64,000 bases of DNA. Origin: Hydrolagus colliei. Taxonomy: Eukaryota. Shown here one piece after another: positions 1 to 64,000 of this stretch. Under the pieces are notes generated by a model. That model did not search any database and was not told the DNA's origin. It was given only the letters and a program-made list of their open reading frames with translations. Positions within the stretch are counted from its first letter, which is position 1, and each line of letters starts with the position of its first letter. Where the stretch lies: NCBI GenBank assembly GCA_035084275.1, contig CM068750.1:8804001-8868000 (forward strand), written 5' to 3'. The position numbers were made by a program, and so were the translations under genes.

Positions 1-2559
1 TCATAAGGAGGAATTTAAAACTAATAATTATTTTTCTTGTCTTAGGCTGTTGAGCAGTAGGTCTGTCATCCTTGCCACACCTATTGTTGGCAAAGAGGTT
101 TGAGTTTTACCATTTTAAAATAAAACAGAGAGCCTGCATCACTTCAGACCCAGCTCAAATGATCACCGTTACCTATTCTAACTACTGAAGTTCTTTAACG
201 CTTAGTTTATTGTAGGGGATTAAAAAATGCTGATTGGCACAGGTGAGTGATTCCTATTGAGCAGTGGCGATGTGCAGTGAAACTGATTCTCGTCAACTGA
301 TGCCCCAAACTTAATTAAATTTGAGTACGAAATTTTGTGTTGTTTCTGCTGATCATAAATTCTAATTATTCAAAGTTGGTTCAGACACCAGCTATAATGA
401 TCACCATTATCTGTTCTCGCTAATATTGGTCTACTGGCTGATTTAATATATATATATATATGTATACATGCAGTATATCAAGTTATTTAACAATATCAGG
501 ACTGTTGCTATAAAACATTGCTCATCATTCACATCTCATTAGTTTAGTGGTTTCCCATAATAGCCGTGTTTGGGCTGCTCTAAATTTCTCAGGATGGATA
601 AGGATGTTACATTTCCAAGGAGGAGTCGAGTAGTTACTGTAAGACCCACCAATGTAGAAAATCCACCAGTTGTAGCTCTGGTCAGGAAACTAGTTTACGT
701 TTATTTTCCTACAACTTCAGGGCAATCATATAGTCAGTAAAAACTATTTTGCATTGATTTAAAAGCTTTATTCTCTAATACTCTTCAAAATGCGATGGGA
801 CATGAAGCATTCCCCTTTCAACAGGATGTACAAACAATCTGCTCTCAGGCTTCAGAACATGGAGCCCTTCAGACAGTCTCTGGGATAGATAAGAGACAAA
901 ACTTTAATTCTCCAACCAGAGAGTGTTTGTTTTTTATCGGGAAATGTAAAGAACGTGGGAGCTGATTCAAGCAATGAAAGGTGACGAAGCGAAACTAATA
1001 AGATTTTTTTTAAAAAAGATCTCACTGATCAAGAGATGCAAGAAAGCTGGGACAAAGTGTAAAAATGCACAATACTGCTTTTCCCTAAATGAAATTAGTC
1101 AATGACGTTATTGCATTTCCTGAAAGTTATTTGCAACTTGATGCCAATGTGATGTGAATCATGAAGAAATGGAAATATGGTCCATTCCACATTGCCATTT
1201 CTGTGCAGCTGTGGGTTATACAGAGCTTTTGGTGTGATCTTAATGTTTAGTCACTCCTAGTGCAGGTTTATACAGGTTCAGTGCATGGTCTGAGATCACT
1301 GCTATGGTTGAAGTGATTCAAATACTGATAAAAAAAAATGGGCATCAACTGCGTCCTCATACCTGTTTTGACAATGCAATTGGTGTCTGCTTTACAAATG
1401 AATTCGCAAAGGTCTGTGTGAACAGGTCAGGCAGTGTTAATCTGGCACTCATAGTGAATTAGGAGCATAATGAACCAAAGAGAAGTAGAAATAAGTGAGG
1501 TAACACCATTTATACAATGCTTGTTTAAATAGCCAATATGCAGACTATTTTGCAAAGTGCTGAAAGAGTTAATTGAATTTTTTTGTCTGATCAACCAATG
1601 TTGCGTTTGATTTTCATAAACACCTAAAGCTTTGTTTTTTTCAATGGCTTCTGCAACATTTGCTCAGTGCCATTGAAATCCACTTATGCACTTATTAACT
1701 TATTATATCCTGACACATTCCAGAGCTTACTGGGACTGTTTAATTTGGTCTCAATTACTATTGTATGAACGTTGCTGGGGTGACAAAGTTATCCAAATGA
1801 ATTCCTGTAGGCAAGAGGTCCCTGCATCTCATCAGAAGCAGAGCTCCATAGAAAAATGACAGCAGATAGAGCAAAACTCTGCTCCTGATCTCAACTACTC
1901 CCTCCCCCTTCCAACCTAAAGCTCCTCTAATCTTACCAAGCTAATTCAGCTGCCTGCTTTCGACTCTCCAAGAGATTCCCAGCGAGAGTACTACAGAATT
2001 CTTTCTATGCAAGTCTGTATTGTTTTTTTCTCTCTGTGGGATCTTGAATATTAATCTCAGACAGCCCGTCCTGGCATTTGCAAGTGATCTGAAATTAACA
2101 TGGAGATGTATAGAATGTGCACATTTCCACCCAGTAAGTTTTGAGATCTTCGGGCCAGATTCTTCATTTGATAACATAGTTTAACAGTTCAATCCAATGG
2201 AATGTGAAATAGCTAACGTTTTATTTGCTAAAAAAAATCAGAGTCATTATAAAGAAGTTTACCAGGCATTTTACTGCTATGAAAAATGTAATGAAGTGTA
2301 AAATATTCAATGGCACTTAAGTATGGAGATGTAGACCAATAAATGTCTGCTCCTACACATGGAAAATGACCTGGATGTGATTATTGATTGTTCACTGAAT
2401 GTTTCCAGTCAAAGTAAAGCTGCTATCAACATGCAAATCAAATCCTGCTACTAGATTGCGTCTTGAAGGTCATTCACTGGATATCAAATGAAAGGGTTTT
2501 ACAGCACTCCAAGATGTTATCCTATGTGAAGGGTGCTATATTTTTAACAAAGGATAGAT

Positions 2560-2760
2560 CACTGACAAGGTCTCGCTGAGAAAATTATGTGTAGTTTTGG
2601 ACATCCTATCTTTGAATGGCCATTGAAATAAGCAGAAAGCAAGGTTCAGCGGAGGACAGCGGGGTCATTTTGGAAAGTTGTAATGAAAGATTTCAGAGAA
2701 CCGAATGGCTTTTACTAGAAAAACAGCTTGAAGTGGTCTTGATCCAGGTCTTTAAAATAA
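2560..2760 (+). mobile_element. Highly degenerate CR1 LINE ORF2 C-terminal fragment
   Basis: Residual CR1 motifs in the expected order: tatgtgtagttttgg (YCVQFW-like), aaggttcagcggagg (KVQRR), ctagaaaaa...ttgatccaggtctttaaaata (LEK...LIQVFKI). Many indels. Confidence 0.55.
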
Positions 2761-3329
2761 CAAGACATTGATTTGAGAACAAAACTGCTGGAAATACCAT
2801 ATGTTTAAATTACAAAAATCTCAAGCAGGCCTATCGATTAGAAAAACATTCTCAGAGTTGTGGATAATTGGCACTGATTCTGGACATATGTAGTTGATGG
2901 TCAGTGTATAGTTGTTACAGTGCAGGGGAAGTATTGGAAGATAGATAGCCTGAACAGATGTCTGTCCTAGGGGAGAGACTGTGGAGAGAAGGAAGCCATC
3001 ATTGAAGTCCATATGTCGGGATTAAAGGAATATTTTTGATGGTTTAGTAAGGATGCTTGAGGATTTTCCTCCCAGAAGAATCAAATGGGCAGTGAGGAGT
3101 TCATAATAAGACAGGTGTTGGTGAGCCAGGCTATTTAGTGTTTAATGCATTTAATCTTTCCAACAGTTTTTGGAAATTCATGAGATTGTACAAAGCCCTG
3201 TAATTTCCTGCTGTGCCCTGGAGGAGATGGCGGTGTGTGGAAGGTTCAAGTCCTCTGATTTTATATTATCCTGTCTCTACCAAAAATAGTTAGAAGTATT
3301 AGTTTAGGAAATAGGATTAGAGTAGGTTG

Positions 3330-3410
3330 TTTAAATTGGATTAGCCTTCCCAACCCAAACGTGATGAGCTGGATGGCCTTGTTCTGCACTCTAAACCTTT
3401 TATGATTACC
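3330..3410 (+). mobile_element. Degenerate CR1 3' tail
   Basis: gatgagctggatggccttgttctgcactctaaaccttttatgatt resembles the better preserved CR1 3' end at 31180-31224. Confidence 0.4.
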
Positions 3411-3744
3411 ATAGTAAAATGTATTATAAAATGTGTGTGGTGCCTTTCTGAGTGAGATTTAATGTACAGTATTGTGTATTTAACAAGTCAGCTGGCACAA
3501 GAGTGGGTGTGAGGAAAGAATGATACTGTAGCTGTGTCTCAGAGTAGGACAAATTATTCGTGCGCACCCCATCTACCTGATGATACGTTTGATAAAGTGC
3601 CTTAATATCAACACCTCCAAGCACTTCAGAGGGAATTTGTGTCAAGTGCAGTATCTGTGTTTGAGGTCACACAAGTGAACAACAACCAGCTATAAAGTGA
3701 ATGGCAAATTCATCTGAATGATTATTCAAAATTTTCTTTTCCAA

Positions 3745-3927
3745 TAGGACCTTTTAATGTCCAGCTGAACACTGAGCCGCGACCTCCTTTTATTGTCGCA
3801 CCTGAAGGATGGCACCCTGCAACAATACAGTTGAGTGTCAGTCTCGACTGGGATCTCAAAGCGTAGTCAAACCTACAACGTTTTGATACCAAGGTGAGAA
3901 TGCTACCAACTGCACCAAGCTGACTGG
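3745..3927 (-). mobile_element. Old tRNA-headed Deu-type SINE (SacSINE1-like), 5' part
   Basis: Reverse complement begins gtcagcttggtgcagttggtagcattctcacc, matching the heads of the copies at 16535 and 48604. Confidence 0.6.
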
Positions 3928-4234
3928 CAAGTCATCTGCATCGTATATTTTTGTTCTGAGGAGAGTTGTACATTCTTTCTCTTCAGGCAAATGCTATTTA
4001 GGTTTTTTTTAAAATATATATATAAAACGCTAACGTCTTTATCCGTGAGTGCTTGTCTGGCACTTCTCTCCAGGCTGGGTGCCAGGTCAGGCACAATATG
4101 TCACAGTACTGTTTGAAAGTTGGCACTGGCGCGAACCTCCCTTTCTGCTCTGGGAATCACCGCAAATCGTGCTCCGTGCCAGTGTGAAATAGAACACAAT
4201 GGTCCAAGCATGCCACTGTACACGGAGAGACCAT

Positions 4235-4332
4235 TGACGTCATTGCTCTTTTTGGCCAGCTTTGCGTGACGTCAACTGGTGCTCATGCAAACAGGCTTAG
4301 CAGGCACGTGGAGAGCTGTTGGAAACTGAAAG
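4235..4332. promoter_or_regulatory. Candidate enhancer/promoter: two full CRE palindromes, an E-box and an ISRE-like motif
   Basis: TGACGTCA at 4235-4242 and 4267-4274, CACGTG at 4305-4310 and GGAAACTGAAAG at 4321-4332, in a locally CpG-retaining, repeat-free stretch. Confidence 0.5.
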
Positions 4333-4654
4333 AAACTGGACTTGTTATATAATTACATATGTAAATGTATGGAAAGAAAACTTTGGTTCGAACTTTGCAG
4401 GTCATTTTCGCAGCTGTTTCACAGCACAAAATATTCTCACACTCAGCAAGATTATACTCAGTGCACAGAGAGTTAGCTGGCAATGTTGATGCTCATTCCC
4501 TGATGGACCACTTTGTCAAACAGCAATTTGGTGTAAAACCCAAAGACAGACTTCCAATGCAAGCTAGTTGGCTTTAATGATGATGATGCTGACTTCTAGT
4601 ACAAATTGTGCTATTTGTTATCATAAAAGAAGTTAACATGTTTAATAAAATACC

Positions 4655-4752
4655 GTTAATATTCGCATTTGACCCCTTTTATATGGGAGGACGTCTCAAA
4701 GCGCTTCACATAGTGTATTGTGAAGTGCAGTGATTATGCATTTTTGTAGGCA
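4655..4752 (-). mobile_element. Deu-SINE/L2-type 3' tail fragment
   Basis: gacgtctcaaagcgcttcacatagtgtattgtgaagtg matches the reverse-complement SINE tail seen at 31281-31400. Confidence 0.6.
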
Positions 4753-5839
4753 TTGCTGTGTTCATTTAATTGTGGAAATATTCATTTTGCCAGTAAGTAG
4801 CCCAGCATATGGTTTTGTTCCAAAGCAAAACAATATCAAATTCAGTCTCTGGAATTAACAACCATCATGTTTTGTTTATAATCGTGATTTAATAAATCCC
4901 AGGTGCTGTTTAACGTCTTCTAGAAAAGATCGCTTTCTCTCTATTCTGCAGCGTCCTGGCGGAGGCAAAGCTGCAGATTATAAAAGCAGTGAAAGAACTG
5001 GCAACATTTTAGTCTCAATGTAAAATATCTAATGTGGGAAACGGCTGACCAAATATGCCGTGCTGTCTGTCTGCAACCAAACTAAAGCTGGGTTTAGACT
5101 ATTGTTTCTTATTTTAGAGACCAGCAATCGTTTGAGTCCAGAAGTGTGGAAGAAAAAACTATTCAGCAGTGTCACTCCAGCCTCCATCTCTCAAAAGTGT
5201 TGTGTGCTGGAGTTTTCTTGTAAAGGAACACAGACTCCCCGCTTTCTATTTACCTGTCATTATAGCGGCAACTGATTTACTTGGAGTTTCACTTTCTATA
5301 CTGCAGAACCTCATGGTTTTGGTGGCGAGGAGGAGGATAAAAAGCAAATTAACCCTAATTTGTGTGAGAAAAGGTGATGGAATGAGTGTGTGTTGAAAGA
5401 CGTACATTATCTCCTCACGGTTTACCATAGTCCTTTCAGGAATTGCAGCTTTTTGTTTGCAGGGTGCAGTTTTGCCGGGTTTCCTAGGTGAAACCATCCA
5501 AACATGTAATACTTGTTTGTTTCTGCAAAACATTTTCTGTTGCTTCAATAAAGAGATTTTTTAAGCAGCTGATGAATTTAATACTTCAGCTGAGACAGTT
5601 CTCTGGTTCTCTTCCAAAAGCTGAATACGGTTACTAACTTTTTAGAAGCATTCGAGATTATCGAAGGGCAAGGCACATTTCATTTCACTAGTGGGGGATA
5701 TAAATGGTACAGTTGAAAAGGAGAAGTCCAACAATTGTATGAAACTAATGGACTTTAAAGGGTGTGTTAGTGTGTTAGATTATGGAGATTTTAGGGGGAG
5801 TTGCAGATTTTTGCAACACCTTTGGCTCAGAGTCAGGAT

Positions 5840-5908
5840 CCTCCCCTGTTAAGCAGTCTGAGCTGCTACCCTACGTGGAGGGCGCTATATAAGTGCAAGT
5901 TGTTGTTT
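5840..5908 (+). mobile_element. L2-type 3' tail stub
   Basis: cgtggagggcgctatataagtgcaagttgttg matches the L2 terminus at 58358-58398. Confidence 0.6.
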
Positions 5909-6068
5909 TTTCGCAGTCAATGTGCACTGCAGCGTACTATGTTGAGTATTGCAGTTTGATTTTTGCATTAAGAGTTTTCCTTTTTACTTCAAATTCGGTA
6001 AAATCCAAAGGAAAAATGATTTGCGGCACCAGGCACTGCTTTGGATACTGCACAGAATCACTTTCACA

Positions 6069-6308
6069 AAACACAAAATACTACAGATGCTGGGAATCTG
6101 AAACAAAAACAGAAGTTGCTGGGGAAAGTCAGCAGGTCAGGCAGCATCCATGGAGAAAGGAAAATGAGTCGACGTTTCGGGTCTACAACCCTTCGTCAGA
6201 GGGGTTTGACGAAGGGTTGTAGACCTGAAATGTTGATTCATTTTCCCTTCTCCATGTATGCTGCCTGACCTGCTGACTTTCCCCAGCAACTTCTGTTTTT
6301 GTTTCAGA
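6069..6308. mobile_element. Palindromic Penelope-like (pLTR-derived) insertion with target-site duplication
   Basis: Inverted arms 6097-6198 and 6207-6308 match at 96 of 102 positions. Flanking direct repeat is CAGAATCACTTTCACA (6053-6068) / CAGAATAACTTTCACA (6305-6320). The Penelope assignment rests on the inverted structure plus the hammerhead motif. Confidence 0.8.
6168..6200 (-). ncRNA. Minimal type I hammerhead ribozyme core (helix I incomplete in this copy)
   Basis: Minus strand reads U-CUGACGA-A-GGGUU-GUA-GACCC-GAAAC-GUC-GAC: CUGANGA box, stem II, GAAA box, palindromic ACGU in place of helix III, and a GUC cleavage triplet. Confidence 0.7.
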
Positions 6309-7494
6309 ATAACTTTCACATTTGATTGCAGGCAATAAAATGCACCATTCTTAATTCAGTGTCCATTGTGCTCAAAATATTGTGCAGTAGAATACATGCT
6401 GTATTCAGCCAGAAATTCTCTCGCTGTCTGCTCAGGCAGATTGTTTTGAGACCAATCATTTTAAATTGTAGCAATATACTCCTAACGGTTACTTGACATT
6501 AGTCCTCGGCAAATAAACTGTTGTATGTTTGAAATCTTTGAGTGTACTCCAATTCTTCTATCAGCACTTCATGCTGATGTGAAGCTTGCAATTTGGCTTT
6601 CATCCAGACCTCGATCAAGTCAACTTTCTTCCATCTTTATCACATTGGACTGCAATATATCGAATTTGAAGAAAATGTAAAAATCTCAATGCAAAAAACA
6701 AATCGCTTTGGCTATCTGGAACTTTGAACATCACTCACCAATCTCTCTCCCCTTTCCCCCTCTCTCCCCATCTCCCCTGCCCCTCTCCCTGCCCCCCCCT
6801 CTCTGTTTCTGTGGGACTTCATTTTTGAGTTTAAGATTTGAAGAACCTGATCTAATTGGCTTGATTTGTGTCCTTTAGTTTCAGTGTTTTTTATGTACCG
6901 TAATATGCTTTTGGCTACGTTACATCAATAATTCTCAGCTTTGTGCTGAATTTTGTAATGTTTTGATGGACCTCTCCATGCAAATGTGATGCAATTCATC
7001 AAGTAACAGAGGACACAGTCATAATGTCTGACCCTGGTAAACTGCATTGAAGCTAAGATCTGCTCAGAGCTCCACCACATGTTGGCATTAAGTTCAAATG
7101 ATGGGACAAAATCAATCTTTGGGTTTGAAACAAGCGCCCGTCCCATCTGGAAACCATCAACTTTGGCCCAAGCCATGTCTCTCAGCCTCATGGGACACAA
7201 TACAAATGCTTGGAATATGCTCTTACCGTTAGTTTTAGATGTATATTTCTGCTTTCTTAATGAGCAAACCAATGATTACAATGTTTTTACCAGTGTTAAG
7301 GGTATTTGAGTTTCGATGATGCCTATTTATGAGGAGAGCTGCCAATTCAGAAAACTTCCCAAACATTCCCTGAGGATGGGATCTTTCTGAAGTTTACATT
7401 GCTACAGAAACAAACCTTGCATTTGTGTCTTTACTGGGCAAAACATATTAAGAACAGATCACATTAAAACCCATTACACTGTTGATTTCGGTCA

Positions 7495-7722
7495 TTGACA
7501 TTAATTCCGTGCTCTGGAACTCCATCCCATGTTCCCTTCAACTCACTCCCTCCCTTGCCTCCTTCAAGTCATGCCTCAAGACCTTTCTCTTCGAACATGG
7601 CTTCAACCACCTTCCATATCATCTCTACTCTCCCTGATCCCAACTCTGCTCTACTCTCCCTGCTCAGGTCCCAGTGACCCTGACTGTTCAGCACGTTGAG
7701 ATGCTCTCCCAATATGAAAGTG
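7495..7722 (+). mobile_element. Degenerate L2 LINE 3' fragment
   Basis: ctctggaactccatccca (LWNSIP), ccttcaag...ctcaagacctttctcttcg, a C-rich UTR and an atatgaaag tail, colinear with 58160-58370. Confidence 0.7.
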
Positions 7723-9469
7723 TGTGAGTTTTGTGGGTTTATTTACATTTTAAATTGCATCCACATCAACCACAATGGTCTTTTCCAGTTCTGTACATTC
7801 TTCTGAATGTAGTACCATGCCCATTTTCAGTAAGTGTGTCTACCCAATTTTTAAATATGATATTTCTTGCGTCGTTTTCTGGATTGTAACTTTTGTGGTT
7901 ACCAAATGTGTATTTTCCGGAAAATAGAATAGTTGGATGGCATTTTCATACAAGCCTGACTTGGCACAAAATAAGTAACAAAATCAAAGTAACGATAAGA
8001 AAAAATGTCCCACATATGATAATCTGCTGCAGATTTTCAGAAAAATCATTGCTGCGTTTTTTCCTGTCTCGGTACTCTTACAAATACTTTAATGAAATGA
8101 ATGAAAATATGTTGTGGTCAAACTTTTACACCAAGGTAACATTGCAGGAAGAAAATAAATTATCTAAGTATCATAATAGAAAACACATGATGCTTGAAAG
8201 TTAGTATTGATGTTTATAATTCATACGCTACCTTGCATGAAGGGTACTATAGAAACGTAAGTTTTTTTTGTGTGTGTATATAAATGCAGTGTACAGTTAT
8301 GAGACAGTGTAAAGATAATGTTTCTTTTACTGGACATATATAAATGTCAGGTGAGAAGAGGGTGAAAAATTCCCCTGCCATCATCATTATCATCGGTCAG
8401 CGTTTTAACACTGGCTAATGTTACTTACACTAATTTCTTGAGTGAGTCATCGGAGGGTGTTTTGGAATCTGTGAAGCTTTATCATAGCAGGCATTTGTGG
8501 AGAAGAAGACAAATTAAGATGGGGGAGGGCAATAAATGGGGAATATTAATTCAATATTTCAGCAGATGTACATCAAGAATTCAAGCTTAACATAGTCATT
8601 AGTTAATACCTGTTCATTGTTGCTCTGCAGGGCTATGGCGACCATGGGCTGGTATGGCAGGGGACTCATGTGAGACAACTAAGCCTGGGATGGCAGAGGT
8701 TTAGGCTGGCACAGGGATCAAGTTCATACGAGTTATGTGTAAACCTAGAATGCAACAGTTTAGTCAAAATAGAGAAGACCAGGTCTGCTAGGCAGCTTTA
8801 AGGTACGTAAACTATAAAGTAGCCAATAATTTTCCTTCTATCTCAGACAGTTTGTATAAAGGAACATGGTAGAATAGCCAGAAGGCAGCGAGGGCCACAG
8901 TTTTATTTTCCATTGCTGCAGTAGTGGGGTAGATAGCTTATAAAATCATACCACAAGCAGTGCAATATGTTATTGATTGCTAAGGGAAGGGTAATTTGTA
9001 ACTAGCAATTATAGACCATAGGCCACTAATCTGTATGTGTGAACGGATCACTTGTAAATCACTATATCCTGAAGTGACTCTGGTCTGACCTTTTGTTTCT
9101 TATTTGAATGCTTTGCAGTGCAATTTCCTGTAATCCAAGTCACCACAAAGGTGAGAAGAATCTCTGTTCTCGGATAAAGTTACTAGAATCTTGAATGCTT
9201 TCATTCGTATTTAAAAATGAATTGCACAAGAATTCATGAGAAATTCTCCTGGGGCATATCTGAATCTTCCTGTGACATCCTGTGCTGATTTCTTTTCAAT
9301 GCATTTTCAATCTAAAATTTGAGGACTTTTTGAAATCTTTAATGGTCTCTGCAGATGTAAAACTATCTTCCTTGTTGAACAATTTAAATCTTCTTCCTTT
9401 CTACTAAAAGTGCTCTGAGACACTACCCTGCATGAAGGGCGCAATAGGGTAAAGAGAAGGATACATTAA

Positions 9470-9560
9470 ATCCCTTCATAGGATATACTGTGAAGTGTAG
9501 CTTTTTTTTGTGGGCCATCACAGCAACCAATTTGCACACAGCAATATTCTACAAACTGCT
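9470..9560 (-). mobile_element. Deu-SINE fragment
   Basis: gcaaccaatttgcacacagcaatattctacaaac is the reverse complement of the Deu core gtttgtgggacattgctgtgcgcaattggctgc. Confidence 0.6.
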
Positions 9561-10959
9561 ATCAAGTGAAACATTATGGTACAAAGAACACAATACTTTA
9601 TACAAAAATGCTTAGTGAAGAATTATTGAGGGAGCTGGATGATGGGATGGTTACCATCTTATTAGGATTCAAAGCAATCCAAGTACAGTAGAATGGAATG
9701 ATAGATTTTTAACTTTGTAGGCCCCATGGACCTTTAATTGAAATAAGTTTGGACAATCACAATTCAGTTCTGAATGAGAGTGAGGGCATACTACAATATT
9801 TTAACTACACTTGGTGTTCGAATCAAGAAGTTGCAAAATAAATGAAGTTTCCACAATGCCCTTTTCTAAGAGTGGTATTGAGAACCATTAATGGGAAAGA
9901 GGCTTGACTCTGTTTATTCACATTTTAGCCTGAAATTCTTTGATCTTGACGTTAGGAACCCTTAATGGAAACTGTGCTCTGTTCCCAACTTTGGCTTTTA
10001 TTGAATTTCCTGTCTGAATAGTTGGGTAAAGTATGTAGATAATTTTATTAATTTCCCTCAAAAATGTTTATTATTTTGACAACCTAGGACATCTGTAGGA
10101 ACATTAAAAATGGAACTTTGCATAGTTCTCCTTCATGAGTGTGGCTGGGAAGGATGCTTGAGGCCGGGGCACCAAGATGATTCAAGGAACAGATGCTGCA
10201 CTCAGACAATTGCAGGGTTGGCATTCTGAAAGGATGTGAACAACTGCACCAAATTGTCTTTTTCATCTGTGTTTCTCTTGTGGCTTGCCAAAGTACTTAG
10301 TAAATCTTGCAGTTTTAGGAGCTACTAATGGAAAACATTTGTGATTTGAAGGAATTATTCAAAAATGATTTTTTTCGAACTCACCTTTTTTGCATTGCCT
10401 TTGCATTTGTTGCTTTGGATTGTGTGTGTGAGAATTGACCCATAACTCTAGTGAACCAACTTTCCATAACAAACCCACAGGTGTTTCTTTTCTACGCTGA
10501 TCTGTGTAATCTTTTGAAGTTTACACCATGTTTTTTCCATTCATTGTGCCAGCCTTATAAAATTCTGTGATCGAATCCATCCAAATGTTTTATTCACCGC
10601 ACACTTAACTCAATGAATGCCTAAAATATAAAATATATTTGGAAATTATGATCAATGATCTTGGCCCTTACTTTTTGGATTGCTTGTTTGTACTAAATGT
10701 CTTAGCAGTGAGCGTAAAACACAATGGTGTCATCTTCCAGTTTCTGGGAAAGAACAAAAATTCCTATCTCTATGCCTAAATTTTGGCTTTGTATTGGGTG
10801 GGTCTCCTAATTTAGCTTCAATTCTTAATTTTATCCCCAATTGGAAAATAAATAGATAAGTGTACCTAATGCACAGATTGCAATGTACATTAAACAGTGT
10901 GTTGAATGGTATTTGTGAAATGCACATAACTTTTACAAGTTCATTCCAGTGTCATTGAT

Positions 10960-11131
10960 CATTAATTTCTTGGCTGTAGGACATTGTTGTGTTCAATTGA
11001 GGTGTTGCCGTTGCCCACAAATAAAATCCACTTCACTTTATACCATATCCTGTGCAACAACAACAACAAAATTACACAAGGTGCAGTGTCTTCCTGACAT
11101 GAAATATATCAAATACAAGGATTACTATTAA
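10960..11131 (+). mobile_element. Deu-SINE 3' half, degenerate
   Basis: tgtaggacattgttgtgttcaattg core and atatcaaatacaaggattactatta tail. Confidence 0.65.
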
Positions 11132-12019
11132 ATCACATTTTTAAAAAGCTAATTGTGTGTGTGTTTGTGTGTGAGTTGTGTATACACAGGCTGATTTACA
11201 AAATGGATGTCAACAAGTAGTGATTCAATATATTTTTGTTCTACATAGAAATTGGCGGATGTGTGCTGCATTTCTGCCTTTGGGCTTAAATTACCATAAT
11301 GATGAAACTAACTTCAATGATCTGCCTCGGAAAAGGAGATGAAGATTTTGCAAACACATTAATGGAGGGTTCCAGCTTGACATTTTTAAGCTGTGTTTGT
11401 TTAAATCAACCCTTCTGGTGCAGGGGCAGTTGCTGTTCCATTGAAGAACACAAACTATAGTTCATGGTAAGGTTCAAGGTCCTTGCTCTGGGGAAAGCCA
11501 GGTTCTTGTATAAAGAGAGTAAACATAACTGCTAATGTATGCAGCTCCTCTTTCACACACAATAGAGACTGGGTTATCACCTCTCCCTTGTTCTGAATGA
11601 TTCCTCAAACCAAGCAAAAAACACAAATGGGCAATCCACCAAATCCATTTAGCTCTGATAACTTGGCCAATTTACTCCTCTAATGCTTGTGTCCAACTTC
11701 CTATATAAACTATTGACGTATGTTGACCTCACCAGAAATATAACCTTAAAATGTTATTGTGAGAAGCTGTTGGTTGTCCAGGACACATGTTTAGTCCTGT
11801 CAGCTGCTCCCTTTTATTCACAGCAAGCTTCTAAAACATCAACTTTGAAAAAAGGGTTGAATTGACTCACCAATATTTGGCACTTTAGAGGTTTGGACAG
11901 AGGAGAAAAGCAGAAAGGATTATTTTTAAACGTCAGGGTTACATCTCCTGAAGAAAACCCTCTCATGCTAGGGTTTAGTTTCACAAGCTATAGGAGGATT
12001 TTAGTACTCAGCCAAGTAC

Positions 12020-12175
12020 CAGGCTAGACATTAAACACCAGTCAGCAGCTGGTGGAACAGGAGCAATGACTGAGCTTAATCCTGTGCTCCCCTGACATAT
12101 ACACTTCAGCAAGATTTACTGGATAGCAATTGTGATTTAGAACCCTGGGTTATTTTTCTACCCTCACTCGGCTCA
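12020..12175 (-). mobile_element. Old interspersed repeat (second SINE-like family), copy 1
   Basis: Reverse complement contains atccagtaaatcttgctg...acaggattaagctcag, similar to 28690-28750 and 35290-35367. Confidence 0.45.
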
Positions 12176-15100
12176 GATTATTTTTGAAAGTGAAACCTTG
12201 CTAGCCTTTGACTGGCTCAACAACACTTTGCTGTGTGCTACCCACACAACTGTTGGGCAGTGCTACTTGTTTCTTTGCCACATTGGGAACTAGTACTTTT
12301 CCCGTACAAGAGCAAGACAGAAGGGCCATTTGTGTAGTTTGCAAACATTGTTGTATTGAAATTTTGTGTGTGCTGTCCACTTATTGGGTAAGTTTCATAC
12401 TATCTACAGCTGCAACACTCAAAATAACACATATTATTTTGTTGCTGTTGTTGTTTGGTGTTAAAACATTTAGAATACACACATTTCTGGTGGAGACCAC
12501 ATCAGACAATTTGCTTCCCCTTTGAAGCATTTTATTCTCACCAACCCCCTGTCCACCTCAACATACTTACACACACATACTCTATTGCCATTCCCTTGGG
12601 ACTATTGCCCTCTAGCAAGCTTCGAAAGCTTAAGGCACCTTCTATTTCATTCACCTTTCAGCTACTTGAACTAAAATCAAAGTCAGAATTTCTATGAAGC
12701 CTTCCTGCACTTTGTAATTTCATTAAATACTTGACTACGCAATGTGCTCCAATTCAATGACTTCTGAGTGTAGATGTGAATACTTTTGGTTCAATACTTT
12801 AAATGCCATATTTATAGTTTCTCTCTGCATTTCAAGCAACTATTACTGTATATGCTGTACCAAGTCACAGCAACTTTAATTCAGTAATATAAAACTGTTT
12901 GAAAATCAGTTTAAAACCAGTTCCATTAAATTTATAGTGAACCAAAAATAATAATCAAAATGTTTATTTCTGTAAATTCTCATAAGGAAATGCTATTCTG
13001 TAAGTTGATGTTTGTACCCCACAAATTGTCTACTTATTTATTTGGTGAATAACTGTGTGATATATACAGATAATATACAGTATCAGCATTCATTAGTGTT
13101 TCCTTTAAAGATATCTGGACTTCCGTATTTTTAAATTGCACAAACATTTTTATAACCTAACCGTCCCCGATAAATAAATAATTGAAGACTATATTTATCA
13201 AACCGCATATCCCATTCTTGACAACTGCCTTGTATCTCACTTCAGCTTAATGTATTGCGTATCAGGTTTCAACACAGTCATTCTCTGTTGACTATTGATA
13301 GCTGCAGTTTTATTTGGTAAGTTGGTCAAAACCTTTTGTTATTTTCCTCCCTAAAATGTAATTAAATTGTTTAATTGGACTTTTGGAGGCATGTGTTCAG
13401 TTATTGAAATATAGACTGTGTGTATCTTTTTCGATTGGTTCCCAGCCTTAGAAAGGGAAAACCTATATTGACCATTTATTCCTGGAGTTTGTTACTTCAG
13501 TGATAAATGACTTGTCACCATGGCTGGATATCAGTTAGGCTGAACAATTTTAGCACAGAGTTTAGAATTGAGTCTTATCTTCAGGAAGTAGTAATCAAAT
13601 GTCATTCCGAGCACATCTTTGTGGGATCCGTTCGATCTGATGCTGTATCACTCTGACTGGGCTCACCACATGTAACTTTGACGGCCTCTATTTTTATTCC
13701 CCAGTAAAAATAAAGCCGTCAGTAGAAGGAAATGTCAAATCATCAGCCACTCTATTTGAACATATGTTTCTACATCAGCCTATATTTAATTTGGGTATAA
13801 ATTACAATATTCATACAGTGGATTTGTGGCCTTACGTGCAAATTATGGTTTATAAATTACTGTATAAAGCTCAAGGTCGGAGAATCCCAAGATAGTATCA
13901 GTCCAGGCTGATGAGCAAATCCCTCTGTTGTTGCCAGCTGTTTGCTTACTGGACTTTAGTCAGACATTGCCAGCTTGGAATGTAATGATTATGAATTTTA
14001 AGTAATGACTTTCCATTCTGCCATGGGCTTCATGTGATCATATCAAAGGACAGTTTTGCAGTTCACTTCTTGCCCTTGTGTTTAATGACTGTTGCCTTTC
14101 AGTCCTTTTTCACTCTTTACTTTCCTATTTTTTTCCAGTCAGTTGTGGTTTGATTGTCTTATTGATGGTCTTATTTTGCTATGTTTTAGAAAATCTGGCA
14201 ACGTTTGACTTGCACTAAATTTTCTCAAAATGCATTAGCTGATACTATCAATTAATGTCCAAACTGACTGGAAACCTCTCAGCCAGAAGCATGCACCTAC
14301 TCTTTGGAGGCATCCAGCAAATCCAGGTGTTCCTGATCATGTGTTCCTGGCCACAGAGGAGGTTATTGTGTGCTTCTGGAGCTGAAGAATCCCCCAATCA
14401 GTAAAAAAAAATGATGTACGATGTGTAAGTAATTGTTAGCGAATGTTTCCACATTGACATCCGACAATACTCGTATCTATCCTGGTTTATGGATAGAGAG
14501 AGCTGGTAATTATTTTTGATGTTTTACATTCTAATATTCAATGCAAATAATTTCAAGTCCCTCAGCTTTTTGTTTTCTGTATTGATGTTTTTTGAACAAC
14601 AACTGTCATAACACCTTTAGAATAATGTCATCCTTTCTCTGGAGACATCTTTTAAAATAACTGTGTGAAGTGTTTATGGACACCAGATAAAGACTCAGAC
14701 TTCAACCCATTGTTCCTGTCTGTTACTATTACAATAATACAGTGTGTGAGCCCATAGCAATTTTGTTTGACCACACATATGAAAACTGATTACAGATATG
14801 GCATTCCTGCTGGTCACAGGACTCTGCGGTTGGGCACTCATCCCTAACAATTGTTTTTATGGCCACAAGACATGGATATGAATTTAAAGGATGTGCTGAA
14901 GCTAATATATGGCTTGCTTTTGAAGGTTTGAGGTTTAATTTAGCAAAATTGACCTGCCTGAAGCCAGGCAGGAACAGCACACTCAACCGATAAACCATTC
15001 TGGCAGTGTACTGATGCAGCTATAGGTGGAGGGAGCAGTCACAAAAGCTCTCTATTTAAACTAAAAAGGAATTAACTGAAGGTGAGATACATTTGGCCTT

Positions 15101-15734
15101 TTTTTATCATATCATTGCTGTTTACATTTCTGTTTATTCATGACTCTCTCTAGATCCAAGGATACAGTTTTATATTCCTGCTCTCTATTCCTTGTCCGTT
15201 TCTCTTTTGCTGCTCTTACTGAATTTCGGTTTATCGTCCCCTGGTGCAATTTGGATTGATTTTTTTTCACTATCAAAACAAGTCAGTATCCCCATAGTGT
15301 ATGCATTGGGTTGCTCGTAGCCATATTTCATTGCAATAAAAGCTGTCTGTAGCCAACACTTCAATTCTCTGACTGTTCGTGTGGTGGGTTAAGAGCTGAC
15401 ATTTGTGCCACCTCAGAGACTCAAAATGTGAAACAGTAGCAACCGAACTGTATCACCGTAAAAATTGTCAGTTTTCTAACATTTGCCTTTAATTTCAGAA
15501 ATCTATTCCCTAGTCTACCGTTTTTTTGTTGCATAAATCAAACCCAGCAATTTTTGCTAGACTACCTTTGGGATATGTGAGTGCTGCCAATGTTTTCATT
15601 CACGTAGAATATTCGCATATTATTCACAGCCAACAATTCAACATCTTGAAGGTGGTGAATATGATTTTGAACCTTTGAGCTCTGCTTCACAGAGTCAAAT
15701 AGGCAATGGATGGATGTACGCTGTAGTCTTTTTT

Positions 15735-15951
15735 GAATAGTGGCATGGGATCTTTCACATAAACCTGAATAAGCAGATGGGATCTCAGTTGAACATTTCA
15801 TTCAAAGGAGGGCATCTCTGACAATGGAGAGCACTCCTCTGGTCCTCCACTAAATCAGTCTACGCTGTGAGCTCAAAATCTTAAAGTAAGGCTTGAATCC
15901 ACAACCTTCCGACCCGGAGTGAGAGAGCTATGGATTGAGCTGAGCTGGCAC
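15735..15951 (-). mobile_element. Old Deu-type SINE (SacSINE1-like), 5' half
   Basis: Reverse complement is colinear with 16535-16750 (tRNA-like head, tgtcagagatg, aaagatcccatg.cac). Confidence 0.75.
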
Positions 15952-16534
15952 CTTGTGCGTTCATATTTTTAAAACATTCTTTGGTTATAAATGCAGCAAT
16001 TTAAAACATTATATCTATGGAAGAAGAAGACGTGAAATAAAAGGAACAGTTTCCAAGTTAATCCTCCCTTTGTTGCATTTGTGAATTTGTTTTTGTCAAA
16101 AAAAGCAAATTCTGCCAGATATTAGAAGTATCTTTCAAAGTGCCTTTTGCTTAGACACTGAATGTGTGGGAACATTTTAAACTCTGAGGATGATTTTACT
16201 CAAGTTCCTTAAACCCATGAGCAGTAGTTGTTTAGAGGATCGGATTGCAGCCAATTGTATCGGTACTTTTACTTGCGTGCAGATTGACATTCTTCAACCC
16301 AGAATAAATGTGTTGGGAACTAACATTTAGACTTAACTATATTTTGTGCTAATTAATACATCAGCTGACGAGCACTACAAAGTCATAAATATCATGGCGA
16401 CTTTACAGGTCACAATTACTGAAACCTCAAATTTTTGAAAGCAGCTTAGTTTGTAGAGATTTATGTACAGTCTCCTGGGATCATCAGCACGAGACCTCAA
16501 ATAAATATTTCATAACATCCTCAATAAGTTTGAA

Positions 16535-16980
16535 TGTCCATCTGACTCAGTTGGTAGCACTCTTGCTTCTGAATCACAAGGTTGTGGCTTCAAACCCTAT
16601 GTCAGAGATGGAATCACATCGACTAAACTGACAATGCAGTGCTGGGGATGTCTTGCATTGTCAGAGATGCATTCCATCAGTTGAAACGATAAACCAAGGT
16701 CCCGCCTGCTTGTTCAGGCAGACATTAAAGATCCCATGGCACAATTCGAAAGGAGAAGGGAGTTTCTCCTGGTGTCCTCACCAACAAATCCAACAAATAA
16801 AATTGGTCACTCACTCCACAGTTACAGTATTTGTGGGAAGTTGCTGTGTGTAAACTGGCTACCGTATCCTGCCAACAAAAGACACAATAGAACCACTTCA
16901 CAGTATATCCTGTGAAACATTTAGAGACGTCAAAATAATGTGATAAGACATTGTACCAAATGCAGATTGTTATTATTATA
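16535..16980 (+). mobile_element. Full-length old Deu-type SINE (SacSINE1-like)
   Basis: A-box-like ctcagttggtag, B-box-like gcttcaaacc, aaagatcccatggcac, Deu core tttgtgggaagttgctgtgtgtaaactggct, L2-type tail ending in (tta)n. Confidence 0.85.
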
Positions 16981-17204
16981 CATGGAGATTCGCTGGATAT
17001 ATTGTTTTGTAAACAAGTGTATATATAATGTTGTGCTACTGGTATTTGGTCTTTTGGAGATTTGTTTCACTTCATCAGAGCAGGCACCCGGGGTTGAGGA
17101 GTCCAAATGAATTCAAGTGAATAGAATGATCTCAACATCCCTAAGTTATTTCCATTGGAGATTTTTATTATGAAAACAAATAAAGCATGTGTAAAACCAC
17201 CTAC

Positions 17205-17466
17205 TATTTCTCGTCTTCAAAGCCCTCCATGGCCTTGACCTCCACCTACCTCTGCGACCTCTTAACCCCCTACCAACCTATCCATCCATCAACTCAGCGG
17301 GCTCCGGCCTGCTCCACATCCCCCAACCCACCCATCCCACCATCGGCGGGCGAACCTTCAACCACCCTGCCTCCAACCTTTGGAATTCCAGTCCGCAATC
17401 CCTCTGCTTTGCCCCCTCCCTAGCCTCCTACAAATCCCACCTCAATACCCTCCGTTTCGACTGTGC
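17205..17466 (+). mobile_element. L2 LINE ORF2 3' fragment
   Basis: Encodes VFKALHGL.STYLCDLLTPYQP with frameshifts, colinear with 57990-58240. Confidence 0.85.
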
Positions 17467-20335
17467 CACAGTCACATGAAAACCATTTCCTGATTACGCC
17501 TTCCACAACAGCAAACTCTACACTCTACACTCCACACTCTGGAAAAACATCTTCAATTAGATAAAAAGTTTTAAAATAGAATTGGATTTGGTGACTCCTA
17601 AAACCGGCTGACAGGGTAGCCTGAGGGATTATGCAATTCAGTGCTTTTATTGGGAACGTCTGCTTCAAATATCCAATATTCTGTGTGATTATGTGGGATG
17701 AACTTTTCTAATCTCTAGTTGTGCTTTAGGCCTATTTTGTTTGAAACTTGTGGCCTCTGAATCTGCTCTTGTGCATTTTATAATCTGTGCCTTATTTTTA
17801 AAGGGAGAGATGCATCATCAAAGAGTTTCATGTCTTCCCTTGTGCATTCAGAGTGAGAACATATAAACCGCTTCACATGCCTTGTAAATTTTCATAAGGT
17901 GCTTGGTATTCTGCAACTGTAATATTATCTTAATTGTGCTATTTGTACATATTGCAAGAAAATATAAGGATATTAACGCCAAAGAAATGTCCCATCCAAA
18001 ATGAATTGTTTCCAGGACAAACTCTTTCATAAAGCAATCTTATGAAAGTCCAATGAATTGACTATGATTGTCTCGAATGCATTTCTAGTTTGGATTTAAA
18101 ATTTGGGGGGACTTGATGACATCCAAACTAGAAGATACAGAGATAAGCTCAGTTAAGTGAAAAAACATTTGCTTTGTAAGCTGCCAAATACATTAAAAAA
18201 AATTGCTTTGTTCTATTCTCAGTTTCCGTTTCACTGCTACACTGGCTGCATAGTACAACATACATCAAACTTTATATGTGCGTGTGGTGTTTTTTGTTTG
18301 TTTCAGATGTCTGGATTCTTCCCAAAGTTTCAGTTTTTAACGAAAGAGGTTTAGTAGAAAAGGTGTACCAATTTCATTGCAAGGCATGCTTGACACAGCT
18401 GCTTACAACATTTGTGCTGGAGTGATGTTTTTGTTGTAGCGATTTATTTCTGGAAATTCTCTATCAAAAATGTAATGGTATAGTTTCTAATGATAGAGTA
18501 GGACACTGAAACCCACAGTAAGTACATGGGAAGATTTAAGATGACATAGGGAATGAGGATGATGAGATCGAGGCAGTATTCAGACCCTTATAGATGGTAT
18601 AAGAATGGTGGTGATCTGTGCTACTTAACATTTTCATGATTCTTAAGAAATAAAAAATACTTACATATTAAGTTAGACTGTGACTGAATGGAATTTGCAA
18701 ACTATTAATTATCTTGAAATAAAATGAAATAAAATGAGAAAGGAACAAGAGCCAAGCAGATATTTCACAGTCCTTTAGATGTCTGGCCCAGTGGATGTGT
18801 GCTTAGATATGATCATCCCTTCTACTCCCATAAATTGTTCGGGGAAGGGTGTAGGAAATAATTTGTCTGAAGTAATGTTGCTGTTCCTTTAGTGCTCGAT
18901 GTTGAATATCATTTTGGGCTCTTGCTATTCTTGATGTCTTTTCTCTGTTAAATTGTAAAAGCCATCCCTCCTGTATGGGATGAGAGAGGACAGAGAAGCC
19001 GAAGGCACAGTTGATTAATACTATATGGAGTATATATATATGTGATATATTTTGTACTTTAAGATTATATCTCTTGGGTTGTATCTTTGAACAAATATTC
19101 TAGTCTGGGTTTAAGCTGCTCTGTGGAGGATTAACTTGGTTACATTTCTTATGTCTGAGGAAGAATGTGCTTTTACACAAATTTTAGATCTTTGTTAAGA
19201 CTGTGAGCCATATGTGTCCACATTTTGTCCTGGTATGTTTTTCTGCTTCTAATTTGGAGATTGAGATGTTTAGACAATTGCGAAACAGTGGTTTGATGCT
19301 TTATCAATTTATCAAGTGGCGTTCAACTACAAAGAGTTGGAATTCACATAAATTTGTGTATTTTAAAATATTTCCAAAATTTGGGGCATTTTTGTTTTTT
19401 GGTTCAGTTTGATGACTGTTATTACCACACTAGATAGCTAGTCCATAACTCAATGTGATCTAGCAAGGGTTTGGTCTAATTTTAAACAGTGCTTATGGAA
19501 AGAATGTCCCCCCTTGGTCCATTGTGGTGAGTTTGTCCTTACATTGCTTTGGAAATGTCTCACCAGTTGATGCTACTAAGTTTTCTCCTCCCTGGATAAA
19601 GATCTTGCAAGGACATAAATAAACCAGCAAACAATAGACTCTGGACAAGCATCTTGAGATGTCAAGATGTTCGAAAGCTTTGTTTCAACGCATCTTTATT
19701 TTTGCTCCTTGTACATATTGTGAGATATATTGACTCCATATACTACACCAACATCCTTTCTGTCTATCAATTAGCAGTAGCACTCTCAGCTGATGTATTT
19801 GAGCCAGAGATAGCAATTGCTCATTCGGTATGGATCATGCTCAGGCCATTTATTAATAATAATAATCATGATTTCATTTGAAATAAACACTTTCATATTG
19901 GGATGGCATTTCAAGTACTTTGCAAGATTACTATAATACATTAGAAAAGTCCAGTTGCCAGGGAAGAAGTCCTGAGATGGACCTGAAAACAAACAGTGGG
20001 TATAAGTAATTTTTATTTGCACATATGTTCTCCGGGAGATAAAATGGGTGTGGTGGAGTGCATACCCACAGGTATGTTCTGTCTGGTCTGTGGGAGAAGC
20101 AGGCATGGATCAGCCAAATAGTTTTGGCTATTTTCCATCTGAAATCGTATTCGGCATCTGCTGTGCACGTGCATGTGTGTGAGTGGATGAACATGTCCTG
20201 TGTGCGCTTGTGGGTGGAAGTAATCTGACACGAATAACTCTTGTGAAGATTAATCACCACAATGTGATATTTTTGAAATAAAAAGCTTTCGCTGGATTAC
20301 CTTGAGATTATGCCTTGAGATACTCAATCGCTCAT

Positions 20336-20450
20336 ATAATAATAATACCAATCCTTGTATTTGATATAGCACTTTTCATGTCTTCTAGACATCTCAAAAC
20401 GCGTCACAGAATATACTGGAAAGTGAATTGACTGTACATTTGTGGGCTAA
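20336..20450 (-). mobile_element. Deu-SINE 3' fragment
   Basis: Closely similar to 42070-42180 (aatccttgtatttgatatagcacttttcatgtcttctagacatctcaaa). Confidence 0.85.
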
Positions 20451-21426
20451 AGACATTTGTATTTGGACAAAGATTATTTTGAAATCTAGTTCTTGGTCAG
20501 ATTTAGCATTTGATGTATATTTAATGGTTTCTTATCATTGATCTAAATTGTCCTACCAACTAAGTATCCATAGGAATTCCCCATTATTTTTCTAGGTCCA
20601 TTCAACATTAGTCAAAAATAATGAATATAAATCCTGGTTCCTAAAATGTTAACGGCCTGTTCAGCGGTTGAAATAGTTGTGCTCCAATAGCTCTTGGGTC
20701 GTTCATTGTGTTTGCACTTGGGATCTAATTTGTTACTTCACTGCCAATTGTGAATGTTTCTGAAATCTGTTACTAAAAAGACTGAAGTACTCTCATGTCC
20801 CATTGCAGAGCATCCTTGATGCAAAGTTCCCTCTCCTGGCATTTTCGACCCAGCAAACCCAATGTTCCAGTTAAGCCATGCAAATTGTGGCCAGCATTCA
20901 ATGGAGAGGTAACAAATTTCACTTCAGGGTTATAGCGCACACAAGCTCCAATTGATCTCTACCCCATAGAAATGGAGAAACTGTTTCATGCAAAGTAAAG
21001 AAGGAAGCATGATTATTTAGTTTGAACCTTGGGATATCCTCCTGATGTGAAATGCACTGTACAAATGTAATTTTGTGTTGCATTACTTTGAAAACAATTT
21101 TGGTGTAATTGGTGTTTTTTGCTCTGGAAACTGTATTCATTAATGGTCACTTCTGAGTAACATCTGTGAAATATCAATTCTAGCATCTTTTCCTTTCCTG
21201 TCAATAAATTACAAAATCCACAGGTGGCCATTTTGCAGTTAGCTTAGATTGTTTAAGAATGAATGCTTGGCATTGTAACCAATTAGTATTGGATGAGCTC
21301 TCCTGCCCTACTCGAGGGTGCTGAAACCTGTGAGTCTTTGACTCTTACAAGCTGTTTACAGCTGCTGAACAAGAGACAGATAAACTGGTTCCAGTTACCA
21401 AATACTACTACTGTGAATGCTGGGAT

Positions 21427-21683
21427 CTTCTAGACATACCAAAGCGCTTCACGGAATATGCTGAAAAGTGAATTGACTGTATATATGTGGGCGAAATGCG
21501 GCAGCCAATTGTGCACAACAGTGTCCCACAAACAGTCGTAGATTGAAATTACCAAGTTTTTTTTGAAGGATTATTATTAGGTGTGCGGAATAAGGAAACT
21601 TGCCCAAGGTTTTACCCTTGAATTGAACCCAGTTCTCTCGTTTGTAAAGCGAGTGCTCTAACCAATGAAATACGGCACTCCAC
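21427..21683 (-). mobile_element. tRNA-headed Deu-SINE (younger family), lacking the extreme 3' tail
   Basis: Colinear with the copies at 31281, 42070 and 61523; head ends in ctccac. Confidence 0.9.
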
Positions 21684-21711
21684 AAAATGCACAAAAGAGG
21701 AAATGTATGAA

Positions 21712-21822
21712 ATAATAATAATTCTTGCGTTTAATATAGTGTCTTATCATGTCTTCGAGACGTCTCAAAGTGTTTCACAGGATATATTGTAAACTGAATT
21801 GGCTGTGTGTTTTGCGGGCAAA
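21712..21822 (-). mobile_element. Deu-SINE 3' fragment
   Basis: (aat)n followed by cttgcgtttaatatagtgtcttatcatgtcttcgagacgtctcaaagtgtttcacagg. Confidence 0.8.
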
Positions 21823-21894
21823 AAAGAAAAATAATCAAAGACTTCGATCGTGGAGGTATAAAGGGGTACAACAAAAGAAAGGAGCTTTGCAATT

Positions 21895-22000
21895 TTCAGC
21901 CCAGTTCAGTTGGTAGCACTCGCACCTCTGGGTCAGAATGGGTTCAAGCTCTCCATTGGGAGTTGGAAATCACATTGTCTAAGTTGATACTCCAATGCAT
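21895..22000 (+). mobile_element. Old Deu-type SINE 5' head fragment
   Basis: cagttggtagcactcgcacctctgggtcagaatgggttcaagc matches the heads at 16535 and 48604. Confidence 0.7.
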
Positions 22001-22964
22001 GAGTTCAAAGGAGGTGAGAATGTCATGACCCAGGCTAACATTTGAATGATCTACTCAATTAAGGGATGACCAAAACATGCCTTCTATATATACAATCTTT
22101 CAGAATGCTTCTTGTACTAATGCATATTATTGGAGTGAGGAATGGCCTTCCTATATAAACATTTTACATTTAACCAGTTGGGTTACTATGGTTACATATT
22201 TATGCAGAGCAAACAGTTCTGCATAAATAGATTACAACATCTTCTCCCGAGTCCCTTATTTGCAAACTGCATTTTATGTTTACTCAAGTTCATTGTCGGG
22301 ACTATGATTTCCAACAAAATAAAAGCAGTCTTCTGAGTTATTTAACTGTTCAAAAAGTTTATTGATGTATCAAATTTTATGTGGCAGAATATTAAAAAAC
22401 AGCTTGTTTGGAGGGGTGGGAGGGGGAGCAGTGAATGGAAGGCTTCATTGTATGCAATAGCACAATGACCTTGTGGTTTGAGGAACAACGTTTTGTCGGA
22501 AAATATTCCGTGCCTTTAAGACGTTTGACTTTAATGAGAAAATGTTGACTGCAATGTTTGGAAATGAACCCAACCTAGACGCATGCCATATTTTGCATTA
22601 TTGTAGAACATGTCTCTCCAAGAAATTCTCTCCCTTTGCTTGCAAAAAATGTATTATAGGAGATATATTCTTTTGCAAAACCTGGCTGTATTTTGTTGGC
22701 TGCGCAAGGAGACTTCTTGCCTCAAGTGAGTTATGAAAATAAGCGCATACCTTCCCAATGAGTGAAACGCAAAGTTAGCCACAAATATGAGTAGTTCAAA
22801 ATAAACCATGGATGCGCTACCACAACCAGAAGATTTAATTCCTTCAGCCTAGAGCATACAAACAGCTGCCAATTTATTGTGGTTGTGACCTTATACTGTA
22901 TATTACAGCTTCCAGTCTAGTGCTTTGTAGACTGGGGGGAGTCAAAAAAAAATCAAAGTCCATC

Positions 22965-23168
22965 ATCATAGAATCATAGAATTTTAAAGCACAAAAGGAG
23001 GCCATTTGGCCCATCATATCTGTGCCTGCTCTTTGAAAAAAGCTATTCAATGTCAATCCCACTCCCTGGCTCTCTCCCCATTACCCTGCAAACTTGTCCT
23101 CCCCAAATAACCATCCACCTCTCTTTTAAAAGTTGTTATTGAATCGGCCTCTACCACCCTTTCAGGCA
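22965..23168 (-). mobile_element. CR1 LINE 3' end
   Basis: (atcataga)2 terminal repeat and ggaggccatttggcccatc; reverse complement is colinear with 31060-31224. Confidence 0.9.
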
Positions 23169-23489
23169 TGTTTCTCAAACAAGAAAATCATGATGAGTAA
23201 ATAAAAGCAGATAGCTTTCAGGTCTTGCGCAGCAGTTAACTTTGCCGTCAAACTGCTTTTGTTAATGTATTTCTTTGTTGCTTGTTCTGGTTAAGAGACA
23301 GTAAACCATCATTCAATGCTCAAAAGCCTATTAACCTCAAGTGTGCTCCTAACTGAGATTTCTGATCAGTTACCTCTTGTGGATAGTGCTGGCTCGAGTC
23401 CCACAAACTTAGACAAAATTTGCACCACACTGGTTACGCTAGATAAGGGGAGCTTTGCAAATCCTTATCTGTACGCCAGTTTTTGAATG

Positions 23490-23548
23490 GGTTCAGCACT
23501 TTGAGACGCCACTCCGCATGAAGGGCGCTATATAAATGCAAGTTGTTG
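23490..23548 (+). mobile_element. L2-type 3' tail stub
   Basis: gcatgaagggcgctatataaatgcaagttgttg. Confidence 0.65.
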
Positions 23549-24477
23549 CTTAGAGTTGCTCTGCTTCTTTTGCTTTATAGCATCTAGCAGTTTTACGATT
23601 TACTTTCTCATTCCAAATCACCCCATGCCCTGCTACACTTGCATTTCCTAAAGAGTCTCAACCTTACTGCCGTTCCCTTCCCCCACAACCACTGATTGGC
23701 ACTGTTTCCTCAATAGAAGGTGAAATGGAAAATGGGGAAAATAGAAAAGAGACAAATAACATAAAAGAGTGGGATATTTGGAGAGCCAAGTGGGCTTTTT
23801 GAGGAATTTCTGCACGCATTTCTTTATTTGAATACAATAATCTATATCCTTCCCTCCGTTTAGTTGAAGGTATGTTCAAACTGCTTTATTAATCCATATC
23901 AGAAAACTACCAATAGGTTGAGGGGGACTTCTTGACCACTGTAATTTATGTCTAAAATGTTTTTGTGATTCATTCTGCAGCAGTTCAGACTTGTTGCAAA
24001 ACAATGCTGCTAAGTGTGTCACTCACCTGTGTCTGACTGGTGACCTTTGCACACCATATGTTGTAATGTTGCTTTTCCTTTGTGTCTTAAAGCCCACATT
24101 AGTGGAAATGCCAACCTTAAGCAGCTGTTAGTGTTGTCTTGCTCTGACCTGTTATGTACTGTAGTCTGATAATTTCAGGAGACATAATCACAGATGAAAT
24201 ATTTGGCAGCAGTATAAACAATGATTCCGCAAGCACGCACGGTAGGGATGAACTTTATGATAGGAGATGCAATGCTTAGCATTCACACTGCCTCCTGTTA
24301 TTGAGGGTTAGTTCAAATAATAATTGACAGTTCTCAAAGGATTTTTTTTCTTCCTTTTCCAGCGGGTTAACTTCTCGCTTGACAGGCTTTCCTTCAGGAA
24401 TTTCCCTGGCTTTTTGTAGGATTTCAGCTTCACCATTACTAATACAAGATGAACGTCTATTTGTTCATATGCATATA

Positions 24478-24551
24478 CAGTCAACCATTGCCGAACGCGA
24501 CTTTCTCGAGTACGGATTCGCCTATACGCCTTGTTCGACGAGGGTCTACTG
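24478..24551. mobile_element. 74-bp Tigger/pogo-type mini-MITE
   Basis: TA-CAGTCAACCATTGCCGAAC ... GTTCGACGAGGGTCTACTG-CA. The first 52 bp match the left end of the 25350 element at 41 positions. Confidence 0.75.
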
Positions 24552-24611
24552 CACTAGTGTAAAGTTAAGTACCAGATATGTATTTGGACCTTACTTATAA
24601 AAGTACTAGAG

Positions 24612-24895
24612 CAGTGGTTCTCAACCTTTTTCAGTAATGTACTCCTTGTTAATTATCCTTGGAGCCCCACCCAACCACATACACACACACCACCCTCCTC
24701 ATTCCACTTGCATTTTATGACCAAGCTTTTCTTATATAACAAAATAACTAGCACATACAAAACGTGGGGAATAACAATTAAATGTACAATTTGGAAGGCT
24801 ATAAAATGCTAAATAAATCAATGTACCGCCACCTGTACCCCCGGAAATAATTTTGTACCTCCTGGAATACATGAACCCCTCGTTGAGAACCGCTG
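24612..24895. mobile_element. hAT-Charlie (MER5-like) MITE, 284 bp
   Basis: TIRs CAGTGGTTCTCAAC / GTTGAGAACCGCTG match at 13 of 14 positions. Perfect 8-bp TSD TACTAGAG at 24604-24611 and 24896-24903. Confidence 0.92.
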
Positions 24896-25349
24896 TACTA
24901 GAGCACAGTTCTCCACCTAGCCCCTGATTATAATAGCTAACACTTTGCAAGCTTTTTCTCTTTTTTTGTGGTGACTTCAGGCTTGTGACTTGACTTGTGA
25001 TGAGATAATGGCCAGTGTGGATCAAGTTTACATGAAAGATTTACATTTATAAATATTTGCATCTAAACCATATGAGTGTGAACTGCAAGACCGAAAACAA
25101 AGTAGTTTAGTATTCAACAGTTTTCAGTACTTGATGGTCTCCAGTCCTGTTTATATGGTCCCCTCTTAGCACATCAAAAACAATGCATTTTGTTTCTTCC
25201 TTTGAAGTCGAGAAACACACACACACACACACAGCCAGGCCATGCAGTTGCAATATGTGTCAGCTGTGGTTTATTTGGAAATAAATATGTTTATGTTTCA
25301 CAACACATAACTGGCATTTGCAAATGTATTAATGCCATTAACTGTAGTA

Positions 25350-26020
25350 CAGTTAAACCTCACCGAACGCGTCTTTCTCGATTGCGAATTCAACTATACG
25401 CAAAGTATAAAAGCGACACTTTTTTGCATAAAGCGCGTGAAACTTGCATATATGCATTGGCTGGCCCCGCGCTCATGCGCACTTGGGAGGTCAAGCTTGG
25501 TGATGGAACCCGTAATGGAAAGGAGTCTGAAATTTAAAACAGGTCTGGATGGCCTCTTAGGACCTTACAGTGAGCTTGTGAAAGACTTTTGGTGGAAGGC
25601 AAAACTACGGAAAATCACTTCTTTCTTTCAACCTGCCAGTTTGTCTCAACAGGCATCCACTGAAAACTTACCTGCTGCTACATCTTCTCGGCCATCCATT
25701 TCTGCCTCTCCCCAAGCATCCGCTACGATGGAGTTTGAGGCCGATTATTTCTTGGCCTCGGACTGTTATGAGAGCGTGGAGAGCGATGAGAGCGGGGAGA
25801 GAGACGAGAGTGGGGAGATTGGGCCAACCGGCTGTGGCCCACCTCAGTACGTACCTTGCATTGGTCGGGTGTGGATGTGCCTGGAGGCTTGAGGTGGGTA
25901 GCCTGTGGCTGGATTCCCCTAACCCCCCTTTTCGCATTACTTGTTAAGCTTACCAAACGCGATTTTACCGAGTGTGCGGTTTTCCAGGAACGTAACCCCA
26001 TGTACGGCGAGGGTTAACTG
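25350..26020 (+). mobile_element. Tigger/pogo non-autonomous DNA transposon, 671 bp, with transposase C-terminal remnant
   Basis: TIRs CAGTTAAACCTCACCGAAC / GTACGGCGAGGGTTAACTG match at 16 of 19 positions, with TA on both sides. Internal frame MEPVMERSLKFKTGLDGLLGPYSELVKDFWWKAKLRKITSFF plus an acidic tail resembles Tigger transposase C-termini. Confidence 0.88.
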
Positions 26021-26739
26021 TATATTGAAAGGCAATATATGCAGTCTGACATTTTTGAATTTGATGTAACTTTTCCTTTAATCTCTTCTCCAAAGGGTGT
26101 GGACAGGTGAGGAGACATGAGTCGGACATTTATGTTACATTTGCTGAGTAATTTACAGACGCTAACGTCTGACAATGGCTGAATCATGCAGCTCACTCAG
26201 CAAGGATAAGCTCTATCTTCACAATGTCTGGTTGCTACTATGTTGTTCAGTGTAATTGAGATTGGTACACAACATAGTGTTGCAATTTTACACCAAATCA
26301 TCGGACCTTTACCTAGCTATGCGACAATTTTCTGGAAGTTGTTTTCTGTGTTTTCAGAGAGGTGTTTATCCATTTTTATTAAAAATATTCTAGAAAGAGC
26401 ATGAAAGGACATTAAGGTAACAGCTTACACATGGTTACAGAGAGGCTTGTTTGATTGAAGGTGAGAGCAGAGATCGATTTTTTTTCATTTTCTCACCACA
26501 CACTCTGTGAGCGCTCATACCATGTACTAGGTCAGGCTATTGTACATCAATTTTAGGTCATTTTCTCCCCCGCATCTATACTGTGATGATTTCATCTTCC
26601 ATTAACACTGAAATGCAATCCTTGCAATTGGAAAGTGTAGAAAATCATTCATTTTCATTCTTTCTCTCGGTTGGCAAACTTTCAGCTACTTTGCTCTTGC
26701 CCTCTAGAACAAATCCCAAGGTCCCTCTGTCCTACCCTA

Positions 26740-27103
26740 GCCATCTACTTTAAACACATCTACAGGCCTGTCTCCTTCACTGTGCTTTTAGTTATCTACT
26801 TGGCACTTCCCTTCTCTGCAAACTTCTCTTGCACTTCTCAGCTCACTCATCTCCACCATCAGTGGCTGTGGTTTCAATTCCTACACCCCAAACGTCTGGA
26901 ACTCCCTCTCTCTACCACTTTGGCTCATCCCTTCACTTACTGCATTTAGGTCCACCTTAAATCCTACCTCTTCGAACACAAATGTAGCCACCTCCAATTC
27001 TTCCCCTCCCCAACTTGTGCATTGTCGAATCCTGTCCCAAAAAGCACTCAGACATTGCCCTCCATGAAGGGTGCTAGAGTATATAAATACCAGTTGTTGT
27101 TGT
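26740..27103 (+). mobile_element. Degenerate L2 LINE 3' fragment
   Basis: ctggaactccctc (WNSL), caccttaaatcctacctcttcgaac, and tail catgaagggtgcta...gttgttgttg. Confidence 0.75.
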
Positions 27104-28589
27104 AGTTTCCTTCCTCAGGCACCCACTTTGTGAAGTACTTCGAGATTCTAGGTGGAAATGTTATATAGGTCTGAGTTGTGTGTGTGTGTGTGTCTTTCTC
27201 ACTCTCTCTCCCCATTTCTCTTCCAGGTGCCCTTAGTGTATAAGCAACTCTGTGATCTTATCATTCTGATGGGCCTGTTATTAAATAGTATTGTACTGTA
27301 CTCTCATTCCTGTTTAAAATGACAAAAATCATCCTCTCTGCAGTCCGCATTCTCCACTGGCATGATTGAATATTAGATATCATGCAGAACAATTAAGACA
27401 GAGTGTAAATCTCATAAATATGGCTGGATTTACTGCCTACTTCAGAGAACATGAGAAACTGAAAAGAGCTAACTGCTTTTTTGTATCACAGTCTTCACTG
27501 CGCTGTTTTTAATGAAATGCTCAGTGGAGTATGTACTTCCGATTAAGATAGTTTACAGTCAAAGAAAGCAGTGAAGCGTCCACTTTTGATCAGCACCATG
27601 ATTCCTACTGAAAACCCAGCAGGTTTCTATTAAATATATTTAGCGCCTTTCATGCAGTAGAACATTTGTGACGAAAGTGACCATATTTGTTATGTTTATA
27701 TAACAATCTTGCCGAACATGGATGAGTTGTGCATTCTCCAAATAATACTTATGTCAATGTTTGTCACATCAGCATTTCATTTCAAAGACTACCATGATCT
27801 GTCTGGTATTTATAGTGAACTAATTTTGTGCTGTTACAAGGGCACATTGAAACCTTCAATTCATGTAGTCATTTGCGTATGATTTTTACAAGTTGTTTTT
27901 CTTCTATTCTGATGAATTTACTAAAGCCAGCATTCTTCAGGAGTATGCAGCTGTGAACTGGTTGACACTGTGGCTAATGGCATGTGGTTCATATGGAAAA
28001 GAGATATTGTCAATTGTAGACACTAATGAATGCTTTTGGGAAGGGACGATAAAAAAAATTGTTGGAAAAGGTGGTGCATTTGTTGTCAGTCAACAGGAGG
28101 CAATCTGGCATCTGATACACAAAGTTCCTCTAAATGAGAGTGAAGCTTGATGGAGAACTCTTTGGGAAATGCTTCTCCTATTTCCTGAGCTAATCAGAGT
28201 TCAGGTATGTAGATTGGCAACTTTCCTGTAACATTTGAAATACAGTAATTGAGGAGATAAAAGTTTTTTTTATTACCTTTCAAATTAGGTTTCAATTTAA
28301 CTTGATAAAGATTACATATTTGTTAAAAGGTCAAGTATCTGTTTCTGATTTCATACCTCTGAATATTTTTCATTCTTAAATATAGTTAGATCTTGAAACA
28401 AGATTGTACAAATGTTACTTTTTATTAGATCTCTATTCACACAGAGGCTGCTTCAGCCAATGAAGAGACTTGATGGATTATTTCGGAAATGACTCAGCCA
28501 CATGACTAGGTAGAAACATTTGGAATTTTCAAAGTAGATTCAAGTGTTCTGAAATGCAAAACCTAGCCATACAGACAGAAAGGTTGCAG

Positions 28590-28810
28590 ATCCAAATCCT
28601 GTGCTGAGCTAACTAATCCCAGTCAGCGTACTATTTGGGGAATTGTACCTCTGGATTCAGGAAGGGGAAACTAGACAGGATTGTCTAGAGACCTGATAAA
28701 AGGTGTGTGTTCACATCTGCTGGAGACAGAACTGGGCTCAACTGTAATTCTCCATCACCTCGACCACTGTCATAACCTGTCAAGTCTTACTTGTGAATAA
28801 TACCACCTGA
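28590..28810 (+). mobile_element. Old interspersed repeat (second SINE-like family), copy 2
   Basis: tgtgctgagctaactaatcccag ... ggaaggggaaa ... gacagaactgggctcaactgtaat, similar to 35220-35400 and to 12020-12175 on the minus strand. Confidence 0.45.
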
Positions 28811-28845
28811 TTTATGCTGTAGTTAGTTAAGTGTGAATAAATTGT

Positions 28846-29160
28846 GTGGAGTCCTGTATCTTAGTGGTTAAAGCACTTGCGTCTCAAGCGAGAGACCTGG
28901 GTTCCAGGCGGGACAAAACTTTGGGCAAGTTTCCTTACTCCACATGCCTAATAATAAGCCTTTGGGAAAAAAAATGAAGAATTGGTCATTTTCAATCCAC
29001 GACTGTTTGTGGACCACTGCTGTGCGCAATTGCCTGTCATGTTTCATGGACAAATACAAAGTCAATTCACTTTACAGTATATTCTGTGAAGTGCTTTGAG
29101 ATCACTAGAAGATCTGAAAAGCGCTATATCAAATGCAAGGATCATTATTATTATTATTAA
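28846..29160 (+). mobile_element. Full-length tRNA-headed Deu-SINE (younger family)
   Basis: gtggagtcctgtatcttagtggttaaagcac head, ttgggcaagtttccttactccac, Deu core, tail aaatgcaaggatc(att)n. Confidence 0.92.
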
Positions 29161-29869
29161 TAACCACTTGTGTCTGACACCCTTGGAACCTTACCCCATC
29201 AGAACCAAAAATGCATCATAAAACTTGAAGAAGAGAGGAGTAAAATTCTGAAGAAGATGAAGAAGAACTGGCTCTTCTGAAGTCTTTGGATGGTGGCCTA
29301 CTTTTGTTAAATGTTATCTATGATTTAGGCCATCTGAATATCATGAAAAAAGTAACGTGGACATCAAACCACCCCCTACCTCCCCCGTGAGCTCAAAAGC
29401 ATTTATCTTTATCCAAGATAGAAGTGCAGATTTTAATGTTGCTCAAAACTATTCTGTTTGATGTCGTTGGCTGTAATTTGCATGCATCATTCCAACTACT
29501 TTGAATAAACATGTTAATGTCATAACCAGCTTCTCAAGTAAATACCTTCTCTCAGAAAAGTTTTTTCCCCCCCCCCATCTGTGCTGAATTAATCTGGAAA
29601 CTACTCAATCAATCTTGAACTGTAAGGGAGTGCACACTATAATTCCAGTTGGGCCTCAATACTGGTAAAAACACTGGTGAGAAAGCAAAGTACACCACAG
29701 GTTTTGTCTGCCCAAATGCTCTAGGGCGAAATGGAAGTTGGTCAATGCAAAAGGTTCTTGTTACATAATTTGATGGATAAAGTCAACTTTGCTTGGTCGT
29801 CTCTTTTTCCTCATCTACCTGTGTCCACCCCCACCCCCGACCTTAGTGATACCATCCACTGCTAATGTT

Positions 29870-30212
29870 TCCCTTCTATAGGTACACGGATGACTCTCCA
29901 CTTTTCTGTCTCCATCCTTGACTCAGGATGTTCTGACAGATGGCTTGTGAGACATCAGGTACTGGATGAGTTTTAACATTCTCCAATTTAATGTCAACAA
30001 AACTGAGATCCATAATTGGCACTCCCTGTCTCTCCCCACTTTATCTTGCCTCCTCTCTTTCCCTTCTTAAAAAAAACTGCCTTCTGACATTTTCCTCCCC
30101 ACCTCACCATCTCCCCTTTCTCCCCCCTCGCTTACCCTGTCTGATTCTATCTTTGCGAAGTGGTCTGAGGTGCTATTCTATGGGAATGGCATGCTACAGA
30201 TGCAAATGGTTA
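29870..30212 (+). mobile_element. Degenerate, internally deleted L2 fragment
   Basis: tacacggatgac (Y.DD), tggatgagttttaacattctccaatttaatgtcaacaaaactgag (WM..N.LQ.NVNKTE), then an L2-type tail. Confidence 0.7.
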
Positions 30213-30786
30213 TTGATTTACACTTGAGTGGATACACAAGAATTGACATTGGGCTCTGGGAAGCTTGGGGGCTCTTTATAACATGCCCACTCAATAACTG
30301 GTTTGAGTAAATTTTGACAGTAGAGGCTCAATGTAGACCATCTGTCCTTCCTTCGGGTATTTTACATTGGTTACAATACTGGCTCCGGGAAATTAATGGA
30401 TTTGCATGCATTTCTCCATGGAACTCTATAAACATATTTTCTCGGTTGTTTAAATGAAGCAGTGAATGATTTGCAGTTGAGTAGTTTATTCCCAAATACA
30501 CTCAAGCGGAAACTATTGTTTTGTACAGATGCATTTTTTTTAAAAGTCACTTTGTCTGTCCTCTTTCTCTTGGTCTCTCTGGGCAATGCAGCTATAGCTT
30601 GAGCATAGGCAAGCTACCTGATCCAAATGTACTGTATTGTTAGTAAAAGCTGCATAATTGGAAAAGTATCTTTGTTGTACTATCTGTACTGTCTGTACTC
30701 TGTACTCTTAAGGTTTTGTGGAAATAAAATAAAAGCAGTGGCATTGAATGGAATACATTCAGTTGTACATTCTGATACGGCAAAAA

Positions 30787-31224
30787 TTTGCCAGGATGGT
30801 ACCAGGAGTTAAGAGACTAGAGTTATCAGGAGAGGCTAGAGAAGCTAGGAATATTCTCTTTGGAGCAGATTAGGTTAAGAGGAGACTTAACAGAATTTTT
30901 CAAAATTATCAGGGGATTCGATAGGGTGAACAAGGAGAAACTATTTCCACTGGAATGGGTTGGTAACCAGAGGACACTGATTTAAGATAGTTGTTAAAAA
31001 ATACAGAGTAGGTGAGGAGAAATGTTTTCACGCAACAAGTTGTTTAGGTCAGGAATGTATCGCCTGAAAGGGTAGTGGAAGCTGATTCAATAACAACTTT
31101 TAGGAGGGAAGTACTGTAGATAGTTATTTGGGGAGGACAGGTTTGCAGGGCTATGGGGAGAGAGCCATCACAGACACAATGGGCTGAATGGTCTCCTTCC
31201 GTGCTGTATGATTCTATGATTCTA
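30787..31224 (+). mobile_element. CR1 LINE, 5'-truncated 3' end
   Basis: Encodes YQERLEKLGIFSLEQIRLRGDLTEFFKIIRGFDRVNKEKLFPL and ends in (tatgattc)n. Confidence 0.93.
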
Positions 31225-31280
31225 GTTATGTGAATGACTCTCAACTTGTGCAGTGAAGATAGCCCAGCCATCTAATCTCA

Positions 31281-31630
31281 AATAATAATAATAATAATAA
31301 TAATCCTTGCATTTGATATAGCGCTTTCCACATCTTATCAACGTCCCAAAGCGCTTCACAGAATATACTGTAAAGTGAATTGACTGTATATATTTGTGGG
31401 CGAATCGCGGCAGCCAATTGCGCACAGCAGTGTCCCACAAACAGTCGTGGGTTGAAATGACCAATTTTATTATTGTTTTTTTTTGGAGGGATTATTATTA
31501 GGCGTGTGGAGTAAGGAAACTTGCCCAAGGTTTCGCCCTCACCTGCCTGGATTCGAACACAGGTCTCCCCAGCTTGGTCTCCCCGGCTTGCAAGACAAGT
31601 GCTCTAACCACTGAGCCACAGGAGCTCCAC
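31281..31630 (-). mobile_element. Full-length tRNA-headed Deu-SINE (younger family)
   Basis: Intact A and B boxes on the minus strand (tggctcagtgg; gttcgaatcc), (aat)n tail, internal 14-bp tandem duplication at 31562-31589. Confidence 0.95.
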
Positions 31631-32371
31631 TCAAAGCATTGTGTGTGGAGCTAAACTATTACAACAGTGTCTGATGATATCAGTTGTGTTTTTAGGAAGT
31701 CTAATATGAATGATCAGCCATGTACAGTGTGTATATTAATTGCATGAGTTGGATGTGGAGGATGATTCGAATGCAACAATTGTGTTCTGGCAGTCTCTGT
31801 ATTATCTTTTTCATTCCTCCAGATGGGAAAGGAGCTACACAAATGTAATTTTGTTGTTGTTGTGTCCTGGAGTGACTGAGATTGGTGTCACAGGCTTCGA
31901 ATACCCCTGTGAATAACAACAATGATGACTGTTTGTAACTCTGCTGTTCACAGACAATTTGATTGGAATTTGGGTTTAAAAAAAATTTTTGGGTGGTTTT
32001 TACAGACATGAATGATCAAGTTATTAGTGGTGCCCTTACACGCAACACTACAGCCAAATTATGTTGATTATGAAACTTCCAGTTTGTTTTTGACCATTAA
32101 CTCAGTTCAAACTTATAAAGATATTATCCAAAATGTAAATATTTTTGTGTTGGCATGGAAAGAAACTAATTTTTTTTTGTCAGTCAAGTGATTCCTCTTT
32201 GATCTTAATTCTTTTACCGCTACAGTACTATTTATTTTCAGTGATTATCTCCATGATGATTTCTATTTTACACAACAAACACTGCTCATGAGGTCAATAC
32301 TTTATTGACCCCATGTCAATAAAAGTAGCATTGCACAGCTTGAGAAGTTACAGTTACTTTTCCTACTATGC

Positions 32372-32492
32372 TTTATCCTGCCCTGATCCTTCCCACCCTG
32401 CTCTTGTCCTACCTGACTGTACAGCGCCTTGGGATGTCCTCTCGACGTGAAAGGCGCTATATAAATGTAAGTTTTGTTTGTTTGTTTGTTTA
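32372..32492 (+). mobile_element. L2 3' UTR stub with (TTTG)n tail
   Basis: gccttgggatgtcctctcgacgtgaaaggcgctatataaatgtaag; closely similar to 47985-48118. Confidence 0.85.
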
Positions 32493-33348
32493 TGTCCCCG
32501 TCAGCAAAGTTTAATTGCTATTGGATACAAGCGGGTCTTCTTTTCACATTAATTTTATGCATTGATTTCACTTTTGAGAGTAATAGCTTCAGTGCAAGTG
32601 GGCTTGGGCAGTATTTTTATTAACAAGATCAGAACATGAAACATCTTAGCTAAGCAGGAGGTCTCATTGAGGGAAAATACAGATGTTTTACCTTATTAAT
32701 GTAACTAGAGAAGATTGTTTGCACAGATTTAAAATTGATCCTGGAATTTTGTAAATGAGGGCAAACAGTTTTGCGCCCAAATATTCTTAATTTTTGAACA
32801 ATTTGCTTCATTTCTTTGGAGATACTTCAAGCACTGGCTGCTATCTGTACTTAATGAGGATTCTGTTTGGCATGCAAGGAGAATCGCAAGCAAGCTGCCT
32901 CTTCCATACAAATAAGCAGACACTGAGCAAACTGAAGTTGTGGAATTCTTTTGGAGAAGAATGCTTAAAAACAGTGCAGTGAAATATGCATTTATGGGCC
33001 TGTACTTACATGTATAAATGAGTTTAGAGCAAACTACTTTGAATATTTATATCTAAAAGGATGCTTTTGTACTTTGGAGGAAGTTGCATAGTTTGGATAG
33101 GTTTCAGATACTTAGTTGAATGTCCAAGCCACTCATTAGTTCATGCTTATGAACATAAGCTAACACGTCTACTCTGCTGGATATAAGTGAAATTTATTTA
33201 TTTAGGAAACTATTTGGGATAATAGTCCTTTGCACTTAATTCTGCGTTTGTACTGATGGGCTTTGCAATGCAGCATTTATACTCCCCACCATACATTACA
33301 TTAAATTGGGACCAAAAGAATTATAAAATGCAGTTTTTGCAATTAATT

Positions 33349-33388
33349 GGGATGTGGGGGGGTGGGGTGGGGGGTGTGGGATGGGGGG
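33349..33388 (+). repeat. G-run tract, potential G-quadruplex
   Basis: Six runs of three or more G separated by 1-4 nt. Confidence 0.6.
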
Positions 33389-35219
33389 ATGGATTGTACA
33401 AAGGCACATTGCAGAGTGACAGAGTATGCTTTATCACCACTCACTCAAAAGTAGCATTGCACAGCTTGAGAAGTAGTTTTGATGTGAATGGGCTATAGAC
33501 AAATGGGAGGCATTAAAGATCATTTGAAGAATGTTTAACAATTTAATTTATAGCATTTTATCTCAGTGAACTGACATCAGTTGTGAGATATTATGTCTCT
33601 CTATATACATATATAGATATACATACTGTATATACTCCCAACAAAAATGAACAACTTGCTCAGTCAGTGCAAACCATTTCTTAATAAGGGTAAAAATTAA
33701 ACTTGCTGGCATCTAAAGCATGATTTTTTAAGCTTTTTGATCTAAAGAGTCCAAGTTGAGAGTCCCTCTGTTGACCAGAAATCTATCTCAGGGACTTGTG
33801 TTAATTGGAATGTGATTCAAAAGTAGATTGCATTGGGGGAAATTCAGGAGAGCAGGTATCATGTACATCTTGAATCCTTAAATAAGGAATCCCATTTGAA
33901 ATGGCTATTTTTGATGTTTACTTTCAGGAGTCAGTACAGGAAATCTTGACATATTTTTGATTTGCTGATTGAAAATCCAGATCCCATGTTCTACAATCTA
34001 AGAGCATCATAGGAAACTTGATTGAAAACCTCATATTTTGAAGGTTTGCTAGAACACGTGTCAAAAAATGTTTGGCTGAGGTCATTTGTTGTCAATATCC
34101 TGTGAGGTGCTTGGAGGCTTAATGGTACTACACAGCGCGGTTCATTAAAGTTGTGTTTCACTAAAGCAGCGTGAAGCTAACAGTGTGCCAACATGCAGTC
34201 GTGTAGTAGCAGAGCTTTGCCAGCCCCCAGTAGGAAGCGTCCAATCCAGCCTTAATGATCCGAGGTAAGCAGATAGCTGAGTGTTGTATGCTTTTGCCAA
34301 AAATTCATCTGAAAAGCTTTGAAGGAAGAGTTGAGAAGAAATAAAATGCTTCTGAAGTTTTATATCTGCATGTGTGGCCCTGAACATGCTGATTTTCTTT
34401 ATGCGCACTTTAGAAGACTATACTGGGGAGTCTTGGCTGATCCATGAAGAAACTTCAGTTGGATGTGAGCAATACTTTTAGGATGAATGTGTTCAGGTTT
34501 GTCACTGACTTGATCATTGTCCAATACTCAAAACAAACCATGGCATAGAAACCCGATTATAACTGAATGCCAACTTTACTTGGCTCTCCCACTGACCAAG
34601 TGTCTGTTTCATTCACGTCACATTGCTGGACACTTTGCAAAGGAATATTGTTGCATGCGTTCTTTTCCCATCGATAAATACGTTTGCTGCCCAGACAATT
34701 TCCCCAAAGGTGATGCGAAACGCAATATTGATGTCTCAAATGAATACAGCCATTCAGTGCAAGCACGCTTTAAAAAGAGGTCACCTTAGAGGAAATTGTG
34801 GAAAAAAACTGTAGGTATTTCACCAATGCACGGGTGTAACATGAGCCCAAATATTCCGAATTCTCTTCCCTTTGCTCTTTTCAATATCCCCTTAAGGAAG
34901 CTTTGTAACTTGACCGATTCTTTTTGACAAAAAATAACTTCTTGTATAGATTTAGACACATCTAGTTAAAGCAAGCTGAACAATGAATGTTACATTCCTC
35001 CGCTGTGCTCGGGTGTGTTGCTCACTTTTTGTTCTCAGGGTGCTTCTCTTTAGTGGGTGAAAAGCGAGTCTGTTATACAACGTACACTTGTGGAACACCT
35101 TCAGCTCTCTTTTACTGTTCTTTCACACGGAAGATTTTTCCAAGGAATACACTGTACGATTCCGTGGCTGCACATAGCTTAACACAAATCAATGCAACAA
35201 CTACAAGATTATGTCATGG

Positions 35220-35400
35220 AGGCACTGTGATTGACCTCAGTGACCTTGAATTAGGAAAACAATTGCAAGGGGCGTGGATACCCCTATCACTCACCAGTGA
35301 CCCGTGGTAGTAAGTGCACTTGTGTGGCTATTGGTTGTGGACATGATCGTGCTTGGCTGTGATCCCTCGCCAGTGGGAGACCACTAGCATTTACATTCCA
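35220..35400 (+). mobile_element. Old interspersed repeat (second SINE-like family), copy 3
   Basis: attgacctcagtgacctt ... ccagtgacccgtgg ... ggacatgatcgtgcttggctgtgatccctc. Confidence 0.45.
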
Positions 35401-36519
35401 GATTCAAGATTGGCAGTGGGGGGTGGGGGAGTAGGCAGGCGGTTGTGAGATACTGAGTTCCACTAATGTCCATAGAGCTATATTCTACAGCCAGAAGGTT
35501 TTTATTTATATAGAGCCCTTCACAAAGAGAGGACATCTCAAAGGACTTTATACTGCTGGTTGGCTGTGCACTTGAACTTGGCGGATAGGGGAAAGGAGAG
35601 GGTACGAACCTACTTATTTGAAATAAAATCTAACCTGATTGTGTCTGCAATGAAGCAACTGCAAGAGATGTATAAGTGTAATTCACTTGTAAACTGTCAA
35701 GTCAGTAAGCATCACGTAATCCAATAGTTATGCCATGTTTGTGATTACAGTGCAAGGCCACTTCACACAAGGCGAAGAGCAGCAAGGAGCAATTATAGCA
35801 TGCATTACAATTTGCACATATCAGTAATGGATCATTCTTGAGATTTTCACTCTACTAGACTGAGATGAGGTTTCTCTTCATTTCGACCAGGAATGTTGAT
35901 TACACCAGCTAAGTAAATGATGTGGTGAACAAAGTATTCCAGTGCCTTCACATCCAATGTGGCCTGTGCTGCCTATGTAACTCAAGTGAAACTGATTTGC
36001 TGTTAGATACTGTTCCAAATCTGAATAGAGTGAGCATTAAATTAGATCACTCTATTCCCACAATCTGTGAAGTTGTCACAGAGTAGCATCTACTAGACCA
36101 GTGCCCACATTGCTATTCAAACACAGTTTATCATCTTAAGAACAGGCTAATTCATAGAGTGATAGATTTTCTAGATGTTGAATGTCCTAGTGAACATTTG
36201 GTAACGCAGACCATTTTTGATCCTGATAGTGTACAGAACTTCTTCCTTTAGTGACATGTTCTCCACTTGCTACATGAATTAGCCAAGTGACAAAACTGGG
36301 TGAACATGAAAGTGAAAGAACTGTACAGGAATTGGAAAGGATATCACTGGAACAACAATTCAGTAGATTGTTAGGATGGCTGAGAATATTTTGCATCCAT
36401 TTGTTGCTTAATTTTGAACCATTCAACACACAATCATTCATCTTTACAGTAAACCCTGTAAAGAGACTTTCTCCTAACATGGTATTCTCCTATATCAAAT
36501 GCAAGGATTTTTTGTTGCT

Positions 36520-36617
36520 AAGTATCTGAAATAGAAATATATGAAAGGCTATGGGGACAAGGAAGGAGAATGGCACTAAATGAATTGGCCGAATGGTCTT
36601 GTGTGCTATAAATCTCT
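36520..36617 (+). mobile_element. Degenerate CR1 3' UTR fragment
   Basis: ggctatggggacaagg ... ggccgaatggtcttgtgtgctata, comparable to 31148-31210. Confidence 0.55.
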
Positions 36618-37433
36618 GGTTCTGTGCGCAAGCAGATTTAGTAATGCTGTCTATTGCGACACATAAAGTAGACTTGTAACCTATTACAGACATTTTTAAT
36701 CAGTATTTTTAATGTAGAGAAATTTGTTGATGGAGGAGTTTTACTCACTGACCTTTTTTTATTTCATCTGATTTCAATCCAGTTTTGAGAAATTTTAGAA
36801 ACAGCCTGCATCAGTAATTTGGTAATCTGCAATTCATTTGCTGAAGGTCATTCTAATATAAAATAAACACATCTGAAGCTTGGTGTGTGTTTGTGGTGTG
36901 GTGTTTAGGAAATTTCTCCAGCCTTGAAAGTAAATCATATCTTGTGTGTGAAAATTATGATGTAGGCCCTCATAGGATCTGAATGCACTTTGCCTTCGGT
37001 TGGGGTGAATGGGGGGAGGGATGCGCTTCCTTTGTCCTTATGGTGAATGAAAATTCCCAAATTCCACAATCAGATGAGATGTAGGAGGAAGAGTGTGGTC
37101 ATGGCATTGAAACTTTCAAAACAAAATTTTTTCCCTCCTAAAATTAAAAATATAATTTCAAGCATCTTAAACCCAGTCAATTAAGTTTTGTGGCGTAACA
37201 TGAAAGCATCTGTTTATTTGAACATTTCTGTGGAATTCAGCGGTGGATCAATAATTGCTGCATGGTGACTGAATAACATCCATAGCTGTCAGTCATATAG
37301 CTCATAATTCATTATTTTGTAATTACATTGAATCATATTTAACTAAATTGGTAAATGACACTATTTGCATAAAGGACAAATTAATCTTTCTGAAAGTGTA
37401 AGGAGCAAATGCATTACTTTTTTTTAAAAAAAG

Positions 37434-37628
37434 ATTGGGTCACTCAATCCATGACAGTCTGTGGGACAAGACTGTACTCAATTGCCTGCTGGGTTTCACC
37501 CACAAAATAGACAGTCAATTCAGTATATTCTGTGCTTTGAGATGTTTCAAAGATGCTTCTGTAGTTATCTGCGCTGTTTTGTATAAAGATGTCATAAGGC
37601 ACTATATGAAACTCAAGGATTATTATAA
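37434..37628 (+). mobile_element. Deu-SINE 3' half
   Basis: caatccatgacagtctgtgggacaagactgtactcaattgcctgc core and caaggattattat tail. Confidence 0.8.
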
Positions 37629-37749
37629 ATTGATTTTGACTTTAGATTGACTGTCCCCAAAGGAACTATCTATTGTGATGGATGAAAATCTAAATGTTTT
37701 ATATCCCGATGTAGTGTGTTTTGCAGTGTTGATTAGCAAAAACAAAAGT

Positions 37750-37780
37750 CTCCCCCCCCCCCCCCCCCCTCCCCCCCGCC
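37750..37780. repeat. Poly-C tract
   Basis: Near-pure C run of about 30 nt. Confidence 0.9.
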
Positions 37781-40700
37781 ACTCAGAATTTAACATAACA
37801 TGAACCTATGCAGCACATTCTCATGAAATAATCTGATGGGACATGTTATTTTAAATAGAGAATGTATTCTGTAATGAAACATTAACATTTTCCCCTGTTT
37901 CGGATGATGACTGAATAATAAATTCAGTCAATTGCATAATTAATATATTAATAAAACAAGTTCCATAAATTCCACTGCATGTCTTTTATCAAGTCTGTTG
38001 TTGGACATTACATATCCTCCAAAATGAAATGGATCTAGATATATTCTTAATCACTGGGAGTGACGGCAAAGATACAGAGAAATCAGTACAACCCAATGCT
38101 GGCAATACATAATGTGCCCATCAGCATCTGAAAATTATTGGTTAATGGTTTGGATGAAGCCCTCCTTATCCGATCAAACATGGAACCTGGTGATCCTAAT
38201 TACATGAGACTGCTTTGTCGATTTAGAATTGTATTTATATTTGCATTGAGCAAAGCAGAAAAATATGTTTCTTGGTTTGAAATTCTTCTGTCATATTGTT
38301 TCAATTGGACCTGGCCAATACACGAACCCAATTCTAGTATTTACCGAAACTAGAGCATATCCAGCCATAAATGACTTGCTGTTTTATGCATCATATGTCC
38401 AAAAGATGTGTGAAGGATGACCCAATTCTCTAATCACTGACAGGCAATTTTTAAATAAAATGAAGTGTGCATTGGTGTAGAAAAAAATAAGTTTTTCTAA
38501 GGTTTGTTTTTAATCTAATGCAATTTTGGAAGTGGATACAACTCAGTAAGTAAAGTTTGATTGCTAGTTGGGTGCACTCTTGTGTTTCTGGTCTTGACAT
38601 TTAGAGATCAGGCGTGTGGTTTCAGCCTATCTGTATTGAGATTGAGATTGAGAAATGCTTGTTGCCAAGATAAAAGCCAAAAACAAGAAACGGTTCCCGC
38701 TAGTACTTGAAAATCTATCTGTAAAGTAACAAAGAAGAATTCCGATCACTCGCATCCCTGCAACTTGAAAATCATCTCCAGGTCTTTGACTGTCTCTGGT
38801 GATTCATTAGCCAAATGCTAAAGTTCACAATTATCAGTCATCTTGCACAGAATTACACACAGTGACTGCTTGTCCAGGTAAAACCGCCCTATATATTAAG
38901 ATTTTGACTTCCAATGAATGGCCCCTGAATCTGCAATGTAGATGACCTTTTTGCAGAATGTTATTTCATAAAATGTAAATTGTGGCACTTTAATGAGCCC
39001 TGACTAACGGATGTAGGTCAAGTGCAGAGTCTGCACAACCTCTGACTCCTATCTGTAAGTATGTTAAGCAGACAGGCTTAGTCTGTACATCATGATAGAT
39101 ATTTTTCACATTATTTGTGGCTGTGTGAATAATTAACAAGAAAATTCAGCATTGTTTCCTGTGCAACATTGGCAAGAATCATCCAAAGCTAATGATGTTT
39201 TTTCCTTAAAAAGTTATTGCAAAATGCCTTGAGTCATATGAATGATACAAAGCAGCAATGGTTTTATCTTTCATGTGCGGTGGAGGGAGAGGAATAGCTA
39301 TTTGTGTGTCATTCACCAAAGCAGACAATGAATTATTTATTCCAGTAAAACAGCCCCATTAATTAAGAGGATTACAATTTTTTTTTGCCAATTTTCTTCC
39401 ATATCAGCTGCTCCGAAGTCACAGCATGACCCAACAGCTGAATGTTACAAAGAAATGGGAGTAAAACCCCAAAAACATTTCCTGAATTCTCCAGCAGTAC
39501 TGGAGACTTTGACTTCATGGTCACAATGTTTTTATTTTGTTTTGGAACTTGGCTATGACGCACACAACTTTGAGAAAAGCTTTCAAAAAATGACCAATCC
39601 AGAAATCGAGAGATGTAGCACCAAAAATAATGTTGCCTAATATTACAGATGTAAAACAAAATGCTCACTGGAGAGTATTTGCATTGTCACAAAAGGCTGA
39701 CGCAAGGATTCAGTAAAGAATGAATAGATTTGGGATTTGCTTTCTGTAAGGTGCCGTTTAATACCCTTGTGCAATGTTTTCAAATTAATCAGAAATTGTG
39801 CTCAAAACATGAACACAGTCTGAAATATCAAGGCAATAACTCTGGTACAGTGGCCTGCAACATATTCACACAGCATTCTCCACATTTATCGAGTAAGTCA
39901 CTCACTGCTTGCATGACATCAGTGTACGAATATTTATACCACAGAGATTTGGATTTCTGGAGCACCACTGAAACAACAGCCAAACACATAGCAGGCTACA
40001 AGGTTCACATTTTCATTATTTCTGCCCACACTACAGACAAGGAAAGATTTTGGTCATTTTGTGTACGGAATTCCTCACCACAACAACCTGTAGGAATTTA
40101 CATTTTCAGTTTGTTTAATGTCCTACAATCTGCCTCTCTCATTTCTTCTAACCGCTGAATGTCTTCTGTAATCAGCCTGTAGTGGAGCTGGATGTTGGTA
40201 CCAACTCTCTACCCTATCACCGTTTTCTTCCTGGCTTTAAATCTCAGTTCAATTCTTGCACAATCAAGTGATGAAACTGATCGATTAGATTTAAAACTAG
40301 ACCATGGTTTTGCTTCCTTCCAGCTCCTGGCTGCTTTCAACTTTCATTTTCCTTTTGCTTTACCTCTGTGATCTGTAAAGTGGGGACTGGTGAATGCACA
40401 CTGGGGCTGCTGTACAACCGGTCTTTATTGATTATTGTTAGCTCTTCGGGTTTTGGCTAGCAGATGTTGGTATTCTTATTCATGAGGTTTAGAGTTAATA
40501 CTACAGTAATAAAGCTATCCTTCTTGGTTTGTTTTATAACTATACTTTTGGTGGATGCAGCTTCCATCTCACATGATTTGGTACGTAACAGACCCTTTTG
40601 GTTCACAGAGTCTGGTGTGTCAGTGGACTGTCAGTAAACCTAAGCTCAGTATAACAAGAAGCAGACTTCTGCAGCAGATGCTGAATTATAATTTATGTTC

Positions 40701-41059
40701 AGCATCTATTGGAATCGATTGGAAACCACAGAAAAGGTGAAAGCTTGCACTCCATTGTTGACGGTAAAATAGGTTTGATTACAGCTGAAAAGAACAGACG
40801 AGCAAAATATTAGAAGATCAAGCTTTAAAGGTTATGGGGAGGTGGGGGTGGGGGGAACATTTTGGGATAGGCCAAACAAGAAAATAATGCCGAAGACAAA
40901 GCAATTCTTCCAAAATTACTTGGTGTAGGGGGAGGGGAAAGAGAGGGAGAATGAGGGAAGAGAAGAATTGGAAATGAAATGTATTCCTGACGGGAAACAG
41001 AGAGATCAAGAGGTCAAAGACAACTCTTATGGTTAAACAATTCATTTTAAACGATGCAA

Positions 41060-41500
41060 AGAAGAAATGTCACGGCTGGAAATCATACGAAACAGCTGAG
41101 GACAACTTAAATGAGTGCTGGAAGAGGAAAGAGGACAATAGTAAAGTCAAAACTAGCATAAGCAATCCAAACAAATCTTTTAACTATGCAGAAAGTATCT
41201 ATTGTATTAAATACTAGGTTGTTCCTCTAAGGGTTCAACGGAGAAGACATATTATGGTGGACCAGGAAATGGCAGATGTGTTAAATGCATTCTTTATGTC
41301 AGTTTTCACAAATGAAGACTGAACAAATTCCGGATCCAGTCAAATTGGTTCAGGAATCTGTAACACATGTAGAGGTTAATAAAGCATATGTTACGGAGAA
41401 ACTCAGGGAATTAAATGTCAATGGGGCCCCTCAACGAGATGAGATACACCCTGCAATCTTAAAGGAAGTCAGGATAGAAATTGTCCATGCTCTGGCTAAT
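41060..41500 (+). mobile_element. Degenerate CR1 ORF2 internal fragment (upstream of the RT core)
   Basis: NPNKSFNY, DQEMADVLNAFFMSVFTNED and EKLRELNVNGAPQRDEIHPAILKEV correspond to CR1 motifs NPK.F..Y, A..LN.FF.SVFT and PGPDGIHP..LKE. Frameshifted. Confidence 0.85.
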
Positions 41501-42069
41501 AATTACAGGTTACTAATGTATAAGCTTCCACTATAGAGTAATTTAACTAACTTCTATGTGGAAAAAAATCACCAATTTGGTGGTCATTTCAGTTTTACTT
41601 TTCTTTCCTTCTCCCGGTATAGCTCTATGATTCTGCATAGTGAATGGGTGAGCATGTTCCTTATCTAACTAGTTGATTGATTCCTTATTCCTGTATTTTC
41701 TTCAGCCATCTTTTGGCACCCACACTCCTCCATAAGTGCTTAATGTTAGTTATAACGTGAAGACATTTTACTTAAATCTAATCACAGGAGAAGGCAGTGT
41801 CCTCCTACTGCTTCCAGCCTGTGACCCTGCGCTGGTTCACGTTTCAATATCAGCAGCTGGATTTGATTTGCCTTATCTTTTAGATTTAAGAGTGCATATT
41901 ATAGGGTAGTGAGGCCACCCTGAGAGAATTCACTGGTATGCAACCTGATGTAGCCTTATGTGCACCCTGAGGCCAGAGCATTTCAATTAAATACACACAG
42001 ACATGCACAATGATCCAGGAACATTGTTTGTTGAGAGTGACATAAAACACATTTAGGAACGCTACACGG

Positions 42070-42360
42070 AATAATAATAACAATCCTTGCATTTGATATA
42101 GCGCTTTTCACGTCTTCTAAACATCTCAAAGCACTTCACAGAATATGCCCGAAAGTGAATTGACTGTATATTTGTGGGCGAAACGTGTCCGTCAAACAGA
42201 CGTGGATTAAAATGACCAATTTATTATTGTTTTTTTCAAGGGATTATTATCATGCGTGTGGAGAAAGGAAACTTGACTAAGGCTTCACCCTGCTGGGAAT
42301 CGAACCCAGGTCTCTCGCTTGCAAGTTGAGTGCTCCAATCACTGAGCTATAGGAATCCAC
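42070..42360 (-). mobile_element. Full-length tRNA-headed Deu-SINE with internal deletion in the Deu core
   Basis: Colinear with 31281-31630; the gcagccaattgcgcacagca segment is missing near 42185. Confidence 0.92.
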
Positions 42361-43094
42361 AGCCTTAATTCTGAAAATTTGGAAGATTGATACACAAATG
42401 TTTGTCTATGTAAGAATTGTTAAACTCTTCCCATAAATTAACAACCATGTTTTGTTTCACAGTATAATTTGATTTTTAAAAACAAAATGCAGAGTACTTT
42501 GCAGCTGATCTATATTTCATTGGGTATTGTTATCAACCGAGAAGTGTAAAGCCCACTGTAATCCTGTGCATAGCTTGTAGCAACCTTTATTCAAAATAAA
42601 CTTTATATGTCAAGAAAAAAAAGATGTGGCCGCAGAGTTAATGAAAACATTCAGCTGCAAAATTTAACATTTGATAGCACTTCAGAGATGTAGAAATCCG
42701 CTTTCAAAATCAGTTCTGCATATCCGGGCGTAATATAAACACACTGATCTATCATACTACAATTGCCAAAAATAGCAATCTTTTCATTAAGTTTATGATG
42801 GGATCTGTCATAATAATGTTATAATGAAGTGTGGATGGGGGGAGTGGGGCGTGGAATGATAGACTCCTTTGTTCAAACTGCTCTCTCCGGTATTTGCAAC
42901 TCTGATTTTCATTTTGTTCCACGACAATTTTCAAAGTAGCACATAAAAATATTGGAACAAAAGAAAAATATTGGGGTGGTTTCGTCGAAAGGGTTATTGA
43001 AAGTAATTACTTTAAAGCATTTACTTGTTACAGTACTATGTTATTTCAATGAATATAATGCTCCTTTGTTAATTTTCACAACTGTTTATATATA

Positions 43095-43269
43095 ATATAG
43101 TAATAAACCATGCATTTGATATAGTGGCTTATCACATTTTCTGGACGTCTCAAAGTGTTTCACAGAATATACTATCAACCAAATTGACTGTGTATTTTGT
43201 GGGCGAAATGCAGCAGTCAATTGCATCCAGCAGTGTCCCACCAAAGTAGTTGATTGAGTGACCAATTTG
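43095..43269 (-). mobile_element. Deu-SINE 3' half
   Basis: gtgggcgaaatgcagcagtcaattgcatccagcagtgtcccac and tail motifs. Confidence 0.85.
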
Positions 43270-45064
43270 TACTGTAGTGCTATAATGATGTGTCATATAA
43301 GATGATTGATATATGTGTGTGTATATATATATATATAGGGTAGGGGGAGAGAACTGCACTCACTAGTTACTTGGACAATGCGGAACTAACAGTATTTGAT
43401 GCAAATATGGCTCCAGGGTTTGCTTAAATCGAAACATGATTTGTAGGAGCATTAAACCATTCTACGAAAACCGACCTGCAGTCTGTAACTTGCTCAATGG
43501 AATGTTATCAGAACTGCTGGAAAGGGGAAACAAAAATGGAGATTCCATATGTGCAGTGTAGGTCACAATCGACTTTTACATGTTGATGACAAATTTTATA
43601 AATACGACTCAATGAATTTACCCTCAGGAGACATCTGGTCTATGGCCTAAAGCAAAATACCGACACACTGCTCAATAAAGGCTCAACAAATTGAGAGACA
43701 ATCTCCAGTAAGGGAGCTTGGCTTATTTTAAAGATAGCCTTGGGGAAAAGTGATTTAAAACAAATTCATAATGGGTGCCTTGCCCAGTAAATCGTGAATG
43801 ATTAGCATTGAATATAAAATAGTGAAGTAATTCACAATACAGTCGGGTAGCTTCTTGAACTCAATGTTATCGCGTAAAGAGAAGGATAAGTTGGGGTCAA
43901 GTTGAAAGGAATGGGACTCATGAAACTCCATAAGGGCGGAGCATTCTTGCTTCAGACATGCTGACAAGCCTGTGTGCTGAAATGAAAATTATAGCTGCTT
44001 CATGCACAACTTGAGATTTCCTGAGTCTTGTGCATAAGACAAGTCCCTGTGGGCCTTTTAGCTTCTGTGTGATAAATTTAGAGCATGCCCAAGAGCCACA
44101 CAAAGGAATATTGGGTGATTGCTTGGCTTTGATAGCGAAACATTTTTTAAAATGGAAATGTGGTACTGTGGTGCAAGAAATGAACACATAATTTATTGTG
44201 GGCATGCTATGGTTTCAAACTAGTGTAACTAGAGCATAAAAATAAACTACTTTATACATTTGTATTTATATATTGATAAACACTAATAAAGTAAGCAATC
44301 ACAACACAACATTTAAAAATGCCAAAGACTTCCTCCATATCTATGTTGGAGAACTTGCTTTTTGGCCCCCTTGCTAAAATGGCACAATAGCAAACAGAAG
44401 AAAATTAAACAACTTGTTGCAAGCCGGATTCTTAACTTCATAGTATCGAATGTTTTGAAGGTCTACTTTTGAGTACTGTATAATAATATATTGCAGGGTT
44501 GGCTATTAAATATTAAGTGCTTTCATCTGAATTCTCAAATGGCTCTAACCTGTTGCGAAGGAACATTTGTTACAATTGGATGTGTTTTGTGTTGTCTCTG
44601 ACGCTGCATTTCTTTATATACTGGAGGAGAGCTTGGTCTTGGGGTTTCTTTTCCACTGATGCTCTGAGTAAATAGTAGAAGTCAGCTCACCAAGTCTTAA
44701 AGGCACATCTCAGACTCTCAAAGTGCCTAAAAGTAGATGGACTATCTAGCTGTGATTAGCCATTTGATTCTATGAGTATAACATATAATAACTGAAAGGA
44801 AATTTCATGTTTCCTCTTTGGAATGGTGAGGATCATTGGAACACAGTTCAAGAGCGAGTTTTATTGGTCCCAGATTCTTATCGATGTCACTATGTTCTGT
44901 AAATGTTTTTACGCATTCCTCAAGATGTTGCGTAGTTGAAAGTTGCTGGCTGTATAACTTTATTGGATTAGAAACATGTTTCAGCGAATAAATAATTTAA
45001 TGAGGACTGTGTGGCTTTCTGTAATGTCATTGCTGGTGACACTGAAGCTCACCTCTCTAAATTT

Positions 45065-45922
45065 TCAATGTCTGACCAAGTCTGCTTTATTCTTTCTCTG
45101 CAAAAGCATGCATCTCTGCCAGTATCTCAGCCCAGATAATTGAAACCCAGGTTTTTGATATCACCAGGCTTGATGTTTCCAATACTCTGCTTGGTGGCCT
45201 CCCCAGCTCCACTCACTGCAGAAGCTACACCATCCAAAACTCCGCAGCCCATTGTTGTTCTCATGCAGTGGGCTTCCTAAAGCTTCTACATCACACCAGT
45301 CTTTCCCCCATAATAAACTCTGTCAATTCACTGCATAGTATATTCTGTGAAGAGTTTTTAAGATGTCTCCAAGACACGATAAGTGCCATATCGAATGCAA
45401 GGATTATTATCATCTTCCACAGGCTGTTTATTATCCCTCAGCACATCAACTTTACATTCCTCACTTTCAAATATCTCCATGATCCCAACCTGCCTCTGAC
45501 CTCCTGTGACCCCACTGCCTGCATTCCACTATCTCCACTGTATTTCATATTCTCTGCCTGCTTCACCTCGCCGTTGGCTGCTAACTTATGAGTCACTTTC
45601 TCCCCCCCGCCCCACCCCACCCACCACCCTTTCCTGGAACTCTCTCCACAAATCCCTCCATCCCCTTTCAGCCATTCTACCCCCATACCTGGAACTTCAT
45701 CCCGGAGACCCTCCACCTTGTCTACTTGTTCCCCACCTTTAAAACCTGCCATAAGCCAACCTATCTTTTCAATTGCGCATTCAACCATTCTCTTTCTCTC
45801 TCCTTGCTTCTTCCCTCCCTTCCCGCCCCCAAACAGCAAGCTGGGGCTTCCAGTCAGACGTTAAAGGATTTGAAACTTCCTCCCCATGAAAGCAGCTATA
45901 AAAATGTAAATTATTATTGTTT
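45065..45922 (+). mobile_element. Degenerate L2 LINE 3' fragment interrupted by a SINE tail
   Basis: RLDVSNTLLGGLPSS, IQNSAA, ITPV, TFK.LH and WNSL motifs, colinear with 57700-58398. Confidence 0.85.
45305..45412 (+). mobile_element. Deu-SINE 3' fragment nested in L2
   Basis: gtcaattcactgcatagtatattctgtgaag ... atcgaatgcaaggattattat; L2 similarity resumes immediately after. Confidence 0.8.
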
Positions 45923-47984
45923 TACTCTTCTGCTGGGGGTACAATCCCAGCATCAGATACCTCGCCCAAGTGGTCATTGATCCACCTGTGGGTCTTGACA
46001 CAGGATATTAGCAAGCTGTTCAAACAGGCGGTGGCATGTGAGAGAATGGTAGCCAAGCCTGGCTGTCTGCACACAGTCTGGGAGGGCAAATAAAAGCAAC
46101 AATATGATTAAAAGCAGTCTTGCCGGTCTATCACGCCAGAGAAACGTTGGCCTGTGTCGGCTAGATGCTCGTAAATTCTTTGCATTCTTGGGGATGTGAC
46201 CTACCTCCCTGCCGGAAAATGAATCTGTCATGAATGACTGTCATTTTTTGTTTTGCACTCCCTCCCACTGATTGGATTGTTGATCATTGAGGCCCTCCAT
46301 GGTGCTGGCAGTAAGAGGCAGGATACCATATATGGATGTTACTACTGTTTCACACAGTTCTGTGCTTTCCATATTTTAAAGACTGTAATCCACGGAATTA
46401 TAATTGCACAGGTCTCAAAATTGCTCATTCTGCGAATGGCCGTCCCTCAGAATTTCCTGATTTGCCGAGTGGGGAGAATTTACAAAGATTTGCAAATTGT
46501 CACTGTCTTGAACCCCTCTGGATTCCCTCAATTGGCTTTGTCAGCTGTTCCATTCATGACAAAAGTATATTTCACTTTGAATTCAGCACGGAATTCCTGA
46601 ATTAATAACTCTGTTCATCCTGGCTCGAAAGTGGAATACCAACAGCGGTCTGTGAATGCCAATGCGGATTGCGTCGTCCGTTCAGAAACTCAACGCAGTC
46701 AAGCTGAGTAGAAATTTTGAAATGGATTCAGTAGAATTGTTCAATGAAGACTGGGCCTTTTTCCATTTTGTGTGATGGGTTGTACCCAGTAAGATTGTAT
46801 GTGGCTGTCAAATGAATCCAGCACCTTGCATTGAAAGCAGTAATTTGCTGCAGTTGCCTACACTCTGCATCTCAAGTGGTAGAATTCCCTTGCCTCTTGT
46901 TCACAAAGTACTCCAAAAAGACCATTTTGGGTCAAAATCCTTGTGTCCTGGTGCCCTTCCCCCGCTCTCCTCCCCAACCAATTTGTGTGGTGACCACACA
47001 ATTACTTAAGCAATTTGAGAAAAAAACACACATGAACAACCTTATATATACGCTGGTTGTATCCAGGGTTTACATCCTGTGTGTCGTTTCATGTTTTTAA
47101 TCAGCAACATTAAGGTTTTACCAGGCAAGGCATGATCCATCAACTTAACTCTTATCGCTCATTTCAAAGAAAATAAACTGACAATAACACTTGTCCTCTG
47201 CAGTTTGGGATTGATTATTCTTCAATCAATCTGAGTTTAAAAATGGACCTCTGGAATAAGAGAGCTCACTAAATGAAATGAGGTGGCCTTGTCTTATGCA
47301 AGTCATCTCCGATTACGACAGATTCCTACTTAATTAAAGATTGGTCTATAATTTTTAACAGGATGTTCTGCAATATATTATTAGGAATTCATTTTGCTTG
47401 CACTGGTAGAAAAACAGTGCTTGTGACCTAACGCTGTTCCTCTGAACTTTTTATAGGGTGCGGAGTTGATGTTTTGAATCCATTAAAAACATAAGCTTTC
47501 TCATTTTACTCCTGTAATGGTGAGCATGTGTTTCTAATTTTTTTTAATGTTGAGAATAGTCACTTGAAAGGGTGATATATGGTTTTGAGATATTAGTTTT
47601 TCTGTCTTAATGCAGTTAGCTAAAAGTTCACAGATAGATTAATATGGACCAAGAGTGAGAGTCTGAAAGTCTCTGAGAGACACTAGCTGTAATTGATTAA
47701 AATTCCTCGTCCACTGTGAAAATGTTTACAATAAGGTCTCAGGATATAGTATCAAGACTTTTTATGATTAGTTACTAGAGATAATGCTTCAGAAGATTGT
47801 AAATAGTTGCTCTGGGGCCAAAAATGTTTGTCAAAAATAATTTCTATGAATAAGACCAGCACAAAAAACACTGCTGATTGGAATCCCAATTTGTGACCAT
47901 ACAATAACAGTGAGCGTTGTCTTGTTATCTCAGCTCTTTGTTTCATTTTAATTTTGCCCACAAATATACTGTCAATTTTCCTTC

Positions 47985-48086
47985 TCTTCTTCATCCTGCC
48001 CTGACCCCTCCCTGCTCTTGTTCCTACCCAGCTGTACAAAACCTTGGGACGTCCTCTCGACGTGAAAGGCGCTACATAAATGTACG

Positions 48087-48118
<32 letters not shown>
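47985..48118 (+). mobile_element. L2 3' UTR stub with (TTGA)n tail
   Basis: ccttgggacgtcctctcgacgtgaaaggcgctacataaatgtacg followed by (ttga)7. Confidence 0.85.
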
Positions 48119-48119
48119 T

Positions 48120-48370
48120 TCAGAAGACCATCCCTTGGATGAAATGTTGAACCAAAGTCCTGCCTGCCTCTTCTCGAAATGAGAATGGAATTTCTCTCTA
48201 TATCCTGGCCAACAATCTCACACACCCAGATTTAAAAAAAGGTAATTTACTTCATGTTTTTGGCTGTATAAACTCCACGTCCAATCACTCCACGTCACAG
48301 AAATATTCCGTGAAGTGCTTTGAGTCATTTTGGTTTGATAGGATGCCATATTCAAAGCAATCGTTATTCT
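48120..48370 (+). mobile_element. Degenerate old Deu-type SINE body
   Basis: gatgaaatgttgaaccaaagtcctgcctgcc, tcctggccaaca and gtgaagtgctttgag, comparable to 16680-16970. Confidence 0.6.
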
Positions 48371-48603
48371 TATAAATAAACACATTGTTTAATAAGAAGG
48401 ACAGCCCTACTTCAGATGTAGGGCTACTACTTCCAACTTCACCACAATTGTAATACCTTTTAGAACCATTAGCAGATGAGATATATTCAGCATGTAGCAA
48501 CACTTGAGGTGAATCAAAGATCGGTCCACCACATGGCTTTGGATCCAAGATTTGACCAATGTGCATCAGTCTCCATTCAGTAGTCAACCACAAAGTTTAT
48601 TTG

Positions 48604-49010
48604 TGTGTCAGCCTGATGCAGTGTTAGTATTCTCTCTTCTGAGTCAGAAGGCTCTTGGTTCAAGCCCCACATTAGGACTCAGAATCATATATACTAATCT
48701 GACACTCCAATGCAGTGCTGGGGATATGCAGAGATGTTAAACCAAGGTCCTGTCTGCCTGCTCAGATGGAGTTAAACATCCCATGGCACTATTCGAGAAG
48801 GGAGTTTCTCCTGGTGTCCCATAATTCCCCAAATAGAAAATTGGCCATTTACATTATAGCTATTTGTGGGACATTGCTTTGTGCAAACTGGCTGCCACAT
48901 CTCACCCACAAAATTCACAATGAATCAACTCCACAGAATTTCCTGTGAAGCATTTTGAGATGTCTTGATGATGTGATAAGACACTGTACCAAATGCAAGG
49001 ATTATTTATC
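48604..49010 (+). mobile_element. Near full-length old Deu-type SINE (SacSINE1-like)
   Basis: Colinear with 16535-16980, including atcccatggcactattcg, the Deu core and the aaatgcaaggattatt tail. Confidence 0.85.
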
Positions 49011-50739
49011 ATATTGTATATAGTACATATAATTGAAGTGTAATCTTTTCTGCGAGGCATTGCAAGTTGAGCACTGGCTTACTCTCCTGTTTGCGCATTA
49101 CAGTGCCTAAGCTACCTAATAGCATCTTGTCTGTTCATGCACACACGAGGAATGTTGTCACCATAAACATGGCGGCAATGAGGAGAAAGTCAGCTGATTT
49201 TCAATACAGCCACAGTTACATTGGCTTTTTACCACCAAAGACTCAAGTGAACATTACATAAGACATTACATATGGACTAGAACACTAGGACTTTGATCAA
49301 TGAGAATGACAATACTATTAGAAGGAAACTTCAAATATGAAGCCACAGCTGACACCTTACAACATTGTCTTTCTTAGAACTCAAGGATTTATTCCTTGTC
49401 TGCTGATTATTAATGACTACTGCAAAATCATACACGGTGACTCAAATTACCGAATGTTTGTTCAGTTAGTTCCTTCGTTACTTATGAATACGATGATATG
49501 CATTTTCTCAGTTTGTTTAATGGTCATTAATAGACAGAGTTTGCTTTTGTTCCTCAAAGGGTAACGTTCTACATGAATATTATGGATGACAAAGCCTTTT
49601 CCTTCTTTGTGCTGGGAGATTAGCCATTTCATATTTAGCTACTTCTTGCTCGAGACAGACAAGCGTGAGACAGACACTTGGTTCACTATCTCGATTGTCC
49701 CTGTTTGTGACCTGAAACCGTGACTCAGTACTGATCGATTACAGGATGTCAGTTTTACCTAGACCACAAGGTATGCTAAGGTGTAGAAATGAATATCTCC
49801 ACTGCAGTAGTCTTATCTGAACCTAGGGTTAAAAGCTCATGTAAGGACAATGGGAAGAGAGTTGATACTGGGTGTGTCAAGAGGAAAATTACCCAGCACT
49901 GATAGCTCTCGCCTTGATAAGCATATAAAAGATAATAATAAAACCTGTAGCGTTCATACGAAATGAAACGAAGCACAGGAAATCTGGCCAAACTTACATT
50001 TTTATTGGGTTAGCTTCAAACCCAACCTTGAACCAAACTTTGAACATGCATAGAAATTAATGATCAAATTAATTTAATATTGAAGCTTGTTTTCTGTTTC
50101 TGAAATGTCATTGTTTGGCAACGAAATAGAAAGTGGAATGTTACATTTCTTTGGCAAACTGCTGAAACAAACTCAGTTGACTGTTTTCCTTTCTATGACT
50201 AATTGTTTGATTGCAGCCGGAATTCTGCCTTTTGACGTGAAAGCAAATGCCACAACCGCAAAACTTATATGTTTCCCAAGTCTTCCCTCACGTCTCTGCT
50301 GTCAGACACTGAAACCAGGAGAGAATCTTTCAGTTTCCCCCGAAATCTTTAAAAGGCTACAAAAGAGACAAACAGTATCATTGTGCTGATATAGGCCGGT
50401 AATATATTAGCAGCAAGAATCCAGTGATACAGTTTCAGGGTTGCAAAGGGCCATTTCATAACCGAAACCAGCAAAAGTATTTATTGCCAAAAGAATAATG
50501 ACTGAAACTAGTTTTCGGCCAGGATGTTGGACTCATTTTTGAAAAAAAAAGCTTGTTGCTGTCACAGGTATTTTAGAAAATGAGATCAAATCATTTGAAG
50601 GTTTTTTTTTCCAAACCTTTCTTGTGATCTTGTGTTTCTAGGAGTTATTTGGAAAAGGAACACAAGAGAATCAACGCCTCTTCTTCCACTGCTTTTGTTC
50701 CCACTCCCAGGTCTGATTATCCTCATAAAATATCTTATT

Positions 50740-51090
50740 GTGGCGTTCAGTTGCATATTGGTTTAAATAATTGAACTGGTTTAACCATGTTCGATCCTGG
50801 ATAGAGCGAAAAGTTGGGCAAGTTTCCTTACTCCACACATATCTGTTTACCCAGCAATAAGTAGAAACTCTGCTGTTAGTCGATTAGCGGATCCCTTTTT
50901 TCCAGATTAAAAATCCGTTAAAAAAAATTGTTCCTTAAATCCAAAATGTTTGTGGGACACTGCTGTGCGCAATTGGCTGCTACATTTCGCCTAAATGTAC
51001 AGTCAATTCACTTTGCAATAAGTTCTGCGAAGCACTTTGAGATGTCTCGACAATATGATACTATATCAAATGCAAGGATCATTATTATAA
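50740..51090 (+). mobile_element. Deu-SINE variant with an extra internal segment of about 80 bp
   Basis: Shares ttgggcaagtttccttactccac, the Deu core and the tail with 28846 and 56620, but carries ctgtttacccagcaataagtag...gattaaaaatccg (about 50841-50920). Confidence 0.85.
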
Positions 51091-53552
51091 TTATTTTTAT
51101 TCTAATACAGGAATCCTTTTAGATGTGGCAGCTTTGAAATAGATTGCAATAGTTTCCATTTGCCAGTTACTTTCTGTTAGACTAAACTTCCCTCCGATAG
51201 CAATCCAACATAAATATACATTTCCACAGCTCAGACAGCAAGTAAGCCTGTGTTCAAATTTATGCCATTTGACACCAGGGGAGCTTTCATCTGGACTCGT
51301 GTGACTTGGATTGTTAATGAGTGCAACAAATGTGTCCTCAATTTGAGTTTTTGCTGGGTTTAGCTGGACTTTCCATAATCTATCCAACAAGCAAATAAAG
51401 CATTTGTAATTGTTCACATTACTGTAATTCCCAAAAAGATTCTAGTTGAATTTCTCTCATTTCCTGGTATTTTATTATTCGTCAGAGATGGTCCTATTTG
51501 TTTAAATATCTGATAACTGCCTCTTATACACGCAGAACAAGAGAAACAGGATGACAGTTGAATGGACTAAGATGCGTTTGTTAATACAATGACAATATTA
51601 TTGGTTCAAGCAATGCCTGCCACTAAAGCACAATATACAAAAGCACAGCAGAGTATGCTATAATAACAATTTTATTTTATTATACTTTATTATAAAATAA
51701 TTATATTTTATTATTGTTATAATGGAAAATGCACAAAAGCACAGCAAGATTAGGCGGTAATAGCATGTTCTTATGTTGAACAGAGGATCAAATTGAAGAC
51801 CAAGTATAGAAGTGGGGACATGGAGAGACATATTTAGTTTATTCATTGATATCAAGAAATAAAGCAAACCATTCCAGTTAAAATATTACAAATATCTTAG
51901 AGTTTACTGGTATAAATAAAGGGACTCTAAGCAATAAATGTACACCTAAAAACCTTCTGGCATTTTGCTCTGCTTTTTTCACTGACTCTTTAGAAATGAG
52001 ACTGAACACAATGGGGCCTGACTGGTAAGAAAATGAACTAATCAGTGGTGGCAGCCAAGCCCTTGTCTCAGCCACCTCTTATTCCAAAATAATTCATAAG
52101 CTTTCCATTAAATCATAATTTGTAAAAAAAAACATATTTGTCCCCGTGCTCCATGTTTTGCTTCATTGGGCAGTTAAAACCGCCCACTTTCCACCTTCTG
52201 CCAAGAGTCCACAGAACAATTTTAAGTTTCCTCAAACCGCACCTTCAGTTCCAATCACATGCTGAGGGGGAAAGATAATGGGATTCAGCACGGCTGGAAC
52301 TTTACTTGCCTACCGAGATTCTCTGGGATAATATTGGAAGAATATTATTCTCTGTGTTTGCAGCCTGCGGGTGTATGTACTGTTTTTTTCTCTCCTGCAC
52401 AATTCCTCTATGTGGAAAAATTGAATTTCATGTCCATGTCCTCAGATCCCTCTGTTTTTTTGGCCAGTAATAGTTCAGCACTGTTATCTGGTCCCAGAAG
52501 TACACCGATGGATCTGTCTCATTAGGAATGTGAGTTGCACAGTAAATGGGTCTGAGTAACTGTGGATGTGAGTTGAGAGACCAAAGCCAGTCAGGCACAC
52601 AACAAAAGACTAGCACTATGGGTGAGGGGGAAGCAGTCAGTGATATCAAAATGGCTTTGCATAATGTTGGCTAATCAATTATTAACATAGGAATAAGCCT
52701 GTGCAAGCCTCTACATAGGAAAAAAAACAGAGGTGGTCAGAAAATAGTCTAGAATATGTAGTGAATGACAGGGCATAACATTGGAACTTTGTAAGCTTTT
52801 AAAGTGTGCATCTGGGGTCAAAATTGTTATGTTAAGTGGGATGGAATTGTTCCATGTACCATGCAGAGTCCACATTTTCGTGCAAGTCTAGTAATGAGCA
52901 ACTGCAGATGAATGATGATGGAATCACTCTGGTCTGCATTCCTCATCGAGATAAGCTGCAGGTAAATTCTTGAGCTCTTGTTTTTCAAGCCTGCAGCTGT
53001 TGGTGGGATCACAGCCCTGTCAAGTTTCATCAATTTTCAATGAGGAGTCATTGATTTTTGTGGGAGAATGGGAGAGTGGATTGTAAATGCAACTTAACAG
53101 TCTCGATGTTAAAATCTTAAAGACCTCTGCTTACTTCACTCAGCTTGTGATCGCTCTTCTTTTCATTAAATCTTACTGTCAGCAGTGGCCTGACCTTGGC
53201 AATTATGAGATCACCTCTCACTGTGAGCTGTGGGATCACAAGTTCAAATTAGCTCTCGTAGCTCCAGTCTGGAATGGTCAGCATCTCCCCTCATGCAATC
53301 TCCAAAACATATCTCCGGGTTACTATGTTTTACATTCAGGAGATGTTTGTTCATTGTGTTAACTGCCTGAGCAACACTGCAAAACGTGCAATGAAATGTT
53401 AACTAAATAGCGTGCGAAACAGGTACAGGGAAGGTACATTTATAAGACAAGCTTATCTCGTGTTTGGAGATCTCGTTTAAGCAAACAGCAGTTGGAAATC
53501 TGATGATTTCTCCCAATTGTTTGGCAAATGATGAACAAATGAAAACAAATGA

Positions 53553-53658
53553 ATAAATAATAAATAATCCTTGCATTTGTTTTCCATATCTAGAGGCTGT
53601 CTCGATACGCTTCACAGGATTTACCCTAATGTGTAGTGACTGTGCATTTTGTAGGTGA
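53553..53658 (-). mobile_element. Deu-SINE/L2-type tail fragment
   Basis: aataatccttgcatttg ... gcttcacagg ... gactgtgcattttgtagg. Confidence 0.6.
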
Positions 53659-56396
53659 GGGTGGACCTATTAACCTGTTCTGGCAGTAATACAGATATTA
53701 TGACTGATAATAATTTAAGAACTGTCTTTGGTTTCTAGTTAAATTCTACCAGTGCCCTGTGACTGGCACGTGGAGTGGGATGTAACATGTATCCTGTTAG
53801 TCCTTGTGATTCAATTGCCACATGTTGGGTCAGTCATTAAATTAATAACTAGATGTAAATTATTGTGAATTCCTGTCTGGATTGGAGTTTCTCACTGTGA
53901 TCTCTTTTACGATGGCCTCTTATAAGCACAAAGAATACCATAGGAGATATTGTATCTTGTCATTCTGAATATTATATCCACTGATATTTTTTATTTCCAA
54001 AACATTCAGACCTGTAATAAAAGTATTGTAGACAATCTCATCTACCTTCTCAGATAGTGAAGAGTGTTTCCTGGTGCGCTAGTCATGGAATTCATGGCTA
54101 TGCAGGATATTGACTGGTGACTTTGCCTACAAATACACAATCACTACACTAACAGAATCCCTATGAAATGCTTCAGGGCAGTGACTGTAGCTACATGTGG
54201 ATGGTCTTCTCTTTCATTCTGTCGTCCATGTTATCAATATATTTTCCTCTGACATTGTTGATAACACCACTGGCAGCCTGGGTTTGAGACTATGGCATTG
54301 TGCTGTATCACCCTTCGCTGTGCAGTCCAAACACAGAACTGATACTGCAGTCAGTATCGCTTCCTTTAAAACTTCCAAGAATTTAAAAAGGAACAATAGA
54401 GTGTGCAAACTTCTGTACCAAATGGCACTGAAGGGTGAGGTGTTCATAGAAGAAACATTTTAGTGGTCGCTGGGGACCTGTCCCACTTTACAACGACACA
54501 AGTATCTATTGTTTCATGGAGATCAGCATATGAGATCAGTCTGTAGGTAGGACACAGAGTAGCATAGTGTGGAGACTCTACACCAAATTTTTATGCTCCC
54601 AAGGGATGTAATGACTCTTTCATAGACATTAGTTCTCTGTATTAGAACTGATCTTCAATTGCTCCACAGAAGGTACAACTGGAATAGTAATCTGCTCAAG
54701 GACTGAACATCCTTTATTGCTCGGAACATTTCTAAAGTTAGCTTCCCATAAATCATTCAAATGTTCTTCAAAATGTGAATTCCAAAGACAATAATGTAAA
54801 ACGGTGCTGTTGGGTTAATGCTAGTGGTGCCTACTGCATTTGTCTGGAAAAAAAACTCTAACAGGTGTGTAAAGAGGAGTGAACAAGGACATAATCAGTG
54901 ATACAATATTAGATCAATAATCCTGCCTCTATGGAAATTCTTGTATATTTACCTCTAATGCTTAGTTGTGCCTGGTCTGACCACTTTATCTTCCCTCACA
55001 TATGCATTCACTCACAAAGTAAAGTCGCTACACCTAATAGTAAGACAGTTGAGATGTCTTCTGATGTGAAAGGCGCCTTATCAAACATAAGTATTATTAA
55101 ATTCATCAAGCTGTAGAAAATTACAATCAATTTAACTTCAAGTTTTCCTCATGCAGGAAGTTCACCCCTGTGTGTCTACCACTTTGACCCTCTTATCTGC
55201 TCTGCACTTTAGTTCCTAGTTCACACTTACCGCCATAGCATCCATGCCATCCCTAATAATCCTGAGTGTTGGTAGCAAAGTACTTTCAAGACAGTTTAAC
55301 TCGGAAACACGGGTTAAAAGAACAATTGTGCTCCAGTGTGAAGTGAGCATATTTTAAAGTTTGGAAGCTCCAAGTTAGCAATGATTAAAACCAAAAGCCA
55401 ACCATAGTGATAGTCTTTCTGCAATTAATTAGTAGATTTTCCACAGCTGGGTGAGTAATATTACTGTTCACGTAAGAAAGGGATTTCCTGTCAAGTGAAA
55501 AAAAAAAATTCTGCAGTTGCTGAATCAAGGCAGCTTTCAGAGCTCGAAGCCATAACCTACTGTTTTCCAAGAAAAGTAAACCTGATTCCGGTTGTGTTCG
55601 GCCGAACTTAATATTTTTATATAACCCATCCATCCGTACACGATGTAGGGATGAATTTTTTGTGTATCTTGTTTTTGTTCATAAAATCAACACTCGCTTT
55701 GAATCTGCGTGATGGTCAGTTAATGTGTTTTTCATTATGCTAACAGGTTACAACATTATAATGAGTTCACTCTGCCGACCAATCAAACAAACAGCTCCAT
55801 GGGGTTTGATCTAAGGCTGAAAAAAAATGCAATTCATTACAATTTAATATTGAATGCAGAGCCTTAAGAAGGAATGAATCCTTTTTTTTTAACAACTCTG
55901 CAATTGATGTTCTTTCTCAGTTTAGCTGTCTCCCCCCTCACACTTCCTGAATCAGATATCTTATTTTTCCTTTCTTGCCTGTGTCTTCGCCCTCATTCTC
56001 AAAAAAGTATTTGTTTTCCAAAGTCTGTTTCGGATTCGGAGGCAGCAACACACATTATTATACAGTTTCTGGAATGTATATAAATACCTCAAGGACAAGT
56101 ATGTGTACCAAGAAAATCACTTCAGCCCCACTCCCATGACCATAATTCACAGGCCTGAGAGTACACATAGCGTGACTGTAGAATGAGTGGTAAACCACAG
56201 CTCACAGATGTGTGTACCGTTCACATCAAACACCGTTTTTTTCTTTGGTTTTGTTTTTATTTTAATTTATGATGCTGGAAGAGGTTTGCTGTGAGTCACA
56301 CATCTCATACTGAAAGAGCTGGAAAGTCATATTCAATTGATTCTCTGCACATATAATTCAGGAGGATGTTAAAGCTCCCATTGCATTATTTGAAAA

Positions 56397-56619
56397 GAGA
56401 GGGAAGTTTCTCCCAGTGGTCTGATCAAAAAACAATCTCCCAAATTAAACTGATCATTCAATTCATGGCTGTCTGTGGGACATTGCTTTGCGCAATTTAG
56501 ATGCTGCATTTGTCTACAAAATATATAATGATTCAATTTTAGCCTATATCCTATGAAGCACATTGAAACATCCTCCCAAAGTGAAATGTGCTATAACAAA
56601 TACTGTATAAGGATTATAA
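56397..56619 (+). mobile_element. Old Deu-type SINE 3' half
   Basis: gggaagtttctcccagtg, gtgggacattgctttgcgcaattt, and tail aaggattata. Confidence 0.75.
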
Positions 56620-56955
56620 GTGGAGTTCTATAGCTCAGTGGTAGAGCACTTGCCTTATAAGCGAGAGACTTGGGTTCGATTCCAGGCTGGGCGAAACCTT
56701 GGTCAAGTTTCCTTACTCCATATGCCTGATAATAATCTCTCAAGAAAAAAATAATAACTTGGTAATTACAATCCATGACTGTTTGTGGGACATTGCTGTG
56801 TACAATTGAATGCCACATTTCACCTACAAATACACAGTCAATTTACAGTACTTTACAGTATATTCTGTGACACTCTTTGAGACATCTAGAAGACGTGAAA
56901 AGTGCTATATCAAATGCATATTTGATAGTCATAATAACATTAGTATTATTATTAT
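56620..56955 (+). mobile_element. Full-length tRNA-headed Deu-SINE inserted at the tail of an older SINE
   Basis: A box tagctcagtgg, B box ggttcgattcc, Deu core, L2-type tail; possible TSD attataa (56613-56619 and 56951-56957). Confidence 0.93.
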
Positions 56956-57529
56956 AACAACAAGAAACACAACACACACAGCTTCTCTCAGTGATTGGTT
57001 GGCTTCATATGAAAAAAAATCTGACTGCCATTTCATTAAGAAAGCGATATTAGCAGACTTCCAAAGGTGATCTGGCAGCCTGGACATCATTTTTCACTAT
57101 TTGCTTATAAAGCAGCCTCTGAGACATTGCACCCAGATGATCCAGTTATAACAAGTAGTAAACCATCTATATTTCGCTGTGCTTCAGTACTGTTTACAAT
57201 AGTCTGAAGCAACTCAACAAGTAAGAAAGCCTTGATTAAGGTAGGAAATCTTATTAAGCATCATTCTGATCAAGCCCATTTGCTTTTGTTAGTACAGCTA
57301 TATACTATATTACAATACGATATTGTAGCTGGACACCAAAGGATGTTAATATTTTCTTGAAATATCTGCCTATAGATCTAATTGTGCGAACTATCCCCTG
57401 ACATCAGTCAGCAAGTTGGGAATTCTGACTCGTATGTTTAATTGTGTGAAGAAAGCAACAACAACAAAATTATATATATAGAGCAGTGGCATGAAGGATA
57501 AAGTAATTACAAAGTAATTAACAAATTTT

Positions 57530-58398
57530 ACAATTGAACGTGAGCAAGACCGAGGCCCTCCTGATTGGCTCAAGCCAGCGCCTCCGTACATCGGGCGCTG
57601 CCAGCCTTAACATCCAAGGCTGTACTCTCCACCTCACAAAGTCAGTCAGGAACCTCGGCATCACGTTCGACCATAAACTCTCCTTCCTCCCCCACATCCG
57701 TGCCTTGACCGGCACCGCTTATTTCCACCAATGCAACATTGCCAGGCTCCGCAACTATCTCACCCCCCACGCTGCCGAAACACTTGTGCACGCGTACATC
57801 ACCTCATGGCTGGACTACGGAAACTCTCTCCTCATTGGCCTCCCCAGCTCCTCCATTCACAGGCTGCAGGTCATCCCAAACTCTGCAGCCCGTGTACTAT
57901 CCCGCACCTGCCTCCGCAACCACATAACCCCCACCCTCGCCCGTCTCCACTGGCTCCCCATCCTCCAGAGGATCGAGTTCAAGATCCTCGTCCTCACCTT
58001 CAAGGCCTTACACGGCCTTGCCCCGCCATATTTAACCGATTTACTCTCCCCCTATAAGCCCACCCGGACCCTCCGTTCAGCAGGACTTGGCCTGCTCCAA
58101 GCCCCCCGCCCGAACCGCCCCACCATCGGAGGCCGGGTCTTCAGTTTCTCCGCTCCCACCCCATGGAATTCCATCCCCCAATCCCTCCGCCTTGTTTCCT
58201 CCCTTTCCTCTTTCAAGGCCGGTTTTTCCTCTTCGACCGTGCCTTTTGTTCCCCCCCGAACTTTTAGACCTCCCCTACGTGTTTCACCCCTTCCCGGACA
58301 CTCCCCTCCCAGCTTGGGTCACACACCTCCTGTGCAGTGCCTTGGGACATCCTCCCGACGTGAAAGGCGCTTTATAAGTTTAAATTGTTGTTGTTGTT
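57530..58398 (+). mobile_element. 5'-truncated, relatively young L2 LINE (ORF2 C-terminus, 3' UTR, (TTG)n tail)
   Basis: ORF 57534-58418: LNVSKTE, VRNLGITFD..LSF..HI, LVHAYITSWLDYGNSLL.GLP, HITP.L..LHWLP...RIEFKIL.LTFKALHGLAP.YL are classic L2 motifs. CpGs largely retained; the RT catalytic core is absent. Confidence 0.96.
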
Positions 58399-59115
58399 AT
58401 GTAATACCAAGATTATGAGCTTCAGCTTTTTCAAACATATTATAATGTTTTCAAGTTCATACACGTTATAATGTATATTGTTTTATTCAGCATTAAAAAT
58501 CTGCTGGGGAAAACAAAATTATACTGGAGTAGGTCTGTGATTGAAAGAGCAAAGTGCTGAAAGCATAAGCCTTTTGTGATATTTGATATCCACAGTGGAG
58601 TAGCACAAGTTAATAATAATTGCAATAAAAATGTAGTTGAGGTTTGTTGAAGGTTGACATATGAATGGGTTTAAGTTTTTTTTGAGAAGTTGTAAGAACT
58701 GGCTCTGAGCTGCCAGTACATTCAGTTCTTCTGAAAGAATCCTCATGCATAATTCCAAAATGAATCCTGGAATATAATTTGAGAACTCCAGACATTTGGA
58801 GAAACCTGTCCTTCACACTTTACTTTTGGTGGCTTGATTTTTGCAAAAAAAATAGAAAGGTTTGTTATTTGATACAACCAAAATGTTTCCGATTCAAGTT
58901 TTGGAAGTGCGCATTGATGAGAGTATTGGTAAGCCAACAAATGGCTGGCGCAGGATGCAAGACCACCTTGAGTGCCAGCTTCATCTAAAGGAATTGGCTC
59001 TCAAACGGCGAAGCAAAATTTGTCTTTGAAAAGGGAATTTTTATTATCGTCCACAGACAGTAGTTAGAAAATGTGAAACATCAGCTGATCGGCTTCAATA
59101 ATAGTAAATGAGACG

Positions 59116-59172
59116 ACAACAACTTGTGTTTATATAGCGCACTTCACACGGGGCAGCGTCTCAGTGCATTCC
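59116..59172 (-). mobile_element. L2-type 3' tail stub
   Basis: acaacaacttgtgtttatatagcgcacttcacacgg is the reverse complement of the L2 terminus. Confidence 0.6.
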
Positions 59173-61522
59173 TTATAAACACCCACACCTTGACTGATAT
59201 GGCACTTGGGTTTCATCTGACGGTCAACATTCTCATCACCGGGGTTGATAGGGTAAATTATTGGTAAATTGTTTGACCATGTGTGTTCACATGGGGGGGG
59301 TGGATGGGGAGAGGGGGGCACTTCCTGTTAAAGTTTCCAGTTGCTGGATATTGCTGGCATGGAGATGACCTCTGTAGGCAGAACTATCTCACCCTCAGAA
59401 TTGTGGGGGAGTGAGTAAATTTGGAGGTAAGATCTCGAGTAAGACTTTAAAATTATGACCTCCTAACTCGGTTCCAAACAAAGCTATCATTTTTCATTTT
59501 TTTAATTGAAAACAATTGTTCTGATATTTAATGGTTACATAACGTCAACATTCTGCTGTACAGAACCTATTATAATCACTGTTAAACATTTATGGGAGTC
59601 TGCGAATAATAATAATAGCCCTAACCTTGATGGTGATTTCCATTATATTGAATGTTTATGTAAGATTTATAACCTTTTCACATCATAACACCTGAGAACA
59701 GTTTAACAGTGAGTACAGAGAGTATCCAGCATTTGTGTGTTTTTTTTGCATTTTGTAATGAGTTAGACAACTATTTTAGCTCTCTCCAGTTAATACAGTT
59801 AGACATTAAGGAAAGGTTTATTAACTTGCTTGGCACTGATGGGTGGCTGTGCTAAGTTTGCATATTCATAGTACTATACAAACCAAAAGCTGTCCAGGCA
59901 GATGATGGTGGAATGGAGCATCTGTGAAACTTGGACATAAGTATAAAACAAATGGTTTTGTTGAAAATTTACTGAAACATGATATTGTCATTTCTTCCAC
60001 TATTAATTCAATGAACTTTCTCATTAATAATTAATTATTGCATTTTATATGGTGCCGCTCACATTGGATTACATCTCGGAGCACGTAAGCTATTCAGTCG
60101 CCCTTCATCCACTGGACTCTTATTTGTCCTTGTTTTTTCATGCACCGAGCGTGAGATAATGACCATCCAGAAAAAAATAAGGCTTTACAAGTGACTTGTT
60201 TTCCCCTCTTAAATAAGACCCCATACTAACCTGAGTGCAGTGATGTGAAGATAGGAACATGAACGTGGTTGGTCTTCAGGCTTAACCATGCAGAACACTT
60301 TCTGATGATGGTATAAGTTTGAGATCACCCACACCCTGACATGATTTATTTGCTCTTGGCAAGCATGTGAGAGCAACATGTGTGCATGGTCTCACTTTGG
60401 AAGCGCAACGTGCTGATACCTAGTAGAGGGGTTTATCTCCTGGGACTTGACTGCACCTGTGCCAGGAACAAGCCATCATTCTTTGTCTCTGATCAATAAC
60501 ATTTACTTATGCTACACATACATGGTATTATGGGAAATATCTTCTCTTGCGCTTTTCTCTATCTCCCTGTCTTGCTTTCGGTATTATGTTTCAATGCAGA
60601 ACAAAAGAAGTAATTCATGAGGAGAATGATGGTGGTGTGTTTATTTTGGCAGGTTGTTTCTTGTAACGTTACTGTTAGAATTCAAAAGCACAGTTGCACG
60701 TCCTTCTGACCGTATATTTTTCTATTATTTCTCTTTAAACGTCTCCCTTCCTCCTCTCCTCAGATGGGTGACCTTGGTTAAAAAGTAGCATTGCTCCCCC
60801 TTTTTAAGGGGATAAGGTCAGCTACAAAACCAATAAAGTGTTTCAACCGCCAGAGTCACCATCACAACACCTTGTATTTCGCACAATTTACAACACTTTC
60901 CCCCCACCCTTGTTCCTGCAACAAGTAGAATTTTCAGTGTTAACATGCTACCAGTGAAAACAGTCTGGATTTTTTTTGGGTGTGAGGTTTTCAGGGAATG
61001 TGTGTGTCACAGGCTAACTTTGGTTCCAAGCATTTTTAGCCACTATGGCTCTGTGATATTTCTTTGTATCTCCAATATTAATTATGGAAAATGTAACAGC
61101 AAGAAGATGAGCAGTTATAGAACTGATACAACCACAGATTACACTCGTGTAGCACCCTTTAAGTTGGAAAGACATCCCAGGGAACTGAGATTCCGTTATA
61201 ATACACAGTTTAAATCACAATTGGGTTGGAGTAGTTTCAATTAGTTTGTTGGGATTAGCTCATAGCCAGGGTTTCCCATTAGCACAGCACAAACATCTGT
61301 TCATACATCTGCTGTTCCGTAATTTGAATGTTGCTGCCAATGAACAGGCAGCTCTTCAATCTTCAGTTTTCTGTGCAGTCTATTTGCAACAAGGAGTGGC
61401 TGAAAAATGTCCTGAAAGACTTCACGTGGAAGATGTGAAGGGACTAACATTGGCTTCAAGGTTTGGAATCATGTCTTAAACTTTGTCATTGACACCCACC
61501 CTGACCCACAAAGAACAAAAAA

Positions 61523-61841
61523 TATAATAATTAATGCTTGCGTTTGATATAGCGCTTTTCACGTCTTCTAGACATCTCAAAGTGCTTCACAGAGTATATT
61601 GTAAAGTGAAAGTGAATTGACTGTATATTTGTGGACGAAACCACGGTAGCCAATTGCGCACAGCAGTGCCCCATAAACAGTTGTGGATTGATTGAAAATG
61701 ACCAAGTTATTATTTTTTTGAGAGATTATTATTAGGCATGTGGATTAGAAAACTTGCCCAAGGTTTCGCCCTGCCTGGAATTGAACCCAGGTCTTTCGGG
61801 TGCAAGGCGAGTGCTTTAACCACTGAGCTACAGGACTCCAC
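61523..61841 (-). mobile_element. Full-length tRNA-headed Deu-SINE (younger family)
   Basis: Colinear with 31281-31630; possible TSD aaatata (61520-61526 and 61844-61850). Confidence 0.94.
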
Positions 61842-61944
61842 ACAAATATATTTTATAAAACAAATTCCTAATCAGCTCCCCATTAAAAGACATTTTACAT
61901 GGCACCCCATTAAAAAATGTTGCTGCTGTTTCATAAGGCTCCCC

Positions 61945-62007
61945 ATTCAACACCTCCCGATGTCCTCCCAATGTGAAAGGCGCTTTACAAATGTAATGTT
62001 GTTGTTC
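61945..62007 (+). mobile_element. L2 3' tail stub
   Basis: gatgtcctcccaatgtgaaaggcgctttacaaatgtaatgttgttgtt. Confidence 0.75.
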
Positions 62008-62594
62008 ACTGTTGTTTCACAGGGCTTTGAGCAATATTGAACACTGTACAGAAAATAAACACTTTGTTATGTTCTTTTGAAAGTGTCACCCACAATGGCT
62101 ATCATTCCATAAACACTTCATCCATTTGAATATCCTCGACAATAAAGGAACAAAAATGGCCCAGAAAAAGCTTATTCCCAGTGACAAGCACCTTGACTGT
62201 TTTTTCAGTAAATAAAAAACTGTTAATGTTTCATATTATGACTAACCAGCATTAAAGATGATTAGAGCAAGGACCATGATTTATACTGTCTGCTACTACT
62301 AATTCTCTTCCTGACCTTCCCACCCAGAGCCAAGGGAAATTCCAAGTGTGTGCACCTAAATGGATGTGAAGAACTCCCTGTTGCCTAGGGCTATACTGGT
62401 TGATTTTTAATCTTATTGAACAAATCAGTCAGTTGAATGTTATTGAGCAGAGGCTAAATCGGTGTGCTGCGCTTGAATTTACATTGTTGCTACTGCATGT
62501 GAATCTGTGCCTTGTCCTTGTGTGTGTGTATGTGAGGTGGGGTGGGAAATTCCATTAGATAACGGTTGGTGTAAAAGTATGTAGATCTCCTTAC

Positions 62595-62670
62595 CTTTTG
62601 TGGAGACTGCCTCAGTATTCCTGTTACTTCATGTGGCAGATATAAAGGGACTGACATTGGTGTGCAGTAG
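62595..62670 (-). other. Candidate 76-nt internal exon of an unidentified minus-strand transcript
   Basis: Minus strand reads CTGAT...TTTATTTTCCCCCCTGCAG | exon | ending AAG/GTAAGG. One frame is open (YCTPMSVPLYLPHEVTGILRQSPQK); the peptide is not recognised. Confidence 0.35.
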
Positions 62671-64000
62671 CTGCAGGGGGGAAAATAAATTCCCAATCAG
62701 CTCCCCATTCAGAAACCGTAAGAATCCCTTTGTTCATTCTTTCCTCTGAAGACGAGAGCCTCCAATCTTCAATTATACTGTCTTAGTTAGCGTCTGTTCT
62801 GTTAGCAATGTATTTACATTGCAGGCCTCAGATGAGAGATTCTCAAATTTGCATGAGATCTGCAGATACAACACAAGTGGCTTTAAAAGCTCTTGATATT
62901 GATTCAGAAAAAAAAAGGTTGGAATGGCACAGAAACAATGGGTCAAATAGCCTCTTCTGTATAGAAAACGTCTCTGTTTGTGTAATAGACAAAATGCAGC
63001 ATGGATTCTGTTACTGAAAGCTTTCAATTTCAGTTCTCATTCTGGTTTGAGCATGGAACTATCAGCAGTGTACTGCAGAGAGCAATCCTTCTTTTCTCGA
63101 CTCACAATTGAATAAGAGGGAATGCAGATAGTCAGAATTACTCAGTTTATGTAAAACTTCTTTGTCATTTGTTAGTGCCGTTTTTATCTCATGTCTTGGT
63201 CTATAACGAAAGACTAATGCTGATGTGTGCACATGCTTAATCTTCAACCGACCAACAGCATCAGCCAATGAATAGAACAAAGCCGTACAATGCGAAAGCT
63301 GGTGTTTGGTTACGCTTAAAGTATAAGAGTAATGAAGAGGTAGAAGTCCGAAATTGCCGCAAATATTTTGCTTGTTTATCTTGGCATCACATCATACGGA
63401 CACTTTTTGGAACAACAGCAATCACATTACAGCACATCTCAGGAGTGATCCTGCAAATCTGACAGCTCATTAGCCAGCTTTAGGAAACCAAACTGCCTTT
63501 GAGGATTTCCACGGCCCCTTTATATTTTACACAGCGGCGGTAGTAAAAGTACACAAGATCTGCAGCTCTGAACGCAGAGCTCACAAAGCATGTTGTGTAC
63601 ACTCCTACGCTCTTTGGGTGGGATTGGAAAGTCCTATACATTTCATAAGAATGACAAACTCTTTCTCCTTCATTTCCACTTCACAAGGTGCCTGTCTGGA
63701 GGAGAAAATGGATTTCATCCGGAAAGCCCTCCTTTATAAAACGGCATGAGACTATATTGTTTTTCCGCCAGCATCACCAGACACCCTGGCACTGTTAAAC
63801 ACTAGCTGTTGTGAAGAAGGGTGCAAATTACTATAATTCACCTCACACTACTAGTAGCAGTTATTTTTATGGTTTTTTATTCCCTCCAATCGTACTCTGC
63901 ATTCTATACAACTGTATTCAGAATGTTAAAACGTCAGTCATAGGAAGGGATATTTCTTAAAAGTTAAATGCAGTAATAATGAGACTTAATCTGTCCCTTC

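What the first reader, a model, noticed from the sequence alone, without database searches (positions are those of the whole stretch)
6053..6320. TSD-flanked palindrome with two back-to-back minimal hammerhead ribozyme cores at its centre
Seen: 102-bp inverted arms (96/102 identical) around the spacer GAGGGGTT. Each arm ends at the centre in a hammerhead core. The minus strand reads CUGACGA-A-GGGUU-GUA-GACCC-GAAAC-GUC and the plus strand reads UUGACGA-A-GGGUU-GUA-GACCU-GAAAU-GUU. Established: Penelope-like retroelements carry minimal type I hammerheads in their pLTRs, with helix III reduced to a short palindrome that permits dimeric cleavage, and they often insert with an inverted, truncated pLTR copy. 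Inference: this is a non-coding ribozyme-bearing insertion of about 240 bp, either a solo pLTR product or a member of a short non-autonomous, retrozyme-like family mobilised by Penelope. The 5' strand of helix I is missing in this copy and the long hairpin would compete with ribozyme folding, so activity is not assured. Hammerheads in Penelope elements are already known, so novelty would lie in a palindromic unit that moves independently.
Basis: partly seen in the sequence, partly recalled or inferred. Interest (0 to 1): 0.75.

Follow-up and report, generated by a model that had tools for sequence, protein, structure and literature searches.

The report
Fold-back Penelope-end stump, decayed hammerheads
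This 250-base mirror-image sequence is one copy of a very abundant repeat that is likely the cut-short end of a Penelope-like jumping gene, and its two ribozyme motifs are incomplete and predicted to be locked in a hairpin, so it is likely an ordinary, inactive insertion.

Summary
The arms are 104 bp (97 of 104 paired) around a 4-nt GGGG loop. A one-sided 28-31 nt extension at 6066/6069-6096 matches the published Penelope 'tail', and the 16-bp direct repeat is unique in the window.

Contigs of four public runs show the arm belongs to a huge repeat family, with depth about 35,000-60,000 times the unique flanks. Only 0.2-0.4% of the depth at the hammerhead crosses a centre like this one, and those centres differ from one another at about single-locus depth. 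So the palindrome was most likely built at insertion and does not move as a unit.

Neither core passes the published minimal-hammerhead descriptor: helix I is lost, and the plus copy has U at C3. The cores lie on opposite strands, so no cis dimer can form, and the hairpin buries helix II.

Inverted pLTR + tail + TSD and opposite-strand hammerhead pairs are published for Penelope-like elements. No link to an RT/GIY-YIG ORF could be tested. The scan reported the same pattern on other DNA before. Ordinary; interest low.

The parts
6053..6068 (+). Left copy of the likely target-site duplication (CAGAATCACTTTCACA); its last 3 nt may overlap the family's 3' end
   Evidence: loose ends pile up before 6066 and 6068 (table 7)
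6069..6096 (-). One-sided 28-nt extension (31 nt if counted from 6066), matching the PLE 'tail'; 3' end of the family on the minus strand
   Evidence: sequence; family depth and loose ends; tail of 30-40 bp in PMC8557442, 31 bp in PMC3846280
6084..6100 (-). Small predicted stem-loop (5 bp, 7-nt loop) straddling the arm end and the tail
   Evidence: RNAfold
6097..6200 (-). Left arm: 5'-truncated pLTR-like segment, sense on the minus strand
   Evidence: high-copy family
6167..6200 (-). Minimal hammerhead core: C3 at 6199, helix II 6191-6187 with 6183-6179, cleavage-site nucleotide 6171, helix I 3' strand 6170-6167. Only 1 bp of helix I can form.
   Evidence: core passes, full descriptor fails
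6201..6204 (.). 4-nt loop GGGG at the inversion junction
6205..6308 (+). Right arm: inverted, tail-less copy, sense on the plus strand
6205..6238 (+). Decayed hammerhead core: U at position 3 (6206), G-U at the base of helix II (6226), U at 15.2 (6231), 1 bp of helix I
   Evidence: helix II probability below 0.01 even in the isolated arm
6305..6320 (+). Right copy of the likely target-site duplication (15 of 16); first 4 nt shared with the arm end (microhomology)

Best explanation
This is one copy of a very abundant hammerhead-bearing repeat, likely the 3' end (pLTR plus tail) of a Penelope-like retroelement, whose inverted second half was likely made during this insertion and whose ribozyme motifs are predicted to be inactive. 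SHOWN: the anatomy (direct repeat, one-sided tail, two head-to-head arms ending at the same nucleotide just 5' of CUGA, 4-nt loop); the very high family depth; rare and varied centres; failure of both cores on the full descriptor. INFERRED: a PLE RT/GIY-YIG protein made staggered nicks 12-16 nt apart in an AT-rich target. The top-strand 3' end primed cDNA at the distal start (tail end, 6066-6069). The bottom-strand 3' end primed at the proximal, tail-less start (about 6097-6101), helped by 4 nt of microhomology. Both cDNAs stopped at the 5' edge of the hammerhead and were joined head to head. I put this two-primer route at about 55% within the built-at-insertion class, and fold-back self-priming of one cDNA at about 45%. 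The template was uncleaved RNA, because the core and the sequence past the cleavage site are continuous. Any transcript through the locus makes the antisense arm first and folds into a duplex of about 100 bp.
For: Family: 22,364 contigs of run X1 lie on the stretch; summed depth at 6094/6128/6171 is about 55,600/59,500/34,600 times the unique flank (the tool warns this is not a copy number). The family's majority letters restore a PLE-type minimal hammerhead: the loose-end majority behind 6200 begins ACTG in 4 of 4 runs, giving a 4-bp helix I (AGUU with GACU), C3, and palindromic ACGU for helix III. This fits the published consensus and descriptor. Centres: depth crossing 6201 is 0.23, 0.22, 0.37 and 0.22% of that at 6171 in X1, X5, X6 and X9. 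Centre variants sit at 40-56 depth per contig in X1 (single locus 30-34), 58-79 in X5 (65-70) and 59-100 in X6 (about 30-85). Listed joints include asymmetric centres (6200>6278, 6200>6261, 6138>6207, 6138>6259, 6157>6282, 6169>6249). Two 3' ends: in X1, 11 contigs join another repeat's tail (5907) to 6066-6069 and 2 join it to 6099 (letters between not known for most). Literature: inverted pLTR + 31-bp tail + 9-10 bp TSD (PMC3846280); inverted 5'-truncated copy and 30-40 bp tail typical (PMC8557442); dual minimal hammerheads on opposite strands 100-700 bp apart (PMC4209133). A purified PLE cuts and extends both strands, starts RT at two internal sites bounding the tail, and uses uncleaved RNA (PMC11167929). 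Inactivity: 0 full-descriptor hits; helix II pair probability 1e-16 or less in whole-element transcripts of both strands.
Against: No RT or GIY-YIG sequence is linked: 0 of 244 ORFs scanned in the window hit such a Pfam family, no genome is held, and no relative was found in the collections. The PLE label therefore rests on structure and motif only. Contigs collapse repeats and may under-represent palindrome centres; in an old, diverged family each copy of a mobile palindrome would also look unique. Only 15 of 175 joints, 40 of 104 variant rows and 24 of 1,634 loose ends were shown. No empty site appears among the listed joints, so the TSD is inferred, not proven. In the anole PLE the start site is AC-rich and the pLTR encodes the ORF start; here the template strand at both ends is U-rich and no such ORF was identified. 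Both arms share a variant held by only about 3% of family depth (6128/6277) and end at the same nucleotide, which fits fold-back or later gene conversion as well as two primers.
Confidence: 0.75

Rival explanations
1. A longer PLE insertion (inverted pLTR, ORF, pLTR + tail) lost its interior after insertion, leaving the two outer ends head to head.
For: [quoted passage not shown] The outer anatomy would be the same.
Against: Both arms end at the same nucleotide. Dozens of other contigs cross a centre within a few nt of the same point, with different loops (15-20 contigs per main variant class in X1). Independent deletions would be unlikely to converge there.
Confidence: 0.1
2. The whole palindrome is a non-autonomous unit that is transcribed and mobilised as one piece by a PLE.
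For: About 75-80 locus-equivalents in X1 have a centre of this geometry. PLE proteins can act in trans on pLTR-flanked sequence (PMC3846280). Both arms share a rare variant.
Against: No dominant centre: variants differ by substitutions and indels, each near single-locus depth, and together they are 0.2-0.4% of family depth. A 100-bp duplex RNA would bury both the hammerhead and the segment next to the tail. Asymmetric centres exist.
Confidence: 0.08
3. A MITE-like non-autonomous DNA transposon whose long inverted repeats happen to contain hammerhead-like sequence.
For: Short, non-coding, long inverted repeats, flanked by a direct repeat.
Against: The repeats are not terminal (28-nt one-sided extension). 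A 12-16 bp duplication is longer than usual for DDE transposons (own knowledge). Most family depth does not cross a centre like this one. The family holds a complete PLE-type hammerhead.
Confidence: 0.04
4. The palindrome is an assembly or fold-back read artefact.
For: No listed contig spans the whole element, as expected for a repeat.
Against: The arms differ at 7 of 104 positions. Both junctions are reproduced in two samples of organism A: records 5882-6089 with 0 differences in each, 6281-7000 with 0 differences, and 6282-7000 with 1 difference and 2 gap letters. The right junction is also seen in organism B (6283-6610). These records reach only 21-28 letters into the element, below the tool's 31-letter bridging rule.
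Confidence: 0.02

Closest known systems
EN+ Penelope-like element insertions with inverted pLTR, tail and TSD (Arkhipova et al. 2013, PMC3846280; Craig et al. 2021, PMC8557442)
   Same: Head-to-head inverted, 5'-truncated terminal copy; optional tail of about 30 nt on one side only; TSD of about 10 bp or more; hammerhead inside the terminal repeat.
   Different: No ORF and no direct pLTR pair: the insertion is reduced to about 240 bp. The published examples I read carry ORF sequence. Both arms here stop at the hammerhead's 5' edge.
Minimal type I hammerheads of metazoan PLEs (Cervera and de la Pena 2014, PMC4209133)
   Same: CUGANGA + extra A, G-C at the base of helix II (minus copy), GAAA-CG-UH with palindromic ACGU in place of helix III. 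Opposite-strand pairs 100-700 bp apart were already reported.
   Different: This copy has lost helix I on both arms and C3 on the plus arm, and the cores are only about 7 nt apart. No cartilaginous fish appears among the names in the paper's alignment as I could read it.
Poseidon PLE of Anolis carolinensis, PAc (Frangieh et al. 2024, PMC11167929)
   Same: Hammerhead about 90-125 nt upstream of two 3' ends about 30 nt apart (here 91-95 and 123-126 nt from helix II; PAc main start 111-118 nt); AT-rich target; uncleaved RNA as template.
   Different: No sequence comparison was possible (the GenBank supplement is unreadable here). The PAc pLTR encodes the ORF start and its RT start is AC-rich; neither is seen here.
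Metazoan non-LTR retrozymes (Cervera and de la Pena 2020, PMC7229834; Li et al. 2026, 10.64898/2026.07.22.740005)
   Same: Short, non-coding, type I hammerhead, related to PLE pLTRs, long TSD.
   Different: Retrozymes are direct tandem repeats with complete hammerheads that can dimerise and yield circular RNA. This copy is inverted, single per strand and incomplete.

Membership tests
Penelope-like element (EN+) | RT + GIY-YIG ORF linked to the terminal repeat | tested here: inconclusive
   None in the window: 0 of 244 ORFs scanned hit RT or GIY-YIG families (3 ORFs past 63.2 kb not scanned). No genome held; no relatives in the collections. Absence is expected for a 5'-truncated copy.
Penelope-like element (EN+) | Inverted 5'-truncated terminal copy adjacent at the 5' end | tested here: met
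   Head-to-head arms; pattern described
Penelope-like element (EN+) | 30-40 bp tail on one end only | tested here: met
   28-31 nt at 6066/6069-6096, slightly short of the quoted range; both family ends seen in joints
Penelope-like element (EN+) | Target-site duplication | tested here: inconclusive
   15 of 16 direct repeat, unique in the window; no empty site among 15 of 175 listed joints
Minimal type I hammerhead (Cervera 2014 descriptor) | CUGANGA, helix II of 3-7 bp, GAAANNUH | tested here: met
   Minus core passes; the plus core fails on C3
Minimal type I hammerhead (Cervera 2014 descriptor) | Helix I of 3 bp or more | tested here: not met
   1 bp on each arm of this copy. The family majority gives 4 bp, read tables 3 and 7, not from an alignment of whole copies.
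Minimal type I hammerhead (Cervera 2014 descriptor) | Covariation of helices I and II across the family | not testable with these tools
   Family copies could be laid but not fetched; no alignment was made
Minimal type I hammerhead (Cervera 2014 descriptor) | Self-cleavage as a dimer or with protein | not testable with these tools
   Bench assay needed; folding predicts helix II is buried
Rfam hammerhead families | Covariance-model match | tested here: not met
   No hammerhead family among 3 gathering hits, 5 hits at E up to 10 or 0 hits on 6140-6206
Non-LTR retrozyme | Direct tandem repeats with at least two complete hammerheads | tested here: not met
   Inverted arrangement, no direct repeat of the unit, incomplete cores; definition
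Non-LTR retrozyme | Circular RNA expression | not testable with these tools
   No RNA run was listed to lay
MITE | Inverted repeats at the very termini, next to a short fixed TSD | tested here: not met
   28-nt one-sided extension; 12-16 bp repeat

The most novel reading that the evidence does not exclude
The mobile unit of this huge family is a short RNA of about 135-140 nt running from the 5' edge of the hammerhead to the tail. It is copied in trans by a Penelope-like protein, with its 5' boundary set by the ribozyme's 5' edge and not by its cleavage site. The miniature fold-back insertions then record the unsolved PLE integration step (two primers versus self-priming) thousands of times over. 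Support: 195-280 contigs in each of three runs (51 in the fourth) run off behind 6200 into sequence about as heterogeneous (agreement 0.41-0.46) as true flanks at the tail end (0.38-0.41). Caveat: the pile at 6200 is partly forced, because this copy ends there.
Probability: 0.25. Interest if true: 0.5.

Novelty: new member of a known kind. Interest (0 to 1): 0.22.

Why it matters
As a locus it matters little: it is a likely dead, old insertion, apparently shared with a second species about 2.3% diverged. As a class it has some use. How Penelope-like elements make their inverted ends and tails is stated to be unresolved (PMC8557442, PMC11167929), and a family with tens of thousands of short copies and many independent centres would let junction statistics test two-primer against fold-back models. 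Such hairpins would also be double-stranded RNA substrates if transcribed; Penelope is a heavily edited repeat in lizard (PMC5625713). That was not tested here.

Tried and rejected
Whole-genome search: no genome is held.

Rfam: only microRNA-precursor models matched, below their gathering scores, because of the hairpin, plus chance hits; rejected as a microRNA gene. No hit on the isolated core.

Collection scans for relatives: 0 in metagenomes with the gapped arm pattern and 0 in viral contigs. The 25 + 17 loci from a 20-nt pattern were rejected as chance, since 0 of 42 extended beyond 20-29 nt.

Other copies in the window: none.

Pfam: 0 of 94 and 2 of 150 ORFs gave hits, both weak, below cut-off and unrelated; 3 of the 153 distal ORFs were not scanned. 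No host gene was identified, so intronic versus intergenic position is unknown.

Expression: no RNA holder listed.

Run X9 (organism C) covers only 6422-6784 of the unique flank and says nothing about the insertion.

Cis-dimer of the two cores: rejected because they lie on opposite strands. Co-transcriptional rescue: rejected because the antisense arm precedes the sense core on either strand.

Literature searches for a description of such miniature hairpin PLE insertions in cartilaginous fish showed none in their listings. Repbase, Dfam and subscription papers are not covered, so this is no claim that the family is unnamed.

Look-ups of earlier scan notes by sequence, by place and by a second word set were empty.

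Full report
OBSERVATION. The window is 35-43% GC, repeat-rich and without a held genome. The inverted arms are at 6097-6198 and 6207-6308, 96 of 102 complementary, and fold at z -22.7. Two more pairs (6199 G.T 6206, 6200 A-T 6205) make the arms 104 bp, 97 of 104, around a GGGG loop. The direct repeat 6053-6068 / 6305-6320 is 15 of 16 identical and is the only such 16-mer among 63,600 window positions at that spacing. Its right copy shares 4 nt with the arm end. Between the left repeat and the left arm lie 28 nt (6069-6096) with no counterpart on the right.

HAMMERHEADS. I applied the descriptor printed in the supplement of PMC4209133 to both strands. Full hits in the window: 0. Core-only hits: 1, the minus core at 6199, against a mean of 0.15 in 60 Markov controls. 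The plus core appears only when C3 is relaxed, and each core has 1 bp of helix I. The plus core also has G-U at the base of helix II and U at 15.2. Rfam returned no hammerhead family. In the isolated left arm helix II forms (0.74-0.93); in the isolated right arm it does not (below 0.01); in whole-element transcripts of either strand it is 1e-16 or less. The cores are on opposite strands, so one transcript holds one core and, earlier in the chain, its antisense. A cis dimer and co-transcriptional folding are both excluded by this geometry. Even intact minimal hammerheads showed no cleavage as monomers and low cleavage as multimers (PMC4209133), and the anole one needed protein (PMC11167929).

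FAMILY. Thirteen runs hold the stretch or part of it, none on record as RNA. I laid 4 of them at 80% likeness on 5500-7000. Unique flanks have depth 30-34 in X1. The arm and tail have summed depth about 55,600, 59,500 and 34,600 times that at 6094, 6128 and 6171; the tool warns this is no copy number, but the order of magnitude is clear. Loose ends pile up before 6066 (361 contigs in X1) and 6068 (243), marking the family's 3' end. Joints to another repeat's tail at 5907 enter at 6066-6069 (11 contigs in X1) or at 6099 (2 contigs): two 3' ends about 30 nt apart. Majority letters give A at 6171 (99%, so GUU, not GUC), C at 6237 (92%), and a loose-end majority behind 6200 beginning ACTG in 4 of 4 runs. 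Together these yield a 4-bp helix I and a core that fits the published metazoan consensus. Covariation could not be tested, because copies cannot be fetched. The tables showed 40 of 104 variant rows, 12 of 14 indel rows, 15 of 175 joints, 12 of 110 between-letter rows, 24 of 1,634 loose ends and 32 of 74,701 pieces.

DOES THE PALINDROME MOVE AS A UNIT? Depth crossing 6201 is 0.23, 0.22, 0.37 and 0.22% of depth at 6171 in X1, X5, X6 and X9, about 75-80 locus-equivalents in X1. The crossing contigs fall into several classes (a substitution at 6201 or 6206, a C put in at 6205 or 6206, 4 nt left out at 6201 or 6203). Depth per contig is 40-56 in X1, 58-79 in X5 and 59-100 in X6, about one to three times a single locus. 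Listed joints also show asymmetric centres with different letters between the arms. That is what independent formation at each insertion predicts. Against this reading: contigs may under-represent centres, and an old diverged family would make any unit look unique. I took the idea of comparing centres partly from an earlier scan note and tested it on this data only in the indirect way described.

AGE AND REALITY. Both junctions are reproduced in two samples of organism A with 0-1 differences. An organism B contig runs 6283-6610 from the right arm into the flank with 7 differences, 6 of them listed in the flank. These records reach 21-28 letters into the element, under the tool's 31-letter bridging rule, so they are strong hints, not counted bridges. 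Organism B flanks differ at 28 of 1,230 positions (2.3%) and the arms at 7 of 104, consistent with an insertion older than that split. No empty site was listed.

NO CODING LINK. 0 of 94 ORFs of 55 aa or more starting in the first 20 kb and 0 of 150 ORFs of 62 aa or more beyond it (3 not scanned) hit an RT or GIY-YIG family. Collection scans gave no true relative (0 of 42 loci extend). The PLE assignment therefore rests on the combination of a PLE-type hammerhead, inverted truncated copy, tail and long TSD.

MECHANISM. Shown: the anatomy and family pattern above. Inferred: staggered nicks leave two 3' ends. A purified PLE protein cuts and extends both strands, starts reverse transcription at two internal sites that bound the tail, prefers AT-rich DNA and does not need ribozyme cleavage (PMC11167929). 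Applied here, the top strand primed at the tail end, the bottom strand primed at the tail-less site with 4 nt of microhomology, both cDNAs ended one nucleotide 5' of CUGA, and they were joined. Distances from helix II to the two ends are 91-95 and 123-126 nt, against 111-118 nt for the main anole start. The alternative within the same class is self-priming of an antisense strand, proposed in PMC3846280. It fits the symmetric ends and the rare variant shared by both arms (6128/6277, about 3% of family depth). I rate built-at-insertion 0.75 overall, split about 55:45 between two primers and fold-back. Rivals: later loss of a long interior 0.10, mobile palindrome 0.08, MITE 0.04, artefact 0.02.

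COMPARISON AND NOVELTY. Inverted pLTR plus 31-bp tail plus 9-10 bp TSD is described in PMC3846280. It is called typical in PMC8557442 and appears in a curation guide (PMC8969392). Opposite-strand hammerhead pairs 100-700 bp apart are in PMC4209133. It works like a truncated PLE insertion; membership is not proven without an ORF link. It fails the retrozyme definition of direct tandem units with complete hammerheads. Searches listed no paper on miniature hairpin PLE insertions in cartilaginous fish, but Repbase, Dfam and subscription journals are outside reach. Two earlier scan notes describe the same pattern in other genomes; they are not independent support.

WHAT I SAW OF EACH PAPER. PMC4209133: parts 1-2 of 4 of the text and the whole supplementary PDF as text. 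PMC11167929: parts 1-2 of 4 and the figure text of supplementary file 1; its GenBank file cannot be read here. 10.64898/2026.07.22.740005: parts 1-3 of 5; its supplements were not seen and may list the chondrichthyan retrozyme consensus, which bears on whether this family is already catalogued. PMC3846280: passages and the Discussion. PMC8557442, PMC5625713, PMC4350176, PMC7229834, PMC8969392: passages only. All others: search listings only.

VERDICT. Real, well explained and ordinary: a new member of a known kind, interest 0.22. The boldest reading left open is that a short RNA bounded by the hammerhead's 5' edge is the mobile unit, and that the many small fold-backs could settle how PLEs make inverted ends (probability 0.25, interest 0.5).

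Noticed in passing
window 6148-6179 / 6226-6257: All 6 mismatches of the 102-bp arms fall within 32 nt (P about 0.009). The outer 51 bp are perfect and share a variant held by about 3% of the family (6128/6277); possibly gene conversion between the arms or a template switch.
   Followed up: partly
window 6168-6199 / 6206-6237: 5 of the 7 arm mismatches are G (left) against T (right), so they are G.U wobble pairs in a plus-strand transcript; up to 3 are at CpG sites. Numbers are too small to mean much.
   Followed up: partly
window 6066-6100 versus 6097-6140: The tail resembles the segment next to it (local score 30; 22 of 2,000 shuffles as high), so the two 3' ends may each follow a similar signal.
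   Followed up: partly
window 6098-6130, minus strand: A pyrimidine tract ending in CAG at 6098 looks like a 3' splice site. The family's loose-end majority also puts a CAG at the 5' edge of helix I; in D. virilis Penelope an intron ends at that edge (PMC4209133). Untested.
   Followed up: no
window 5848-5908: 3' end of another very high-copy repeat with a (GTT)n tail. Family ends are joined directly behind such tails at other loci (joints 5907 to 6066-6129), in line with the microsatellite bias reported for PLEs.
   Followed up: partly
window 61509-61846, 56619-56919, 42070-42361 and similar blocks: A tRNA-headed SINE-like family, with up to 12-fold self-BLAST cover. The name HE1-like is recalled, not tested.
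   Followed up: no
window 57522-58418, plus strand: A 298-aa open frame that looks like the C-terminal part of a LINE reverse transcriptase (recalled resemblance); no Pfam hit.
   Followed up: no
window 25311-25892, plus strand: A 193-aa open frame with an acidic, serine-rich stretch and no Pfam hit.
   Followed up: no
window 6743-6800: A pure pyrimidine, C-rich tract with 12-nt repeats.
   Followed up: no
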